Virus record (IMG/VR): IMGVR_UViG_3300005365_000022 | Coordinates: 1 to 64,000 of that record | Source: a virus | Lineage: Duplodnaviria; Caudoviricetes | Reading direction: 5' to 3' (one strand) | Length of the DNA: 64,000 nt | In this document: piece by piece, positions 1-64,000 of the stretch | Numbering within the stretch: position 1 is the first letter of the stretch | How the letters are laid out: each line of letters starts with the position of its first letter | Position numbers and translations under genes: made by a program | Notes under the pieces: generated by a model | The model's database searches: none | What the model saw: the letters and a program-made list of their open reading frames with translations, nothing else | Told to the model about the DNA's origin: nothing

Positions 1-348
1 TCATCCATCGGGGTATCGCCTCACCTCAAGTTCATCACCGGCGCGGTGCCGGCGAACACCGGAACTTCCGACCCGGGTACGGTGGTCGCTGACCTGGCGC
101 TTCCATCGGACTGGATGGCAGCGGCGAGCGGCGGGATCAAGGCGCTCGCCGGGCTTTGGCAGGCGACTGCAAGCGCGAGCGGGACCATCGGCCACTTCCG
201 GATCTTCGACTCCGGGGCGGTCTGCCGCGCGCAGGGAACCGTGACCATCACCGGCGGCGGCGGAGACATCACCGTCAACAACCCGGACTGCGCGACCGGC
301 CAGGTCGTCACGGTCACCACGCTGACCTGGACGGAGGGCAACGCGTAA
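1..348 (+). CDS. phage virion structural protein (5' partial)
   Basis: Frame open from base 1; LALPSDWMAAASGG...GHFRIFD...QGTV resembles small beta-rich phage virion proteins; its TAA overlaps the next ATG at 348. Confidence 0.55.
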   Translation, partial: SSIGVSPHLKFITGAVPANTGTSDPGTVVADLALPSDWMAAASGGIKALAGLWQATASASGTIGHFRIFDSGAVCRAQGTVTITGGGGDITVNNPDCATGQVVTVTTLTWTEGNA

Positions 349-1673
349 TGCTCCTCCTCACCACCACATCCAGCAAGATCCAGGTCATCACCTCGACGGC
401 AGGGCAAATCGCGGTGCACGTCGACTACATCGACGCCCCGAACCCGGTGACGCCTGGCGCGAGCTTCCCAGGAGATCAAAAGAACACGCTGATCTCGTCG
501 ATCGCGACGACCGATGTGTCCGGGTCGCCGACGTCCGGAAACATGCGGAACGTCAAGCTGCTGACCGTGGTCAACACGGACGCGACGCTGAGCAACGTGA
601 TCACGCTGCAGCACACCGATGGAACGACGGCGGCGCCGATCGTGAGCGGGAGATCGCTGGCCCCCGGCGACGGCTTCCAGGTCGATGATACCGGCCGCAT
701 CTCCTCGCTGTCATCCCAGGCCGCGGACTCCCAGCTGTTCACCGCGAACGGGAACTGGATCAAGCCACCGAACCGGACGTTTGTCGTCGTGGAGTGCGTG
801 GGTGCCGGTGCCGGCGGCGGTGGAGGTGGCAATGGAACCGGCGCGGTCGTGCGGAAGGGCGGCGGGGGCGGGGGCGGCGGCGGGCTGCAGCGGCGGACCA
901 TGCCGATCTCGCAGCTCGGATCTACCGAGGCGGTCGTGGTCGGGCTCGGCGGGGCCGGCGGAGCCGGCGGCGCGGGCGGTGGCGGTAGCGGCGGGGACGG
1001 CTCTCCGGGCGGGATCTCCACGTTCGGAGCCTCGGTCTACGTCCAGGCGGGCGGCGGTGGGGGAGGCAAGGGAGGCCAGGCCTCGGCCGCGGCGACCGGC
1101 GGCGGTGGCGGAGGGGGCATCAACGTCGGCGCCGTGGGCACCACGTCGGGAGGCGCGGGCGGCGGACCGGGTCCATCGAGCAGCTCTACCTCGGGCGCGA
1201 CCGGCGGCGCCGGCAGCGCTACGACGTCGGCCGCGTCGATCTCCGAATACGGAGGCGGAGGCGGAGGCGGATCGACTGCCACCCCGGCTACGGGTAGCGG
1301 CGGGAACTCTCAGTACGGCGGCGGTGGCGGTGGTTCTGGCGGCGGTGTCACCGTGACTCCGGCCATCGTACAGCCCCAGGCCGGCGGCGCGAGCAACAGC
1401 ACGAACTCGACGGCAGGCGGTGGCGGCGCGGCGGGGTCATCCGGGACGACGCCAACGGCTGGCACGCCGGGAATCGACGGCAACGCGATCCGCTCGGGGT
1501 CTGGCGGCGGAGGCGGTGGATCGACCATCACGGCGAACACCGCTGGTGCGGCGGGGGGCGCTGGCGGTGCGGTCGGCGGCGGCGGCGGGGGAGGCGGTGC
1601 CGGAGAAGGGTCAGGAATCGGTGGCGCTGGGGGCGCCGGTGGGCGCGGCGAGGTCCGCGTCTACGCGTACTGA
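348..1673 (+). CDS. glycine-rich tail fibre-like protein
   Basis: ATG at 348 (TAATG overlap); FTANGNWIKP..VVVECVGAGAGGGGGG...GGRGEVRVYAY is the typical start and end of phage Gly-rich fibre domains. Confidence 0.7.
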   Translation: MLLLTTTSSKIQVITSTAGQIAVHVDYIDAPNPVTPGASFPGDQKNTLISSIATTDVSGSPTSGNMRNVKLLTVVNTDATLSNVITLQHTDGTTAAPIVSGRSLAPGDGFQVDDTGRISSLSSQAADSQLFTANGNWIKPPNRTFVVVECVGAGAGGGGGGNGTGAVVRKGGGGGGGGGLQRRTMPISQLGSTEAVVVGLGGAGGAGGAGGGGSGGDGSPGGISTFGASVYVQAGGGGGGKGGQASAAATGGGGGGGINVGAVGTTSGGAGGGPGPSSSSTSGATGGAGSATTSAASISEYGGGGGGGSTATPATGSGGNSQYGGGGGGSGGGVTVTPAIVQPQAGGASNSTNSTAGGGGAAGSSGTTPTAGTPGIDGNAIRSGSGGGGGGSTITANTAGAAGGAGGAVGGGGGGGGAGEGSGIGGAGGAGGRGEVRVYAY

Positions 1674-1676
1674 GCC

Positions 1677-2123
1677 ATGGCAAAGGGAGATTTCGACGCT
1701 TCGGTCTCGCAGTCTGGCTGGTTCGCACCGCGTTCCGGCGGGCTGACAGCGCGATCGTGGTTCGATCGCGAGCTCGTGGCCGACACGACGGTGCAGGCAT
1801 CCGGGGCCTCCACGCTCGCCGCCATGACCGGCGCCGGCGCGGCTACCGTCTCCATCGACGGGTCTGGGTCGGTGACGTTCGCTGCCATGGACGGGGTGGG
1901 GGCTGCAGCGATCGCGATCGCTGGCGCCGGCGCGGCATTGCTGTATCCCGTGATCGGCACGGGGGATCTCGTGATCGGCGATGTAAATATCACCGCCGCG
2001 GGAGCCGCCACATTCGCCGACATGACGGGTTCTGGGCGCATGGGGATCGGCAGCGGTGTAGAGCTCCGCGAAGTCATCATCGAGCAGCGCATCGTCGAGA
2101 CCCGCATCACCATGCGGCGCTGA
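1677..2123 (+). CDS. hypothetical virion-associated protein
   Basis: Ala/Gly-rich ORF tightly following the fibre gene. Confidence 0.45.
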   Translation: MAKGDFDASVSQSGWFAPRSGGLTARSWFDRELVADTTVQASGASTLAAMTGAGAATVSIDGSGSVTFAAMDGVGAAAIAIAGAGAALLYPVIGTGDLVIGDVNITAAGAATFADMTGSGRMGIGSGVELREVIIEQRIVETRITMRR

Positions 2124-2146
2124 CCTCGTCGGCGTACGCTGTACGG

Positions 2147-2467
2147 GTGAGCCGCTGCGACGTATGTATCTCCACCGTCTTCTTGATCGCAGCACCGGGC
2201 GATCTGCTGCCCGTATGGACTGCCTATGCCGAGGCGCAGGGAGTCGCCATCGATTGGAGAGGATGGGAACTCACGCTCGAGCTCAGCGGTCCGGTGACGG
2301 TGACTCGCACGGCGAGCGGCAACGCGCTCGGCGTGATCACCTACGCATGGGTGGCTGGAGACACCGACGTGCCAGGCGACTACGAGGTGACGCTCCACGG
2401 CCTATCACCAGAGGGCAAGCCGCAGACGTTCATTGTCGACGGCATCGTGCGCATCGGCGCGCGGTGA
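2147..2467 (+). CDS. BppU-like baseplate/fibre attachment domain protein
   Basis: DLLPVW...IDWRGW...GVITYAWVAGDTDVPGDYEV...GKPQTF..DG pattern typical of the BppU N-terminal domain; GTG start at 2147 inferred. Confidence 0.55.
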   Translation: MSRCDVCISTVFLIAAPGDLLPVWTAYAEAQGVAIDWRGWELTLELSGPVTVTRTASGNALGVITYAWVAGDTDVPGDYEVTLHGLSPEGKPQTFIVDGIVRIGAR

Positions 2468-2479
2468 TACACCGACGAC

Positions 2480-2734
2480 ATGGATAAAGCATTCGTCCGT
2501 GTCGTGGATTGGGGCCGCAATGATGGCCCCTGGGCCGTGTATGTGGACGCGATCCTCGGGGTCGCTTCCCAGACCATCCATCGCATTCCGGTCCTGTCGT
2601 CGCCGGATAGCTCGGACCCCGTCGGGGGCTGGAAGCCGCTGATCCGCGATGCGGTGGCCGCCGCATGCTTGGACTTCGGGTCACCGATCGACGAGGTCTT
2701 GTTCGAGGACTTCACGTCGCTCTCGGTGCCGTGA
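2480..2734 (+). CDS. hypothetical protein
   Basis: 84 aa ORF in operon position with normal composition. Confidence 0.45.
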   Translation: MDKAFVRVVDWGRNDGPWAVYVDAILGVASQTIHRIPVLSSPDSSDPVGGWKPLIRDAVAAACLDFGSPIDEVLFEDFTSLSVP

Positions 2735-2810
2735 CGGTTCGGCGTCATGGAGGTCGGCCCCGTCGATCGCCCATGTCCAGCTGCGAGGTTTCACGGTACT
2801 ACCGTAATCC

Positions 2811-3422
2811 ATGAAACCACGTGTTATCGCTGTTGTGCCGTCCGTATTCATCCAGCCGGGCGTCCTTGTATTCCTGCGCCCTGACGTCCTGCCCGGCGTG
2901 ACCCTCTACGTGATCTCCGTCGACGCATCACCGCCGACCTTCTCGGCTCCCGGGTGGGACATCGCGGCGGAGTTCCAAGGCGACCAGCGCATCACGGTGC
3001 TCCGCCGCGTCGTCGATGGCAGTGAGCCGTCGCTGATCCCGATGATCACCGGCAACAACGCGCTCGGGAGCTCCGGCGCGGTCATGCTCGCCGTGGAGCG
3101 GGCTGGCTCGGCAGCGATCTTGAGCCTCGCCGGCACGAACGTGCCCGACGCATCGTCGACGTACACCTGCCCGCCTGGATCGCGGTCCAGCGCCGATGAC
3201 ATGGTGCTCGGCGTCGTCGCGACCAATGGCAGCGCTGCGCTGTTATTCAACCCCCCTGGCACGGTCGTGCATGCGAACGTGTCCGATGGGCAGTTCGCCT
3301 CGATTTCCATCGAGATCTTCGAGTCGCTCGGCGGCGCCGTCGTGCCCGCCCAGGTTGTGACGCTCGATGCCGAGCAGCCCGGGATCGCTGCGACGCTCGT
3401 GATCCCGGCCGCTGCGGCGTGA
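2811..3422 (+). CDS. beta-rich adhesin/fibre-like domain protein
   Basis: 203 aa ORF; motif order resembles the domain inserted in 3444-5234. Confidence 0.5.
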   Translation: MKPRVIAVVPSVFIQPGVLVFLRPDVLPGVTLYVISVDASPPTFSAPGWDIAAEFQGDQRITVLRRVVDGSEPSLIPMITGNNALGSSGAVMLAVERAGSAAILSLAGTNVPDASSTYTCPPGSRSSADDMVLGVVATNGSAALLFNPPGTVVHANVSDGQFASISIEIFESLGGAVVPAQVVTLDAEQPGIAATLVIPAAAA

Positions 3423-3443
3423 ATCGCCGGCGGTCCGCGTCGA

Positions 3444-5234
3444 TCAGTGTTCCATCAGGTGGATCACGACGAAGACCCCGCCGGCCTTGATGGACTCGAG
3501 CAGCGCGAACAGGCCGGAGAGGAACTTCAGAGCCCCGTAGTCGCGTCCATCGAACGACGGCACGAGCGCGGGCGGCGCCAGCGTGTCGGGGACGTCGAAC
3601 GCCGAGAACGCTCGCACGCCGACCGACGAGGTCACGTCGGCGAGCGTGTCGGCCGGGTCGTCGAGGGCGAACCCGTACTCGGCGATGTGCGGCGGCTCGT
3701 CGATCTCGACGATGAACGCTCCGAGGTAGTCGTTGTTGCCTAGGTAGCGGTTGCGGATCGGGGATGGCGGGCGCGGGTCGTCGGGAACGAACATCGTGGG
3801 GTCATAGCCAACGCCCGGCGGGCTCGGGACCTCGGGGGCGTCGAAGCATTCCTGGTACGAGCGGTCCCACGTCTCAACGTGCCGCCAGTACAACCCTGGG
3901 ATCTGCCGCGCATAGTTTGCGATCTGCCGCTTGATCGCCGCCGGCGTGATCGTGTCGGGAAGCGTCATGATGCGCGCCCGGTAGTTCTGATCGCTCTCGT
4001 TCTGCTGGCGCTCGATGTCGCGCTCGCGGCCGATGAGGTCGAGCGTGCGCGGACGGCCGAGCCCGTCCGAGTCGAAGTCGTTGCGCGCCTGGATCGATGG
4101 GTCGCCGAATACCGGATCCATCAGCGGCATGTCGATGGTGTCGATCTGTCCGGGCGCCGCCTGGCCAACGCCGCGGAGCATCAACGAGAACGTGGACACC
4201 GCGCCGGTTCCAGTGTCCATCACGAGCGTCTGATCGGGGATCGCGCTCGTCGACGTCGCGCCAATATGAAAGACACATAGGGCAGACGACGTCGCCTGTT
4301 GACTGTAAAGCGTTGTGCCAGGAACTCCTACGAACGTATCGATATTATCGATGTCGTGACCGACGCCGATATATAGGTCACCGACGTCCTCAGGGGTCCG
4401 GCCTGGCACCGCAAACGATGGCGCCGGTCCGCTAGTCGGAAACACCGCGACGTCACCGGCCCGTGGTGGCTGAGCATTCCGGTATGCCAATACGCAGGCC
4501 ACCAGCTCGGCGCTGTTCATGTCCTGGTTGAAATCGATCGTCAGAGTCGAATCCTCGGTGCCGGACACCTGGTACGTGGCGATCACCACGCTGTCGCTGT
4601 CGTCTCCGATGAAACTTTCTACGGTATCCCACTGTTGCGTCGTGACGGTCGGAGCGACTCCGGCCTGAGTTCCGGCAACGACAATAAGCGTGTCTCCTTT
4701 CTTGAGTCCGGCTGGGGTGTCGAACGTGATGTGATCTGCGACGCTCGGGATGAACGACTGGAGATTGGTCACAGACAGCAGCGTCGGCGGAGTTTTCAGA
4801 CCCAACGGGTCACGACTCGCTACGGCGAACGGGCCGCGGATGTTGTACTCGTATCCGAAACCGGTTGCTCGAGCGAGCACCGGCGGGGCCTCGAGATCGG
4901 TTGCCCCGAGCACGGCGTCGGTCTGGGTGATGAACGACTGCCCACCGGCGCTGCAGCTCACGACCGTGCCGGCCAGCACGCGCACGGCGCCGGCCGAGAA
5001 GTCGGTGCGGAAGAACGTCACCGGAACCGTGGCGAGCACGCCCCCGTGCGACGTCAGGATGTCGCCGTCCTCGTAGAACCGCTGAACCGCGAGCGAGCAG
5101 CGCGCCCCCACTGCCGCGCTGCCCTGGTAGAGCTCGTAGCCGGGCCCCACGTCCTTGATCGGCTGGAGGTAGGTCTCCGGAACAACGCGGTCTACGACGG
5201 CGAGGAGATCGTCCTGGCTCAGCTGGTCGGTCAT
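3444..5234 (-). CDS. baseplate wedge / tail protein with inserted beta-rich domain
   Basis: Follows baseplate J; LDLIGRERDIERQQNESDQNYRARI motif typical of gpI/gp48-like wedge proteins. Confidence 0.65.
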   Translation of the reverse strand: MTDQLSQDDLLAVVDRVVPETYLQPIKDVGPGYELYQGSAAVGARCSLAVQRFYEDGDILTSHGGVLATVPVTFFRTDFSAGAVRVLAGTVVSCSAGGQSFITQTDAVLGATDLEAPPVLARATGFGYEYNIRGPFAVASRDPLGLKTPPTLLSVTNLQSFIPSVADHITFDTPAGLKKGDTLIVVAGTQAGVAPTVTTQQWDTVESFIGDDSDSVVIATYQVSGTEDSTLTIDFNQDMNSAELVACVLAYRNAQPPRAGDVAVFPTSGPAPSFAVPGRTPEDVGDLYIGVGHDIDNIDTFVGVPGTTLYSQQATSSALCVFHIGATSTSAIPDQTLVMDTGTGAVSTFSLMLRGVGQAAPGQIDTIDMPLMDPVFGDPSIQARNDFDSDGLGRPRTLDLIGRERDIERQQNESDQNYRARIMTLPDTITPAAIKRQIANYARQIPGLYWRHVETWDRSYQECFDAPEVPSPPGVGYDPTMFVPDDPRPPSPIRNRYLGNNDYLGAFIVEIDEPPHIAEYGFALDDPADTLADVTSSVGVRAFSAFDVPDTLAPPALVPSFDGRDYGALKFLSGLFALLESIKAGGVFVVIHLMEH

Positions 5235-5238
5235 CGGC

Positions 5239-6429
5239 TCACACGCTCTGGGCCTGCGCCTGCAGCGTGGCCTGGCTGTCGGTGGTCACCAGCGCGAGGT
5301 TGGTGCGCAGCACCTGGTAGGGAGACGTCGGGACGATGGGGCCCGGCGGACTGGCGATCTCGTCGCCGAAGAAGTCGATACCCGCCACGCTGCGCAGCGC
5401 CTCGGCGGCGTCCGCCGGCACGAACGGAGTCCCCGGGTTGCTGCCGTTCATGAGCTGGACAATGAGCGTGCGCGCGAACAGCGCGATGGCGTCCGGGTTG
5501 GTCACGCTCGCGCGGAAGCGCAGCCGCAGCACCACCGGAACGAGCCGGATCTGGCCGACGATCACCTTCACCGGGATCCCGTCAGCGCGGAACTCGTCGA
5601 GCGCCTGGCTCACGGTCTGCGCGAGCGCCTGGCTCTTGGTGTCATACGACGGGACGGGCACGCCCTGCTTGACCAGCGCGTCGGTGAACCGGTCGGCGAT
5701 GATCAGCGTGACCGCGCGCGATGGATAGCCGAACGACTGCAGGCCCTCGATCGAGGTAGCCCGGAGCACGCCGGGAACGCCGAGCGCGCCCTGCTCGATC
5801 GCGCCCTTCGTGGCGCGCCGAACGTTCGTCCAGAACTTGATGATCCGAGCTTTGAAGTCGTCATCGAGCTCGACCCCGTCGCCGCCGGCGGCTGCCTCGG
5901 CATTGGTCGCCACCAGATCGGCCGGCTGCCCGGGGATCTGCGACTTGATGGAGGTGATGGCGCCAGAACCGATGTTCTGGTCGCGTCCGGCGAGCGTTGA
6001 GCGCGCGATCACCTGGATCGGCCCGACGCTGCCGAGCGGGAACGGGACGCTCTGCAACGTCAGGAACTCCTGCCCGGTGGACGTGGACAGCCGCGTCCCG
6101 CCCGGGATCGTGAAGGCACTCGGGGCCGCGGCGGTCGTCGAGAACTGGACGAACACCACGGCGGCCGACGCCTGCTTGCGAAGCAGCTGGTAGCGGCCCC
6201 AGGCCCAGCGGTCGAGTTTGGGCCCGAAGGCGCTGTCGAGCCAGAAACCCTCCTCAACGCTCGCGAGCTGGCCGATGACCTCCTCGCCGATTGCCGCGGT
6301 GGCCGCGCCGTGGATGTTCGAGTCGGAGCCATCGCGGTCGACGGCGTTGACGGTGAGCCGGGTGCTGCGCGAGACCGCTTCATCGCGGAACACGCGGAAC
6401 AGGTCGGGGAACTTCGGAAAATCAGGCAT
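5239..6429 (-). CDS. baseplate J / Mu gp47-like wedge protein
   Basis: LDRWAW...RKQA, IPGGTRLST, GRDQNIG..I, AAGGDGVELDDDFKARI, ATKGAIEQGALGVPGV match gpJ motifs. Confidence 0.85.
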   Translation of the reverse strand: MPDFPKFPDLFRVFRDEAVSRSTRLTVNAVDRDGSDSNIHGAATAAIGEEVIGQLASVEEGFWLDSAFGPKLDRWAWGRYQLLRKQASAAVVFVQFSTTAAAPSAFTIPGGTRLSTSTGQEFLTLQSVPFPLGSVGPIQVIARSTLAGRDQNIGSGAITSIKSQIPGQPADLVATNAEAAAGGDGVELDDDFKARIIKFWTNVRRATKGAIEQGALGVPGVLRATSIEGLQSFGYPSRAVTLIIADRFTDALVKQGVPVPSYDTKSQALAQTVSQALDEFRADGIPVKVIVGQIRLVPVVLRLRFRASVTNPDAIALFARTLIVQLMNGSNPGTPFVPADAAEALRSVAGIDFFGDEIASPPGPIVPTSPYQVLRTNLALVTTDSQATLQAQAQSV

Positions 6430-7247
6430 CAGACCTCCACGATCTGGCCGCCGCGCTGGCCCATGCGCATGCTCACCGTCGCGCCACCGCTCATCGTCAC
6501 CGAGAGCTGCACGATCAGGATGCCGTTGCGGTCGATCGAGCCCCGCGCGCGGGCGTCGAGCGCGTCGGGCTCCTGCTTGGCCTGGCGCTCGACCTCGGCC
6601 AGGTAGCTCACCAGGTCACCTCCGGTGGCGATGGGCTCCTTCTCGAGCGTGCCGCAGCCGTAGTTCGGCAGGTGGCGGAACGAGCCCAGGATCGTGTTCA
6701 GGCGCCGCAGGACGAGCTTTCGCAGCAGGCGACCGCCCGACTCGACCTCGAAGTCGCCATCGTCGCCGATGACCAGCGTGCCGCCGACGCCGAGCCCGCG
6801 GGAGCTCTGCGCGATCGGGTTGGCGAGGTCGCGATCCCGGAAGTCGACGCGCGCGACGTCCACCGGATCCGCGGTGTCGGTTAGCCCGGCGAGCGTGGCG
6901 CGCAGCGGCGTCGGCAGCGTAAACCCGTTGACGTCGACCAGCCCGGTCGCCACCACCTGGAACGTCTCGAGGTCGTCGCCGAGCGTCTCGAGCAGCGTCA
7001 GATCGAACGTGGTCTCGTCAACCACCTCGACGGTTGCGATCGTGAGCGGAACACCGGTGGTGAGGTTCGACACCGACCATGTCAGCGGGTTGGTTGCGTC
7101 GCCGGTCGTGAACGCGTCGGCATGGGCTGGCTCGTCGCTGAGCTGCACGCGAATGCCGTGCGTGTTGATCGCATACGCCGCGGCGATCGACAGCGTGAAC
7201 GAGGCGCCGAACGCGCCGAGCCCGAACGGGATAGTCCCGAATCCCAC
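6429..7247 (-). CDS. gp25/Mu gp46-like wedge initiator with N-terminal extension
   Basis: C-half: GDFEVESG..LLRKLVLRRLNT..GSFRHLPNYG; position between spike and gpJ. Confidence 0.6.
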   Translation of the reverse strand: MGFGTIPFGLGAFGASFTLSIAAAYAINTHGIRVQLSDEPAHADAFTTGDATNPLTWSVSNLTTGVPLTIATVEVVDETTFDLTLLETLGDDLETFQVVATGLVDVNGFTLPTPLRATLAGLTDTADPVDVARVDFRDRDLANPIAQSSRGLGVGGTLVIGDDGDFEVESGGRLLRKLVLRRLNTILGSFRHLPNYGCGTLEKEPIATGGDLVSYLAEVERQAKQEPDALDARARGSIDRNGILIVQLSVTMSGGATVSMRMGQRGGQIVEV

Positions 7248-7310
7248 GAACAGATCTTCGAGGCGTCACCGGCGGCAAGCAAGGTCGCCATGATCAGCGC
7301 GGCCCACTGG

Positions 7311-7928
7311 CTACTTCGTGAACGTCGTTGGCGATCCCGCAGGAACCTGAGCCGTAACCAGCGGCGGCCCGGACGTGACCGCTCCGCCGCCGGTTGAGAC
7401 TCCGGCCACCAGATGGGTGTGAGATGCGTAGAAGTTCGAGACCAGCGCGACGACGTCGCTGCGGCGCATCACCGGGTCGCTCGCGTCCTCGCCGCCGAGC
7501 AGCAGCTTGCCGCCGTCGCGCGCCTCGATCACCGCGTTGCCGCCTCCGCTCACGACGACCCGGATCGTCTGCCCCGGCTTGACGACGAGTGCGACGTCGT
7601 CCGGGTGCGCGCTGACCTCCGCCGGCGGCGGCGATCCGGCATCCCAGACCCGGCCTACGACGCGCGCGCCAGCGTTGTACTTCCCGTCCGGCACGGCGAG
7701 CAGCACCGCGTCGTCGAGATCGATCGGGCCGTAGAACCCGTATCCCGGACCGCCGTACGGCGTCACCAGCGCGGCGGTCTCCGGCAGGCCATCGGAGGTC
7801 AGCACGTCGGCGTGCACACCGTTGCTGTCCACCGCCACGGTGGTGACGATCGCGAGCTCGACGAACTTCCTCGGGTCGATGCCCGGCCTCTCAGCCGCCT
7901 TGGAGATCTTGGCCAAGTCGATCGTCAC
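7311..7928 (-). CDS. baseplate spike (gpV/gp45-like)
   Basis: OB-fold-like N-terminus (P..GPGYGFY.P...D.VLL..PDG); C-terminal SHTH..GV metal-binding tip. Confidence 0.7.
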   Translation of the reverse strand: MTIDLAKISKAAERPGIDPRKFVELAIVTTVAVDSNGVHADVLTSDGLPETAALVTPYGGPGYGFYGPIDLDDAVLLAVPDGKYNAGARVVGRVWDAGSPPPAEVSAHPDDVALVVKPGQTIRVVVSGGGNAVIEARDGGKLLLGGEDASDPVMRRSDVVALVSNFYASHTHLVAGVSTGGGAVTSGPPLVTAQVPAGSPTTFTK

Positions 7929-10069
7929 TGCAATCCTCGCTTGCCGCGGTCCTGCGGCGATAGCAGTGCGTCGGTCGACAGCGGATCGAGCTGGCGCGGC
8001 CGGCGCGCCGGCTCCTTGGGGGCGTTGTCGATCCGCTGCACGTCGGTGACCGTCACCCGCACCTTTCCCGGAGACGCCTTCCGCCCCTGCCCGGGCACCT
8101 TCACGGTCCGCGTGCGCACGTCGTCGGGCGCCTTGACGTCGCTATCCGCGACGACCTTCTGGCGCGGCAGGATGTAGTTCTGGAACTGGATCGACGTCTT
8201 GACCCCCGCGTCCCAATCGAAGGTAACGCCGACCACCTGGTAGTACTTCAGGACCTCCTGCACTGCGCCGCGCGACAGCGCCACCAGCGCGCGCGCCACG
8301 GCGCGGTCTCCGATCCGCCTGGTGATCTCGTCGACCTCCTGCGAGAACGACATCCGGGCCAGCTCGTTGACGTCGGAGGCGACCGGCAGCGCCGCCCGGA
8401 CGCTCGAGGAATCGACGGCGAGTTCGATCGGCTCGAGCGGTCTCAGGCGCACGATGTCCGCGTCGGAGTTGTCGCCGCCGAAGCTGGCCAGGCTGTTGGT
8501 CTCCGCGGTGCCGCCGGTCTCCCCGCGACCGATCTCCTCGTAGATGCCGCGCGCGATCTCCGTCAGTCGGGCCACCGATCGAATGCCCCACATCGGGACG
8601 CGCAGTAGCTCCGACTCGGCCTTGCTCAGCGCCGCCGCCGCGGTCGCCGGGGGCCACTGGCCGAAGATCAGGCGCTGCTGGCCGACACCGCGGTCGTCGA
8701 AGGATATGGTCTGCACGGTCGGCACCACCGAGACGCCGCCGAACTTCCGCTGCAGGCGGAGCCGCTTGATGTTCCTCCCGAGGATCAGCCGGCGGACGCG
8801 CACGCGCTCGCCGTTGACCGTGCGGGCCTCCCCGCGCAGGAACGGCGTCGGGATCTTGCTGTCCGGATCGACGATGTCGAAGATCCGGTGCACCGGCCGG
8901 ATCCACAGCATCGATCCGATGATGTGCGGCATGCCGCCGACGAGCTCGCAGTAATTCGTGATCAGGTCCCAGTACGAGCCCTGCGTGCCGTTGTCGGGCG
9001 CGGACCGCGCGGCCTCCTTGTTGCCGGTCTGCACGCCGGCCTCCGACCCCTGTGCGGACTTCGGTTTCTTGATGGCCGCGCCGGACATCGACGCCGCCTT
9101 CACGCGAACGCGGGTCATGCCGTCTACGGTTCCCGGCGATGGAACGATGCCGTTGGGCCACTCGGTGGCGTTCGTGGCGACGCACAGCCTAAACCCGTGC
9201 TCGAACCCGACCGACGCGATCAGGTCCGAGATCACGTCGGTGATCTCGCGATCCAGACGAATCTTCTCGACGCGTGCTGGGATGTACTTCGCGTCGATCA
9301 GGATCGCCCGGACCTCCCGCCCCTCCATCACGATCTGGGAGTCCTTGTCGCTGTGGTCAACATCCCAGGTGTCGACGGTTCCGAAGAACAGCAGGGTCCC
9401 CGGGTTCGAGCCCTTCCGTCCGGTGATCGGGTCGATCGCATCCTCGGTGGTCTTGAGGATCGAGAGCGGACGGCCATCCTCGTCGACCTCGCCGCGCATC
9501 CCGCGCGCGAAGTCGTCCGAGTCGACGGTGCCGAGATGGATCTCGACCCCAACCGCTCGGATCAGCTGTGGATTGATCGGGAACTCGGTGTAGTCGAACG
9601 TCAGGTTGAACTGCGGCGCCGAGCGCGGGTGCGGCAGCGTGAACGTGCCCTTCTTGGGCACCCGATTGGCGATCACCGTGAACGAGTCGGTGCCGAACGT
9701 CAGCGGCTCGACCTCGGCCGCCGGCACGCCGCCCGGCGCGGTCGTCCCGGTACGTCCGGCCCCCGGCAGCAGAGAGTTGGTGAGCACGGTGCGGTCACCG
9801 GCGGACAGCGCGGCGTTCTGCGCGGCGCGGGCGGCATCCAGCGCGGCGCGCGGGCGATGGTTGCCCCCGACGTTACGCACGCCCTGATCGAACGGCCCGA
9901 GCTGATCGGTGTCCGTGCCGGCCACGCGCCCCTCCGGCGTCTGCGACTGCAGCGCGTCGAACGAGGTCTCGTCGTTGTGCGTCTGCACGTGGAGCGACTC
10001 GTCGAAGCGGATCGTCAGCTTGACGACGCAGCTCGGGTACCAGCTGGTCTCGATCCCGTCGTCGCTCAC
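7925..10069 (-). CDS. baseplate hub (gpD/Mu gp44-like)
   Basis: 714 aa; LLFFGTVDTWDVD..IVMEGRE; syntenic between the LysM-like gene and the spike. Confidence 0.65.
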   Translation of the reverse strand: MSDDGIETSWYPSCVVKLTIRFDESLHVQTHNDETSFDALQSQTPEGRVAGTDTDQLGPFDQGVRNVGGNHRPRAALDAARAAQNAALSAGDRTVLTNSLLPGAGRTGTTAPGGVPAAEVEPLTFGTDSFTVIANRVPKKGTFTLPHPRSAPQFNLTFDYTEFPINPQLIRAVGVEIHLGTVDSDDFARGMRGEVDEDGRPLSILKTTEDAIDPITGRKGSNPGTLLFFGTVDTWDVDHSDKDSQIVMEGREVRAILIDAKYIPARVEKIRLDREITDVISDLIASVGFEHGFRLCVATNATEWPNGIVPSPGTVDGMTRVRVKAASMSGAAIKKPKSAQGSEAGVQTGNKEAARSAPDNGTQGSYWDLITNYCELVGGMPHIIGSMLWIRPVHRIFDIVDPDSKIPTPFLRGEARTVNGERVRVRRLILGRNIKRLRLQRKFGGVSVVPTVQTISFDDRGVGQQRLIFGQWPPATAAAALSKAESELLRVPMWGIRSVARLTEIARGIYEEIGRGETGGTAETNSLASFGGDNSDADIVRLRPLEPIELAVDSSSVRAALPVASDVNELARMSFSQEVDEITRRIGDRAVARALVALSRGAVQEVLKYYQVVGVTFDWDAGVKTSIQFQNYILPRQKVVADSDVKAPDDVRTRTVKVPGQGRKASPGKVRVTVTDVQRIDNAPKEPARRPRQLDPLSTDALLSPQDRGKRGLQ

Positions 10070-11406
10070 GGAGCTCCAAGCGATGGGACGAAGATCAGCG
10101 AGCCTACCGGCGCCGAGCTCGAGGCCAGGCCGTTGAACTTGCGGATCTCATCCCACTCATCCGGCGTGCCGTACCACTGCGCTGAGATGTCGCGCAGATC
10201 CTCGTCGGCCCCCATCGTCACGATCGCCACGACGTCGCTCTCGATGCTGCGCAGCAGCCGGAAGCGCTCCCGCGCGGCCACGTGCTTCATCGCGCGCGCC
10301 GCGCGGGTCGCGGCGACCGCCTGGCATGCCGCGACGATGTGATCTCCCGGCGACATGGCCTCGAAGATCCGCAGCCCGCCCTGCCCGACCAACCCGGTGG
10401 CCGAGACACCGGCGCTCTGGATCGCGCTCGAGGTGGTCATCGCGCTGTACGTCGTGGCGTCGAGCGCGTCGAGCAGCTGCTGCGCCTGGTCGCGCGCTTG
10501 GCCGGCCAGCGAGATGCCGCGACGGATGGCGTCGAACGTCTGCGTCGCGCCCGACACGCGCGACTCCGCCGCGTCTCCGATCGACGCAATCGTCGCCTGC
10601 ATCCGTCCGACGAGCGCGTCAACGCCGTCGGCAAACGACGGCTCGAGGTTCGGCAGCGCGTCGAAGTTGGTGGCGTCGTGCAGGCTCGTGTAGCCGGTGC
10701 TGAGCGCCTGCGCGAGCCCGGTGATCGACGGGCGCACCGGGGACGGTAGACCGACGTCGTCGTCGATGCCCACCCACGAGAACTTCATCCGCCACTTCAC
10801 GTCGTGCGGGTTCTGCCAGTCCTGCTCGAACATCGCGAGACGCCCGAGTCGCTGCAGGTGCAGCCACGATACGCGGAGAAGGCGCCCGGCTCGACGGATG
10901 TCGTCGAACAGCACGCACAGGTCGCGCGCCGACCGGAGCTCCGTTCTCGTCAGGCCGATCGTCCCCTCCCCTGGATTGGCGCTCGGCGAGCGGAGCACTG
11001 CGCTTACCTCGTCGGGATCGAGCAGGTAGCGATCGTGCCACTCGCCATTCATTTCCTGGTCGCTCTCGATGGCTCCAAGCACGGTCTGGTTGACCTTCGG
11101 GTAGCCCGTGTACGGCGTGTTCTCGATGCGCATCTCGCCGGAGAACTTCATCGACCCCCGGAACGGCAACGCCCGCCCGGCGAGCGCTATTTGCCTTCTC
11201 TCCGATCCACCGACCTCATGAATCACCAGCACCGGGGCCGGCTCGCTCGGCCGCGCCACGAAGTCCTGAAACGACACCTGCTGATCGCGTACGTTCGGAT
11301 TGAGCAGCCGTGTCGCCGGCTCGACCGTCGCCTGCCCGAACGTCACGTTCGGCTTGCTGGCCGACTGGACAGTGGCGGGGCCGAACGTTGCCTTGGGGAT
11401 CGCCAT
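10066..11406 (-). CDS. tail tube initiator / LysM-like domain protein
   Basis: C-terminal DEDLRDISAQWYGTPDEWDEIRKFNGL...GSLIFVP is LysM/gpX-like; follows the tape measure. Confidence 0.65.
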   Translation of the reverse strand: MAIPKATFGPATVQSASKPNVTFGQATVEPATRLLNPNVRDQQVSFQDFVARPSEPAPVLVIHEVGGSERRQIALAGRALPFRGSMKFSGEMRIENTPYTGYPKVNQTVLGAIESDQEMNGEWHDRYLLDPDEVSAVLRSPSANPGEGTIGLTRTELRSARDLCVLFDDIRRAGRLLRVSWLHLQRLGRLAMFEQDWQNPHDVKWRMKFSWVGIDDDVGLPSPVRPSITGLAQALSTGYTSLHDATNFDALPNLEPSFADGVDALVGRMQATIASIGDAAESRVSGATQTFDAIRRGISLAGQARDQAQQLLDALDATTYSAMTTSSAIQSAGVSATGLVGQGGLRIFEAMSPGDHIVAACQAVAATRAARAMKHVAARERFRLLRSIESDVVAIVTMGADEDLRDISAQWYGTPDEWDEIRKFNGLASSSAPVGSLIFVPSLGAP

Positions 11407-11409
11407 GCG

Positions 11410-13131
11410 TCACCGATACGAGAACAGCGGGCGTAGTCCGCTATCTAGCCGCCGCTCGCCGAGCTTGGCGAGTTCGTCGCCGAACGCGACCGCGACGCGC
11501 CCCCCGTCGATTCCGGTGGGGAAGTTGTTGCTGATCTCGAACTTCGATCCGCGGAAGTCCTGATACGTGCCGGCGCCGGCTTTGTTCTCGGCCGACTTGC
11601 TCTCCGCTGCCTTCTGCGCGTCGGCCGCTGCGCCGATCATGTCGATGCTCACGCCTGGGATCTTGTTGAGCAGCCAGATGATGGCGTTCACGATCGCGAC
11701 CAGTCCGTCCATGATCCCCTTCAGGATGATCCCGACGAACTCGACGACTTTAGCCAGCCCGAGCAGGCCGATCAGCAGGGCTCCGGCCACGATCATCACG
11801 ATCGGCTTGATCGCCGCCCACAGCACGCCGAGCACCTGGACGATGGACGTGAGCGCTGAGCTGAAGGCACTCCACACCCCGCTGAGCACTTTCTTGAACG
11901 CGGACGCGATGCCCCACGTGTTGTTCTTGAGCATCTCGAACGCGACCACGCATACCGTGATGATCGCTCCGATGATCCCCAGCCTACCGGCCACAGTACC
12001 GATAATCCGAATCAGCGGCCCGCCGACACTCTCGAACATCCCGATCCCAGAGCCCGCCGCCCTCGCACCGCCGATTCCCACTCGCGAGAGCAGCCCACCA
12101 AGCCCACTGAACATGCTAGGCGCTGCCGCAGCTTCTCGCGCGGCGAAGTAGTCAATCGATCCCGCAGCCGCGGCACGCTTGCCGAGGAGGCCGAACGCAC
12201 CTGTTGCCAGTTGCTTGCCGCGTCCGAGCACGCCCATCTGGTTCTCTGCTCCGGAGAACAAATTGATCGCCTTGGCCGCGATTAGTAGTTCAAGGTACGT
12301 CTTGGTCAGTTTGACCACGAGGTCCATGTGCTTTGAGAGCACCTTTCCGATCTTGTCGGCGATCGGCATCACGTCGTCGAATCCCTTCTTGATGCCCTGC
12401 AGGATCGAGGTGACGGCCGGCAGAAGGTTCTTGTAGAACACGCCGACGAGATCCCCCCATGCATCCTTGAGCTCTCGCCTGGCCTGCAGCATCGTTCGGT
12501 AGCTCTGCAACGCTCGATCGTCGATCACGTCGGCGCCCTTGAGCGTCTCCGCCTGGATCCCCTTGAGGTGTTCCGGCCCGGCCTTGAGCATCGACATCAT
12601 CGCGCTGGCTTGCGAGCGCGGGATCATGAACGCCCGAATCAGCTCGTCGATGTTCAGCTTGCCGGCCTGGGCCGCCTTCGACATCGCGAACAACCGCTCC
12701 TCCGGTCCCGCCTTGATCGACACCCCAACCGATCGAATCAGTCCCTGGATCATCTGCGCCTGCGCGCCGACACCACCAAACCCATCCGACATCTTCTCCG
12801 CGGACCGCGTCATCGACGTCATGATCCGCTCGGCTGATTCCATCTCAACGCCACTGAGCTCGAACATGTCGAACATCGCGTGTGCGTGATCGGCCGCCAT
12901 TCCGGTCATGTTCACGACGCGGTTGACGGCAGCATACAGGTGATCGACGTCGCGAATCGCCTCGGCGACCTGCCAGATCCCGGCGATGCCGCCGAGAGCG
13001 CCGGCGGCATCACCCAGGCCGCTGAACGCACCGGCCACGCGCCCGGCGGCGACCGCCATCACGTTGAGCTTCGCGGTCGCCGCCTCGGCGCCATCGACGA
13101 CGATCTTCTCGCGTAGCGTTGTTTCCGCCAC
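11410..13131 (-). CDS. tape measure protein
   Basis: 573 aa Ala/Gly-rich helical ORF with hydrophobic amphipathic C-half, directly after the chaperone pair. Confidence 0.8.
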   Translation of the reverse strand: MAETTLREKIVVDGAEAATAKLNVMAVAAGRVAGAFSGLGDAAGALGGIAGIWQVAEAIRDVDHLYAAVNRVVNMTGMAADHAHAMFDMFELSGVEMESAERIMTSMTRSAEKMSDGFGGVGAQAQMIQGLIRSVGVSIKAGPEERLFAMSKAAQAGKLNIDELIRAFMIPRSQASAMMSMLKAGPEHLKGIQAETLKGADVIDDRALQSYRTMLQARRELKDAWGDLVGVFYKNLLPAVTSILQGIKKGFDDVMPIADKIGKVLSKHMDLVVKLTKTYLELLIAAKAINLFSGAENQMGVLGRGKQLATGAFGLLGKRAAAAGSIDYFAAREAAAAPSMFSGLGGLLSRVGIGGARAAGSGIGMFESVGGPLIRIIGTVAGRLGIIGAIITVCVVAFEMLKNNTWGIASAFKKVLSGVWSAFSSALTSIVQVLGVLWAAIKPIVMIVAGALLIGLLGLAKVVEFVGIILKGIMDGLVAIVNAIIWLLNKIPGVSIDMIGAAADAQKAAESKSAENKAGAGTYQDFRGSKFEISNNFPTGIDGGRVAVAFGDELAKLGERRLDSGLRPLFSYR

Positions 13132-13132
13132 G

Positions 13133-13365
13133 CTACCTCCGGTTCTCCATCTGCTCGCGCTCCTCTTCCATCAGCTGCTCGATCGCGTTCGCCCACTTCT
13201 TGAGCTTCAGCGTGGGCTGCTGCTCGAGGCGGGTCGCGTCTTGATGGGCGTACTTGGCGAGATACATGAGGAGTCGGTCGATGTGACGCTCGTAATCGTC
13301 CGGGTCTGGAAACTGCCGCGCGAACTCGTAGGCATAGAGCAGTCCGTACGGGACTGCCGGTCTGC
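13133..13365 (-). CDS. tail assembly chaperone, C-terminal (T-like) segment
   Basis: Open -1 frame continuing past the upstream TAG (...LLMYLAKYAHQD...WANAIEQLMEEE); start or shift point uncertain. Confidence 0.5.
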
Positions 13366-13830
13366 CTACCCCGCAATGATCCGACGGCTCGCCATAAAAG
13401 CCTCTTGGGTCCGCTCGTTCGGGACCGCGATCATGGCGTTGGCCTGCATGACGAGCGCGCGGATCCGCGGGTGCATCTGCGCCCAGCATGCCGCCGCCGA
13501 TCCGTCGGCCTCGTTCAGGTCGAACTGCTCAGAGGTTCCGCCCACGTCGGACTTGACGTAGGCGACCGCGCGCCGCGCGAGCTCGAACGCTAGCTGGAGC
13601 GGGTCGCCCTTCGAGGCCGCCGTCGCGTGCTTCTCGACCAGTGGCGAGAGCAGCCGCATCCCGACGGTCCGGATCGAGCCGAAGTCCTTCGTGGTCTCCC
13701 CCCACAGGTTGTCACCGCCCGGGCTGGTGTCGTTCGGGATGTCGAACTCGGTGATCACCGCGTGCCGCGGGGCGTTGTCGGTGAACGGCCCGCGGGCCTG
13801 GGGTGCCTGGTTTCGTGCGTTGCCTGCCAT
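13366..13830 (-). CDS. tail assembly chaperone (G-like)
   Basis: 154 aa ORF between tube and tape measure, the canonical position. Confidence 0.65.
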   Translation of the reverse strand: MAGNARNQAPQARGPFTDNAPRHAVITEFDIPNDTSPGGDNLWGETTKDFGSIRTVGMRLLSPLVEKHATAASKGDPLQLAFELARRAVAYVKSDVGGTSEQFDLNEADGSAAACWAQMHPRIRALVMQANAMIAVPNERTQEAFMASRRIIAG

Positions 13831-13878
13831 GCTGATCTCCTACCGGCGGTGTCAGCGCGGCCGGCGCGCGGCGGTACC

Positions 13879-14319
13879 TCAGCGCGAGACGATGCGGCCG
13901 GTCTCGGCCTCCCACGACAGCGTGAACTTCACGTAGTCGGTCCGGCTCGGTACGTTGATCGGGATGTCGCCGAAGAACATGTTGGGCACGTTGATGATCG
14001 CCCGCTCCCCGTTGGGGAACTGGATCGTCGACTGGCACTTGATCTTCGTCGAGATCGCGCGATTCTGCGCGCGCGCCTGGATCGCCTGGATCAAGGTGAG
14101 CGCCTGGCTCGTCTCGCCGTGGAACTCGATCTGCCCGGATAGCCCCTCGAAGAAGTCGTCTTTTCGTGGCGTGGTTTCCCCGACGTACTCCTCGTTCTTG
14201 GTCGTGAACTTCCACGTGATCGAGAACGACGCGATCGCCGTGATCTCGTCGAGCGTGGTCGAATCGATCGTGATGAACAGCGAGGTATCCTGACCTGTTG
14301 CGCGACCTGGACCCGGCAT
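13879..14319 (-). CDS. tail tube protein
   Basis: 146 aa, downstream of the sheath, beta-rich, preceded by GAGGT SD. Confidence 0.75.
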   Translation of the reverse strand: MPGPGRATGQDTSLFITIDSTTLDEITAIASFSITWKFTTKNEEYVGETTPRKDDFFEGLSGQIEFHGETSQALTLIQAIQARAQNRAISTKIKCQSTIQFPNGERAIINVPNMFFGDIPINVPSRTDYVKFTLSWEAETGRIVSR

Positions 14320-14731
14320 GTTGATGACCTCGTGAAACGACGAAGGGCGCGCACCTCCGGGACCATTCCCAGGATGCGCGCCCTATCCCTGCTGCATGAG
14401 CGGTGTAGCGCGTGGCGCCGGACGACCCGGCCCGCGCTCAGGCTATGACCCGACGGCGACCTGCCGCAAGCCCGCGATCACTTAGCGCTCTCGCGGGCGA
14501 TGAAACGCTGCCGCAGGCGGCGACTACGCACGCGGTTCATCGCGAAGAAATCCGGATCGGTTTGCCGACCGTCGTCATGCGTACGCGGGTTGGCCCGGCG
14601 CCACGACCGTCCGAGCCTTAGCTCAGCCTCCAGCAGCTGGTTCTCGCTGTACACCGTCCACCATGGCCGCTTGTCTGGGTGCCGTCGTTGGTCACTGCCT
14701 GGCAGTGCCATCTTTCGTGCTAGCCGGATCC

Positions 14732-15067
14732 TCATGTGCGGACGGTCGGGATCTCGCTGAGCACGCCGGTGACGTTCGTCGAGGCGTCGCGGATGATCGA
14801 TACCCGGCTCCGCACCGAGATCGTCGCCACATCGAATGTCCGGCCGTTGGCCAGGAAGTGGGACCCGACACCGGCAACGGCCGCCGCGGTGGGCGCGCCG
14901 GCCGGCGAGGTGACGCTGCCGCCGGTCGGCACGGTGACCGCGAACCACAGATCGGCGCCGCGCGCGGTCAGCCGGTACTGGCGGTTCGGGACCATGTCCA
15001 GCGGGATCTCGGCCGCCGCCGCCGTGGAGGTCGTGATGTTGCCACTATCGCCTGCTGATACGTACAC
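14732..15067 (-). CDS. hypothetical protein
   Basis: 111 aa ORF with GGAG SD directly after the sheath. Confidence 0.5.
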   Translation of the reverse strand: MYVSAGDSGNITTSTAAAAEIPLDMVPNRQYRLTARGADLWFAVTVPTGGSVTSPAGAPTAAAVAGVGSHFLANGRTFDVATISVRSRVSIIRDASTNVTGVLSEIPTVRT

Positions 15068-15080
15068 GTGTGCTCCTCGG

Positions 15081-17096
15081 TCAGAAGGACTGGATCGTCA
15101 GGGTGCCGCTGCCGACGCTCACCCGCTGCTGGATGACCCCGAGGCCGATCGACGCGTCCTGCACGAGCGTCTTGGCGATCGGGACCATCTCGATCTTGTA
15201 CTGGATCACGAAGATCCCGGCGTTGTCGAGCTGCTGGGTGTTCCCCGACCGCGCGTCCACCGAGTAGGCCAGGATCCGCTTGGCGTCCAGCAGCCCGCCG
15301 AAGCGGTCGTGGAGGCGGTTGACGGCCAGGTCCTTGAGCGCCTCTGACATCGGCTCTTTTGAGAAGGGCGAGAGATCCTCGGTCACCCCGTCCTCGATCA
15401 CGAACGAGAATCGCCGCCGGTTGATGTCCTTCTCTCCGGACAGCAGCGATGTCGTCACGCCGCTCTGAAAGACCATGCCGAGCGTGCGGTCCTTCCGGGG
15501 GGCCATGACGCCGACCGCTCGGAGTCGCGAGTACTGCGGCAAGCCGAGCTTCGGGGCGGCGCGCTGGATTCCGATCACCGGTTGCATGATCGTCTTCACC
15601 GGGTCGCTCGACTGCCCGGGATCGCGCTCCGGGTCGAGCTGGCTCAGGATGGCGGCGTCCCAACTCGTCGAGGGGACGTCGATCACGCCGGTCTTGTAGA
15701 GCAGTCCGTCGGCTCCCTTGACGTTGGTGCCGACCGCCGCCGGGATGAACACCTGCAGCCCTGGCCAGTTGTAGATCCCTTCCTCAGCGCGCGACGCGCC
15801 GACCCCAGGAGCCGAGTCGCCGATCACCGTCGCAAACGTCGTGGTGTCGAGCGGCGGCGCCGCCAGCGCCATGCGCCCGATGCCGGTCTGCTTTTGCACG
15901 AGCACGTGGTTGATCAGCTTGGCGCGCAGGAGGCCCGCGGCGTCCATGCGGGCGCACCACACGATGTTGACCTCGCGCTCGGGAAGGTCGTCGGGCAGCA
16001 GCGCGTCGATACACGTCGAGTACAGCGCGACGAGCTCTGCGGTCGTCGCGCTGTTTGGCGCCTGCACGTTGGCAGTGAACGCCAGCCCGATCGTCGGATC
16101 GGTGCGCATCACCAGGCCCGAGAGCGGGTCTCCGAAGGTTGCCGTGAGCGCCGGAGGCACCACCGTGGGCGAGAGCGTGATCGACGCTGCGATCGTCGCG
16201 TCGAGCGGACGCGCCGGGATCGTGTAGCCGGCCTGTGCCGTGAACGCGTTGGCGCCGCCGGTGTCGGCGGTCTCCGCGGTGTGGATACGCCACGGGAGCG
16301 CTGATGCCGTGGTCCAGTTGAAGCTCGCGCCGCTCAGCTTCTCGACGGAGAGATGCGTGTCGTCGGTCACCGAGACGATCCGGTAGGTGGCCGCGTTGGC
16401 CCCGAGCCCAGCCGCACCGCCGATCACGCCGAGCACCAAGATGTCTCCGGTCTGCACCCCTACAATCCCATCCGGCCGCAGCACCGTCGTGAACCCGCCA
16501 CCGGCAGAGAGGAACGCTTGCGTCGCCGCCGAGCTCGCCGCGGTCACCGAGCCGTCGGTTCCGAACTTGTACTCGGGCAACCCGCCGAACTGCACGCGCT
16601 TGGCGGTGCGCACGCGGTTCGCCCCCGACTTGAACTCGCGCCCAGCCGGCACCGACGCCGCCGTGGTGGGAACCACCGAGGTTGGGTCCGTCGCGCTGGT
16701 GCACGTCGGCAGCTGTCGCCACAGCCGGACACCCTGCGCCGACGCCAGGTTGATCGGAACGACCACGAGCCGCGAGAACGCCTTGCTCTGGAGCTCGACG
16801 TAGCCGTTGCCGTGGTCGCCGCCGAACTCACCGATGGTCTCGTCCCACCCGCCGAGGTTGTCGAGCTGGTCCTGCGACCCGAACAGCTCGGTCGGGGTTG
16901 GGTTCGTGGTCACGGCGCCGGTGGCGCTGATGCTGACCCCGAGCGAGACGTCGGCGAACTCGCCGATCAGGCACACCACGCCGGATGACTGCCCGGCGAC
17001 CTGCCCGGCCGGCGTGTTGTCGATTGTGACCGTGCCCTCGATCTCACCGAGGACGTCCACCGATGGCATGCTGGAAAAGCGGCGGTTGAAACCCAT
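15081..17096 (-). CDS. contractile tail sheath protein
   Basis: 671 aa; C-terminal GVTTS...DINRRRFSFVIEDG...IQYKIEMVP pattern of sheath C-domains; N-terminal GTVTID..P. Confidence 0.85.
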   Translation of the reverse strand: MGFNRRFSSMPSVDVLGEIEGTVTIDNTPAGQVAGQSSGVVCLIGEFADVSLGVSISATGAVTTNPTPTELFGSQDQLDNLGGWDETIGEFGGDHGNGYVELQSKAFSRLVVVPINLASAQGVRLWRQLPTCTSATDPTSVVPTTAASVPAGREFKSGANRVRTAKRVQFGGLPEYKFGTDGSVTAASSAATQAFLSAGGGFTTVLRPDGIVGVQTGDILVLGVIGGAAGLGANAATYRIVSVTDDTHLSVEKLSGASFNWTTASALPWRIHTAETADTGGANAFTAQAGYTIPARPLDATIAASITLSPTVVPPALTATFGDPLSGLVMRTDPTIGLAFTANVQAPNSATTAELVALYSTCIDALLPDDLPEREVNIVWCARMDAAGLLRAKLINHVLVQKQTGIGRMALAAPPLDTTTFATVIGDSAPGVGASRAEEGIYNWPGLQVFIPAAVGTNVKGADGLLYKTGVIDVPSTSWDAAILSQLDPERDPGQSSDPVKTIMQPVIGIQRAAPKLGLPQYSRLRAVGVMAPRKDRTLGMVFQSGVTTSLLSGEKDINRRRFSFVIEDGVTEDLSPFSKEPMSEALKDLAVNRLHDRFGGLLDAKRILAYSVDARSGNTQQLDNAGIFVIQYKIEMVPIAKTLVQDASIGLGVIQQRVSVGSGTLTIQSF

Positions 17097-17108
17097 GGCG
17101 GCGTGCTC

Positions 17109-17822
17109 CTATCGCCGGCCGATCGTGCCTTTCGCGACCATGCGGGCCAAGGGCAGCACTCGCACCTGGTACACGCAGCACGTCGCCGTGAGGCGCATGA
17201 CCAGCGGCCACACCGACGCCTGCGCGGTCTCGGTGCCGTCCGGTTGCTGGGCGTCGACTAGCAGGTACTCGCCGACCGCGTTGTGGTACCGCGGCAGGCG
17301 AAGCCGGAACCCGGCCATCCAATCGACCGGAGACAGCCCGTCCTCGAGCATGCGGCGCACCCCGGCGCGCTGCACCTTGTCCTCGCAGAACACCTGGATC
17401 GTGAGCTCCTCGAGCTCGTAGAACGCCGAGCTGGTCAGCGTGATCACGCGCCCGGTGCCGTCGCCGGCGACCGTTTCAGGCTTGGCCATGCCGAGCGCGA
17501 GCTCGCTGTACTTTCCGTACTCGACGGATCCGACCATCGCCGTGGGCGCCGGCACCGGTCCATCGTCGTGCTCCGCCCAATCCCCGACGACGCGAGAGAG
17601 CGCGATCCGGCGCCCATCGATCGAAGTGGACAGGGTCATCACGTACGCGGCCAGTCCCTGCGCCAGGGCGTCGTGCACGCTGAGCTCGTGCCGCGCGGTG
17701 AGCGGCGGGTCGTCGCCCGGAGCCGTGACCAGGAACGCCGCGTCGGGATCTGGCGTAGCCGGCGCCGCTCCATCGATCGTCGGGAGCTCGCGCTCGACGC
17801 GATCGTCATCGCAGTCGGTCAC
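17109..17822 (-). CDS. tail completion / sheath terminator-like protein
   Basis: Synteny between neck and sheath genes; no diagnostic motif. Confidence 0.5.
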   Translation of the reverse strand: MTDCDDDRVERELPTIDGAAPATPDPDAAFLVTAPGDDPPLTARHELSVHDALAQGLAAYVMTLSTSIDGRRIALSRVVGDWAEHDDGPVPAPTAMVGSVEYGKYSELALGMAKPETVAGDGTGRVITLTSSAFYELEELTIQVFCEDKVQRAGVRRMLEDGLSPVDWMAGFRLRLPRYHNAVGEYLLVDAQQPDGTETAQASVWPLVMRLTATCCVYQVRVLPLARMVAKGTIGRR

Positions 17823-18286
17823 GGGTCACCTCGCCCGGCATCGAGCAGGATATCCATCGGGATCGTGTCGAGCCGCAGGAATGGCTTGTCCAGCATCACC
17901 GGATGCCGGTCAGCGGCGTCGGTGAACAGCGCTGTCTGGAACTGGAAATCGAACCGACGCGCATAGCCGAGACCGGCGCCGCCGCGCCATCGACGAGTCA
18001 GCCGCCGCGACTGCTTTAGTTCCTCGCGATGTCGCGCAAGTTTTCCCGGTGACCACTCAATGCCGCTGTTATCGAAGGCATCGCCCCACATCGCCTCGCA
18101 GTCCGCCCGGTCGAGCAGAAGGCGCAGATCGATGTCGCCGGGCCGGAGCGAAGTCAGTGCGGATCCTACCAAGTAGAGCGGTCCGCCGTACGCGATCGCG
18201 AGGTGGTTCGCGTTGCCGCGGAATCGCACCGCAAACATCTCGGCCTGATCGCGCGGGGTCTGAAGCGTGGCAACAGGATCGGTCAT
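17819..18286 (-). CDS. putative Pol-beta-superfamily nucleotidyltransferase
   Basis: LYLVGSAL....GDIDLRLL (hG[S]x~9DxD signature). Confidence 0.55.
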   Translation of the reverse strand: MTDPVATLQTPRDQAEMFAVRFRGNANHLAIAYGGPLYLVGSALTSLRPGDIDLRLLLDRADCEAMWGDAFDNSGIEWSPGKLARHREELKQSRRLTRRWRGGAGLGYARRFDFQFQTALFTDAADRHPVMLDKPFLRLDTIPMDILLDAGRGDP

Positions 18287-18993
18287 CGCTTGGCCAGCTC
18301 CTTGTCCAACTCGCGCCTCACGTCGGCGCGAACGTAGTCGAGGATCGCGCGCTTGGCCTCGGGGTCGTGCAGGATCCTCCGCCCGAGTAGACCGCGGCGC
18401 GCGATCGCCCTGGCGATCGGGAAGTACAGCCGCGCGGCCAGCTGGTCGGCGCTCGGTCCGGCGCGCCGCTTGCCGCCCCCACCTGCGCCGGCAGTCGGCT
18501 TCCGATCCTTCGGTGGCTCGTGGTCACGCAGGAAGGCGCCGATCCTTTTGTCCCGGGATTTCTGCGCGGCGTCGCGCTCCCTGTCTGCGTTCGTGCGCGG
18601 GGCGGCGCGGCGGCGCTTCTGCGGCGGGCGCGCGAGCAGCCGGCGCTTGATCCAGGCGATCAGCGCGTCCTTGGGCGGGAACTTCGATCCAGGCCGGCGT
18701 CCGTACTGCGCATCCGAGTCTACGATTCCGGCGTAGGGCGAATCGTTCACCAGCTCGGCGCCGTCGGGCAGACGAACAGCCTTCCACCGGCGGATGAAGC
18801 CGCCCGTGTTGACCGCTCCGCCGCTGCCCACGCCGCCCGGGTTCGCCGGCGGCGCCGCGCGCGTGCGCTGCACCAGGAAGCCCACCGCCCGCGCCGCGCC
18901 GCTGTGCACGCCCCGGATAATCGTCGGGCGCAGCTGGGCGGCGAGCCGCGCGTGGTAGGCGGCGAACTCCTTGCTGCTCAGGACCAGGGCCAC
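18283..18993 (-). CDS. neck protein (HK97 gp10-like)
   Basis: AVNTGGFIRRW...ELVNDSPYAGIV...GRRPG...IARAIARRG pattern. Confidence 0.65.
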   Translation of the reverse strand: MALVLSSKEFAAYHARLAAQLRPTIIRGVHSGAARAVGFLVQRTRAAPPANPGGVGSGGAVNTGGFIRRWKAVRLPDGAELVNDSPYAGIVDSDAQYGRRPGSKFPPKDALIAWIKRRLLARPPQKRRRAAPRTNADRERDAAQKSRDKRIGAFLRDHEPPKDRKPTAGAGGGGKRRAGPSADQLAARLYFPIARAIARRGLLGRRILHDPEAKRAILDYVRADVRRELDKELAKR

Positions 18994-19343
18994 GTCGCCA
19001 TGGTACGCGCCGGTCTCTTGCTGCCGCGAGCCGTCGCCATCCGCGTCCGCGTTGCTAGCTGGACCGGAGACCTGCTGGTCCCTGGCGAGCAGGTGCGCGA
19101 TAGCGCGGGTCGCATCATCGGATGCCGCAGCCTCGTGCGATACGCGCCGTAACTCTCACGCCCGAGGGCCAGCTACCAGCGTCATTGGAGCGCACGTGCA
19201 TCCCACGACGCGGTAAGGCGGCTCGGCCTCCTCGTGACCGCGGCATCCCTCCTGGTGGATCTCGATGACCTCGCCGGCCGGCGCGCCGCGCAGGGCCTCT
19301 GCGATGGCCTCGTCGCGCGTCGCGAAGGTGAGCGTCTCGCGGC

Positions 19344-19919
19344 TCACCGCGGCGTCCCATCGGCCGCATCGCGGTCCCACGGCGCACGCACCAGGTTGAT
19401 GACCCACTCGGCGGTCTCCGCGCGCGCATACGGCGCCGACCCGGCCAGGAATCGGCGGCGCACGGTGACCCGACCTGCCCCGTCGAGGTGAGCGATCTCG
19501 TAGTACACCGTCTCGCCGCGCGCGATCGGCTCGCCTGCCTCCCCGCGGCCAAGCAGCACCATCTCGCTGTAGGAAAGCGAGATCTCCGACAGCACGATCG
19601 ACCCGACCTCGCGCAGCTGGTCAGGCGCCACGATCTCGGTCAGCGCGGTCAGGTCGCTGACCTTGGGGACCGGCAGGATGCACCACTCCCCGACGATCTC
19701 GGTCGGGCCGCCGCCGCGCTGCCGCATGCCGGCCGAGCGCGCGCGGACGATCGTCACGCTGTAGGGCCGCAGCCCGGCGCGAACCTTGAGGTCGCGCGCG
19801 CGGTCCCACAGTCGCGACAGCCGGGCCCCGGCCGCCCCGGCGCGCTCCGGCGAGGTGAACAGGTGGCAGTCGCACGCGCACCCGGAGCCGCACCTCTGCG
19901 CGCAGCCACCGCACGCCAC
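19344..19919 (-). CDS. head-tail stopper-like protein
   Basis: Synteny downstream of the adaptor; beta-rich. Confidence 0.45.
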   Translation of the reverse strand: MACGGCAQRCGSGCACDCHLFTSPERAGAAGARLSRLWDRARDLKVRAGLRPYSVTIVRARSAGMRQRGGGPTEIVGEWCILPVPKVSDLTALTEIVAPDQLREVGSIVLSEISLSYSEMVLLGRGEAGEPIARGETVYYEIAHLDGAGRVTVRRRFLAGSAPYARAETAEWVINLVRAPWDRDAADGTPR

Positions 19920-19925
19920 GGCGCG

Positions 19926-20336
19926 CTACCTCCGCACCGAGACGTTGCCGGCCCGGCCGCCGAGCTCCGAGAGCGACCGGAACCGCTGCGAGAACGGGTA
20001 CGGCATCACCCCGAGCATCTGCGCGAGCTGGCAGGCCCAGCGCACAAGCTCGCGCTCGACGTCGTCCGGCTGCGACAGGTTCGGCTCGAGGTCGCTGGCG
20101 CGCTTCGCGAACAGTTCCTCGCTCGAGCGGAACAGCCGGCATTCGATCTCGTCGAGCTTGTCCAGGATCGCGATCACCCGGAACTCGGCCTCGGGACGCA
20201 CGCGCGTGATCGCCGACTCGAACATGAACTGCGGCTCGGTCGCCTGGGGGATACCGAACGCGAACGAGCTCGCCACCACCACCTCCATGTAACCGAGGTG
20301 GTAGCGGGCGCGCTCCTTGTCCGCTTCGGTGAGCAC
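19926..20336 (-). CDS. head-tail adaptor/connector
   Basis: MLTEADKERARYHLGY helical N-terminus; 136 aa downstream of the capsid. Confidence 0.55.
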   Translation of the reverse strand: MLTEADKERARYHLGYMEVVVASSFAFGIPQATEPQFMFESAITRVRPEAEFRVIAILDKLDEIECRLFRSSEELFAKRASDLEPNLSQPDDVERELVRWACQLAQMLGVMPYPFSQRFRSLSELGGRAGNVSVRR

Positions 20337-20340
20337 GAGC

Positions 20341-20898
20341 TCAGACCTGATCGTCCTGCTCTTCCTCGATCGGGGTCAGCTTGAGCCCCTGGTCGACGAA
20401 GCTCTGCAGGATCGCGAGAGAGTAGTGGTTGGCGTTGACCGTCGTGCCGTTGCGCAGGGTGGCCATCTGCCCGCCGCCGACCGCCATCGTCTTGGGGCGA
20501 TCGACCGGCAGGTGCACGCGCCACGTGTTCGAGGCGCTCGGCTTCAGGCCGCGGATCCTGACCGGCTTGGGCGGATCGACCGGCAGGGGCTCGAGCGGGG
20601 CCGACGTCCGCCGGACCACCCCCTGCTTGGCCTTCACGGCGAGGTGCTCGGTGATCAGCCGGAGCTCGTCCTCCGTGACGTGCTGACCGAGGCGGAATCC
20701 GAAGTGCGCCGCTTCCTCGACGATCTCCCGCCGCTCGAGCGTGCGGTACGGCGATCGCTCCGCGAGCCCCTCCGGCAGCGCCCGCTTGGCCTCTTCGACC
20801 ATCGCGCGCGCAACATCCTTGTCGGTTCGCTCCGTCTGCCGCGCGCCACTCGGGCCGAGCTTCTGGCTTTCGAGTTCGTCGATCCGTGGCTTCGCCAT
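20341..20898 (-). CDS. hypothetical protein
   Basis: ATG at 20898 (MAKPRIDELE); typical composition. Confidence 0.5.
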   Translation of the reverse strand: MAKPRIDELESQKLGPSGARQTERTDKDVARAMVEEAKRALPEGLAERSPYRTLERREIVEEAAHFGFRLGQHVTEDELRLITEHLAVKAKQGVVRRTSAPLEPLPVDPPKPVRIRGLKPSASNTWRVHLPVDRPKTMAVGGGQMATLRNGTTVNANHYSLAILQSFVDQGLKLTPIEEEQDDQV

Positions 20899-21328
20899 GG
20901 CCCCATCGTGGCCGGGGCTTACGTGACCGGGCAACCCTACACGCGCGGTCTGCCGCGGCGCGCTCTGGGCTGTTCATGCGCCTCCAGGTCGGACAGTACG
21001 CGAACCGTCGCGCGACCGTATCCCTTTAGCAGCGATAGGAACTCGCCTCTGCTCATCGTCGTGTACGACCGCCACTCGGACGGTTTCGACGACGGCGCCG
21101 GCGACTCCGCGGAGAGCTCGCACGGCGCGAACACGGCGGTGATTGCCCGCCGCCGAACGTGCACCTCTTGATGCCGCTCGCCCGCGCAGATCGTGTACTG
21201 CGTGACGATGCCTTTTGAGCCGGGCGGCCAGCCGTCGCGCGGCGCGGATGCCGTGCTGACAATGACGCGCGAGCCGGGCGAATGGTGTCCGATGGCATGG
21301 CGTCCGTGACAGCGACGGCAGCCGACCA

Positions 21329-22741
21329 TCATTCCGAATGGCAGACTACGCCTACACGCTTATACTGCGATGCGTCACCGGTCGCGCCATCGGTGCGCAC
21401 GACGAAGTCACCGAGGAACTTCCAGGTCTGCGCGACGTTCTCCTGGAGGCGGTCCTGCGGGGCACGGATGATCATCTGGATGCGCTCGACCTCGAGCTCG
21501 ATCCCGTTGTTGACGACGCGTGCCCCGCTCTCGACGCGGCCCTGCACGCCGGCCTCGCTGATCATCTCCTGGCCGGTTGGGGCGTAGTACTCGTTGAACG
21601 CCTCGCGTCCGATGATCAGCGCGCGGTGCACTGGCACGCCGGTCGACGCGCTACCGTTCGACCAGAGCTCGCCGGCGATCGGGTCCTTCTGCTGGAAGGT
21701 CGCCGTCGATCCGCCCGGCACGTTGCCGACCTGCGGGTTCTCCGGGTTCTCGTAGAAGATGCACCCCATCAGCCGGCCGATTTGCGCCTCGGCGTACATG
21801 TCCGAGTCGAGCCGGCCGATGTTCAGGCGCTGCACCTCGTTGTCGGCGAACAGCTGGCTGTTACCGGTGGGGTCGAGGTGGAAGTGGTAGTAGCCGTCAC
21901 CCAGCGGTGGGACGCTCATGTCGCGCATGCGCTTGACCGCGGTGCGGACGTCGGCGAGGTGCAGGATGTCCGTGCCGGCCGACAGCGCGTCGGTCGCGTT
22001 GCCGCCGCCGGACAACGTCCGGAACGTGCGCGTGGACGACAGTACCGGATCGCGATCCGTTACGGTCACCGCGGCGTCTACGGTGATCGTTCCCGGCCCG
22101 ATCTCGTCGCCGCTCGTGTCCGGGGTGAATCCGGTCACGTTGACCGTGCTCGGCGTACCGCTGTGGATTACCGTGATCGACAGCGGGTTGTTGGTGCTCA
22201 CCAGGTCGTAGCGGACCGGCGACCCGGCCGAGAGATCCGGCCGGCGCGCACGGGTGAACCCGTTGAGCCGCTTCACTCGGAGCGTGGTCACCGAGCTCTG
22301 GTTCCCGTCGGCAACCGTCCATCCGAAGTCTCCGGCGTTGAACAGGCGCTGCCGGCACACGCGGTTCAGCGTCTGGCCCGCATTGAGGCCGATCTGCTGC
22401 GTGTCCTTGGACAGCTTGTTCGCTGCGGCGACGTAGCTCGTCGGCATATTCGTGTCGATCGACGTGCCCCACTTCGTCATCGTCGCCGGCCACTGCTCCA
22501 TCTGGTAGTCCTGCGGCTGCGGGTCCTGACCTGGGATCAGCGGGCGCGTGTCGACCGGGATCAGCCCGGCGCCGGTGAACGTCTTGTTGTCGCCGACGTT
22601 CGCCTCCCACTTTTCCGCGTTGTCGACCTCGCCGCGGAACATCTGGGCGGGAAACAGCGCGTCGCGGAACATGCGGTCCAGGGCATTCTCCTGGACCAGG
22701 GCACGGACGGGTGGTGACTGGAGAATGACCGAGAAATCCAT
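21329..22741 (-). CDS. major capsid protein
   Basis: 470 aa after the scaffold; AAGGAG SD; HK97-like cues (GLNAGQTLNRV, YYHFHLDP, GRLMGCIFYE). Confidence 0.85.
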   Translation of the reverse strand: MDFSVILQSPPVRALVQENALDRMFRDALFPAQMFRGEVDNAEKWEANVGDNKTFTGAGLIPVDTRPLIPGQDPQPQDYQMEQWPATMTKWGTSIDTNMPTSYVAAANKLSKDTQQIGLNAGQTLNRVCRQRLFNAGDFGWTVADGNQSSVTTLRVKRLNGFTRARRPDLSAGSPVRYDLVSTNNPLSITVIHSGTPSTVNVTGFTPDTSGDEIGPGTITVDAAVTVTDRDPVLSSTRTFRTLSGGGNATDALSAGTDILHLADVRTAVKRMRDMSVPPLGDGYYHFHLDPTGNSQLFADNEVQRLNIGRLDSDMYAEAQIGRLMGCIFYENPENPQVGNVPGGSTATFQQKDPIAGELWSNGSASTGVPVHRALIIGREAFNEYYAPTGQEMISEAGVQGRVESGARVVNNGIELEVERIQMIIRAPQDRLQENVAQTWKFLGDFVVRTDGATGDASQYKRVGVVCHSE

Positions 22742-23023
22742 GGCTCGCTCCTTGCCTCACGCTAGGAGCGGGCGAGCCGGGCGCGCAACCCCGGGTGTGC
22801 CAGCCGCATCACCTCACGACACGGCCGCACGTATCGCACGGGAACCCAACGTCGTCATCGGCGTCAAACTGACCGCGCGCGCAGGTGCATTCGTCGACCT
22901 CATCGCCATCGTCGTCATGGTCGTCATCCCGGGCATCGCCATCACAGGTCTCGCACCATTCCCCGGGACGACTACCGTGACCGCACGCCGCCTCATCGCC
23001 GGGATATCCGGCGCGGTCCGGCA

Positions 23024-24121
23024 TCAGCCGGCCCGACCGCGGCGGTTGTACGGGATGCCCAACTCGGCCATCCGCGCACGCATCTGCTCTGGGGTCGCCT
23101 TTCGTAGGTCGACCGCGCCGGCGGCGGCCGCCTGTCCGGTCACGGCGCCGGGCGCCTGTGGCGCCGGAGCGGGGGCGTGCGGCTGCGCCGGGCTCGTCGC
23201 TGGCACCGGCATCTGGCCGAACAGGTACGGCCGGGTCGCCTTCAGGTTCGCGCACCACGTGGCAACGTCGAACTTCGCCAGCTGCTCCTTGACGGCCGGG
23301 TCCTGGCTGTCGCGCATCGCCGCCAGTTCGGCGCTCAGGATGTGCCAGGCGAAGTCGACCTCCTGGACGCCGGAGCGGACCATAGCGATCTTGAGCTTCT
23401 CGCCCTCCTGCGCGGCCCTGATCTGCCCTTCGAGCGTGGTCACCCTCTGCTGGTGCTGCGTCGCCTGCTGCTCGGCAGCGTCAGCCCTGGCCCGCATGTC
23501 GTCGCGCAGCTTGTTCAGCCGGCGCCGCGTCGCATCTGGCAGACGCCGATCGTTGATCGGATCGTCTACCGCCGCGGGAGCGGGCGGAGTTGCGGCTGGC
23601 TGTGCGGGCGCCGGGGCGGGCGGTGGCGGCGATGCCTGACCAGCGGCTGGTGCTGGTGCTGCGGGGGCCGGGGTCGCCGCGGCGGCGGCTGGCGGCGAGG
23701 TGGTGGCCATGTTCGGTGTCTCCTGAGGTTGGTTGTTGATTTCCTCCTCGATCTTCGAGAGGAGGTCTGACAGGTCGGTGAACCCGAGCTTGGACACCCG
23801 GGTGTGAATGGTGGATTCCAGATCGCGGCGTGCCGCATCAGTGGAGGCGCGCAGGAACTCGCGATATCCGGCGGCCGGGATCACGACGTTCTCATCGCGC
23901 AGCGCGACGCCGGCGGCGATCTCGGCCGGCGTCAGCGTGATGAGCGACGGCAGCGGCTCGGCAGGCGGCTTCGCGGCCGGCGCAGCTATCGGAGACGCGG
24001 TCGGGGTCGCGGTTCCCTCCGGCGGCGTGAGCGCCGGTGGCGTCGCGGCGGGCGTGATATCCGGCGCGGTGCCTGCGATCGGCGGCGCCGATCCTGTCGC
24101 TGGTGCAGCGGGGACTGCCAT
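23024..24121 (-). CDS. capsid scaffolding protein
   Basis: Pro/Ala-rich plus coiled coil, ...LKATRPYLFG...; directly upstream of the capsid. Confidence 0.7.
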   Translation of the reverse strand: MAVPAAPATGSAPPIAGTAPDITPAATPPALTPPEGTATPTASPIAAPAAKPPAEPLPSLITLTPAEIAAGVALRDENVVIPAAGYREFLRASTDAARRDLESTIHTRVSKLGFTDLSDLLSKIEEEINNQPQETPNMATTSPPAAAAATPAPAAPAPAAGQASPPPPAPAPAQPAATPPAPAAVDDPINDRRLPDATRRRLNKLRDDMRARADAAEQQATQHQQRVTTLEGQIRAAQEGEKLKIAMVRSGVQEVDFAWHILSAELAAMRDSQDPAVKEQLAKFDVATWCANLKATRPYLFGQMPVPATSPAQPHAPAPAPQAPGAVTGQAAAAGAVDLRKATPEQMRARMAELGIPYNRRGRAG

Positions 24122-24171
24122 GGACAGGCATTTTGCCAGCGCCGATGGCGAACTAACAAGCGTGCTGGCGA

Positions 24172-24654
24172 TCAGGTCGTCGGAGCGAACACCGCGGCCA
24201 TCTGCGCGGCCGACAGCGTGAGCGGGATGTACTCGATGACGAACGCCGTCACGTCAGCGGTCGGAAACGCGAGCGTCTTGCCGTCGTCGCTGATCGTCGC
24301 GATCCCGACGACCGTGCTCGCGGTCGGGCTTACCTTAGTCCCGCTCGCGTCGCTGACGATGTACGTCCCGACCGTGTTGGCCGTGGTCGCCGCCGTGACG
24401 CGCAGCGTGCGGACGTGCGCCGCGGGCAGGCGGTTGGGGTTCGCGGTTCCCGTGGTCTCGCCGCTCGCGTCCAGCGCAGTCAGGTCGTACGACGCCGCGC
24501 CGGTGAGTCCGGTGAACGTGCGCTTCAGCGGGGTGTGCAGCGTCCCGAGCTTCAGCAGCTGGAGCGCCGAGGCGATCTCGCTCGGGTTGGACTCGTCGAG
24601 GACGACCTTGGTCGACCGTACTTGGGTGAGAGTGGATCCGAATGCTGCGGGCAT
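24172..24654 (-). CDS. hypothetical virion protein (possible decoration)
   Basis: 160 aa Thr/Ala-rich beta ORF in the head module. Confidence 0.45.
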   Translation of the reverse strand: MPAAFGSTLTQVRSTKVVLDESNPSEIASALQLLKLGTLHTPLKRTFTGLTGAASYDLTALDASGETTGTANPNRLPAAHVRTLRVTAATTANTVGTYIVSDASGTKVSPTASTVVGIATISDDGKTLAFPTADVTAFVIEYIPLTLSAAQMAAVFAPTT

Positions 24655-24657
24655 CTG

Positions 24658-25011
24658 TCAAGCTCCTTGGCCGAGAGTCAACCGAACCGTCGTGGTCTGG
24701 CCCGCCACGCGGATGAGGGAAATCCCAGTGATCGGTACAGCCCGAGATTCCACGAACCAGAGCTCGCAGGGCAAGCCCTGCAGGGTTCCGGCGGCGCTCG
24801 TGACGAGCACGGTGATCGGGTGATCGGCCTCGACCAGAAGCATGTTGACGCCCGGCATCTCCGCCAGATCGACCACGAACGGCGAATCCGATGTCAACGT
24901 CACCGGTCGGACAGCGGCGTCGCGCGCAAGCGGCATCCGTACGTCCAGCGAGCGGAACGCGTCGCCGTCCGGTAGCGACACGAGCGAACCTTGAAGCTGC
25001 AGCGTCGCCAC
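24658..25011 (-). CDS. hypothetical protein
   Basis: 117 aa ORF in the head module. Confidence 0.45.
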   Translation of the reverse strand: MATLQLQGSLVSLPDGDAFRSLDVRMPLARDAAVRPVTLTSDSPFVVDLAEMPGVNMLLVEADHPITVLVTSAAGTLQGLPCELWFVESRAVPITGISLIRVAGQTTTVRLTLGQGA

Positions 25012-25025
25012 GGCGATCGGCTCCG

Positions 25026-25490
25026 TCAGTACTTCGGCGGCGCCTTGGGCGGTGGCTTGGACGCCCCGCCGCCGCCGCCCTGGCCGTCGCCCGTACCGGC
25101 CATCTCCGCCTCGTGCTCCTGGCGCTGCCCGGCAAGCACGTTGTTGATCTGCTCCATCTTGTCGTCCAGCTGGGCGATCATGGTTGCGGCCTCGCCGATC
25201 ATCTTCTCGGCGCCCGGGTCGATGTCCTGGGCCAGCTCGGCGTCCTGCTGCAGCTGCTCGATTGCCTCGCGGGCTTCGTCGACTGCGGCCTCCGCCGTCT
25301 GGCAGAGCTCGTGCAGAGCGATCGCCTCGGACGGCGGTGGCTCGACGGCTGGGGCGCCGGGTCCTGGCGCTGCGGAGCCGTTCATCGGCGGTGGACCGCC
25401 GGATCCGCCAAGGCTGGCGAGCAGGGCTGGATCGATTCCGGGCATGGGGCGAGCATCGGCGACCGCCAGCGGCCCGCGCAAGTCATGCAT
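25026..25490 (-). CDS. hypothetical acidic helical protein
   Basis: ORF track; start may be the internal MPGIDP. Confidence 0.45.
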   Translation of the reverse strand: MHDLRGPLAVADARPMPGIDPALLASLGGSGGPPPMNGSAAPGPGAPAVEPPPSEAIALHELCQTAEAAVDEAREAIEQLQQDAELAQDIDPGAEKMIGEAATMIAQLDDKMEQINNVLAGQRQEHEAEMAGTGDGQGGGGGASKPPPKAPPKY

Positions 25491-25491
25491 C

Positions 25492-26905
25492 CTACGACCG
25501 CGATGCCAAGGGCGCTAACTCGACGATTTCGAGGGCGGACTCTAGACGATCGTCGTACCCGCTGTCGATAAGCGCCTTGACGGTCGCTTGCCGCTCGATC
25601 TGGAGCGGTCCGCACCGCTTGCACCACCGGCAGCCATCAAGCAGCGTGTCGAACATCGGATCCGGAACGATCGCACATGCCGGATCCGCGCTCCACGCGC
25701 ATCGGTGCTCGATCAGCATTTGGCGGCTCGCCCGAGCGCTCTGATGGTGGTCTCGATGTCGGCCTGTGCCCGCAGCGCCTCGAGCAGCGCCGCGTCGAGC
25801 ATGCGAACGGCGGCCCGTTGCTCGCCCGCCGTTACGGCGATCTCGTGCCGTGCGACCTGGAGCTGCGCGATCGCGATCTGCGTGCTGCGCAGCGCGGTGC
25901 AGGCGCGGGCGTACTCGATGTGGCGGTCGCTCACGGCTGTGTCCCTGCCACGACTCGCGCGTACTCGGCTGCCGCGATGTCGTCAGGGTCCATCCCGGCA
26001 TGCAGTCGGGAATTTTCTTCGAACCACCCGTCGCAGTGCTCGCACCCGGCCAGGAATGCATCGCGAAGATCCGCCTCGCGCTGCGCCGGATCGAACAGAC
26101 GGATGATCGACTCGATCTCGCTGGCCGACGATCGGCAGATCTGCTCCAGGGCGCCGGCCTGGTAGGCGAGCCGTCCGCGCGCAGCCATGTCTGGATCGGT
26201 GCCGCGCTCGGTGGCCGCCGCGCGCTCCGCCGTGTACTCGGGCGCCGCGGCGAGCCTCGTGGCCAGCTCGCGTAGCCTGGCGATCGCGTCCGCGCTCACG
26301 ACGCGCCCCCTGTCAGCTCGAGACACGTGCGTCCCAGCGGCGTGAGCGCCGACATCACGGGGCTCAGACCGCCGCCGTACGAGTGCACCAGTGCGCGCCG
26401 GTGAACCGATCCGTCTATGCGGAACTGCGCGCCGAGCTCGGAATCGACGGTGATGTATCGCTGAGGTCCAGCCTGCAGGTGACGCAGCCTTGCCACGTGG
26501 CATGGCCCGCAGCGCGCCATGATCATCGCGGCGGCCTGGCGCGCCTCGTCGCGCGTCACGACACACCACCTGCCGGCGTCGTCCAGACCACCCGGCCGTG
26601 CACCAGGTGGTTGCGGTGGCGGAACTCGTGCCGGCCGTCAGCCGTGCCCATGTACTGCCAGTCCTCGAAGCCGTTGGGCTGGCTGGACGCGCCGAAATGC
26701 GAAGCCAGCGCGGCCCACATGCGCTTCCACTCTTGGCTGTTACGCCTCACCGAAGCGATCATCGGATCTCCGACGTCTTGATGATCGCACCGCTCGAGAG
26801 AACCAGCATCCACTCACGGTACTTGCGGACCTCGACGATCTCGAGGTCGTCGCCGCGGTACATCACCTTGCTGCCGACCATCTGTACTGCGTGTCGTTTC
26901 GTCAT
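25492..26905 (-). CDS. cluster of about six small accessory ORFs under a leaderless promoter
   Basis: Overlapping start/stop chain: 26759-26905, 26556-26762, 26296-26559, 25931-~26298, 25713-25934, 25492-~25720. Confidence 0.5.
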
Positions 26906-26959
26906 GCTGGTAACGTAATACGCGCGTTAGCAGGTGTCAAGCGCGAGATTACGCGTTCA
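26903..26959 (-). promoter_or_regulatory. sigma70-type leaderless promoter with operator-like motif
   Basis: TTGACA-17-TACGTT-accagc-ATG; GATTACG upstream of the -35. Confidence 0.7.
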
Positions 26960-27160
26960 CGCGTCGCGGATCACGTACCGGTGGCTTGCCCCGCACCGGC
27001 GCCGCAGCTCAGCCAGGAACGGCGCTCCGCTGGCCGGCTGAACCGGCCACGATGCCACCTCGGCCTCCATCTCGCGATCGCTGTACTCGGCCGTGCCGCC
27101 ATCGAACCTGGCGAGCTCTACCAGGTGATCGGCGTCCTCGACGAAGTAGAGGATCGTCAT
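26957..27160 (-). CDS. small protein, candidate immunity partner of the MuF kinase
   Basis: 67 aa, ATGA overlap with the MuF stop; function is inference. Confidence 0.4.
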   Translation of the reverse strand: MTILYFVEDADHLVELARFDGGTAEYSDREMEAEVASWPVQPASGAPFLAELRRRCGASHRYVIRDA

Positions 27161-29511
27161 GGCGAACCATCCGCGATGGCGTCTGCCGCGGCCCGGCCGG
27201 CATCCGAGATTCGGTCGCGCGCGGTGAGGCTCGGCTGCGCCAGAAAGCGCTCCTGGTCGCTCTGCCCCATCTGGTCGAAGCGCTGCGGCCTACCGCCCAT
27301 GGTGACGTGCCCGGGAACCGCCAGCACCGAGGGCTGCTCCTTGAGCAGCGTGGCGCGGTACATCGCGTGTCGGACGGACTCGTCATCTAGGCCGCGCCGT
27401 CGCAAAGTGGCCGCCAGATCGGCCAGGTCGAGGTCTCGAATGCGCGCCTCGGTGGTCGGCAGCAACCCCATGCCCACGAACGGCTTGCTCGTGGCGACGG
27501 GCTGCTGGATTCCGGCGCGAGACGACGGGAACGCCTGACCGTTGTCGATGGCCACCACGGCCCCGCCTTTCTTGCGCAGGAAGTTCTCCGGGTGACGATC
27601 GCGGTTCCCGGTGACGAAGTCGAGCAGGCGCATCTGCTCGGCGGACTCGCGGTCGATCTTGGTCGCCGACCATCCCGGCCGAGCTCGCACGAACGCCTGC
27701 ACGGACCCCTCGCCGCCTTCGTGGCGGCGGACCGTGGTGGGCGGAACGACGTCGATCCCCATGAGCCGAGCCACATCGTAGGTGGCCGCCTCGCGCAGGT
27801 GCATGGTGCCCGGCTGGATCCCGGTTGGCAGTTCGTCGGCTGCCTCTCCGGACGTCGGCTTCCACACGGCAGATCCGCCGCCGCGGAACCTGACAACCTT
27901 CGACGCGTTGACGCCACCGCCGAGGTCCTTGGTGCTAGTGATCTCGGCGTGCAGCGCGCGCACCGCGGCGTCCTCGACATCCGGACGCGGCCCGCCGCCG
28001 ATGCCTGGGGCCGGCCCGCGCTCGCCGCCCTTCGCGAGATGGCCGGCGGGGACCTCAGGCGTCTGCCGCCACTGCACGGGGATCGGCTCGTCGAGGTCGG
28101 CTGCGGCGTTGAGCCGGGCGGCGTCCGCTGCGCCATTCACGACGAGGTTGTTGCGCGGCGTGACCCCGATCTGCACCGGCTGCTCGAGCCCGTCGGCGAC
28201 CTCCTGGTACGCGCGCTCAGCCCGCTCGAGGTCGGCCTCGTAACCAGTGGGCTCGTACCAGCCGTGGTCGGCGATCGCCTGCGGGTCGGCCGCCGGGGTG
28301 CTGGCCGGGGCGGTGAGATCTCCGTGCTCCGGGATCTCACCGGCCGGGATCTCAGGTGAGATCTCGGCTGTAACCTTGGGCGACTCGAAGCCGATCGGCA
28401 GTGGGCCCGCGCGCTCGGTGTCGGCCTCATCTCCGGCCTGATCGCCCTGGGATTCCTCGGCGGTGGGAGACTGGAATCCGATCCCGGTAGGCGCTGGAGA
28501 TCCCGCCTCGTCGTCCGATGAGATCTCGGCCTGAGATCCCCGGGATCTCATCCACGCCGCGTTAGTCCGCTGCGCCGCCGTCTCGGTGACCGGCACCCGC
28601 CGGCCGTCCTCCCATCGCCAGCCGGGGACGCCCCAGTGGGCGCGCCAAGGCACGAGGACGGCGCGATCGTTGGGGCGGTTGGGCGGCGAGGTCCACTCGC
28701 GGCCGACCAAGGAGTCGCCGACCTCGTCGCCCTGGCGGTTGGTTGGCGGCTGCGTGAACGGCTCGCCGGGCGGCGCCACCTGGCCGTGCATTGCCTCCGA
28801 GTCGACGCCGACGCGGTCGTCCAGCGGCATGCCTTCGTCGCTCACGTGCTCGGTCCAGCGCGACCACATGTCGCCGTCGAGATCCTCGGCCTGCTCGTCG
28901 GCTGCGGCGCGCGCCGACCGGCCGGCGGCCCACGAAAGCTCGGTGCGTACTACACGCTCTGCGCGCCACCACTGCATGTCGCCGACGTTCATGACCCGGT
29001 CGATCGCCTGCGTGTGCGTCTCCCCGAGCGAGAGCGACGCCCCGAGCTCCTCCTCCATGCGGCCGACGAGCTGCGCCCCGAACCTCGCCATCGAGGTCGC
29101 GTGCACGCGCATCAGGCTTGACACCTGCCCGTCTACCAGCCCGCGGAGCCTGGCGCTCTCGAGCAGCGGCAGCGAGATCACCGCCCCGCTGAAGTGCTTC
29201 TCGAGCGCGGCGGCGTCCTGCAGGAGCGTGCGCGCGGCGTGTACTCCGACCTTCGTGGCGCTCTCCTCGACGGCGTCTCCGAGCGGGGCCTGCAGGCGCG
29301 CTAGCCCGAGCTTGACCTGCGCGAGCAGCCCGGTCAGCTGCTGGTGCGAGAACGTGCCGGCCGGCGTCGCCCGGATCCGCCGCGTGACGTCCTCGAGCAT
29401 CCGGTCGTAGAGCGCCCGCACCGGAGCGATCCCCGTGCTTCGCACGAGGCGCTGCAGCTGGTCCTGCTGGTCCAGGATGATCGCGCGGTAGGCCGGGGGC
29501 AGCGCGGGCAC
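27157..29511 (-). CDS. MuF/SPP1 gp7-like head morphogenesis protein with C-terminal kinase-like domain
   Basis: N-half: RAERVVRTELSWA, D.RVGVDSEAMHG, PPNRPNDRA. C-half: GGGVN, VWKP, REAATY, NRDRHPEN, AIDNG. Confidence 0.8.
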   Translation of the reverse strand: MPALPPAYRAIILDQQDQLQRLVRSTGIAPVRALYDRMLEDVTRRIRATPAGTFSHQQLTGLLAQVKLGLARLQAPLGDAVEESATKVGVHAARTLLQDAAALEKHFSGAVISLPLLESARLRGLVDGQVSSLMRVHATSMARFGAQLVGRMEEELGASLSLGETHTQAIDRVMNVGDMQWWRAERVVRTELSWAAGRSARAAADEQAEDLDGDMWSRWTEHVSDEGMPLDDRVGVDSEAMHGQVAPPGEPFTQPPTNRQGDEVGDSLVGREWTSPPNRPNDRAVLVPWRAHWGVPGWRWEDGRRVPVTETAAQRTNAAWMRSRGSQAEISSDDEAGSPAPTGIGFQSPTAEESQGDQAGDEADTERAGPLPIGFESPKVTAEISPEIPAGEIPEHGDLTAPASTPAADPQAIADHGWYEPTGYEADLERAERAYQEVADGLEQPVQIGVTPRNNLVVNGAADAARLNAAADLDEPIPVQWRQTPEVPAGHLAKGGERGPAPGIGGGPRPDVEDAAVRALHAEITSTKDLGGGVNASKVVRFRGGGSAVWKPTSGEAADELPTGIQPGTMHLREAATYDVARLMGIDVVPPTTVRRHEGGEGSVQAFVRARPGWSATKIDRESAEQMRLLDFVTGNRDRHPENFLRKKGGAVVAIDNGQAFPSSRAGIQQPVATSKPFVGMGLLPTTEARIRDLDLADLAATLRRRGLDDESVRHAMYRATLLKEQPSVLAVPGHVTMGGRPQRFDQMGQSDQERFLAQPSLTARDRISDAGRAAADAIADGSP

Positions 29512-29520
29512 GACGCCAGC

Positions 29521-29721
29521 TTACCCCGCCCGTGATCGACGCTTGCGAGGTGGCGCCAACCCAAGTAGCTCAGCCGTCGGCCCGTTCTTGGCCGACCTGA
29601 CCTGCTCCGGTCTCATGACTGCCATGAGCGGGATGGTTCCGTCGTGCCAAAAGATCTCGACGTCACCTTGCTACACGAGATAGGCCAGCTGCCTTAGCCG
29701 CTCGGCCGTCACTGGCTTCAT
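29521..29721 (-). pseudogene. small ORF interrupted by in-frame TAG at 29671-29673
   Basis: ATGA-coupled start; MKPVTAERLRQLAYLV*QGDVEIFWHDG... reads on for 66 codons. Confidence 0.4.
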
Positions 29722-30026
29722 GGAGCAGATCTCCTGAATTGAGCGTTGTAGGCGCGCGCTGCCTTCAGGGTGGCCGATTCCTCCGGTGTTGCCTTGGCGC
29801 GCGGTCTACGCGGCAAGCGAGCCCGGCCAGCTGTGGCGCTCGTGTTCGTATCCCGGATCTCGGCACGTTGCCGTCGTGCGTCCGCCTGGAGCACGTCGAT
29901 GACGTTCGCGGCATGGACCGACGCGCATTCCACGATCCAGCGCTCGAGGGGAACACGCGCGGCGTCGGCGCACCGCGCGAACGCGCGCTCTTGATCTTCG
30001 GTCAGCGTGAGCGTGATGGTGCTCAT
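29718..30026 (-). CDS. ribbon-helix-helix-like DNA-binding protein
   Basis: MSTITLTLTEDQERAFARCADAARVPLERWIVECA. Confidence 0.5.
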   Translation of the reverse strand: MSTITLTLTEDQERAFARCADAARVPLERWIVECASVHAANVIDVLQADARRQRAEIRDTNTSATAGRARLPRRPRAKATPEESATLKAARAYNAQFRRSAP

Positions 30027-30406
30027 GATAGGTCAGAGATCACCCCGACGATCGGCACCTCGGGTCCTGGCCCACGGTCGATGTCGACGATCGCAAACGA
30101 GTAGCCGCGCGCCGCGGCACGCTCGAGCGACGCCTGGCATCCACTGCACGCGAACTGCTCGCTCCAGCGGACCGCCGTCCCCCGCTTAGTCTTCACCGGG
30201 TGCACGCGCCGCAGCGCGAGCTCGACCATCGCCCGGTGCCTGAGGTCGGCCGACATGTCAGCGAGCGCGATGAACACCTGCACCCGAAGTACGACGTGGG
30301 AGCTACGGCAGCCTCCGCACCGAGCCCCCGGCCAGGCGTCCTCGGCGTAGACCTCGGCGGCTGGGCGGCCTCCGAATAGCTTGCTTCGATGGATGGTGTT
30401 GGCCAT
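30023..30406 (-). CDS. hypothetical protein (two CxxC)
   Basis: CGGC and CSGC pairs. Confidence 0.45.
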   Translation of the reverse strand: MANTIHRSKLFGGRPAAEVYAEDAWPGARCGGCRSSHVVLRVQVFIALADMSADLRHRAMVELALRRVHPVKTKRGTAVRWSEQFACSGCQASLERAAARGYSFAIVDIDRGPGPEVPIVGVISDLS

Positions 30407-30555
30407 GGGCTACTCGCTCGCCGGATGGCACGTAGGACATGTGACGGCGCAGTACGGAGGTGACCCCTCGTGCAGCGGGACGTTGACGAACCCGAGCGCC
30501 TTGCAGAGCAGCACGGCGTGCTCTGGATTCGTTTGGTCGTAGTCCTGCGACACGG

Positions 30556-30849
30556 TCATCCTCCCTGCGCGATCAGCAGCATCTCGACCAGGCGCTCCGG
30601 CGGAACACCCTGCTCTGAGGCGCGCGCACGAACCTTGGCCCCGACGACGCCGTTGATGATCACTGGCGCCTGCCCAGGCTCGGCTCCGGCCGAGCGCGAC
30701 GCTCCAGCGAGCGCGTGCGTCAGGATCAGCGTGTTGAGGTCGCACCCGGCGCGCTCCGCTGCGCTCACCAGGAGCGCCTTCTGCTGCCTGCTGCACACCA
30801 GCGACACCCGTGCCTTGTCCTCGTCGGCGATCCGTCTTGCCGGCGGCAT
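30556..30849 (-). CDS. tandem RHH-like DNA-binding protein
   Basis: RVSLVCSRQQKALLVSAAERAGCDLNTLIL and a second VIINGVVGAKVRARASEQGVPPERLVEMLL unit. Confidence 0.5.
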   Translation of the reverse strand: MPPARRIADEDKARVSLVCSRQQKALLVSAAERAGCDLNTLILTHALAGASRSAGAEPGQAPVIINGVVGAKVRARASEQGVPPERLVEMLLIAQGG

Positions 30850-31214
30850 CAGGCCGCGCTCGCCATCGCCACGCGGTAGCTGGGCTGAGCCTCCGACCTC
30901 GGCTGGCTGACCAGCGAGCGAACGATCTGACGACGCCCGGGCCCGCCGTCGCGAACGTAGTCGTACACCGTGTCCGCGATCTGCGCTGGAGGCGGGTCGC
31001 CGATCCACCGCAGCTGGAGCACGTACTTGCCCCAGCTGAGATCCCCGCTGCCCCGGCCGGTGCACACCTGAATCAGCGCGGCGGATGCTGTGCGAGGCAT
31101 GTCGTCCACCCACGATACTTGGATGCCGCCGATCCACGAGCTCATCGGGTCGTGTGGGGCCTGGGGGTCCGGCTCTCGCCGGTCGATTGCCCCGGTGATT
31201 CTGAGAGTCGTCAT
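30849..31214 (-). CDS. hypothetical protein
   Basis: ATG (MTTLRIT) downstream of a TTGACA element near 31250. Confidence 0.4.
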   Translation of the reverse strand: MTTLRITGAIDRREPDPQAPHDPMSSWIGGIQVSWVDDMPRTASAALIQVCTGRGSGDLSWGKYVLQLRWIGDPPPAQIADTVYDYVRDGGPGRRQIVRSLVSQPRSEAQPSYRVAMASAA

Positions 31215-31305
31215 GCGTTCATCTGTGCGCGCGTTTGAGCGCAGTGTCAAGCGCGATGTTGGGCGCGTCATGTGACTGACGTTGTGCGCATGCATCGCGT
31301 GATAT

Positions 31306-31677
31306 TCACCGCTCGCTACGCAGCTGCATCAGGCGACCGATGAGATCTCCGGCCGCGTCGCGCGACAGCAAGCCCGCGACCGGCCGACACCCGTGCTGGC
31401 ACTCGAGGCCGACCGCGGCGCCGTACAGCCGGCAAATCAGCGGCCTGACCTGGTAGATACTGCACCGACCTCGCCGCAGGTACCGGCAGCTCCCGTCGTC
31501 AGCCGTGCGCATCACGAGGTTGTCGACCTGCGGCAGCGTCTTCACGCGGCGGCCGGTGAGCTTCTCGATGGCCTCGCGCTCGACCTTGGCGATCGGAATG
31601 ACGGTGCACTGGTCGGTGCATAGCCCCTTGCATGTGGTTGCGGGGACCGAAGCGTAGATCTCGCGCAGGCTGCTCAC
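31306..31677 (-). CDS. YkgJ/FliB-like Cys-cluster protein
   Basis: CKGLCTDQC...C.YL..GRCSIYQVRPLICRLY. Confidence 0.75.
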   Translation of the reverse strand: MSSLREIYASVPATTCKGLCTDQCTVIPIAKVEREAIEKLTGRRVKTLPQVDNLVMRTADDGSCRYLRRGRCSIYQVRPLICRLYGAAVGLECQHGCRPVAGLLSRDAAGDLIGRLMQLRSER

Positions 31678-31918
31678 CGGCGCCCACCGCGCCGCGCCCG
31701 CGGGATCGGTTTCGACCAGACCTCGATGGCTATCCGGATCTCCCGCGCCGCCTGCTCGCACGTCGCCATCCACTGAGCCAGGAAGACGTCGCTGAAGTGG
31801 GCGCGGTCGATCGCGTCTATCGCCACCTCGCCTGCTTTCTCGCGGCCGGACCCGAGCGCCGCATCAAGACGATCGGCGATGCCGCGCAGCGCATGGGCCA
31901 GCCCATCTGGGATGCGGA

Positions 31919-32245
31919 TCATGGGAGCGTGTCCTCGAAGCGTTCGTGTTGCGGTCCAACGACCTCGACGTTGGCGTCGATCCGTCCTTGGATGACGGCT
32001 AACCGAAGACCGATGTTGTTGCCGACGCCGATCTGGTTCACGAGCCAGCCGACGCACGGCAGCTCCTTTCCGACCGGCGTGTCGTGGCATGCCATCACCC
32101 GAAGTCCGCTGACCACCAGCTCTCCAGGCTGGGCAATCGTATCGGACAGCGCTCGGTGCTTGATCTCGCAATACCCGTTTGGGATTTCATGCGGATTGCT
32201 GCCGGTCTTCCACGGGCACTTCGCGCACTGCTTGCGAGGCCTCAT
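31919..32245 (-). CDS. Cys-rich phage protein (DUF6283-like)
   Basis: CAKCPWK...MACH...PCVGWL. Confidence 0.55.
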   Translation of the reverse strand: MRPRKQCAKCPWKTGSNPHEIPNGYCEIKHRALSDTIAQPGELVVSGLRVMACHDTPVGKELPCVGWLVNQIGVGNNIGLRLAVIQGRIDANVEVVGPQHERFEDTLP

Positions 32246-33597
32246 GGCCAGGGCGCCCTGTCTCGCACGATCGTGACCTTCCCGGCCGCGATGCGCGCCT
32301 GCTCGTGGAGCGCCCTGACGGCGCGCGTCACCTCGTGGCCGGCGAGCACATGCTCGAGGGCGCGTGCTGCGCGATCGATCGGCTCAAGCACGGTCGAAAG
32401 CAGAACATCGGCCTCGATCACCGAGGCCATGCGGTGCGCCCGCTCGGCGCGATCTGCCAGGTCGGTCATGTCGCGTACCTCACATCTCCGCAAACCTCGC
32501 GCAGCTTGGACACCGAGAAGTAGCGAGGATGCTCTCGATCCTCGCGCCGGAGTTCCGATGCAAGAACTTCTACTGTGCCGGCATGTCGGTTCGCCTGGCA
32601 CATGAACTCGGCGTGCCAGCACGAAGCGCAACGACAGGCGGAGCAAACGGTAACGTAGTAGTCGCGTCTCATGGCGCATCTTTCTTGGGAGCATCCGGAT
32701 CGAGGTGACAGCCGTGCCCGCGGTGCCAGTCGCGCCAGTGCCCGGCGCCGGCCGAGCGCGGCATGGCCCCGTGCGGGCACTCTTTCACGCGGAGCTTGAC
32801 CTCCTTGGCGTGTTCCTCGTCGTCGAGGTGCTTGCACAGGTCGATGAGCGCGTCGCGCATCGACCGCGCTGTGTCGCGCCCGAGCTCGATGTTCGATACC
32901 GTTTGCACGCGGTGGCAGTTCGGGTCGAGCAGCTTTTCGGGTAGCACGTTCTCGTCGGCGATGCAGAACGCCCCGGTGTCGTCGGGGTCATAGTCGACTC
33001 GGATCCGAGACCCCGCATCGGCGCGCGGATCCGGGTCAGGGATGATGCGGACGAAGCGTCGCCCGCTCACGGCCTGACTCCTGGCGCGGACGGGAACACG
33101 TTCCAGATCTTTGCCTCGTTGACCGCGTCGAGCCCGTTGCTCTGCAGCCAACCGAGGCCGTCGTGGTCCAGGTACCAGCGGCCGTCGTGGCTGGTGATCA
33201 GCTTCATGAAGGCCATGTCGGACAGCAGATCATCGGTGTCGCGCCGCTGCGGCGACTTCGATCCGTCGCCGATCGCCGTGCCGATCTGGTTCGCCGTCTT
33301 GGGTCCGCTGCGCAGCGCGCACAGCACGGCGATGGCCCGTGGCCTGAGGTCGCCGGCTCGGCCGCGCGCCGCCTTCTTCTTGAGCTTGTCGATCTGCTCG
33401 ACGAGCCCGTCGTGCTCCCACGCCGTGCGGATGTTGCCGAGCGTGATGTCGACGACGGTCCGCAACGGCGCGTCAGGCGCGCATGCCGTGCCGAGAGCCT
33501 CGCGAATGTGCGCGAACTCGGCCAGTAGCTCGTGGTGCTTCACAGAACCTCCCATGTGCGGCCGTGGGCCGCTGCATTGCTGGCGATCGACGGCCAC
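32242..33597 (-). CDS. small accessory ORFs including a winged-helix protein (33067-33597)
   Basis: LCALRSGPKTANQIGTAI...LSDMAFMKLITSHDGRWY wHTH pattern; neighbours hypothetical. Confidence 0.45.
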
Positions 33598-33743
33598 CCT
33601 GACCTACGATCCACGCGGACCTCGCAAACCCGGCGTGTGAGGGCCGCCGCGTCATCGCTGCGCCGGATGAACTCCTCCACCGAGAGCCCGGCCTTGGCAG
33701 CCTTCGCGGCGATCATCGCCTGCCGGTACGCATCGAGCTTTGT

Positions 33744-33844
33744 CACGCTCTCTATGTAATACGTCATCACGTTAGCGTCAACATCAGCGATTACGATTTC
33801 AACGCTTGACTCGTGAACGCTTACGAATTACGATTTAACACATG
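33744..33844. promoter_or_regulatory. divergent leaderless promoter pair
   Basis: Minus: TTGACG-17-TACATA-gagagc-GTG. Plus: TTGACT-17-TACGAT-ttaacac-ATG. ATTACG repeated. Confidence 0.65.
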
Positions 33845-34505
33845 AGCATCTCCAAGCGTCCCACGTTCACCAAGTAATGGATCGCTCTCGCTGGCGCGTA
33901 CGAGAGCGCCGCCAATGCCGTTCGCCGCGCAGACTACGATGACGCGATCTCGAGCGACGCGTACGCCAAGCTCGTACAGCGCGTAGAGGCCGAGCGCGAT
34001 GCATGGAGGGAGGTGGTCGCTGGATCAACTGACGATGTGGTGTCCCTCGCTGATAGCTTCCTTGCCGGCGGAGAGTCTCCGCCATTGCACCCCGATACGA
34101 CCGTCCGGCTGGCCAGAGCGGTCATCAAGCTGCGGTCCGAGATCGATGCCGTCGATGCGGCGCTGGATATGGGTGGCATCGAGCGCGCGTTCGACCGCTA
34201 TCAGAAACGACCGGCCACGCGGTTACAGCGGATCGACCACGCGATCGCTACGCGCTCCGCATTGCGCGCCGAGTTGGACGACGCCCGCGATAGGATCGAG
34301 GAACTCGAGGGCGAGACCGAAGTGCTGAGCGTTGCGCGCGACGCGGCGACCAGCAATGCCGAGCACTACGAAACGCGAACTGGTCGACCTGCGCCGCCGG
34401 TTCGACGACCTCCAGCGGGACCGCGATCGGCTGCAGGAAGACATCGACACGAGAGATCGCAAGATCCGCGACGTCGAGCGCGAGCTTCAGCGCGCCCGCT
34501 ACTGA
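33842..34505 (+). pseudogene. coiled-coil ORF with in-frame TAA (33875) and a probable +1 indel (~34372)
   Basis: MSISKRPTFTK*WIALAGAYE... continues in frame; removing one A gives YERELVDLRRRFDDLQ...ARY* ending flush with the convergent ORF. Confidence 0.5.
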
Positions 34506-35036
34506 TCAGGAGCCGGATCCAGCCGGTGGCGGGCTCGCGATCGCCTGCAGCGCGGTGGCGGCGGCGTCGATCTTCCCGTTCGACGTGTCGATCTCGTTGC
34601 TCTGCGCCGTGAGCGTGTCCGACGCGGCACCGATCGCTCTGACCGCAGCCGAGGTGCGGCCATCGATGGCGGCCAGCGTGTCGAACACCGATTGCGGGAT
34701 CTGTCCCTGCCCGCCGAGCTGGTCGCGGAGCTGCTGCACCAGCGTGCCGACGCCGCCGATCTGCTGGGCGACGCCGTCGAGCTTGGTCGACTCGGCGTCG
34801 AGCTTACCCTGGACCGTGGCCAGCGAGGCGGTCTCGGTGGCGAGCCCTGCGGCGATGTTGGTGGTGTCGGTGTCGATCTTCGCGAGCGCGGCCTGGAGAT
34901 CTTGCACGGTGTTCATGAGAATCAGCTCCTGAGCGAGAGTTTCACGGACGTCGTGGGCGATGCCCGCCTGTCCGGTCGCGAGCGCGTCGACCTTCCTGGT
35001 CAACGCGTCGAAGGCGGCCTTTACATCTGCGTCCAT
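34506..35036 (-). CDS. coiled-coil hypothetical protein
   Basis: Heptad-rich 176 aa ORF. Confidence 0.55.
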   Translation of the reverse strand: MDADVKAAFDALTRKVDALATGQAGIAHDVRETLAQELILMNTVQDLQAALAKIDTDTTNIAAGLATETASLATVQGKLDAESTKLDGVAQQIGGVGTLVQQLRDQLGGQGQIPQSVFDTLAAIDGRTSAAVRAIGAASDTLTAQSNEIDTSNGKIDAAATALQAIASPPPAGSGS

Positions 35037-35642
35037 GGCGGGAAACCCTGCCCGAGCGCCGCGCTCAGCGCTACCTGTCGGCGCCGCTTTCGTCGTCGGC
35101 GATGACGCGCACGCGCAGCGACGCCAGCCGACCGGCGATCCGGATCAGCCACGCCGCGATCCGTCGCCGCCATCGCGCCGGGCGCGGCGTGCGAGAGAAC
35201 CTGACCTCTAGCTCTCCGCGGGGCCCGGCGATCGGCACGCACATCACTTGGACCAGGACGTCCCTCATGGTCATGAGTTGACCACGGGACCGACGCCAAC
35301 CAGGCCGAGCCCGGCGGTGTTCAGGATCTGGTTGGCCCGTTCCAACGAGACGTCGCTGAAGCCGACGACCAGGCCAGCATCCTCGGCGCGCTTCCAGCAA
35401 ATGTCCTGGCACTCCTGAGAGCAGTAGGAGTCCATGTACGGTCGCCCATCCCGTCGTAGGAACGGCTCGCCGCTCGCCAGTGGTAGTCGATTGGGGCGCG
35501 CCGGACCGCCGCACTGGCGGCACTTGCCGTAGCAGGCGCCCGGCCACTTGCAGTCCGAGCATCCGCACGTCTCGCACTCGAGGATGTCGCAGGCTGCATC
35601 CCCGCAGTGACACGGCCGCATTCCGGGCGTCACGATCCAACC

Positions 35643-37358
35643 TTAACCGGGTTTTGGTAGCGCCGCGTGACCGGCGCTCGGCGGCAGATGTCCTGGCGGC
35701 GCAGCCCCCGCGCCGCCAGGCGCCGGTGATGGCTTTCCGGCACTGAGGAGCGCCTCGGTGAGCGCGTCATCGGCGGCGCCGCCCTCGGCCTGCAGGCGCT
35801 TGAGCGCCGCGGCTGGGTCGTCGATCCCGAAGAAGGGCGCCACGTATTCCACGGCGCTCTGCTGGTCGATCACGCGAGCGGAGCGCGCCGAGGCGATCGC
35901 CGTGGCCGCGGCCGTGGCGTCGGTGGGCCCGCGCTTGATCCACTCCGGCCACGCCAGCTCGACTAAGTCGTCGGAGAACGCGGCGAGCCAGGCCGGCATG
36001 TCGCGCGCGACCGGCGACTGCCCGGCTCGCTGGGCCGGGGGCAGCACGGTCATCGGGACCGCGGCGAGCCCTGTTGTCGGATCGAGCGCGGGCGAGCGGC
36101 GCAGCGCGAGGAACGCGCGGACGATCTTCGCGATGAGCGGCTTGGCGCCGTTCTCGCCGTACTGCTCGCGGAAGATGTCGCCCCGCTCGTGCATCGGAGA
36201 GTACCGGCGCTCCACTTCGGTCGCCGTCATCGTCCCCTCGCTGAGCTCGCTGTCGAGCACGACCTGGACGACCTCGAGCGCGTTCCGCCGGTGCACGTCG
36301 GCGACCTTCAGCGCGGCCTCGACCCCGGAACCGGTCATCTCGACGTACTGCGCCGATCCCCCCTTCTCGGCCTTGAGAGCGTTGCGGGAGCCCTTCTTCA
36401 CTGAGTCCTGCTTCCATTCGTCGCTGAAGATCCCAAGCGTCGGGTCGGCGTTCTCGACCGCGCCCTGGTCGGCCTGCGAGAGCAGCCGGTCGATCGCCTC
36501 CTGCGCCTCGAAGATCCCGAGGCAGTCGGGGTCGCCGTCGACGTCATCGGTCGGCGTGTTGCGGATCCAGACCGCGGGGCACTCACCGAACCCGTGGGGC
36601 CCGCCCGTTGCCGGCGTCCAGCTCGGTTCGTCGCCATCGCCCACGAGCTCGGCGCGGTACACGATATCCTGCTGCGCGTCGATCGTCCGCCGGTACCAGT
36701 ACCAGACCTGCTCCATCACGCCGTCGGGACGCCGCTGCTCGCGGGGGTACTGGTAGCGGATCTCGAGCGCCGAGATCTCCCCGGTCTCCGGGTCGATGAA
36801 CTCCGGGGTGCACCACCGGGCATCGTGCACCGAGATCAGCGGCTTGCCGCCGCGGAACCTGAACGACATCGCAACCGACCCGATGGCGCCGCCGAGCGTG
36901 CGCGCGTTTGCCATCTTGATCCACAGCCGGCCCGCGCTGATCAGCCCCTCCACCCACGACTGCAGATCGGGGTCCCCGGCGACGCGGGCCTGGGGGTGCA
37001 TTTTCGAGCTGAACAGCAGCCCGGTGAACCGGTTCACGACGCTGCGGGTGAGGTGATACGGCGCCCGCGGCATCCGCAGGTCAAGCGGCATCTCGTCGTA
37101 CATGCCGGACGGGTCCCAGAACCCCATCGGCAGCACCGTCGAGCGAGCTATCGTCTCCCGCTCGATCGGCGACAACACCTTCCTGCCCGACCAGTCGACG
37201 GTGCGCGAATCGTACTGCGTGCAGCAGTAGAAGCTGTAGTACCGGTTGAGCTCCAGCTGCCGCGGCGACATCCCCATGCGGGCGATCCGCGCCTGCTGGA
37301 TGTCATGCATCACCATCCCGCCGGCGTAGGCGGTCAGGGGGCTGTAGGTCGGCGCCAC
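35643..37358 (-). CDS. portal protein
   Basis: 571 aa downstream of the terminase; VVNRFTGLLF, PAVWIRN, SAQYVEMTG, SQQ-type tail. Confidence 0.85.
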   Translation of the reverse strand: MAPTYSPLTAYAGGMVMHDIQQARIARMGMSPRQLELNRYYSFYCCTQYDSRTVDWSGRKVLSPIERETIARSTVLPMGFWDPSGMYDEMPLDLRMPRAPYHLTRSVVNRFTGLLFSSKMHPQARVAGDPDLQSWVEGLISAGRLWIKMANARTLGGAIGSVAMSFRFRGGKPLISVHDARWCTPEFIDPETGEISALEIRYQYPREQRRPDGVMEQVWYWYRRTIDAQQDIVYRAELVGDGDEPSWTPATGGPHGFGECPAVWIRNTPTDDVDGDPDCLGIFEAQEAIDRLLSQADQGAVENADPTLGIFSDEWKQDSVKKGSRNALKAEKGGSAQYVEMTGSGVEAALKVADVHRRNALEVVQVVLDSELSEGTMTATEVERRYSPMHERGDIFREQYGENGAKPLIAKIVRAFLALRRSPALDPTTGLAAVPMTVLPPAQRAGQSPVARDMPAWLAAFSDDLVELAWPEWIKRGPTDATAAATAIASARSARVIDQQSAVEYVAPFFGIDDPAAALKRLQAEGGAADDALTEALLSAGKPSPAPGGAGAAPPGHLPPSAGHAALPKPG

Positions 37359-37627
37359 GGTGCGCAGGATCGCGGACCGGCGCGTCGGCGGGCAACGTCA
37401 GCGCGTCCTGGTTGGATCTGGCGGCCGAATCCCGACAATCCGCTTGCCCTTGTTGGCGGCGACCACGAGCTGGTCGAGCTCCTGATCGAGGATCCACCGA
37501 ATCCTCGCCTCGCCATCCGGAACCGGATCGCCGTTTACGATCGGCACCTGGTGCGTAGCGCAGGCGGACACGATGACGTCGCCGTATTCCTCGCTGCGCT
37601 CCCAGACGCATCCGCAGGTCGTGGTGC

Positions 37628-40300
37628 TCACGTTCGCCTCTTTCGCTTCTGGTAGCCGGCGCCGCTCGTCGCGAATCGTGCACCTTCGCGGGCCAGCCAG
37701 CAGTTGTGGACTGCGATCCCCTCAGCCACGTACGACTCGTCCTCCTCCACGTGGAGATTGAAGACCTGACCGGTGTACGGGTGGCTCCTGATGCTGGATA
37801 GCCGCACTGCCACCCCTCCGACCTGGGGGATCGAGCAGGAGTTGGTGCGCGTCCTCAGCGGCGCCCATCTGTCTCCCCAGCGTTGTAGTTCTTCCGGTCG
37901 CGCATCGAGTAGCAGTTCGGTCGAGTCCGTAGCTGACAGCGCGAGCTCCTGCGCCGGCTTGTGACCGCAAGGGATGCCCTGGAACGTTCCTGTTTGATCG
38001 AATGGCTGCACCGACGTGCCAAGCCCGAGACGCCACAGGAATTGTTGCATCTGGTATATCAGCGAGCGCGAGATGCTGACGCCTCGAAGGCGAGGCGTTC
38101 CATCCCGATAGCCAAGACAGCCATCACCGACGAACCATCCGCGCACAATCTGTGACCCGGTTAGCGCGGGCAACGCCATCCACCCCCATGGCAGCGCCTT
38201 GTGTTCCTTCTTGCCAAACGGCCTGAACTCGTTGGCCGCGCGCTTCGATTGCACGCTGACGGTCATCCCGCCGTGGCCGGCCCGCGTGTAGATGCTCGTC
38301 TTGGCCCCCCAACGCTTCATTGCATGATCCCGGACGAAGTCGGCCAGGTAGGTCTCTTTCCGGTGAAACGCGAAGTTCAATTGGTGATCTCCGGCCCAGC
38401 CTTCCGCGAGATATAGCCCGGCCAGAAATGCATAGTCGTCGTCTACTGTCGGGGCGATCCATGGCCACGGTGACACTGGAGCAAGGACAAAGTCGCCTGC
38501 CATCTTCCGTCCGGCGCGCAGATCTTCTGCGGGGACAAAGTCCCACGAGGCGCGATCGGGGACGAGTCTATTGGTTCTCTCACGCGTCGTCATTCGCGGC
38601 AGCGCGCGGTACACCGGATGTTCTCCGGTGACCTGGAGCGTCCGCATGCCCTTAGGCTTGACCTCGAAGACGTCGCCCTCGTAGGGCCGCGACATCGTCT
38701 GGCTGACCGGACGCCAGCGCCCGCGGTGCGTCAGCACCTGATCGCCGATAACGACGTTCTCGATCGGAACCAGACCACGCGCCGTGGTGATCAATTGCCC
38801 AGGGGTCAAACAGGCGATGAGCCGATCCCCGGTGTGGCTCTTGGGGTCGTACCGCAGCATCTCACCGATCAGCGCCCTGACCTCCGGGTGCATGTCTGCC
38901 ATGATTCCCTTGGTCTCCCCGCCGCGGTTCGGGATAACCCACTTACCGGCGCTGAACTCGATCGCGAGAGACTCGATACCGAAGCTCGGGTCGTACTTGT
39001 TCTTCCCGGTGTAGAATGCGCGCGTCGGTACAGCGCTCTTCTCATTGACAAACTGCCGGATAAAAAGCTGGGCTCCGTTGCTCTCTACGATTACCTGTGA
39101 GTTGTAGCGGCGGTTCGCGTCAATGATTCGATCGACGAGCTCGGGGCCAGGCCAGCGCCCGGACTCCACGTCCAACAGCGATCGCACGCCGTCCTTCTCG
39201 CGCACGGCGATCGTCACGATCGCGGATAGGTCGGTGCGCTTCTTCCGATGCCGCTTGAGCTCGGCCGCCGCGATGTCAACGCCGGTCACCGTGCGCCAGC
39301 CTGGCGGGACCGCAGCGAGCGAGTACGCCAGATCGACGCCGTCGCCGTTGGCCAGCGCCTTGTTGATGTACGCCTCCTTGAAGCGCCGATCGGCGTCAGC
39401 GACCGGATCGCAGAACATCGAGCGCCGGCTCTCGATCGGTCCGCGGTTCTCGATCTCGGCCTCGATGCGCTCCTCGGGCCACATCTCGGGCCAGGCGAGA
39501 TTCCCCGCGGCGTCGCGCACCGGGAACTTCTTCGAGAACGTGCGCCGCTCGGAGGCGTAGCGGTGCATGGCGTCGTCTGGGTGCCAAGCGTTGCCGACGA
39601 ACCAGATCCGGCCGCGCGTCGTCCGCCGGCCCTCGATGGTGCTCTTGAGCCAGCCGTAGTACTTATCGCGCTGCTCCTCAGTGTGCGTGTTCTCCGCCGT
39701 GAGGTAGTCGTCGACGATGATCAGGTCGTAGCGGCCACCGAGCACGTTGCCGCCGAATCCGCACGCCTGGACCGTCGGGTCTTTCGCGCCGATCGAAGAG
39801 CGCTTGACGATGAATGCCTCGTTGGTCCACAGCCCGCTGCTGTCGCTCTTGTCGGGCTGGATCCCGGGGAACACCAGCCGGAACTCGACGCTGCGCTCGA
39901 TGTAGCCCTTGAGCGACCGGACGATCTTCCGCGCCGGCCCCGCGGCGCTCGACAGGATCAGGATCCGGATGTTGGGGTTCTTGCCGATCTCCCAAAGCAC
40001 GCGGCCTACCGACACCTCCGAGGTCTTCGCGAGCTCGGTCGCCGACCACAGCACCACGCGATCGTGCTCGGTGAGGATGTCGTGCCACTCCTCGTGGATC
40101 GTCGCGAGCCGCACCGGCTCGTTGGTGTCCTCGGTGCGCAGCACGCTCTGGCAGAACACCGCGGGGTCCCGCTGGGCGGTCTCGGCGAGCCGCGCCAGCG
40201 CCGGCCCGAGCTGCTGAGCCTCGTCGATCAGCCGGCGGTGATCGCGTCGATCAGTTCGCGTCACCGGGCTCCACGCCGAGTTCGGGCTCTGCGTCTTCAT
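37628..40300 (-). CDS. terL: terminase large subunit (intein-containing)
   Basis: Walker B LIIVDD, VGNAWHPDD, nuclease VTGVDIA, IVESNG, HTGDRLIA; exact start uncertain. Confidence 0.9.
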   Translation of the reverse strand: MKTQSPNSAWSPVTRTDRRDHRRLIDEAQQLGPALARLAETAQRDPAVFCQSVLRTEDTNEPVRLATIHEEWHDILTEHDRVVLWSATELAKTSEVSVGRVLWEIGKNPNIRILILSSAAGPARKIVRSLKGYIERSVEFRLVFPGIQPDKSDSSGLWTNEAFIVKRSSIGAKDPTVQACGFGGNVLGGRYDLIIVDDYLTAENTHTEEQRDKYYGWLKSTIEGRRTTRGRIWFVGNAWHPDDAMHRYASERRTFSKKFPVRDAAGNLAWPEMWPEERIEAEIENRGPIESRRSMFCDPVADADRRFKEAYINKALANGDGVDLAYSLAAVPPGWRTVTGVDIAAAELKRHRKKRTDLSAIVTIAVREKDGVRSLLDVESGRWPGPELVDRIIDANRRYNSQVIVESNGAQLFIRQFVNEKSAVPTRAFYTGKNKYDPSFGIESLAIEFSAGKWVIPNRGGETKGIMADMHPEVRALIGEMLRYDPKSHTGDRLIACLTPGQLITTARGLVPIENVVIGDQVLTHRGRWRPVSQTMSRPYEGDVFEVKPKGMRTLQVTGEHPVYRALPRMTTRERTNRLVPDRASWDFVPAEDLRAGRKMAGDFVLAPVSPWPWIAPTVDDDYAFLAGLYLAEGWAGDHQLNFAFHRKETYLADFVRDHAMKRWGAKTSIYTRAGHGGMTVSVQSKRAANEFRPFGKKEHKALPWGWMALPALTGSQIVRGWFVGDGCLGYRDGTPRLRGVSISRSLIYQMQQFLWRLGLGTSVQPFDQTGTFQGIPCGHKPAQELALSATDSTELLLDARPEELQRWGDRWAPLRTRTNSCSIPQVGGVAVRLSSIRSHPYTGQVFNLHVEEDESYVAEGIAVHNCWLAREGARFATSGAGYQKRKRRT
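37703..38812 (-). mobile_element. intein with LAGLIDADG homing endonuclease (370 aa)
   Basis: A/CLTPGQLI start; block B TGEHPVY; LAGLYLAEG and VRGWFVGDG; ends VHN/C. Confidence 0.92.
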
Positions 40301-40910
40301 CGTCTTCGACGTCCGACGAGGTCGCGTCGATCACCGGCGGCGGCTGCGGGGCCGACGTGAGCGCCCCGCGGCGCACGGCCATATCGGCGAGCGCGGCGGC
40401 GTGCTGGATGAGCCGCAGCGCCTCCTCTGGAGTCGCGACGGTCGAGCTCGCCGGCAGCAACGTACTCGCGTCGAACGCGTAGGCCCCATCGATGCGCGCG
40501 ATCTTGTCGAGCGCGGCCACGCCGGCGGTCAGGAATCCGGCCGCCTTGGCCGTGAGCTTGGGGTCGTAGGACAGCTCGAGCGCGCGCCGCGCGAACAACG
40601 TGAGCATCCCGCGGGTGCGCGCCTGCTTGCGAGACTTCGGCGCCGTGACCTCGCCGTCGATGCGCTCCAGCGCCTTCTCGAGGATGATTCGAGCGCCCGC
40701 CCGGTTGGTCTTCCAGTCCTTGTCGGGGGTCTCCGTCATCATCCACCCGACGACCTGGGCCGGCGTGTATCCGCGATCGAGCATGTCGCGGGCGCCCTCG
40801 ACACGCTGCTCTGGCGTGCTCTTGGGGCGCGGCGCCGGCTTCGCGCTGACCTCGGCCGGCTGCGGCGCAGGCATGTCTGGCTGCGCGGGCTTGGGATCCC
40901 CTTCCGCCAC
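40251..40910 (-). CDS. terminase small subunit-like protein
   Basis: Helical HTH-like ORF directly upstream of terL; LDKIARIDG. Confidence 0.65.
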   Translation of the reverse strand: MAEGDPKPAQPDMPAPQPAEVSAKPAPRPKSTPEQRVEGARDMLDRGYTPAQVVGWMMTETPDKDWKTNRAGARIILEKALERIDGEVTAPKSRKQARTRGMLTLFARRALELSYDPKLTAKAAGFLTAGVAALDKIARIDGAYAFDASTLLPASSTVATPEEALRLIQHAAALADMAVRRGALTSAPQPPPVIDATSSDVEDDEDAEPELGVEPGDAN

Positions 40911-40913
40911 CGG

Positions 40914-41456
40914 CTACACCGCCGACGAGTGCCCGAGCCCGGTCACGACGTCGAGCGCCGACAGCTTGGCGAGCCGCGCGTGCTCGATGACTAGCCACCG
41001 CAGGGGGTCGGAGCCGGCGATCTGCAGAGTGATCCGCGCCTGGCGCTCGCGAGCGTCGATCTCGACCACGCCGGCCAGCGCCGACCCGGCCACGAAACGG
41101 CGCACGGTGCCGATGATCCTTACCCCGTATCGCGCGGCCTCCTCGCGAGAGATCTTCTCCTGCTTGTCGCGGTAGATCTCGCCGTGCAGGGCCAGTACGC
41201 AGCCGGCAGGCACGGCACGCCGCTGGACTTCGTCGGCGATTCGCAGCTGCGCGAAGGTCGCGAACATCGCGAGGTGCCGGTCGCAGATCTGGAGCCCGTC
41301 CTTCCACGCCCGCTGCGACACGACGACCAGCTCGGCGCACGCCTCGCCGATGTCGCTGACCGCCCACCAGCGCGCCCCCAGCGCTCGCTGCATTAGCTCG
41401 ACCAGGCCGCCGTCGCGGAATGGGTGGCGCTCGCACGCCGGGCAGATGCTCACCAA
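40914..41456 (-). CDS. hypothetical protein, leaderless
   Basis: Extended -10 TGtTATCCT six nt before the GTG at 41456. Confidence 0.5.
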   Translation of the reverse strand: MVSICPACERHPFRDGGLVELMQRALGARWWAVSDIGEACAELVVVSQRAWKDGLQICDRHLAMFATFAQLRIADEVQRRAVPAGCVLALHGEIYRDKQEKISREEAARYGVRIIGTVRRFVAGSALAGVVEIDARERQARITLQIAGSDPLRWLVIEHARLAKLSALDVVTGLGHSSAV

Positions 41457-41485
41457 ACCAGGATAACACGCCCTCAGCGGTCAAA

Positions 41486-41872
41486 TCATAGGTCGTCAGC
41501 CGTGAGCTCCCCAGGCGGGCGCCACCCGCGGCCACGCAGCGCCCCGCTCGCGATCCACTCGACGAGGGGCGGCAGGTCCAGCGCCAGCGTGCCGATCGGG
41601 TACCGCGGGTCGAGCACCGGGTAGAGCTGCACCGGCGGGTCTCCGAGGTCTGCGGCGTCGCGGATCCCGAAGTACGATAGGTGGCCGGCGCGCGCCATGC
41701 CCGCGAGGATCTCCGCGACCGCGACCTCGCGCCCGGCAACCAGATCCGGCGTGACCGGTCGGCCGGCGCGCTCGCGCACCGCGTGGACAGCAACCCACTG
41801 CAGCAGGACGCCAAGGCAATGCCGCTCTCCCCGCTGCCGCTCCCGGATGGCCTTCTGCGCCGCGAGCTTCAT
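41486..41872 (-). CDS. hypothetical protein
   Basis: ORF downstream of the 42010-42040 promoter. Confidence 0.45.
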   Translation of the reverse strand: MKLAAQKAIRERQRGERHCLGVLLQWVAVHAVRERAGRPVTPDLVAGREVAVAEILAGMARAGHLSYFGIRDAADLGDPPVQLYPVLDPRYPIGTLALDLPPLVEWIASGALRGRGWRPPGELTADDL

Positions 41873-42004
41873 CTCAAAAGGACCCCTCTTACCACCAGCG
41901 CAGTCCGCTCACGCTCGGCGATCTCCGAGGGCTGTTCGACATTACATGGGTCATGTGTTGACTGGTCGAACTGCCGAGGGGCTCGGACGTTACCCATGCC
42001 GGGT

Positions 42005-42041
42005 AGGATTACCGTAATACGCAATCCACCAGGCGTCAAGC
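42005..42041 (-). promoter_or_regulatory. sigma70-type promoter of the operator family
   Basis: TTGACG-17-TACGGT with CGTATTACG. Confidence 0.65.
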
Positions 42042-42065
42042 TATCGGGTGGTACGGGCTCGAAAC

Positions 42066-43087
42066 GTCGCGTCGTACGGCAGGGAGCGGAATAGGCTAGG
42101 CATGTCGCGTGGAGTCGTCTCGTGTGGTGACGGGTTGCTACGCGTTGGCATGTCGCTCCGGTCTACTATGCGTTCGCTGTTGGGATGGGGTGTTCTGAGT
42201 AGTCGCTCCGTACGGGCGGGTGACGACGTGGGACGGCTCGTCGCAACAGCACGGATGGGCGCGGTTTGGGTAGTCGCATCGCAGCTGCGCCTGCATGGCT
42301 CGGCATGTCGCTCGGGCACGGCCAGGTGCACGTTGGGAAGTCGCGAGGCATCGGAGCGGCAGGCGCGGGTGTTGGGCTGGCCAGTCGCCACGGTCTGCGA
42401 TGGTCCGGTTTGTCGCACTGCTCGCGCTCGGTGTGCCCTGGCCAGTCGCCATGAGGCGGTCCGGTCCGGTTTGTCGCGCTGTTCTGTCGTGCCTTGACCT
42501 TGGTAGTCGCTATGGGGATGCTGTAGCACGGTCCGTCGCGATGCAGCGGCACGGTCAGTTCTGGGCTGGTCCGTCGCGATGCAGGGGTATAGAAGGGCCG
42601 GCATTGTCTCGCTGTCAGGTGGTGACCAGGCATGACCAGTCGCTCGGGCGGGGCAGGGAGCGGAAGGGCAGGCATTGTCGCGTCGAGACGGCTTGGTCGG
42701 ATCAGTCGCCTCGCGTAGAACCGTCGTTGCTCGGGCTTGTCGCCTTGCTCGTAACGGTCTCGGGTTGGGAAGTCGCCGGGCCCAGGAAAGGACGGGCCGG
42801 AATAGTCACGATGACGCGAAGTGATCGCGAAGGATAGGCAAGTCGCAGCGCACGCGAGACGATTTCGATCGGCCAGACAAGTCGTGCAGCCTTGACATAG
42901 GTAGTCGCCCAGCATGGATGAGCGAAGGATAGTCGCTGTGGGCGGATCAGACTGGAAAGGACACGTCGCTATGTTGCTTGTCGCACTGCGCGGCGAGGAC
43001 ACGGATAGAGGACACGGATAGTCGCCACGGCGAGGCCGGCCGCCGTTACGAGTAGGGTAGTCACGCAGCATCCGATCGACTTGTCAC
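42066..43087. repeat. array of ~30 variable units delimited by GTCGC with 5-nt internal periodicity; candidate guide ncRNA array
   Basis: 31 GTCGC/GTCAC/GTCGT/GTCTC delimiters; 20 of 30 spacings are 23/28/33/38/48 nt; internal GGN-NN pentamers. Confidence 0.9.
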
Positions 43088-43125
43088 CAGGGCCTCGCGG
43101 CTCACCCGGCCTGCCCCGTCACGGG

Positions 43126-43911
43126 CTACGCTGCGGCGGTGTCGCTGACGCCGAGATCCTCCATCGACAGGATATCGAACTTGCCGATCCCCTGTGAGCG
43201 AGACGCGCCGATCCCGTGCTCTGCGGCGTGCAGCAGCGACGCGGCGAGCGATTCGTCTGGTAGCTTGCCTTCGATCTCCTTCGCGATGGCGATCTCGAAC
43301 TCGATGATCGGCTGCTTCAGGTACTCGTTGCGCTTGATCGACGCGAGCTTCTGCCCGCGGATTTCGCTGTGACACACCGACGTCGCAATGCCGTCGGGAG
43401 CAGCGCCGAGATAAATATAATCGCGCTCAACGGGCGCAGAGCCCTCCGGCGGCACGCTGTACACGAACAGCGCCTCGGCGATCGACACGCGGGATCCGAG
43501 GTGGGCCTGGCGAAACCCGAGAACCGACCAGTTTTCCTTGAGCATCGCCTTCAGGTTGTTGGTCGGGAACCAGATCCCATCCTTTCCCGGGCGCCGGTGG
43601 AACTGGCAAATCCCCTCCTCGGATACCCGCTCCGCGGCCTCTGCGCGCGCCGTCGGGTCGTCCGGGATGGCCTCGATCTGGTCGCCGAGTCCTCGAGCGG
43701 CGAGCATCGCGTTCGCTGCGTCGAGGTGGCGCGGCTGACCGCCGTACAGGAGCTCGCGGAGCTGGATCTTGATGCGGATCCTCCTCCACTTGTTGGAGGC
43801 CACCTGCTTCAGCAGGTTGTCCCACTGCATGCGGTTCTTGGGCTGGATGATCGCTGGTGTCTTCGGAGATGGGGCGTCGGGGGCGTCCGGCGCTTTAGGC
43901 TTGCGTGCCAT
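43126..43911 (-). CDS. solo RAMP / Cas7-like (Csm3/Csf2-type fold) protein
   Basis: RIRIKIQLRELLYGG; IWFPTNNLKAMLKE (cf. PGSSLKGxxR); C-terminal G-loop GIGASRSQGIGKFDI; AAGGA SD. Confidence 0.8.
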   Translation of the reverse strand: MARKPKAPDAPDAPSPKTPAIIQPKNRMQWDNLLKQVASNKWRRIRIKIQLRELLYGGQPRHLDAANAMLAARGLGDQIEAIPDDPTARAEAAERVSEEGICQFHRRPGKDGIWFPTNNLKAMLKENWSVLGFRQAHLGSRVSIAEALFVYSVPPEGSAPVERDYIYLGAAPDGIATSVCHSEIRGQKLASIKRNEYLKQPIIEFEIAIAKEIEGKLPDESLAASLLHAAEHGIGASRSQGIGKFDILSMEDLGVSDTAAA

Positions 43912-43949
43912 GATGGTGTCCTTGTTGGTGTCGGCACCCGAGCCGACGT

Positions 43950-44001
43950 TGCATACTTGCGTATTACGCATACGCGTGTCAACTACGAACGCGTAATACA
44001 T
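43950..44001 (-). promoter_or_regulatory. promoter/operator region of the RAMP gene
   Basis: TTGACA flanked by inverted GTATTACGC / GCGTAATAC; -10 not clear. Confidence 0.55.
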
Positions 44002-44007
44002 CTACCG

Positions 44008-46463
44008 TCAACGCGCCGCGGCGATCGTGCATGCCGGACAGAGGTCACGATCGCCATCGGCCTCGAGAACCAGCTCCCGCGCCGTCGTCCTGCCCAGTGA
44101 CCAGCGCGCCCGGCGGGCGAGATCGCCGATGCTCTGCCGGAGCTCGGCGTCGCCAACCGTGAGCGTGGACGCCACCAGCAACGCTGCTCCGCATCGGTCG
44201 CAGCTCAGCCGCATCCAGTGCCGGTCGCGCGGATCGGCCTGGGGCTCGACCGCCTGCTGGCTGGCGTCCTTGGCCTGCCGGAGCGCCGCACCAAGCCCGG
44301 CCACGCGCTGCTCGAGGACGCGGCAATCCGTGCAGTCGCTCATCGGCGACCTTGGCGACGCCAACGCATCCGCGTTCGCTGCCGGCCGGTGATTGGGCGG
44401 TTACACCTCGAACACGGCACTCCATAGCACACATGGCCGCACGGCCGGCGAGGGAGATACCCGTGCTCCCAACACTCGCGCGTGGAGTCGTACCTGCACG
44501 GCTTTGCGTTGTACTCGGCAGCCGCCCGATCGCGGGATGCACGTTCTTCTGGCGTGTTCCACTCCGCGAGCAGATCGTCAATCGTCGTTGGCGTCATGGC
44601 TCGCCCGTACTGCCGTCGCCCGGCACCGCGATCCCGTGCCGCTTCCTGATCGCCGCGATGATCCCGGCAGCCTCGCCGTCGCTTGCGTCTTCCCAGCCGG
44701 CGAGCGCGATGGCGAGGTCATCACGAGTTGCTGCCAGGTCGCGCTGTGTTGCGGATGGCGCGACCGCGCGAGCTGCTGGTTCGCTTCGCTGGCTGCGCGC
44801 GATGACCTCCGGGGCCCGGCGCTTACTGGCCAGCACCGCGGGTCCCTGGATGCCGAGACCAGAGCGGCTCACAGCGGCCTCGGGTGGTACTTGCGGTTGC
44901 TCGCGATGTGCCCCTCGATCCCGCAGCGCGTACAGGCGGTGTGCTTGCGGAGCCTATCGATCCGCTGCTCGCCGGCCTCCTCGTGGTCGGCTGCGCGGGC
45001 ACGCCGCACCAGGTCGGCAACCTGTTCCGGCGTCATCGGAATCGGCTCCACCACCACCTGTGTGGCAACCGGCTCCGGCGAAGGCGCCGAGATGCGACCT
45101 CGCACGTCGGCGCGCCGCCGGTCGAGGTCGTCGCGCTTCGGCGGCGTGTACCCGGCCACGATGACCGCGCCCCATCTGCTCGTGCCGGTAGGGGTCACGA
45201 TCGTTGCGCTGAGTGATGGCGTGGGAAGTCCGATCACGCGCCGCGCGCTGCGATCAGCGCCCTCCGGTGCCGGTCGATCTCGTCCACGGTCCCATCCGGC
45301 CAGCCGAACACCATCTGGAGATCCTCGAGCACGTCGCGCTCGTGGCCCACCAGCACACCGTAGACCCAGGCGAGGCACGGGCTGCGCTGCCAGTTCATCC
45401 CGCTGGTGGCGACCACGGCGGTGAGCGCAGAGAGCGCGCCGGCGGCTGCCATGACCTCGCCGACCTCCGCCGCCGGGGACTGCATCGGGATGCGCAGCGC
45501 CCACATCCCGTCTCCGCGGTCGAGCCACTCGCCGACCTTCATGCTGTGACCGCGGTGATCCTCGACCTCCACGAATCTCCCTGATGTTGGCCCCGGTGGC
45601 CAGTCGCACACCACGTCGATGAACTCGATACGATCTCGAGTCGAGGTCTCATCCGCATCGGAAGCCAGCGCACGGAACGCGTATACGTCCGAGACCGGTG
45701 ACCTGCGTGCAGCGTCTTCGGGATGCTTCTCGTGGTATCGCTGTTGCGCTTCCGGGCTCGTCGTGCCGGGATGGACGATCACGTTGCACGTCTCGCATTC
45801 GACGCGATACCGCGGCCGACTGGAATGGAACGCGGTTTCACCGGTAGGTGTCAATTGGAAGCTATGAGCTGATCGGTGGTCGGTGGTCGGAGCCGGATTC
45901 GAATCGGCCAGGGTAGCGGCTGCGCTTGCTACGTCCTCAGGGTCAGCGCCTTTCATCATCTCGGCAACCATCTCCCCGTGCTCTCGCACGAGCTGGGCAA
46001 CGCGCTCCGCAACGGGCACCTGCTCGTCACCAGGCGGTAGGGCGGCGCGAGCTTGGACCAGGGCGTGATGTTCGCGTTCGACTGCGGCGACGAGATCCTT
46101 CCACCCGGCACGCTCCCACCCGCTGTAGTCGAGCGCGGAGGCGACGAGCTCGTGCATCTTCTCGTTGTGCTGTTCTGCGGTCAGCGCCGCTGTCTCGGCG
46201 CGCTTTCGCCGCTCCTCAGATTGCGTGAGCTCCGCCGTCAGGCGGTTGTATTCCACTTTCCAATCTACCGGGTCGTCGAGCTTACCTGCCATTCGTAAGA
46301 CGCCGCGCTCGATGACATGCATCTCCCTGAATGCGATCGCCTCCATGGCCGCCGCCTGCTGGCGCTCGGGAAGCAGCTCGATATCGCCGAGCGACCTAAG
46401 TAGGTCTCCGATTACCGTGTGTGCTCGCTCGAGGCGAGCTTCGAGAGCGGCTTCATCACCCAT
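44008..46463 (-). CDS. accessory ORF cluster (small Cys-rich proteins and a mosaic coiled-coil protein 45234-~46463)
   Basis: Chain of overlapping ORFs 44008-44343, 44340-44597, 44594-44872, 44869-~45200, 45234-46463. Confidence 0.45.
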
Positions 46464-46649
46464 TCGCCGAATATGCCGGCGCGGTCGGCGAATGTCAACG
46501 AACCCTTGCGGGCCCCTCTTACCGCCCGGTCGCGCTGCAGCGTGCCAGGATGACGGTCTCGTAGGCTGATCGGAATCCGTTTTCTCCGGCACCCATTAGC
46601 CGGCGGAGAATCACAGCGAGGGCTACGACGTTGGCCTTTCGGCCCAAGG

Positions 46650-46725
46650 TAGCGCGAGCTGGATTTGAACCAGCGACCTTCGGGTTATGAGCCCGACGGG
46701 AACGACCAGGCTTCCCTACCGCGCG
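46650..46725 (-). tRNA. initiator tRNA-fMet (CAT)
   Basis: Cloverleaf; anticodon stem TCGGG-CTCATAA-CCCGA with three G:C pairs; 1:72 mismatch; GGTTCAAATCC T-arm; no encoded CCA. Confidence 0.92.
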
Positions 46726-46802
46726 ACTCCTTGTACCTCCACGGTCCGCCGGCGGTCAAGCGAAGACAGCTTCGTGGCACACGATCTCGAGCATGCGACC
46801 AA

Positions 46803-47186
46803 TCAGGTGGCGTTCCGTCTCGCGCGCAATCGGTACGCCGTAGGCTTTACCTTGAACACCTTGCGACAATTCGGACATCCGGCGAACAGGAGTGGTAGCG
46901 TCTGATGCTGGCGCGAATGCTCTGCATTCGAGACAAGATCGAGGTTTTCTTGAGCGTCGTCAGTCTTGTCGTGGTTCACATGATGTACGACCTCTTCAGG
47001 ATCGAGCAGCCTGCCGATCCGGTTCTCTACGATCACACGATGAAGCGGGTATAGTCCCTTGGTATTTCTGCGCGGGTGAGGAGGGTCGGTCCTACAGTAA
47101 CGATACCCTCCGCCCTTGCACACCGACACGATCATAAACGGCGGGCCGTCGGGATGTGGCTGGCTGGTGTCGTTCGGCGTCGTCAT
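46803..47186 (-). CDS. HNH endonuclease with C-terminal zinc finger (possibly truncated by TGA)
   Basis: LHRVIVE..IGR.L...EVVHHVNHDKTDD...NL....AEHSRQH; CPNC...; CSRSC lies just past the stop. Confidence 0.8.
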   Translation of the reverse strand: MTTPNDTSQPHPDGPPFMIVSVCKGGGYRYCRTDPPHPRRNTKGLYPLHRVIVENRIGRLLDPEEVVHHVNHDKTDDAQENLDLVSNAEHSRQHQTLPLLFAGCPNCRKVFKVKPTAYRLRARRNAT

Positions 47187-47204
47187 GCTGATGATCGTTT
47201 TACC

Positions 47205-47822
47205 ATGGCCACCGATCAAGCATCCGCGCTCGTCAGGGCGCTCGTCGCCAAGCGTCAACAGCCGAGCTCGCCGGGCGGCGCGCGCGCTTTGGTGCGTCGC
47301 ATCATCGAGCCCAACCTCGATGAGAACGACCTCAGCATCCAGCCTCCAGACGTCGGGCCAATCCGTGAGGAGTTCGAGAAGCTCCGACGCGAGTTTTGGT
47401 CCAATCACTTCGCGTACGCCGACCCATGGATCGGCCGGTCGCGCACGTACGATCCGACCGGCAAGTACAACTGCGGGCGCTGCAACATGGTCGACGCGGT
47501 CCGCTGCCTGCTGCTCAAGGTCCCGGAGATCGACCCGGTCGGCGGTAGCTGCTCGCACTGGGAGGACCAGTGCGCCGGTGACGCCGAGATGCCGGTCCAC
47601 GCGATCCCTCCTGAAGGCGCCGCGTACGCCGAGACCGGCCCCGACGGCTGGGGATGCGTCCGTTGCTGGTGGGCAGAGCCGGCGATCGCACCGGACAGCA
47701 TGGGCAGGACGCTGTACTGCCGGCGGGCTGACTGCCGGGTACTCGAGACGGCGTGCTGCGCGATCAACAGCGCTGATCAGCCATCGTTCGAGGCTGCCGT
47801 CGCGTCGCTGGGATCGGATTGA
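47205..47822 (+). CDS. Cys-rich putative Fe-S/Zn protein (HiPIP-like spacing)
   Basis: CGRC-x7-C...GGSCSHW and a second CVRC...C...CC unit; only intact + strand gene in this arm. Confidence 0.55.
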   Translation: MATDQASALVRALVAKRQQPSSPGGARALVRRIIEPNLDENDLSIQPPDVGPIREEFEKLRREFWSNHFAYADPWIGRSRTYDPTGKYNCGRCNMVDAVRCLLLKVPEIDPVGGSCSHWEDQCAGDAEMPVHAIPPEGAAYAETGPDGWGCVRCWWAEPAIAPDSMGRTLYCRRADCRVLETACCAINSADQPSFEAAVASLGSD

Positions 47823-50800
47823 TCCGCCGCGACGAGCGCGTCGAGCCTCCGCTGTGCGTCGCTGCCGATCTTGATGGCGAGACGCAGGCACTCGACGCAG
47901 TTGACCTCGTCGATCCACGCTCCATCGTCGGTCCACGTGACTCGATCGAGGTCGATGTTCGTGTAGTCGTGTGCTGACTCCTCGTCGCACAAGTTTGAGC
48001 AGCGCTCCTCAGACTCGCCGAGGTGCACAAGCGATCGCACCGCGATGATCTGGTCGAGCTGCGCGCGCAGCGCCGGGTCATCCGTGCTCGAACGCATTTC
48101 ACGCGCGAGCGCAAGCACGCCAGGCGACGGTGGCCAGCGTGTCTCAAGCTCGCGTTCGAGCGCTACGGTCTCACGCGGCCAGTTCTCACGCTGTCTCATC
48201 GCGTCCTCGCGTTGGCGTACTTCGCCCAGCGCTCGGCGTCCTCCCATGGGTTACCCTTGGTCGGGTCAGGCTCGAACGGCTTGAGCCCTGGGTCCTGGCT
48301 GCCGCTGATTCCCGCCAGGAACGCGCTCAGGCACCCGCCGTTCTCGAGCTGGCGCCGGACGAGTTCGCGCTGCTGCGCGGTCAGGCGAGGATGCCGGCGA
48401 GGCACCCCAATACCCGGCGAGGTGACCTCTACCAGATCTTCGGTGTCGATTCGATACAGCTGCGGTGTGGTGCGCATGGCGATCACCCAGCCTCCCCGAG
48501 ATCCACAGGCCATGACACGCCGTCGACCTCGACAGCCATCCTGCGCTCGCGGTTGTACCGGATCCGGTAGACCTGCTCTCGCAGGAGGTCAATGCCGGGA
48601 GGAGGCGCGATCTTGGCGAACCGCGAACCCATCGCCGAAGGTCTCTCCGGACGCGGCGCGATGTCGGCCGCGACCTCCGCATACGACCGCCCGGTGATTG
48701 CCACGGTCGCGCGCTCGAACGCGTCCTGCACGCGCCGCTGCGCCATCCGACCCAGGTTGTGCGTGTGCTCGCACCACGCGATCGCCGTCTTGTCGGCCGC
48801 AGTGTCTTTGTTGACGCCGCCGCGCCGCGACCGCCACCCGACGTTTCTCCCGCGCTCCACGGCCTCCTGCAGGTCCGGGTCGCCGCTCACCACCGCGATC
48901 AGCAGGGACTCCTCGGTCAGCCCGGCCAGCACATCGTCGCACAGCTGCTCGAGCTCGGTGTCGCCGCGCTCGGCCGCGTAGGTCGCGACGTGCTCGACGA
49001 GCTCTGGGCGATCGAGGCGGGTCATGGCGTCACCGTCGGCAGCGTGTGGGCTGCCAGCAACCATCTGCAGGCGTCCTCATCGATGCAGCCGGCGTTCTTT
49101 GCGGCCACGAACAGGAGGCCAGCGATCAGCTGGACCACCGTCACGGCTGCCTCCTGCGCCAGATTGCAGCGCTCACCATCGCGCCGACCGCGAGCCCGGT
49201 GAACAGCCCAGCAAGGTAGAGGTGCCACATGGATCAAAACTCCTGCCCGTCGGCAGCCATCATCGCCGCGCGATCGAAGGCGCGGTCTACGGTGGCCGCG
49301 CGCGCGATCCGCGACAGGCGACCATTGACGCGGTGGGTACCGATGCCATGCTCGCGGTCGAGCCGGTCAGCGAGCTGCTCGGCAAGCTCGGGGTTGAGCA
49401 CCGGGCGGGATAGCTGCGGGCCGACGCCGGGGCCGGTCACGAGGTTGGACGCGAGGTGCGAGTAGCGGTCTGAGCTCGTCATGCTGGTAACGTAATACGC
49501 GCGCGTCATGGTGTCAAGCGATAGATTACGTGTTCACATTACCCCGGGCCTTCGAGCGCGTCACGCCGTCGCGCTTCGTCTTCGGCGGATCCCGGCTGGC
49601 AAACGCCGCACCCACGGCAGCCATCCATCGCGCACGGCTGGTCGGATTCCGCTGCCGTGACGTCAAGCTCGACCGTCTGTATGCCAGACGCGACATCCGG
49701 GTGGAGATCAACGACCTCTGGCACGGCGGGCACCTCGATGAGGCCAGTGCCTGTCGTCACCTGAACTCGGACGTCGGCCGCCGCGTTCAGGATCGGCCTG
49801 GCCCACTCCGCCCAGTCTTTGGCCCCGCCGCGCTTGACCGCCGCGAGCTGGGCATCGTGCTCTCCGGTCGACAGCCGTACCGTCTTGATAACGGAGCGAA
49901 CCACGCCGACGCCGAGCTTGGGCTTTGGACCGCTTCCCGCCCTGGCCCCGCCCACCTTGCTCTTGGCCTCCTTGACGCGGGACTTCTTGGATGCGCGTGT
50001 CTTACTTGTTTGTTTGGTCACGTGTTTCGCTCCTTGGTCACGTGATACGTCGGCAGAGAGATCCGGTCAACCCGGCAGGTCGGCGTGACGCGCGGCTGCC
50101 TCGGCGGCGATGCTGCGCCGGAGCTGCTGCTCGTGCTCCGTCTGGCGCTCGTTATCGGCATGCTGCATCGCGGCGAGATCCCGGTACGCCGCCAGTGCTC
50201 GCTCGCCGCGGGGCGTGATCGCGAACAGCTGCGGAGGTGGTCGCCGCGTGCCATTGCCGCCCGGCTGGCGCCGCTGGGTAACCGGCGTCGCGAGTCCGAG
50301 CTTGAGAAGCGCCCGCCGCATCATCGGCTTCTCGGCGAGCGGGGCCGGGCGCATCGCCAGAATCTCGAGCATCGCCGCGCGCTCTGCGCTGATGCGGTCG
50401 TAGTGCGACAGACCGCACGCCGGGCACTTCGCCCTGGTCGGCAGCTGGCCGAGCCAGGAGCAGGCGCAGACCGCGTACACCATGCGCTTCATCGCTCGCC
50501 TCGGTTCCGTTTGTGGTCGATGATGATCCCGTTGCCCAGCAGTGGACACCACTTCGGGGTTCCGCGCAGTGGCAGAACTCCACCGTCGATGTTGCATTCG
50601 AGCATGTGACCGGTGTTATGACCGGTGTTGAACGGGCAGGTCTTGCAGCTGGCGACAACCATCAGCGCTCGCTTCATGGCGCCGCCGATGCTTTCCATCC
50701 CACAGGCCAGAAGGCCGGATGATGAACGGCCAGCGAGCGAAGCTCGCGCTTCTGGGTGCGACGGCTGAGGCGGCGCAGTCTCCGCATCGCGCGCTTGACG

Positions 50801-51560
50801 CGGCGCCGGATGTTGGCCGGCAGGTCTGAGGTGTTCATGGCGCCTTCCTTCCTGTGCGCGCGATGTCGGCAATCGCCGCGGAGGTCGCCTGCGCAGCGTC
50901 CACGCCGATCGCCTGCATGACCTCGACGAGTGGGTTGCTCTCCACGCCCCGCGCCCGCCGCAGCTGGGCTGCGAACCGCCGATCGAGCGACGACATGCCG
51001 GCGACCGCGAGCTCGGCGTGGTCCAACCTCGCCAGCGTCTCGTCGCTCGGCACCTCTCCACGCGCCCGCGCCCGTTCCACGGCGACGGTCGCGAGAAGCC
51101 ACTCGTCGAGCAGACCCTGGATGGCGCCGACGACGTCACCGATGGGTGATGGCGAGCTGCCGAGCGAGGCCAGCCGGTGCTTGGCATCGGCGAGCGCGGA
51201 CAGCGCTTCGCGGAGCGATGGGGCGCCATCGACAACCTGGCCGGTCACGATCCGCTGCGCCACGAGCTCGGCGCCGACGACTCGGTCGATCACAGCAACG
51301 TAGTCGGGCTGGGCCTCGATCCAGCGCGCCATCTCCTCGCACCCGTCGCGGCCGACGACGCGCTGCGCCTCGCCTCCGCTCAGAAAGGCGCGCGCCAGGT
51401 CGAGCGCGCGCCTGCGGTCCGGCGGTGCAGTATCCGGCGACGGCGAGCCATCTGGCATCTCACCGCGCGCGTGGATGATCGGCTGTGTTGGACGGTCGGG
51501 AAGCGGTCGCTCGCTGTCCCGCCTCGATCGTCCTCCGAGCGTGATCTCGTCGTGACTCAT
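47777..51560 (-). CDS. accessory ORF cluster (hypotheticals, RHH-like 49539-50021, wHTH-like 50067-50490)
   Basis: Start/stop-coupled ORFs; little recognisable homology. Confidence 0.4.
49480..49536 (-). promoter_or_regulatory. leaderless promoter of the operator family
   Basis: TTGACA-17-TACGTT-accagc-ATG; GATTACG upstream. Confidence 0.7.
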
Positions 51561-51573
51561 ATTTATCCCTCCG

Positions 51574-51645
51574 TGCGCCAAGCAGGAATCGAACCTGCGA
51601 CCCGCCGGGTGTAATCCGGCTGCTCTACCGCTGAGCTACTGGCGC
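51574..51645 (-). tRNA. tRNA-Val (TAC)
   Basis: GCGCCAG acceptor, GCTC/GAGC D-stem, GCCGG-ATTACAC-CCGGC anticodon arm, GGTTCGATTCC T-arm. Confidence 0.88.
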
Positions 51646-51734
51646 ATGACGACGCGCGGAATTGCGCGCCGGGCCCCGGCAGGTGCCACCCCGAGTCACG
51701 CCGAAGTGCGCGGCGCGGCCGGACATGTTTCTCG

Positions 51735-51980
51735 CTACCTACCGGCGAGACGGTTGTAGGCTGCGACGCACTGCTGAACTTCCGGCGCCCGGCGGTTTCC
51801 CGTCTCGAGCGCATCGCTGGCCGGCCCGAGCGCCATGCGCGTCCAGCGGTCGATGTCGCTGAGCTGCAGCATGTCGATGTGCTGCTCGGTCAGCTCGGCG
51901 GCCGTGATGGGTGTCGCGGCGCGAAACATCTCGGCGGCGCGGCTTGCGGTCATGCGTACGGTGGAGCAGTGGTTGAGCAT
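51735..51980 (-). CDS. leaderless hypothetical protein
   Basis: ATG six nt after TACGTT. Confidence 0.5.
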   Translation of the reverse strand: MLNHCSTVRMTASRAAEMFRAATPITAAELTEQHIDMLQLSDIDRWTRMALGPASDALETGNRRAPEVQQCVAAYNRLAGR

Positions 51981-52034
51981 GCCGGTAACGTAATACGTGT
52001 TAGCTTAGGCGTCAAGCGATAGATTACGCGTTCA
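51978..52034 (-). promoter_or_regulatory. leaderless promoter of the operator family
   Basis: TTGACG-17-TACGTT-accggc-ATG; GATTACG upstream. Confidence 0.7.
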
Positions 52035-52520
52035 GCAAGTGCGGGTGGGTGCGGTCTCATCGGCCGGCTCCGCCGCACCATGCGTCGCCTTCCGCACTCT
52101 ACCGCCCCGCGGTCGCCGCATCGGCACCACCTCAACCACCTTCCTGCGCAGCGTCATCCTCGTCACCATGTCAGTGGTCCCATTTGAGATCCCGTCCCAG
52201 AAGACGAGCGCAGCGTCTCCGACCTCGGCCATCCGGCTGTTCCTCACCTTGGGCGCCATGAACTTGCCGTAGCGCCGCACGTCGGCATCGGAGATCGGCT
52301 CCGGGTGAACCGCGAGGCCCCTCGCCTTGGCCCAGCGCTCGCCACAGGCGTCCACCCCGCCGCCCGGAGACTGGCCGCTCACCACCAGCTCGACCACCTC
52401 GCGCACGCGTGAGATCTCTGGCGGGATCTCTCCCCAGATCGGCATTCGCAGGACCTCGGCGTCGATCTGCTCATCGGTCGGGTGAAGCGACCGACTGCCG
52501 GCGATGATGAGCTTGACCAC
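52032..52520 (-). CDS. SLOG-family protein (DUF2493/YspA-like)
   Basis: KLIIAGSR, VVSG..GGVD..GERWA, RNSRMAE.GDA.LVFWDG.SNGT.DM. Confidence 0.8.
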   Translation of the reverse strand: MVKLIIAGSRSLHPTDEQIDAEVLRMPIWGEIPPEISRVREVVELVVSGQSPGGGVDACGERWAKARGLAVHPEPISDADVRRYGKFMAPKVRNSRMAEVGDAALVFWDGISNGTTDMVTRMTLRRKVVEVVPMRRPRGGRVRKATHGAAEPADETAPTRTC

Positions 52521-52566
52521 CGACGGCGAGCGTCTCACGTGACCCTGACGCGCGGCGCCGACTGGA

Positions 52567-53166
52567 TCAGGTCATGATCATGTTGATGACGCCACCATCG
52601 ACGGTCAGCACCCCAATCGCGCACGCCCGCCAGAGCACGACATCCACGGTGGCAACGCGGTCTCCGGTGGCCGCGGCGAGCCTGGCGCAGAGCGCGTCGA
52701 CCGTCTCTCCATCCGCCTGAGCCAGCCGAACGAGCCAGCGGTCGGGCTTGGCGCAGTCGACGCCCAGGTTCTTGGCGAGGTGGTAACGCGTGATCTTGAC
52801 GATCCAGGGCAGCGACTCGCACCACTCGAGCACGCGCGCCGGGTCATCGCAGAGCTCGCGGAACTCAGCCAGCCGTAGGGCGCGCCGGTCCCACATCAAG
52901 CCGATCGCAAGCGCCTTGCCGGCGTGACCAAACGCTGCCGGATAGAGCGGCAGGTCGGCTACGAGCCGCGGCCAGACCCGGTCCATGATCGCGCGGGCGG
53001 CGCGGTGGTGCATTCCGCTATTCACCACGACCAAGGCGTACTCACGCACCAGATCTTCGGCGTTTACAGGAGCTCGGACGTTCTGCGCCCACTCCCAGTC
53101 CTCTACGTAGCCGAGCGCGGCCAGCCGGGCGCGCGTCTCGCGGTACAGATCAGGCGTGAGCTTCAT
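52567..53166 (-). CDS. HhH-GPD-like DNA glycosylase-related protein
   Basis: LPWIVKITRYHLAKNLG.D.AKPDRWLVRL...VDVVLW: HhH plus KPD catalytic region. Confidence 0.6.
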   Translation of the reverse strand: MKLTPDLYRETRARLAALGYVEDWEWAQNVRAPVNAEDLVREYALVVVNSGMHHRAARAIMDRVWPRLVADLPLYPAAFGHAGKALAIGLMWDRRALRLAEFRELCDDPARVLEWCESLPWIVKITRYHLAKNLGVDCAKPDRWLVRLAQADGETVDALCARLAAATGDRVATVDVVLWRACAIGVLTVDGGVINMIMT

Positions 53167-53247
53167 GGCGATGAGATCTCCACTAGTTGGAGAGATCCCT
53201 GCGTGAGATCCCCGATGAGATCCCGGGATCTCAAATTTGGCGCCGGC

Positions 53248-54012
53248 TCATAGACCGCTGTGATGACACGAGGTTTCTCGACTGTACCAGTCGGTTAAGC
53301 CCATCCCGTGCGTGTCGGTAAGCGCGATCTGCCACCGCCCACCGACCATGTTGTAGACCTCGAAGAGATCCCGGGATCTCACGCCGTGCTCCATCTCCCG
53401 GCACATGCCGTCAGACAGCCGCGCTCCCCAGAGCACGATGCCGTCGCAGCGCTCGACCACCGCGCAGGCATCCACGAGCCCCGCCTCGCGCTGAGCAGGA
53501 TCTCGGTCGTCCTCGCCGGACAGCACGCTGGAGATCCACGGCGCGATGAGGGTGGTCTCCGGGAAGGCATGGCGGAGTCTCATGAACGCGCGCTGTGCCT
53601 TCCTGAGGTTCACGCTAGTGGCCTCAGCGCGTGGGGTTGGATGCCCACCGGTTACCTCCGCGGCGATCTCATCGCCGGTCGGTCGGAGCGGGGCCGCGAA
53701 GTACAGCACACGCCTGCGCGCGCTGGCCGGGATCTCATCGGCGCGCCGTCGCTCTTCGATCTCCTGCCGGATGTACTGCGCCAGGTCGAGCACCTCCTGG
53801 TAGGCGTCGACGATCGCCACACGGCCGTTGCGGGCCTGGAGCTTGGTGCCGTACTTCGCCTCGCCGATCTTGGCGCGCTCGCGGAGGTCGTCGATCACCA
53901 GGTCCACGATGGCTGGGCCGTCGTTGGTCACCGGGCGGGGCTGCACGACGGTCGCTGGCGATTGCGTCTCGCTTGGATCTATCGACGATTCTTCCTGTCT
54001 ATTTGCTATCAT
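53248..54012 (-). CDS. MazG-like NTP pyrophosphohydrolase fused to an NDT-fold (DUF4406/DUF1937-like) domain
   Basis: IGEAKYGT...DAYQEVLDLAQY; then LYFAAP...APW...VERCDGIVL.G..LSDGMCREME. Confidence 0.6.
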   Translation of the reverse strand: MIANRQEESSIDPSETQSPATVVQPRPVTNDGPAIVDLVIDDLRERAKIGEAKYGTKLQARNGRVAIVDAYQEVLDLAQYIRQEIEERRRADEIPASARRRVLYFAAPLRPTGDEIAAEVTGGHPTPRAEATSVNLRKAQRAFMRLRHAFPETTLIAPWISSVLSGEDDRDPAQREAGLVDACAVVERCDGIVLWGARLSDGMCREMEHGVRSRDLFEVYNMVGGRWQIALTDTHGMGLTDWYSRETSCHHSGL

Positions 54013-54147
54013 GCGGCACTTCCTTCAGCGGAAGGTCGAGCTGGTGCTCGTACCATCGCTGGGCACGTCGTCGTTGGCGATCGTTCCTGAGCGCGAGGAA
54101 TTTGGCTGCGGTCTCCGCGCTGGACTCGCGGCGCGGTCCCGGCATGG

Positions 54148-55410
54148 CTAGGCGTCCCCAAAGCGGCGCTCGAGCGCCATTCTGACGAGATGTTCCTGCA
54201 GGTCGGCTGGCGTCATGGCGACAACCGCCGGGTCGTCGGCTATCGCGTCATCAGCCTCCGCGCCTCCGCGCAGGATTCGCCGGATCATCTTCGCCCGTCC
54301 GGCTCGATCGAGCGGCGGGACCTCGACGAACAGGTCAAGCCGCCCGCGCCTTCGCAGCGCGGGGTCGATAGTGTCCGGACGGTTCGTCGTGACGATCAGT
54401 AGAACACCGTCCGATGCCTGTACGCCGGCGATGCTGTTCAGGAGCTCGACGAACGAGAGCTCGACGCGCTCGTGCATCGGCTGGTCGCCATCGAACACCG
54501 CGTGCAGGTCCTCGATGAGGGCTACGCACGGCACATCGGTGAGCATGCTCACCCACGCCTGCCGGAAGCTGTGGTTGTCGAGCCCGGCGACGTCGAAGAC
54601 GTGGATCGGCATATTGTGCTCCACGGCAAGCGCGCGGGCCAGCGTGGTCTTTCCGGTCCCCGGAGCGCCGGCCAGGCAGATACCGAGCCGCCATGGGATC
54701 CCTCCTTCCTCGCACCACTCCTTGCTGTCGATCCAGTTTCTAACGCGATTAGTCACGCCTTTGAGCTCTGGTCCAAGGCTCAGGTCGTCGATCGTCAGCA
54801 TAGGTCGGCCGAGGAGATCGGACGGCTGCCAGTGAAGCAGCCGCAGACCGTAGCTTGGATTTCCGCACTCGCCGCGCCCCGCCTTGGCAGTCGGCGCCGG
54901 CTGAGAACTCCCATCACCGAGCTGGCGTCCGTGATGGACGACGCCAAACCTATGGCGAGATCCCTCCTGTAAATCTGCGTGCCGCGCGTCCTCGTAGGCA
55001 GCCGCGTCGGCCAGTAGGCGATCCCAGTCGATCGTGCCCCGGATGAACGAGAACTCGCCGCGCGTCGTCTCTCGCGGAGATCCGGGCGGCCCAAGCTCGG
55101 TCGGCGAGTACCAGATCGGACGACTGCGCAGCCAGAAGCGCTGCGGCGACTCCTTGAGGTCTTCGTACCAGACGCGATACGGACGCCCCATCGGACGCAG
55201 GTGAGGTCTCTCGCTGCTGTAGTACCCAGACCTCGGCTTCCAACCGGCGGTTGCGCGCAGGTAAGACAGCACAGGTCCAGACGAATACGAGTCCGTTCTC
55301 CTCGTTACGAGGAGGAGTCCAACCGGCCACGCCAGCCACGACCTGATCTGATCCCACAGGGCCACTGCGGCGGCTATCAGCGTGACCACCTCGAACTCTC
55401 GAATCGACAT
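54148..55410 (-). CDS. BCS1-like AAA+ ATPase with N-terminal TM helix
   Basis: GAPGTGKT, IEDL, LLNSIAGV...VTTNRPDTIDPALRRRGRLD; hydrophobic N-terminus. Confidence 0.8.
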   Translation of the reverse strand: MSIREFEVVTLIAAAVALWDQIRSWLAWPVGLLLVTRRTDSYSSGPVLSYLRATAGWKPRSGYYSSERPHLRPMGRPYRVWYEDLKESPQRFWLRSRPIWYSPTELGPPGSPRETTRGEFSFIRGTIDWDRLLADAAAYEDARHADLQEGSRHRFGVVHHGRQLGDGSSQPAPTAKAGRGECGNPSYGLRLLHWQPSDLLGRPMLTIDDLSLGPELKGVTNRVRNWIDSKEWCEEGGIPWRLGICLAGAPGTGKTTLARALAVEHNMPIHVFDVAGLDNHSFRQAWVSMLTDVPCVALIEDLHAVFDGDQPMHERVELSFVELLNSIAGVQASDGVLLIVTTNRPDTIDPALRRRGRLDLFVEVPPLDRAGRAKMIRRILRGGAEADDAIADDPAVVAMTPADLQEHLVRMALERRFGDA

Positions 55411-56312
55411 CACCTGGTCCTCTTGTGGGTATCGTGGCATGCGTCGCACCTACATCCGTGCGTCGCCGGACCGTGTGTTCCCGCCTCGTTCTCGTTGATG
55501 CATGCTGACCTGCGCCCATCTTCGAGCACCGGGCTCAGCCTCGATCGGCGTCGCTTCGCCTTGGAGCGCACGTGGTAGGCCGTCTTATAGGTCCGCTTTG
55601 GCTTCTGCTTGGCGCGCTCTGCGGCGGCCCAGTCTCGCTCTATGATCTCGTCCTCGGCATCGCCTCCGCAGTCGCAGGCCCCGGTGTTGAGCTGCGGCTT
55701 GAGCGACATGCACCAGGATGCGTGGCCTCGGAGCCCGAGTGGAGCTCTGCTTGGTTGCGACGTACGCATTTCCATCGTCCGGTATTTGTCGCCAGGGTTG
55801 GAGAATTAGTCAACGGTCACGTGCTGGCATCGCCGCAAGACACGATCGGCAGTGCACCGCGCTAACCGGACGCTGACTTCGCGGTCCGTAATGCGGCGAG
55901 CATGCAGCACGATCGCCGCTACGGTCTCGCAGGTGACCAGCTCGCCGCGCTTGGGTTCCTTCCAGGTCATGGCGCATCAGCTTCGCGCTCATCGCACATC
56001 ACGTGCACGCGCCGCAGTCTCGAAGATGGCCGGGTCACCACCATCGATTGCATCGGCGTGCTTCACCAACAATGCGGCGATCTGGCGCGCTTCGCATGGT
56101 GGAAGACCTACCCAAGCGACCGGCGTTCCGAAGTCCAGCACGACAACGCCGTCTCTGGAACCGACTGCCATCCGGATGCCGCCTTCATCCGTTGGCGTCA
56201 GCCGACCGCGAGGATGCTGGCCGGTCTTACCGAGCGGCTGGCCGATCTGCTCCAGCATCTCGCGGAGGATCGGATCTGGAGCCGGGTATGGATCGCTGCT
56301 GTGATTGCTCAT
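55410..56312 (-). CDS. small hypothetical ORFs (55410-55775, 55810-55992, 55989-56312)
   Basis: ORF track; GKTG.HPRGRLTP.DEG.I.MAVG is a recurrent phage small-protein pattern. Confidence 0.45.
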
Positions 56313-56970
56313 GTAGTTGTCCTTTGTTTAGAGGATTTGGGTAGGAGGTATCGCTATCGCGATCGATCGACGGAACGAGCATGGGGGGAAGCCACAGCGC
56401 GCCCACGGCGTCGGGCATCGGTCCGGTCCCTGCAACGGTCACGGGCACGCCGGAGCGCCTGGCGGTATCCACGTCCTGGCGCCCGACCAACAGGGGGTCT
56501 CGCCACACCACCACGGCGTGGAGGGCGGTCGCTGTCGCTGTCGCGGCATCCATGGAGCCGGGGCGGCCGGCGGCCCCGGGGGTGAGCAGCGGGGACGAGC
56601 AGAACAGGCCGTAGCGCTGCAGGAGCTCGCAGGTCGCCGCCTGGCCGTGCCTTGCCGCGTCGTCGTGCTCCGCCTGCATGCCTTCGCCGAGCGGGAAGGC
56701 CAGGTAGACCGTCATGGGCATGCCGAGCGCCATCCGGGCCGCGGGGGTGACGCGGATCGGGCGCGGAGTGGTGCACTTTCCCGGCCCCTTGACCAGGTAG
56801 CCCAGCTCGACCAGGCGCAGGACCAGCGTGTAGCCTGACTTCGACCCGTGGCCCTTGATGCCCAGCGCCCGCTTCACCTCGGGGATCAGGGGGGGGCGGC
56901 GGAGTTCGGTGTGCAGCGCGTCCACGGCGCGGATCCACTTGATCTGGTGGTCGGTGATCTTGAGCGTCAT
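56227..56970 (-). CDS. LexA-type winged-helix fused to a degenerate NDT-like domain
   Basis: TDHQ...PPLIPEVKRALGI...LRLVELGYL; then VYLAFP...SSPL; C-terminal end uncertain. Confidence 0.55.
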   Translation of the reverse strand: MTLKITDHQIKWIRAVDALHTELRRPPLIPEVKRALGIKGHGSKSGYTLVLRLVELGYLVKGPGKCTTPRPIRVTPAARMALGMPMTVYLAFPLGEGMQAEHDDAARHGQAATCELLQRYGLFCSSPLLTPGAAGRPGSMDAATATATALHAVVVWRDPLLVGRQDVDTARRSGVPVTVAGTGPMPDAVGALWLPPMLVPSIDRDSDTSYPNPLNKGQLHEQSQQRSIPGSRSDPPRDAGADRPAAR

Positions 56971-58580
56971 CGCGGCCCCGGAAGTGGAAGCGTGCGCTGC
57001 GCGGTCCGCTCCTTGGCGAGCTCGGCGTACCCGAGGTCGAAGCCGATCCAGCGCCGGCCGTGCTTCTCTGCGACAGCGCCAGTTGTCCCCGATCCGAAGA
57101 ACGGATCGAGCACGAGGTCGCCTGGCCGGGTACCGGCTAGGATGCACGGATCGATCAGCTTGGGCGGGAACGTGGCGAAGTGCGCGCCGCCGAACGGCTG
57201 AGTTGCGACGGTCCAGACAGAGCGCTTGTTGCGGCGTTCCGGAGGATCTGCGTCGAGCGCGCGAAGTCCTCGATGCGGAGGTGCGCCCGGCATCGTGGTA
57301 TCGATCGGGCCCGTGTCGGTGCGGTTCTGCCCGCGCCATGTCGACGGCTCAGAGATCGCGTCGGCATCGTAAAGGTACCGCTCGCTCTTGCTCAGTAGGA
57401 ATAGGTACTCATGCGCCTTAGTCGGCCGGTCCGTGACCGACTCCGGCATCGGGTTCAACTTCGACCATATGATGTCGGATCGGAGGTAGAATCCTGGCTC
57501 GGTCATCGACTCGGGCGGCGGGAAGTCAACATCCGTCGGAGTCCCTCTGTGCAATCCGATCAGCGCGGCGTGTGCTGCCTCGGCGCGCTCCCCGGAAGAC
57601 GGACATCCGCAGAGGATGCGCGCCTGGTGCTGCTTGGCGACGAGATACGGGTACAGCTCACGCACGAAGTCGCGACACTCGATCGTCCGCAGGTTCCACC
57701 TGTAGATCCGTTGCTTGCGACGCTGATTCTCCTCGGGACCCTGCGAACAGATCGAGCCCTTGCCGACCAGCGCCATGATTCGCTCGACCACGGCGAGCGA
57801 CGTGTTGCAGATCTCAACGCCGGGTCCGTAGCTATCTGACTGCCGGATGTAGCCCTGCCCGTTGTTCTGTCCGGCCTTCCGCTTGTGGATGAACAGGCAG
57901 CCCTCAGCGTCGAGCATCGCCGCGATCCAGATCCGGTCGCGCTCGTCGCGAATCGAGCCGGTGTAGTACGGCTGGCGCAGCGCGAACGCGGTCATCCAGG
58001 GGATCCCGACAAGGTCTTTGGGCTTGAGTCCGTCGATCGGCATCCGGTTAGGTTGGGTCATCGGCCCGACCGCGGTGTGCTTGCCAGCGTGCTTCGGATC
58101 GCGGTCCGCGCGCGTCCGGATCGTTTCGCCGGGCGACGCGCCTACGCGACCAGCGCCCGTCGCATACGAGTCCCCGAGATTCAACCACAGCGTTCCGTCG
58201 TCACGTAGAACACGGCGCACGCCGCGGAACACGTCGACCATTGCCGCTACGTAGAGCTCAGGTGTCGCCTCGAGTCCGATCTGGCGATCGATGCGCCGAG
58301 CGCCGCAACGTCCGCAGTCACCGCGAAACACATGCGATGCATGCACCGTCGCCTTGCTGCCGCCGAGCGTAGACGAGATGACGCTCGCCGCTGTCCGAGA
58401 CGGCCTGCTCTCCATGTGGTCGCAGACATGATCGCCACCCTCCCACTGCGCCGTGCCATAGTCGCGCAGCCCCCAGTACGGGGGGCTCGTGATGCAGGTC
58501 TGGACGCACCCGTCGGGTAACTGGGTGAGCAACTCGCGGCAGTCGCCTACGTAGTGACCGGAGGTGCTGACGTCGATCAT
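56967..58580 (-). CDS. beta-class N4-cytosine/N6-adenine DNA methyltransferase with in-frame endonuclease insertion
   Basis: TSPPY motif IV, WLNLGD, HEYLFLL, VLDPFFGSGTTG motif I. Confidence 0.9.
   Translation of the reverse strand: MIDVSTSGHYVGDCRELLTQLPDGCVQTCITSPPYWGLRDYGTAQWEGGDHVCDHMESRPSRTAASVISSTLGGSKATVHASHVFRGDCGRCGARRIDRQIGLEATPELYVAAMVDVFRGVRRVLRDDGTLWLNLGDSYATGAGRVGASPGETIRTRADRDPKHAGKHTAVGPMTQPNRMPIDGLKPKDLVGIPWMTAFALRQPYYTGSIRDERDRIWIAAMLDAEGCLFIHKRKAGQNNGQGYIRQSDSYGPGVEICNTSLAVVERIMALVGKGSICSQGPEENQRRKQRIYRWNLRTIECRDFVRELYPYLVAKQHQARILCGCPSSGERAEAAHAALIGLHRGTPTDVDFPPPESMTEPGFYLRSDIIWSKLNPMPESVTDRPTKAHEYLFLLSKSERYLYDADAISEPSTWRGQNRTDTGPIDTTMPGAPPHRGLRALDADPPERRNKRSVWTVATQPFGGAHFATFPPKLIDPCILAGTRPGDLVLDPFFGSGTTGAVAEKHGRRWIGFDLGYAELAKERTAQRTLPLPGPR
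57495..57971 (-). mobile_element. single-motif LAGLIDADG endonuclease domain inserted in the methyltransferase, no Hint domain
   Basis: WIAAMLDAEGC...VEICNTS..VVERI...YRW....RELYPYLVAKQHQA between AFALR and FYLRSDIIW. Confidence 0.8.
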
Positions 58581-58864
58581 CGCGGATCCTTGAACGCATC
58601 GGCTGTTCGGATCCGGCGGACGGCCGCAACGAATTCGGTGCGATCGCACTCGATGGCACCCGCCGCGACCGCGAGAGCACGCTTCGACTTGCAGATGTCG
58701 TAATGCGGCGTCGATACGTTAATCGTTCTGGGATCCTGGAACCATTTCCGCGCAACGCCGATCCGGTCTGCCATCGCGTGGAGCTCATCCGGCGTGTCAG
58801 CGATCAGGTGACACATCACCATCCGCCCGTACTGGTTGACAGCCTTGTCGACGTAGACGCTCAT
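58577..58864 (-). CDS. DUF4031 family protein
   Basis: MSVYVD...MCHLIADT.DELHAMA..IG..RKWFQ...HYDI...R..A...GA. Confidence 0.8.
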   Translation of the reverse strand: MSVYVDKAVNQYGRMVMCHLIADTPDELHAMADRIGVARKWFQDPRTINVSTPHYDICKSKRALAVAAGAIECDRTEFVAAVRRIRTADAFKDPR

Positions 58865-60621
58865 CGTGCACCCACCTTTGCCAGCACGGATTCCGCGAGC
58901 CGCCGGACATGGTCCGCAGCCGCCCCTGCCTGGATGGCGTCGCCCTTCCCGTCGGCGGGGTTGAGCAGCCACTGCGACTGGGCGTGCTTGATGCCCAGGA
59001 CGTCCTCGATCACAGGGTCGCTTCCTTCCTCGGCGACCAGCACGTAGGCCATCACCGGGTGTTGCTGGCCGTCGCGGTGGACCCGGCCGTGGTCCTGGTG
59101 CATGACCGCCGGCGACCAGTCGAGCTCGGCGGTCACGCAGGTCCTGCAAACGCGCTGGAGACCGTCGAGCCCGGCGCCGGCGCGCAGCGAGATGATCATC
59201 ACCTGGGCGTCGCCATCGACGAACCGGGCCCGGGCGTCGTCCTTCTGCTTGTCGCTCTGCTTGCCGGTGTACAGCGCGTAGGGGATCTGCACGCCGCGGT
59301 CGAAGTGCGACTGCAGCAGCGCGTAGACCTCGTGGTGCCACGCGTACAGCACCACCCTCTCGCCGCTCTCGACCAGCAGGCGCACGAACTCGGCGACCGC
59401 TGCTGCCTTGGCGATCCCGGTGGCCTGGCGGAGCTTGTAGTCGATCTCCCCGGCGGCTCGCATCTGCTCGAGCGGGGAGCCGATGCGGTCCAGGACGCGC
59501 CGCGCGAGCTCGGCGACGTCGGCGGTGGCCTGGGCGATCGACTCCGGGTCGCACTCGACCACGTGCCGCACCAGCGTGAGCGCCGGCAGCTCGCGGCCGA
59601 CATCCTTCCGGGTTCGCCGGATCATCAGGCCGGTCTCGCGCAGATAGCTGCCCAGCGCGGCCGGGTCGCTCACCATCGCCTTGCCGTCCCTCACCTGGCG
59701 CTCATCACCGTCGCCTCCTCCGCCACACCACGAGTCGAGGAACTCCTTGGCCGTCCCGAGCTGGCCGGGGGCTACGACGTCCATCACGTTGTAGATCTCG
59801 ACGCCGTAATTATACACTGGCGTGGCCGTGAGGCCTCCACGCACATCCGCGGCCTCGGCGATCGCTCGCGCCGCGGTGTACTTGTGCGTTCCGCTGTGCC
59901 TGAGCTCCTGGCACTCGTCGAAGATCACGGCGCGGGCGATCCCGGACAGCGTCTCCGCCCACCTGTGCAGCTTGTGGTAGTTGATCAGTATTACGTCGGG
60001 TACGCCCTTGTTGCGCATGACGCGGCGGCGCTTGGTGTCCGGGTCCACCTCGACGCGCACGTCGGTGAACGCGTAGGGCTCGCCCTTCCGGATCCGATGC
60101 ACGCGAAGCCGAGGGGCGAACCTCGCGATCTCGCGCTCCCACTGCCGGGTGAGGTGTGTCATGGTGACGACGACGGCGGGGAGTGACCCGGGGGCGGCGA
60201 GAGCACAGATCGCCGTGCATGTCTTACCAGTCCCCACCTCGTCCGCGATCAGCAGGCTACCTGCTCGCACGAGAAGATCAGCCGCCATGCGCTGGTACTC
60301 GCGCGGTGGGATGGCCAGGTCGAACTCTCGCGGCACGTAGCCGGCCTCGTAGAGCTCCGCGATCGCCGCCAGCTTGCGCTCGTGCTGCGCGACCAACTCC
60401 GCGAACCGCGCCGCGCTATCCGGCGCGACCTGCAGCGGGTACCTCGTCGAGAACCAGTGCACGTCGTAGGCGCGCTCTGGCGTGGCCACGAGCTCGAACA
60501 CGCACGCCTTCCTCCGGTGGGCACCAACGAACATCCGCCGGAACTGCAGCGCGACGTGTGGCCTCGCCTCGACGACCAGCATGTTGCCGTCGAGCTCGAC
60601 GGTTCCCACCGGGCCGCTCAC
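58861..60621 (-). CDS. SNF2-family helicase
   Basis: ADEVGTGKT, DECQ, TATPVYN, LMIRRT, ISLRAGAGLDGLQ, QDHGRVHRDGQ. Confidence 0.9.
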   Translation of the reverse strand: MSGPVGTVELDGNMLVVEARPHVALQFRRMFVGAHRRKACVFELVATPERAYDVHWFSTRYPLQVAPDSAARFAELVAQHERKLAAIAELYEAGYVPREFDLAIPPREYQRMAADLLVRAGSLLIADEVGTGKTCTAICALAAPGSLPAVVVTMTHLTRQWEREIARFAPRLRVHRIRKGEPYAFTDVRVEVDPDTKRRRVMRNKGVPDVILINYHKLHRWAETLSGIARAVIFDECQELRHSGTHKYTAARAIAEAADVRGGLTATPVYNYGVEIYNVMDVVAPGQLGTAKEFLDSWCGGGGDGDERQVRDGKAMVSDPAALGSYLRETGLMIRRTRKDVGRELPALTLVRHVVECDPESIAQATADVAELARRVLDRIGSPLEQMRAAGEIDYKLRQATGIAKAAAVAEFVRLLVESGERVVLYAWHHEVYALLQSHFDRGVQIPYALYTGKQSDKQKDDARARFVDGDAQVMIISLRAGAGLDGLQRVCRTCVTAELDWSPAVMHQDHGRVHRDGQQHPVMAYVLVAEEGSDPVIEDVLGIKHAQSQWLLNPADGKGDAIQAGAAADHVRRLAESVLAKVGAR

Positions 60622-61007
60622 CAGGACCTCAGGGCAATCGCGGCGAACGGCTTTCCTCCGAGCTCCTGCAGGTCGGCGAGCTGCCGCGCCAGCCGGCGCG
60701 AGGTCGTCACCACCGCCACGCCGTCAACTCCGTGGGACATCGCGTAGCGCTGCGCCTGGCGCTCCACCGCGGCAACCGAGGCACGCACCTTGAGCTCGAG
60801 GACGACGCGCAGCGGTCGCTCACTGCGGGCGGTCACGAGCACGTCGAACCGCCCGCCGTCGTCGATCACCTCGGTGGAGATCTCGATCCCGGAGACGCCC
60901 CGGAGCGCCTCAACTACGTGCGCCTGCAGCGCGTCCTCTCGCCTGGTCACGTAGGCGCGTGCATCGATCGCCTGGCGCACCAGCGCGAACACGTCGCGCG
61001 ACGTCAT
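60618..61007 (-). CDS. PD-(D/E)XK nuclease-like protein
   Basis: E...Q, GRFDVLV, VLELKV, Q..RY. Confidence 0.7.
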   Translation of the reverse strand: MTSRDVFALVRQAIDARAYVTRREDALQAHVVEALRGVSGIEISTEVIDDGGRFDVLVTARSERPLRVVLELKVRASVAAVERQAQRYAMSHGVDGVAVVTTSRRLARQLADLQELGGKPFAAIALRSW

Positions 61008-62641
61008 GGCTCGGTTCCCCACCGCAGGAAGCGCAGCTGCACGCCGGCCGCGGAGAGCTGCCATACCTGGCGAGCGAACAGCCGCGGGAACAGATCGATC
61101 ATGGCGCCTGCTTCGTGATCTCCATCGACGATCAGGCACGAGTTGCAGGCGCCGCGCTCGTCGCCCTGCGTGCGATCCCACCACGCCGCGATCGTGCAGC
61201 CGGCGATCGCGTGGAGCAGAAACTCGCCCTGCGGGCACTCCTCACTTTCGCGCTCCAGACGGTGACGCTGATCCCAGTCGTCACCGGCCATTCGAGTGAA
61301 CACGATCCGGTCATCCGGGATCGCGAACGGAGAGCGTGGTAGCCACGCTCTCGGGCGCAGGCGACGTGGCGCGAGCCCCCCATCGAGGTACGTCGCCTCG
61401 TAGATGCTGCCGCTCGGGCGCAGTGGGCACGGCCCAATCATGTCGGGACCTCTGCGCCCGTTGACGTCGTGGAGGTAATGCCCAGACTCGAGCCAGCAGC
61501 CGTGCCACCACGCTCTCGGGAGCGCTTCGCTCATGACGCCTCGTACGCCGGTAGGAACCCGGCGCCCTTCCCCATGTCGATGATCGCCCCATTGCCGACC
61601 AGCCGGCGCAGCACGTAATGGCTTTTCAGCTTTGGCATCCCGGTAGCCACGGACACCTCGTTGCAGGTGACGAGCCGGCGCTCCTCGGCGTAGCTCCTGC
61701 GCACGAACTCGAGCACGCGGGCATCGCTCGCTCGCGGCCTCGAAGCGGCGGGCTGCTGTCGCCGGGCGGCGTCGCGCGCAGGCCGGTGTGGCTCCGGCGC
61801 CACCTCCTGCACCCACCGGCGCGCCTCCTCTTCGCCGTCGTCGTACCATCCCGCGATCACCTCCTTCACGACCGCGGCTATCTGCTCGGCACCCGCGGCC
61901 GGCTCGATGACCGCCTGGAGATCGTCCACCAGCGCTCCCTTCGGGGCCGGGCGGTGGCTCCTGAAGTCGTGGTACGCGCCGCACGCGGCATCGAGCGCAA
62001 TCCGGCACAGCGCGCGCCGCGCATCTCCTTCTGCCTGGTCGGCGATGCCTAGCATCCTGCGATAGAGCCGCTCGGTAGCCTCCCCGAGCCGGGCGCGAAT
62101 CCCGGGGATCATCGCGCGCACCCAACGATGCGGGCGTCGGCCTCCCGGTGAGCCAGGACCACGATCGGGTGCGATCCTCCGGTGCAGTAGATGCGGCCCT
62201 GGATCTCGCCCGGCATGTCGACCGTGCGGTCCGGGAACCCGCCGGAGCCGTCGTATCCCGGATCTCCGCCGGGCACCCGCTGGCAGGTGTAGACGCCGCT
62301 CGGCCGGAGGTTCGCCAAGTACCAGCCGGGCCAGCACTCGGCGCGCCCTGGCTCCACGGCCATCGAGTAGCAGAGCAAGATCATCGATGCGATCGCGCAG
62401 GCGATATCGATCATCGATTCCTCGAATCGCACGCGGGGCACTTCCCGCCGATACATCCCGGCATACAATCGCAGTCGATCAGCGGCGCATTGCACTCCAT
62501 GCATCGTTCCGCTGTGTCCCAACGCCACCTCGCGCGTCCCATAGGCGGGCGCCACTTCAGGCGCGCAAGCACGAGCAGATCGTCGATGATCGCCAGTAAC
62601 AGCGCGGCTAACCCACGGACCAGCAGCCACACGACGATCAT
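61004..62641 (-). CDS. hypothetical ORFs (61004-61534; 61531-62112 with C-terminal wHTH; 62109-~62500; 62411-62641)
   Basis: Coupled ORFs; wHTH in VLEFVRR...TCNEVSVATG...LRRLVGNGAI. Confidence 0.45.
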
Positions 62642-63144
62642 CGCGTCACCTGCTCCTGAACAGCGCGTTCAACGGCTGACACCTGACCACGTTCGCGCTG
62701 TTCTTTTGGCGTCAGGTACCAGAATCCCTGCCACCCGCGGCACGCTACAGGGGTAGCCAGTACGCGCACGTCGCGCAGTACGTAGCCGATGGGCCCGAAG
62801 AACCACCGGCGCTGGTCGTCGGGTAGCTCGGCAGGATCGTAGGTACCGAGATCGATTACATGGTCGATAGTCGCAACCGCGATCACCGCGCTGGTGATGC
62901 GCGATAGCCTGTACCATTCCGTTGGCATTCCTCCGATGAATGCCCTCAACTCCGGCGCTATCCGGTGGCCGCGCTCGTACGCCTCATCTTCGATCTCTCG
63001 GCTCGCGTGGATCGCTAACGGCCTGCCGAAGTCCGATCGCTTGATCATCGGTCGTCTCCTATTCTCGATGAGCTTGATCTCTGCAGCGATCAGCCCTGCC
63101 CACGGCTGTGTCACCGTGAGCGCTCTCATGAAGTGCGCGGTCAC
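62638..63144 (-). CDS. ASCH domain protein
   Basis: MRALTVTQPWAGLI...IENR...LAIHAS...G.QGFW. Confidence 0.8.
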   Translation of the reverse strand: MTAHFMRALTVTQPWAGLIAAEIKLIENRRRPMIKRSDFGRPLAIHASREIEDEAYERGHRIAPELRAFIGGMPTEWYRLSRITSAVIAVATIDHVIDLGTYDPAELPDDQRRWFFGPIGYVLRDVRVLATPVACRGWQGFWYLTPKEQRERGQVSAVERAVQEQVTR

Positions 63145-64000
63145 CGCGGCCTCGCCTCGTGCCGCTGGCCGTCCAGGATCGGCAGGTGAATGGTCCGCTT
63201 CCCGCCCTCGCGTGTCCCGGTGATGCCGACGTCAGGACCGGTCCGCCCGTTCCACTGCTTGAACACGAAGGCCACGCCATGGCGAGCGGCGGCATCGCGC
63301 GCCGTTCGAACCCAGTCGGCCTGCGCCGGCCGGCGGCCCGGACCGCTCTCGTCGCCGACGATCAGCCAGTTGACCGATCCGAGTCCATCGCGACGTGGCA
63401 CGGGAAACGACTCAACGCCACCGACGCCATCTTCGGCGATCTCGAACTCGACATCGCGCGCCAGCACACCGTCCCAGTCCTTTGCCGCGATGTGCTCAAG
63501 CAGCGGCTCAGCGGATACGAACCGCACGACCGCTCTGATCTGGCGAAGCCGGTGCGCGCGCCAAAGCGACGACCGCGCACCGCACGTCGTGCCGACCCAG
63601 ACGTTCGGCCACGGGTCGCCGCCGTCCCGGTACCACGGCAGCAGCTTTGGTGCGTTCTCGATCCGCTTGGTGAGTAGCAACCAGTCGAGCCACGGGGTCC
63701 GCGGTATGAGCTCCCACAGCCGGGCGCGCTGCTCGTCCAGCAGCCTGCCGCGCTCGCCGCCGAGCATCTCCGCCCAGTCGGCCATCGACGAGCAGAACAC
63801 CCGGGCGCGCTTACCGGAGCGCTCTGCTGCGGCGTTCCACTTCAGCGGCTTCCGCCAGTATTCGTCGGACAGCAGCCGGCGCGGCGCGTCCGCCCCCCAG
63901 TGCTCCCCGCCGTACCGCCGGTCGAATCTCTCGGCGTAGCAGTTATCGCACTCCGGGCTGGTCGTCACCGGATCATCCGTTGACTGCGGACGGTCCTCTG
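63141..64000 (-). CDS. DUF5131 / phage Gp37-Gp68 radical-SAM-like protein (5' end at window edge)
   Basis: CDNCYAE, VFCSSMAD, LLTKR, NVWVGTT, RFVSAEPLL, WLIVG.ESG, FKQW. Confidence 0.85.
   Translation of the reverse strand, partial: EDRPQSTDDPVTTSPECDNCYAERFDRRYGGEHWGADAPRRLLSDEYWRKPLKWNAAAERSGKRARVFCSSMADWAEMLGGERGRLLDEQRARLWELIPRTPWLDWLLLTKRIENAPKLLPWYRDGGDPWPNVWVGTTCGARSSLWRAHRLRQIRAVVRFVSAEPLLEHIAAKDWDGVLARDVEFEIAEDGVGGVESFPVPRRDGLGSVNWLIVGDESGPGRRPAQADWVRTARDAAARHGVAFVFKQWNGRTGPDVGITGTREGGKRTIHLPILDGQRHEARPR

What the first reader, a model, noticed from the sequence alone, without database searches (positions are those of the whole stretch)
42066..43087. Non-CRISPR array with 5-nt quantised units beside a solo Cas7-like gene: candidate RNA-guided system
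On +, GTCGC (variants GTCAC/GTCGT/GTCTC) recurs 31 times from 42066 to 43083. Twenty of 30 spacings are 5n+3 (23, 28, 33, 38, 48) and six more are 5n+4. Units parse as GTCGCn then alternating variable dinucleotide and G-led triplet, e.g. 42535 GTCGCg-at-GCA-gc-GGC-ac-GGT-ca-GTT-ct-GGG-ct-GGT-cc and 42445 GTCGCc-at-GAG-gc-GGT-cc-GGT-cc-GGT-tt. There are no long direct repeats or contiguous spacers. The array fills the gap between the RAMP stop (43126) and the next promoter (~42040). Inference: each unit is a guide RNA on which RAMP subunits polymerise one per pentamer, with the dinucleotides forming a gapped address. This matches my recollection of recently reported phage RAMP plus GGY/NN repeat systems (VIPR), which should be checked. 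The GTCGC punctuation and relaxed triplets could make it a distinct variant.
Basis: partly seen in the sequence, partly recalled or inferred. Interest (0 to 1): 0.93.

Follow-up and report, generated by a model that had tools for sequence, protein, structure and literature searches.

The report
Phage VIPR guide array, reversed-strand variant
This 88-kb phage carries a VIPR system, a CRISPR-related RNA-guided DNA silencer first described in 2026. It has one Cas7-like protein gene and a 1-kb array of about 30 short five-base-rhythm guide units. The array's grammar and strand differ from the published examples.

Summary
From 42066 to 43087 there are 26 exact GTCGC plus 5 one-base variants and no GCGAC. 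Twenty of 30 spacings are 5n+3. There is a strong 5-nt G rhythm and no codon rhythm.

Fifty-five homologous viral or metagenomic loci carry period-5 arrays flush against the gene.

Three things are distinctive:
- The units are short (4-6 pentamers).
- Each unit is capped by GTCGC plus 3 nt.
- The G-rich strand is almost always antisense to vipr.

Locus anatomy in relatives argues that the C-rich, gene-sense strand is the transcript, read as GCGAC, then (NN-RCC)n, then a 3-nt linker. The evidence is arrays flush with ribosome-binding sites, one array fused to a tRNA 5' end, and a two-vipr locus with two array types. This is inferred, not shown.

No targets were found. The scan has met this reversed-strand VIPR form before, in other genomes.

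The parts
43126..43911 (-). vipr: solo Cas7-like RAMP gene, 261 aa from the ATG at 43911. The ORF stays open up to 44001, but M31 is the invariant start in homologs.
43912..44010 (-). Upstream region of vipr, with TTGACA-type -35 boxes and CGTAWTACG operator half-sites. This is the probable vipr promoter, and the likely start of the transcript that runs into the array.
   Evidence: The operator word is shared with the promoters at 26911, 42010, 49488 and 51986. The promoter assignment is inferred; the generic scan found no sigma-70 consensus.
43088..43125 (.). Junction block between the vipr stop and the array. It is conserved in close relatives whose array units have otherwise turned over.
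   Evidence: A shared stretch of 24-39 nt is found in the window, L001 and L056. Two short GC hairpins can be drawn by eye; there is no U-tract.
42066..43087 (.). Array of 30 units bounded by 31 anchors. On the + strand each unit reads GTCGC, NNN, then (GG-N-NN)n. On the - strand (sense with vipr) it reads GCGAC, then (NN-R-CC)n, then NNN. Unit lengths are mainly 28, 33 and 38 nt. The transcribed strand is inferred to be minus.
   Evidence: Units are shared in the same order, with insertions and deletions between them, with L001 and L056.
42010..42045 (-). Operator-flanked promoter for the next gene (41486-41872). It marks the distal boundary of the vipr-array module.
   Evidence: It has the same element and orientation as three promoters that sit directly upstream of leaderless minus-strand genes.

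Best explanation
This is a phage-encoded VIPR system of a divergent clade. The 261-aa Cas7-like Vipr protein is made from 43911-43126. The 1-kb array lies in the 3' untranslated part of the same minus-strand transcript. That transcript is cut into about 30 short guide RNAs of roughly 25-35 nt. Each guide starts with a GCGAC cap pentamer, followed by 4-6 pentamers of two variable bases plus a fixed R-C-C, and a 3-nt linker. By analogy with published VIPR, one Vipr protomer binds per pentamer, hides the fixed bases and presents the variable dinucleotides. The dinucleotides read double-stranded DNA of competing mobile elements through a gapped code and silence it without cutting. What is shown here is the fold, the array statistics, the family-wide linkage and the locus anatomy. 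The transcribed strand, processing at the cap, protein binding, the pairing rule and the targets are inferred.
For: The kind is published, with the one-protomer-per-repeat mechanism. The protein has a Cas7 fold and a G-loop. It is a single RAMP with no CRISPR array in an 88-kb phage genome.

Period-5 arrays lie next to the gene in 41 of 55 homologous loci by a strict GG-GG criterion: 38 sense-C-rich only, 2 sense-G-rich only, 1 both. At least five more are seen only through GCGAC anchors.

Four lines of evidence favour the minus (sense) strand:
1. In L002, L003, L008, L011 and L016 the array fills the whole gap between co-directional genes, ending 10-50 nt from a stop codon on one side and at a ribosome-binding site on the other. 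That leaves no room for an antisense promoter.
2. In L026 the array is divergent from vipr, yet its C-rich strand is again flush with the ribosome-binding site of the gene it abuts.
3. In L019 a C-rich unit ends, after its 3-nt linker, exactly at the 5' end of a same-strand tRNA-Arg.
4. L004 has two RAMP genes. A SUSP1-like viprA is followed by canonical sense GGC-NN arrays. A window-family viprB is followed at once by GCGAC-capped C-rich units on the same strand.

In addition, the SUSP1 residues that read G1 and G2 (D177, W178) are A and S here in the hhalign alignment of the G-loop, which is itself of low confidence, while R179 is kept. Non-GGY fixed trinucleotides such as GAC/NN and CAC/NN are already reported for divergent VIPRs.
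Against: There is no RNA data. The G-rich strand looks like canonical GGY/NN, with position 3 a pyrimidine in 64% of GG pentamers. A simple inversion of the array is evolutionarily easier than a protein that reads the reverse-complement motif. No promoter or terminator was detected on either strand by consensus scans. No natural targets were found. Units of 4-6 pentamers give only 8-12 informative bases under the published NN rule. Direct sequence similarity to SUSP1 Vipr is weak.
Confidence: 0.55

Rival explanations
1. The same VIPR system, but the guides are the G-rich plus-strand RNAs: NNN, then (GG-Y/N-NN)n, ending in a short GUCGC tail. They would be transcribed antisense to vipr from a promoter not yet recognised. 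This may be the 'staggered array' form mentioned in the VIPR preprint.
For: The motif matches the published GGY/NN, including a pyrimidine bias at position 3, and a repeat tract followed by a 3' conserved element mirrors SUSP1 vrRNAs. GG fidelity is highest in the pentamers just 5' of GTCGC. In the window the array sits between a hairpin-rich block after the vipr stop and a fresh promoter for the next gene, so it could be excluded from sense transcription. The preprint lists NNNGG-type repeats and staggered arrays without stating a strand.
Against: In most relatives an antisense promoter would have to lie inside a coding sequence or a tRNA. In L001 the next gene has no promoter-like spacer and seems to depend on read-through across the array. 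Abundant sense transcripts would be complementary to such guides. In L004 and L007 canonical G-rich arrays and these arrays lie in opposite orientation within one co-directional block.
Confidence: 0.3
2. The array is not a guide bank. It would be a cis element of the vipr transcript or DNA, for example a decoy or sponge for a rival VIPR's guides, a Rho-loading or insulating spacer, or a protein-binding DNA lattice.
For: The C-rich sense RNA is the reverse complement in kind of canonical vrRNA repeats. L004 and L007 show both types together. No targets were found.
Against: Most loci of this clade have no other candidate guide within the 4-13 kb examined (no sense-G-rich tract within 1.6 kb of vipr in 52 of 55), yet they keep a conserved RNA-binding RAMP. 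The variable positions turn over quickly while the fixed positions and 5-nt phase are kept, as expected of programmable guides.
Confidence: 0.08
3. The region is a protein-coding gene, a degenerate CRISPR array, or a chance feature of high-GC sequence.
For: ORFs of 187-301 aa overlap it, and one was called as a gene in a relative.
Against: There is no period-3 signal and GC is flat by codon position. Unit lengths and between-phage indels are not multiples of 3. There are no long repeats. Enrichment P is 5.5e-13 and spacing P is 3.8e-8.
Confidence: 0.01

Closest known systems
VIPR systems (Vipr protein + vrRNA), type II exemplars Escherichia phage SUSP1 and a Pseudomonas fulva prophage (bioRxiv 10.64898/2026.04.26.720920 and 10.64898/2026.04.26.720927)
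   Same: Both are phage-encoded, with a single minimal RAMP with RRM core, thumb and G-loop and no other cas genes. Both have flanking noncoding tracts of 5-nt repeats that alternate fixed and hypervariable bases. The arrays are hypervariable between close relatives.
   Different: SUSP1 has four vrRNAs of about 100 nt, each with 9-16 strict GGY/NN repeats and a structured 3' tail, on the gene's own strand. Here about 30 units of 4-6 pentamers are packed head to tail with only a 5-nt cap plus a 3-nt linker. The third fixed position is relaxed. The G-rich strand is antisense to vipr. The Vipr is longer (261 aa against 195 aa), and direct sequence similarity is confined to the G-loop (hhalign P 0.005). 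No conserved vap gene was found.
'Staggered vrRNA arrays' and NNNGG-type repeats of other VIPR types (same preprint, text and legend of fig. S18; figures not readable here)
   Same: [quoted passage not shown]
   Different: I could not check whether the figure shows GTCGC punctuation, 5n+3 spacing or strand. The preprint says staggered arrays were not among the forms confirmed by small-RNA sequencing.
Non-canonical VIPR arrays with fixed GAC/NN, CAC/NN, WGT/NN or TGH/NN (bioRxiv 10.64898/2026.10.21.760802)
   Same: Vipr-like fold next to 5-nt arrays whose fixed trinucleotide is not GGY.
   Different: Those clusters are described as about 10 uninterrupted repeats. No capped short units or RCC motif are mentioned in the text.
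Class 1 CRISPR-Cas Cas7 backbone with crRNA (type III Csm3/Cmr4)
   Different: There are no 24-48-nt repeats, no contiguous spacers, and no Cas5, Cas6, Cas10, Cas1 or Cas2. The step is 5 nt rather than 6.

Membership tests
VIPR | Not part of a CRISPR-cas locus: no CRISPR array and no other RAMP | tested here: met
   There is one family-HMM hit and no CRISPR-like repeats in the 88,170-bp genome. Neighbouring ORFs have no cas or defence-family hits. A full cas-gene scan of every ORF was not run.
VIPR | Adjacent noncoding tract of tandem 5-nt repeats with fixed and hypervariable positions (at least 4 units) | tested here: met
   The same holds in 41 of 55 homologous loci by a strict criterion, and in more by cap motif.
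VIPR | Fixed trinucleotide GGY on the transcribed strand | tested here: inconclusive
   GG is on the strand antisense to vipr, and position 3 is a pyrimidine in only 64%. The transcribed strand is not measured. Locus anatomy favours the C-rich strand.
VIPR | Conserved structured 3' tail after the repeat tract (type II) | tested here: not met
   Only a 5-nt GTCGC/GCGAC motif plus 3 nt separates the units. This is a feature of type II, not of all published types.
VIPR | Sequence homology to published Vipr proteins | tested here: inconclusive
   Direct tests were weak: hhalign of the family profile against SUSP1 Vipr gave E 0.12 and 0.005, the latter over the G-loop only, and an HMM search of the SUSP1 genome found nothing. 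There is a transitive link. L004 viprA matches SUSP1 Vipr (BLASTP E 5e-9; reciprocal phmmer 2e-5) and matches the family profile (hhalign prob 74%, E 2.9e-5). The seed X1U2U4 was not available.
VIPR | Accessory vap gene in the operon | tested here: inconclusive
   Neighbouring genes are syntenic only in closely related phages, and none is shared with the other loci. The preprint says loci 'typically' have a vap gene.
VIPR | Phage or provirus location | tested here: met
   Single 88-kb contig with an intein-bearing large terminase. Relatives come from IMG/VR, and the nearest Atlas clusters are 88-96% viral.
VIPR | vrRNA expression, Vipr-RNA complex, gapped (1-nt skip) DNA recognition | not testable with these tools
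   No transcriptome or biochemistry is available. Computational target searches gave no signal.
CRISPR-Cas class 1 | Array of 24-48-nt direct repeats with contiguous spacers, plus Cas5/Cas6/large subunit and adaptation genes | tested here: not met
   single RAMP only.

The most novel reading that the evidence does not exclude
This Vipr clade does not read GGY/NN. It would load C-rich guides cut from its own mRNA, each with a GCGAC cap pentamer, NN-RCC body pentamers and a 3-nt linker, about one filament turn long. It would therefore be orthogonal to canonical VIPR, which would explain why some phages (L004, probably L007) carry both systems side by side with separate arrays. That would give a second, independently programmable noncontiguous code and a capped, multiplexed guide format closer in layout to crRNAs.
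Probability: 0.5. Interest if true: 0.7.

Novelty: new variant of a known kind. Interest (0 to 1): 0.5.

Why it matters
VIPR was described only in 2026. So far it has been characterised experimentally for type II, with small-RNA sequencing for types III and V.

A large, mostly metagenomic viral clade uses a different array format: dozens of very short capped units. It probably also uses the opposite strand and so a different fixed motif. If confirmed, this would widen the known RNA specificities of Vipr proteins. It would provide an orthogonal pair for engineering, and a natural example of heavily multiplexed short guides.

It also bears on the proposed Vipr-to-Cas7 evolutionary link. If instead the G-rich antisense strand is the guide, the finding reduces to another member of a published type.

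Tried and rejected
- **DNA and protein similarity.** The locus found nothing in 50,697 GenBank phage records, by DNA or by protein.
- **Family libraries.** Pfam and PHROGs gave nothing for the RAMP. PADLOC gave only a weak Csm4 G-loop hit, E 0.0025. A profile search of PDB sequences gave nothing relevant.
- **Link to SUSP1 Vipr.** The direct profile comparison was weak, and an HMM scan of the SUSP1 genome was empty.
- **Promoters and terminators.** Consensus scans of the window array and of L002, L004 and L008 gave nothing usable for deciding the strand.
- **Ribozymes.** An Rfam scan of 44 loci found no hammerheads between units. It did turn up the L019 tRNA.
- **Targets.** Unit dinucleotides (positions 4-5) or trinucleotides (3-5) were joined with 0-3 skipped bases. 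They were searched against the phage's own genome and against 1.2 Mb of related loci. None gave more perfect or one-off matches than shuffled units. The 1-nt-skip rule was, if anything, depleted.
- **Pattern scans of public collections.** These were not run, because 12-14 specified bases would return hundreds of chance hits.
- **L026 tRNA cluster.** It proved unrelated to any array.
- **Coding-gene and CRISPR readings.** Both were rejected.

Full report
**1. Observation**

The window is 67.5% G+C and is part of a single 88,170-bp contig. Between 42066 and 43087 the plus strand carries 26 exact GTCGC. That is 25 per kb against 4.1 per kb elsewhere (Poisson P 5.5e-13). No other 1-kb stretch of the genome exceeds 11. 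There is no GCGAC in the stretch.

Twenty of the 30 spacings are 5n+3 and six are 5n+4 (binomial P 3.8e-8). G autocorrelation peaks at lags 5 and 10. Local period-5 power is about seven standard deviations above the rest of the window. Codon periodicity is absent, at 0.10 against a background mean of 9.3. Overlapping ORFs have flat GC by codon position.

**2. Anatomy of the array**

Counted back from each anchor, the sequence falls into pentamers with G at position 1 (79%) and position 2 (48%) and variable bases elsewhere. GTCGC sits in phase with the upstream pentamers, and three extra bases follow it. This is why the spacing is 5n+3.

Units are mostly 28, 33 or 38 nt, which is 4-6 pentamers. 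A few units are diverged duplicates of each other.

**3. The gene**

The ORF at 43126-44001 (minus strand) has about 90 homologs at E below 1e-30 in metagenomes, nearly all 250-270 aa. Met31 is invariant, so the real start is 43911. It has no Pfam or PHROG family.

It is the only RAMP in the genome, and there is no CRISPR array. The genome is a phage: the 890-aa gene four ORFs downstream is a large terminase split by an intein.

**4. What is known**

VIPR systems were reported in 2026: a minimal phage RAMP (Vipr) plus vrRNAs of alternating GGY/NN. One protomer binds per repeat. The NN bases read double-stranded DNA with one skipped base per repeat, and this silences competing phages and satellites.

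The preprint defines seven types. It mentions relaxed repeats (NNNGG, YNNNG, NNNNG), 'staggered' arrays and ribozyme-interspersed arrays. A later preprint reports non-GGY fixed trinucleotides such as GAC/NN and CAC/NN.

**5. Family-wide linkage**

A scan of IMG/VR with the family alignment gave 51 viral loci, and four more came from exact look-ups. Each has one family member. By a strict criterion 41 of the 55 have a period-5 array within 1.6 kb, usually flush against the gene, either upstream, downstream or both.

Loci at only 31-33% protein identity (L003, L008) show the same grammar in very clean form. Pooled over 13 loci, 113 of 192 spacings are 5n+3 (P 5e-32), with modes at 28, 33 and 38. 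More distant loci use GTCGG as punctuation.

Close relatives (89-93% protein identity) share a few units in the same order, with other units inserted or lost between them. They also share a conserved block next to the vipr stop. Fixed positions and phase are kept while content turns over, as expected of a guide bank.

**6. Which strand?**

In SUSP1, which I located in GenBank record KT454805, the GGY/NN tracts are on the gene's own strand. In this family the G-rich strand is antisense to vipr in 38 loci, sense in 2, and both in 1. Several observations indicate that the C-rich, sense strand is what is transcribed.

- **Arrays flush with flanking genes.** In L002, L003, L008, L011 and L016 the array fills the whole space between co-directional genes. 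It starts about 10-50 nt after a stop codon and ends at a ribosome-binding site. An antisense promoter would have to lie inside a coding sequence. The downstream gene, often vipr itself, must be transcribed through the array.
- **L026.** Here the array is divergent from vipr. Its C-rich strand is again the one flush with the ribosome-binding site of the abutting gene, and the promoter-sized spacer is on the other side.
- **L019.** A C-rich unit ends, after its 3-nt linker, exactly at the 5' end of a same-strand tRNA-Arg. RNase P would therefore cut where a unit boundary falls.
- **L004.** This locus has two RAMP genes. viprA (191 aa) matches SUSP1 Vipr (BLASTP E 5e-9), shares its G-loop Trp-Arg, and is followed by canonical sense GGC-NN arrays. 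The window-family viprB follows, and three GCGAC-capped C-rich units start at its stop codon. A further canonical tract comes after them. L007 likewise has a canonical sense tract and a 1.7-kb array of the present type.
- **Guanine-reading residues.** In the hhalign alignment of the G-loop, the SUSP1 residues that read the two guanines (D177, W178) are Ala and Ser here, while R179 is conserved.

Read on the sense strand, a unit is GC-GAC, then NN-RCC repeated, then a 3-nt purine-purine-pyrimidine linker. GAC is one of the fixed trinucleotides already reported.

Against this stands the resemblance of the G-rich strand to canonical GGY/NN, with 64% pyrimidine at position 3. In the window itself the array lies between a hairpin-rich junction and a fresh promoter, so sense read-through is not proven here. 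Consensus scans found no promoter or terminator on either strand. I put the sense-strand reading at about 0.55, the antisense reading at 0.30, and other functions at about 0.1.

**7. Mechanism proposed**

The operator-flanked promoter upstream of 43911 drives vipr and the array. The transcript is cut at or beside each cap. The agent is unknown: a host RNase or Vipr itself. Each unit then nucleates a short Vipr filament of about one helical turn; SUSP1 filaments have six subunits per turn. The variable bases address DNA of rivals.

With 4-6 pentamers, the published NN rule gives only 8-12 informative bases. Either position 3, which is relaxed here, also pairs, or specificity comes from many guides acting together. 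None of this is shown.

**8. Targets**

Searches under eight pairing rules found no excess over shuffled guides. They covered the phage's own genome and 1.2 Mb of related loci. The absence of self-matches agrees with the preprint's report of no self-targeting. The true targets are probably in co-occurring elements that are not at hand.

**9. Membership and novelty**

The defining features of VIPR that can be tested by sequence are met: solo RAMP fold, no CRISPR context, adjacent 5-nt array, and phage location. Sequence homology to published Vipr is only transitive, through L004 viprA. The type II tail and a vap gene are absent. The GGY-on-transcript feature is unresolved.

I file it as a VIPR system of a variant form. 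The capped short-unit grammar may coincide with the preprint's 'staggered arrays', whose figure I could not read.

Notes of this scan show that the same reversed-strand form was already met in several other genomes, with the strand question left open. The L004, L019 and L026 observations add new arguments to that question.

Noticed in passing
window 37628-40300 (-): Large terminase subunit interrupted by an intein. Residues 81-459 match phage TerL at 22-24% identity. Residues about 495-867 carry Hint, LAGLIDADG and intein-splicing signatures. The closest GenBank phages are below 30% identity, so the phage is far from cultured ones.
   Followed up: partly
window 26911-26960, 42010-42045, 49488-49540, 51986-52040; related words at 43956-43982: Repeated promoter/operator element: TTGACA, 17 nt, TACGTT-like -10, with near-palindromic CGTAWTACG half-sites on both sides. 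At three sites the ATG follows the -10 by about 6-7 nt, suggesting leaderless transcripts under one repressor.
   Followed up: partly
L004 4146-5870 (IMGVR_UViG_3300033150_000513): Two different Vipr genes in tandem, each followed by its own array type: canonical GGC-NN tracts of 14-18 repeats, and three GCGAC-capped C-rich units. This is a natural candidate for orthogonal VIPR systems in one phage.
   Followed up: partly
L019 8989-9231 (IMGVR_UViG_3300050507_000234): A C-rich pentamer array is fused to the 5' end of tRNA-Arg(CCU). A second tRNA with a CUA (amber-reading) anticodon follows directly, and more C-rich pentamers follow that. tRNAs may serve as processing punctuation for the array.
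   Followed up: partly
L002 1922-2195: Group I intron (Rfam RF00028, 60 bits) about 3 kb upstream of the vipr locus of a 199-kb viral contig.
   Followed up: no
window 46803-47990 (-): A 395-aa ORF with a C-terminal HNH_3 endonuclease domain (E 8e-9), a few genes upstream of vipr.
   Followed up: no
window 42402-42517: Two adjacent two-unit blocks of 55 nt, 71% identical and 61 nt apart. This is a tandem duplication of units followed by divergence, showing one way the array grows.
   Followed up: no
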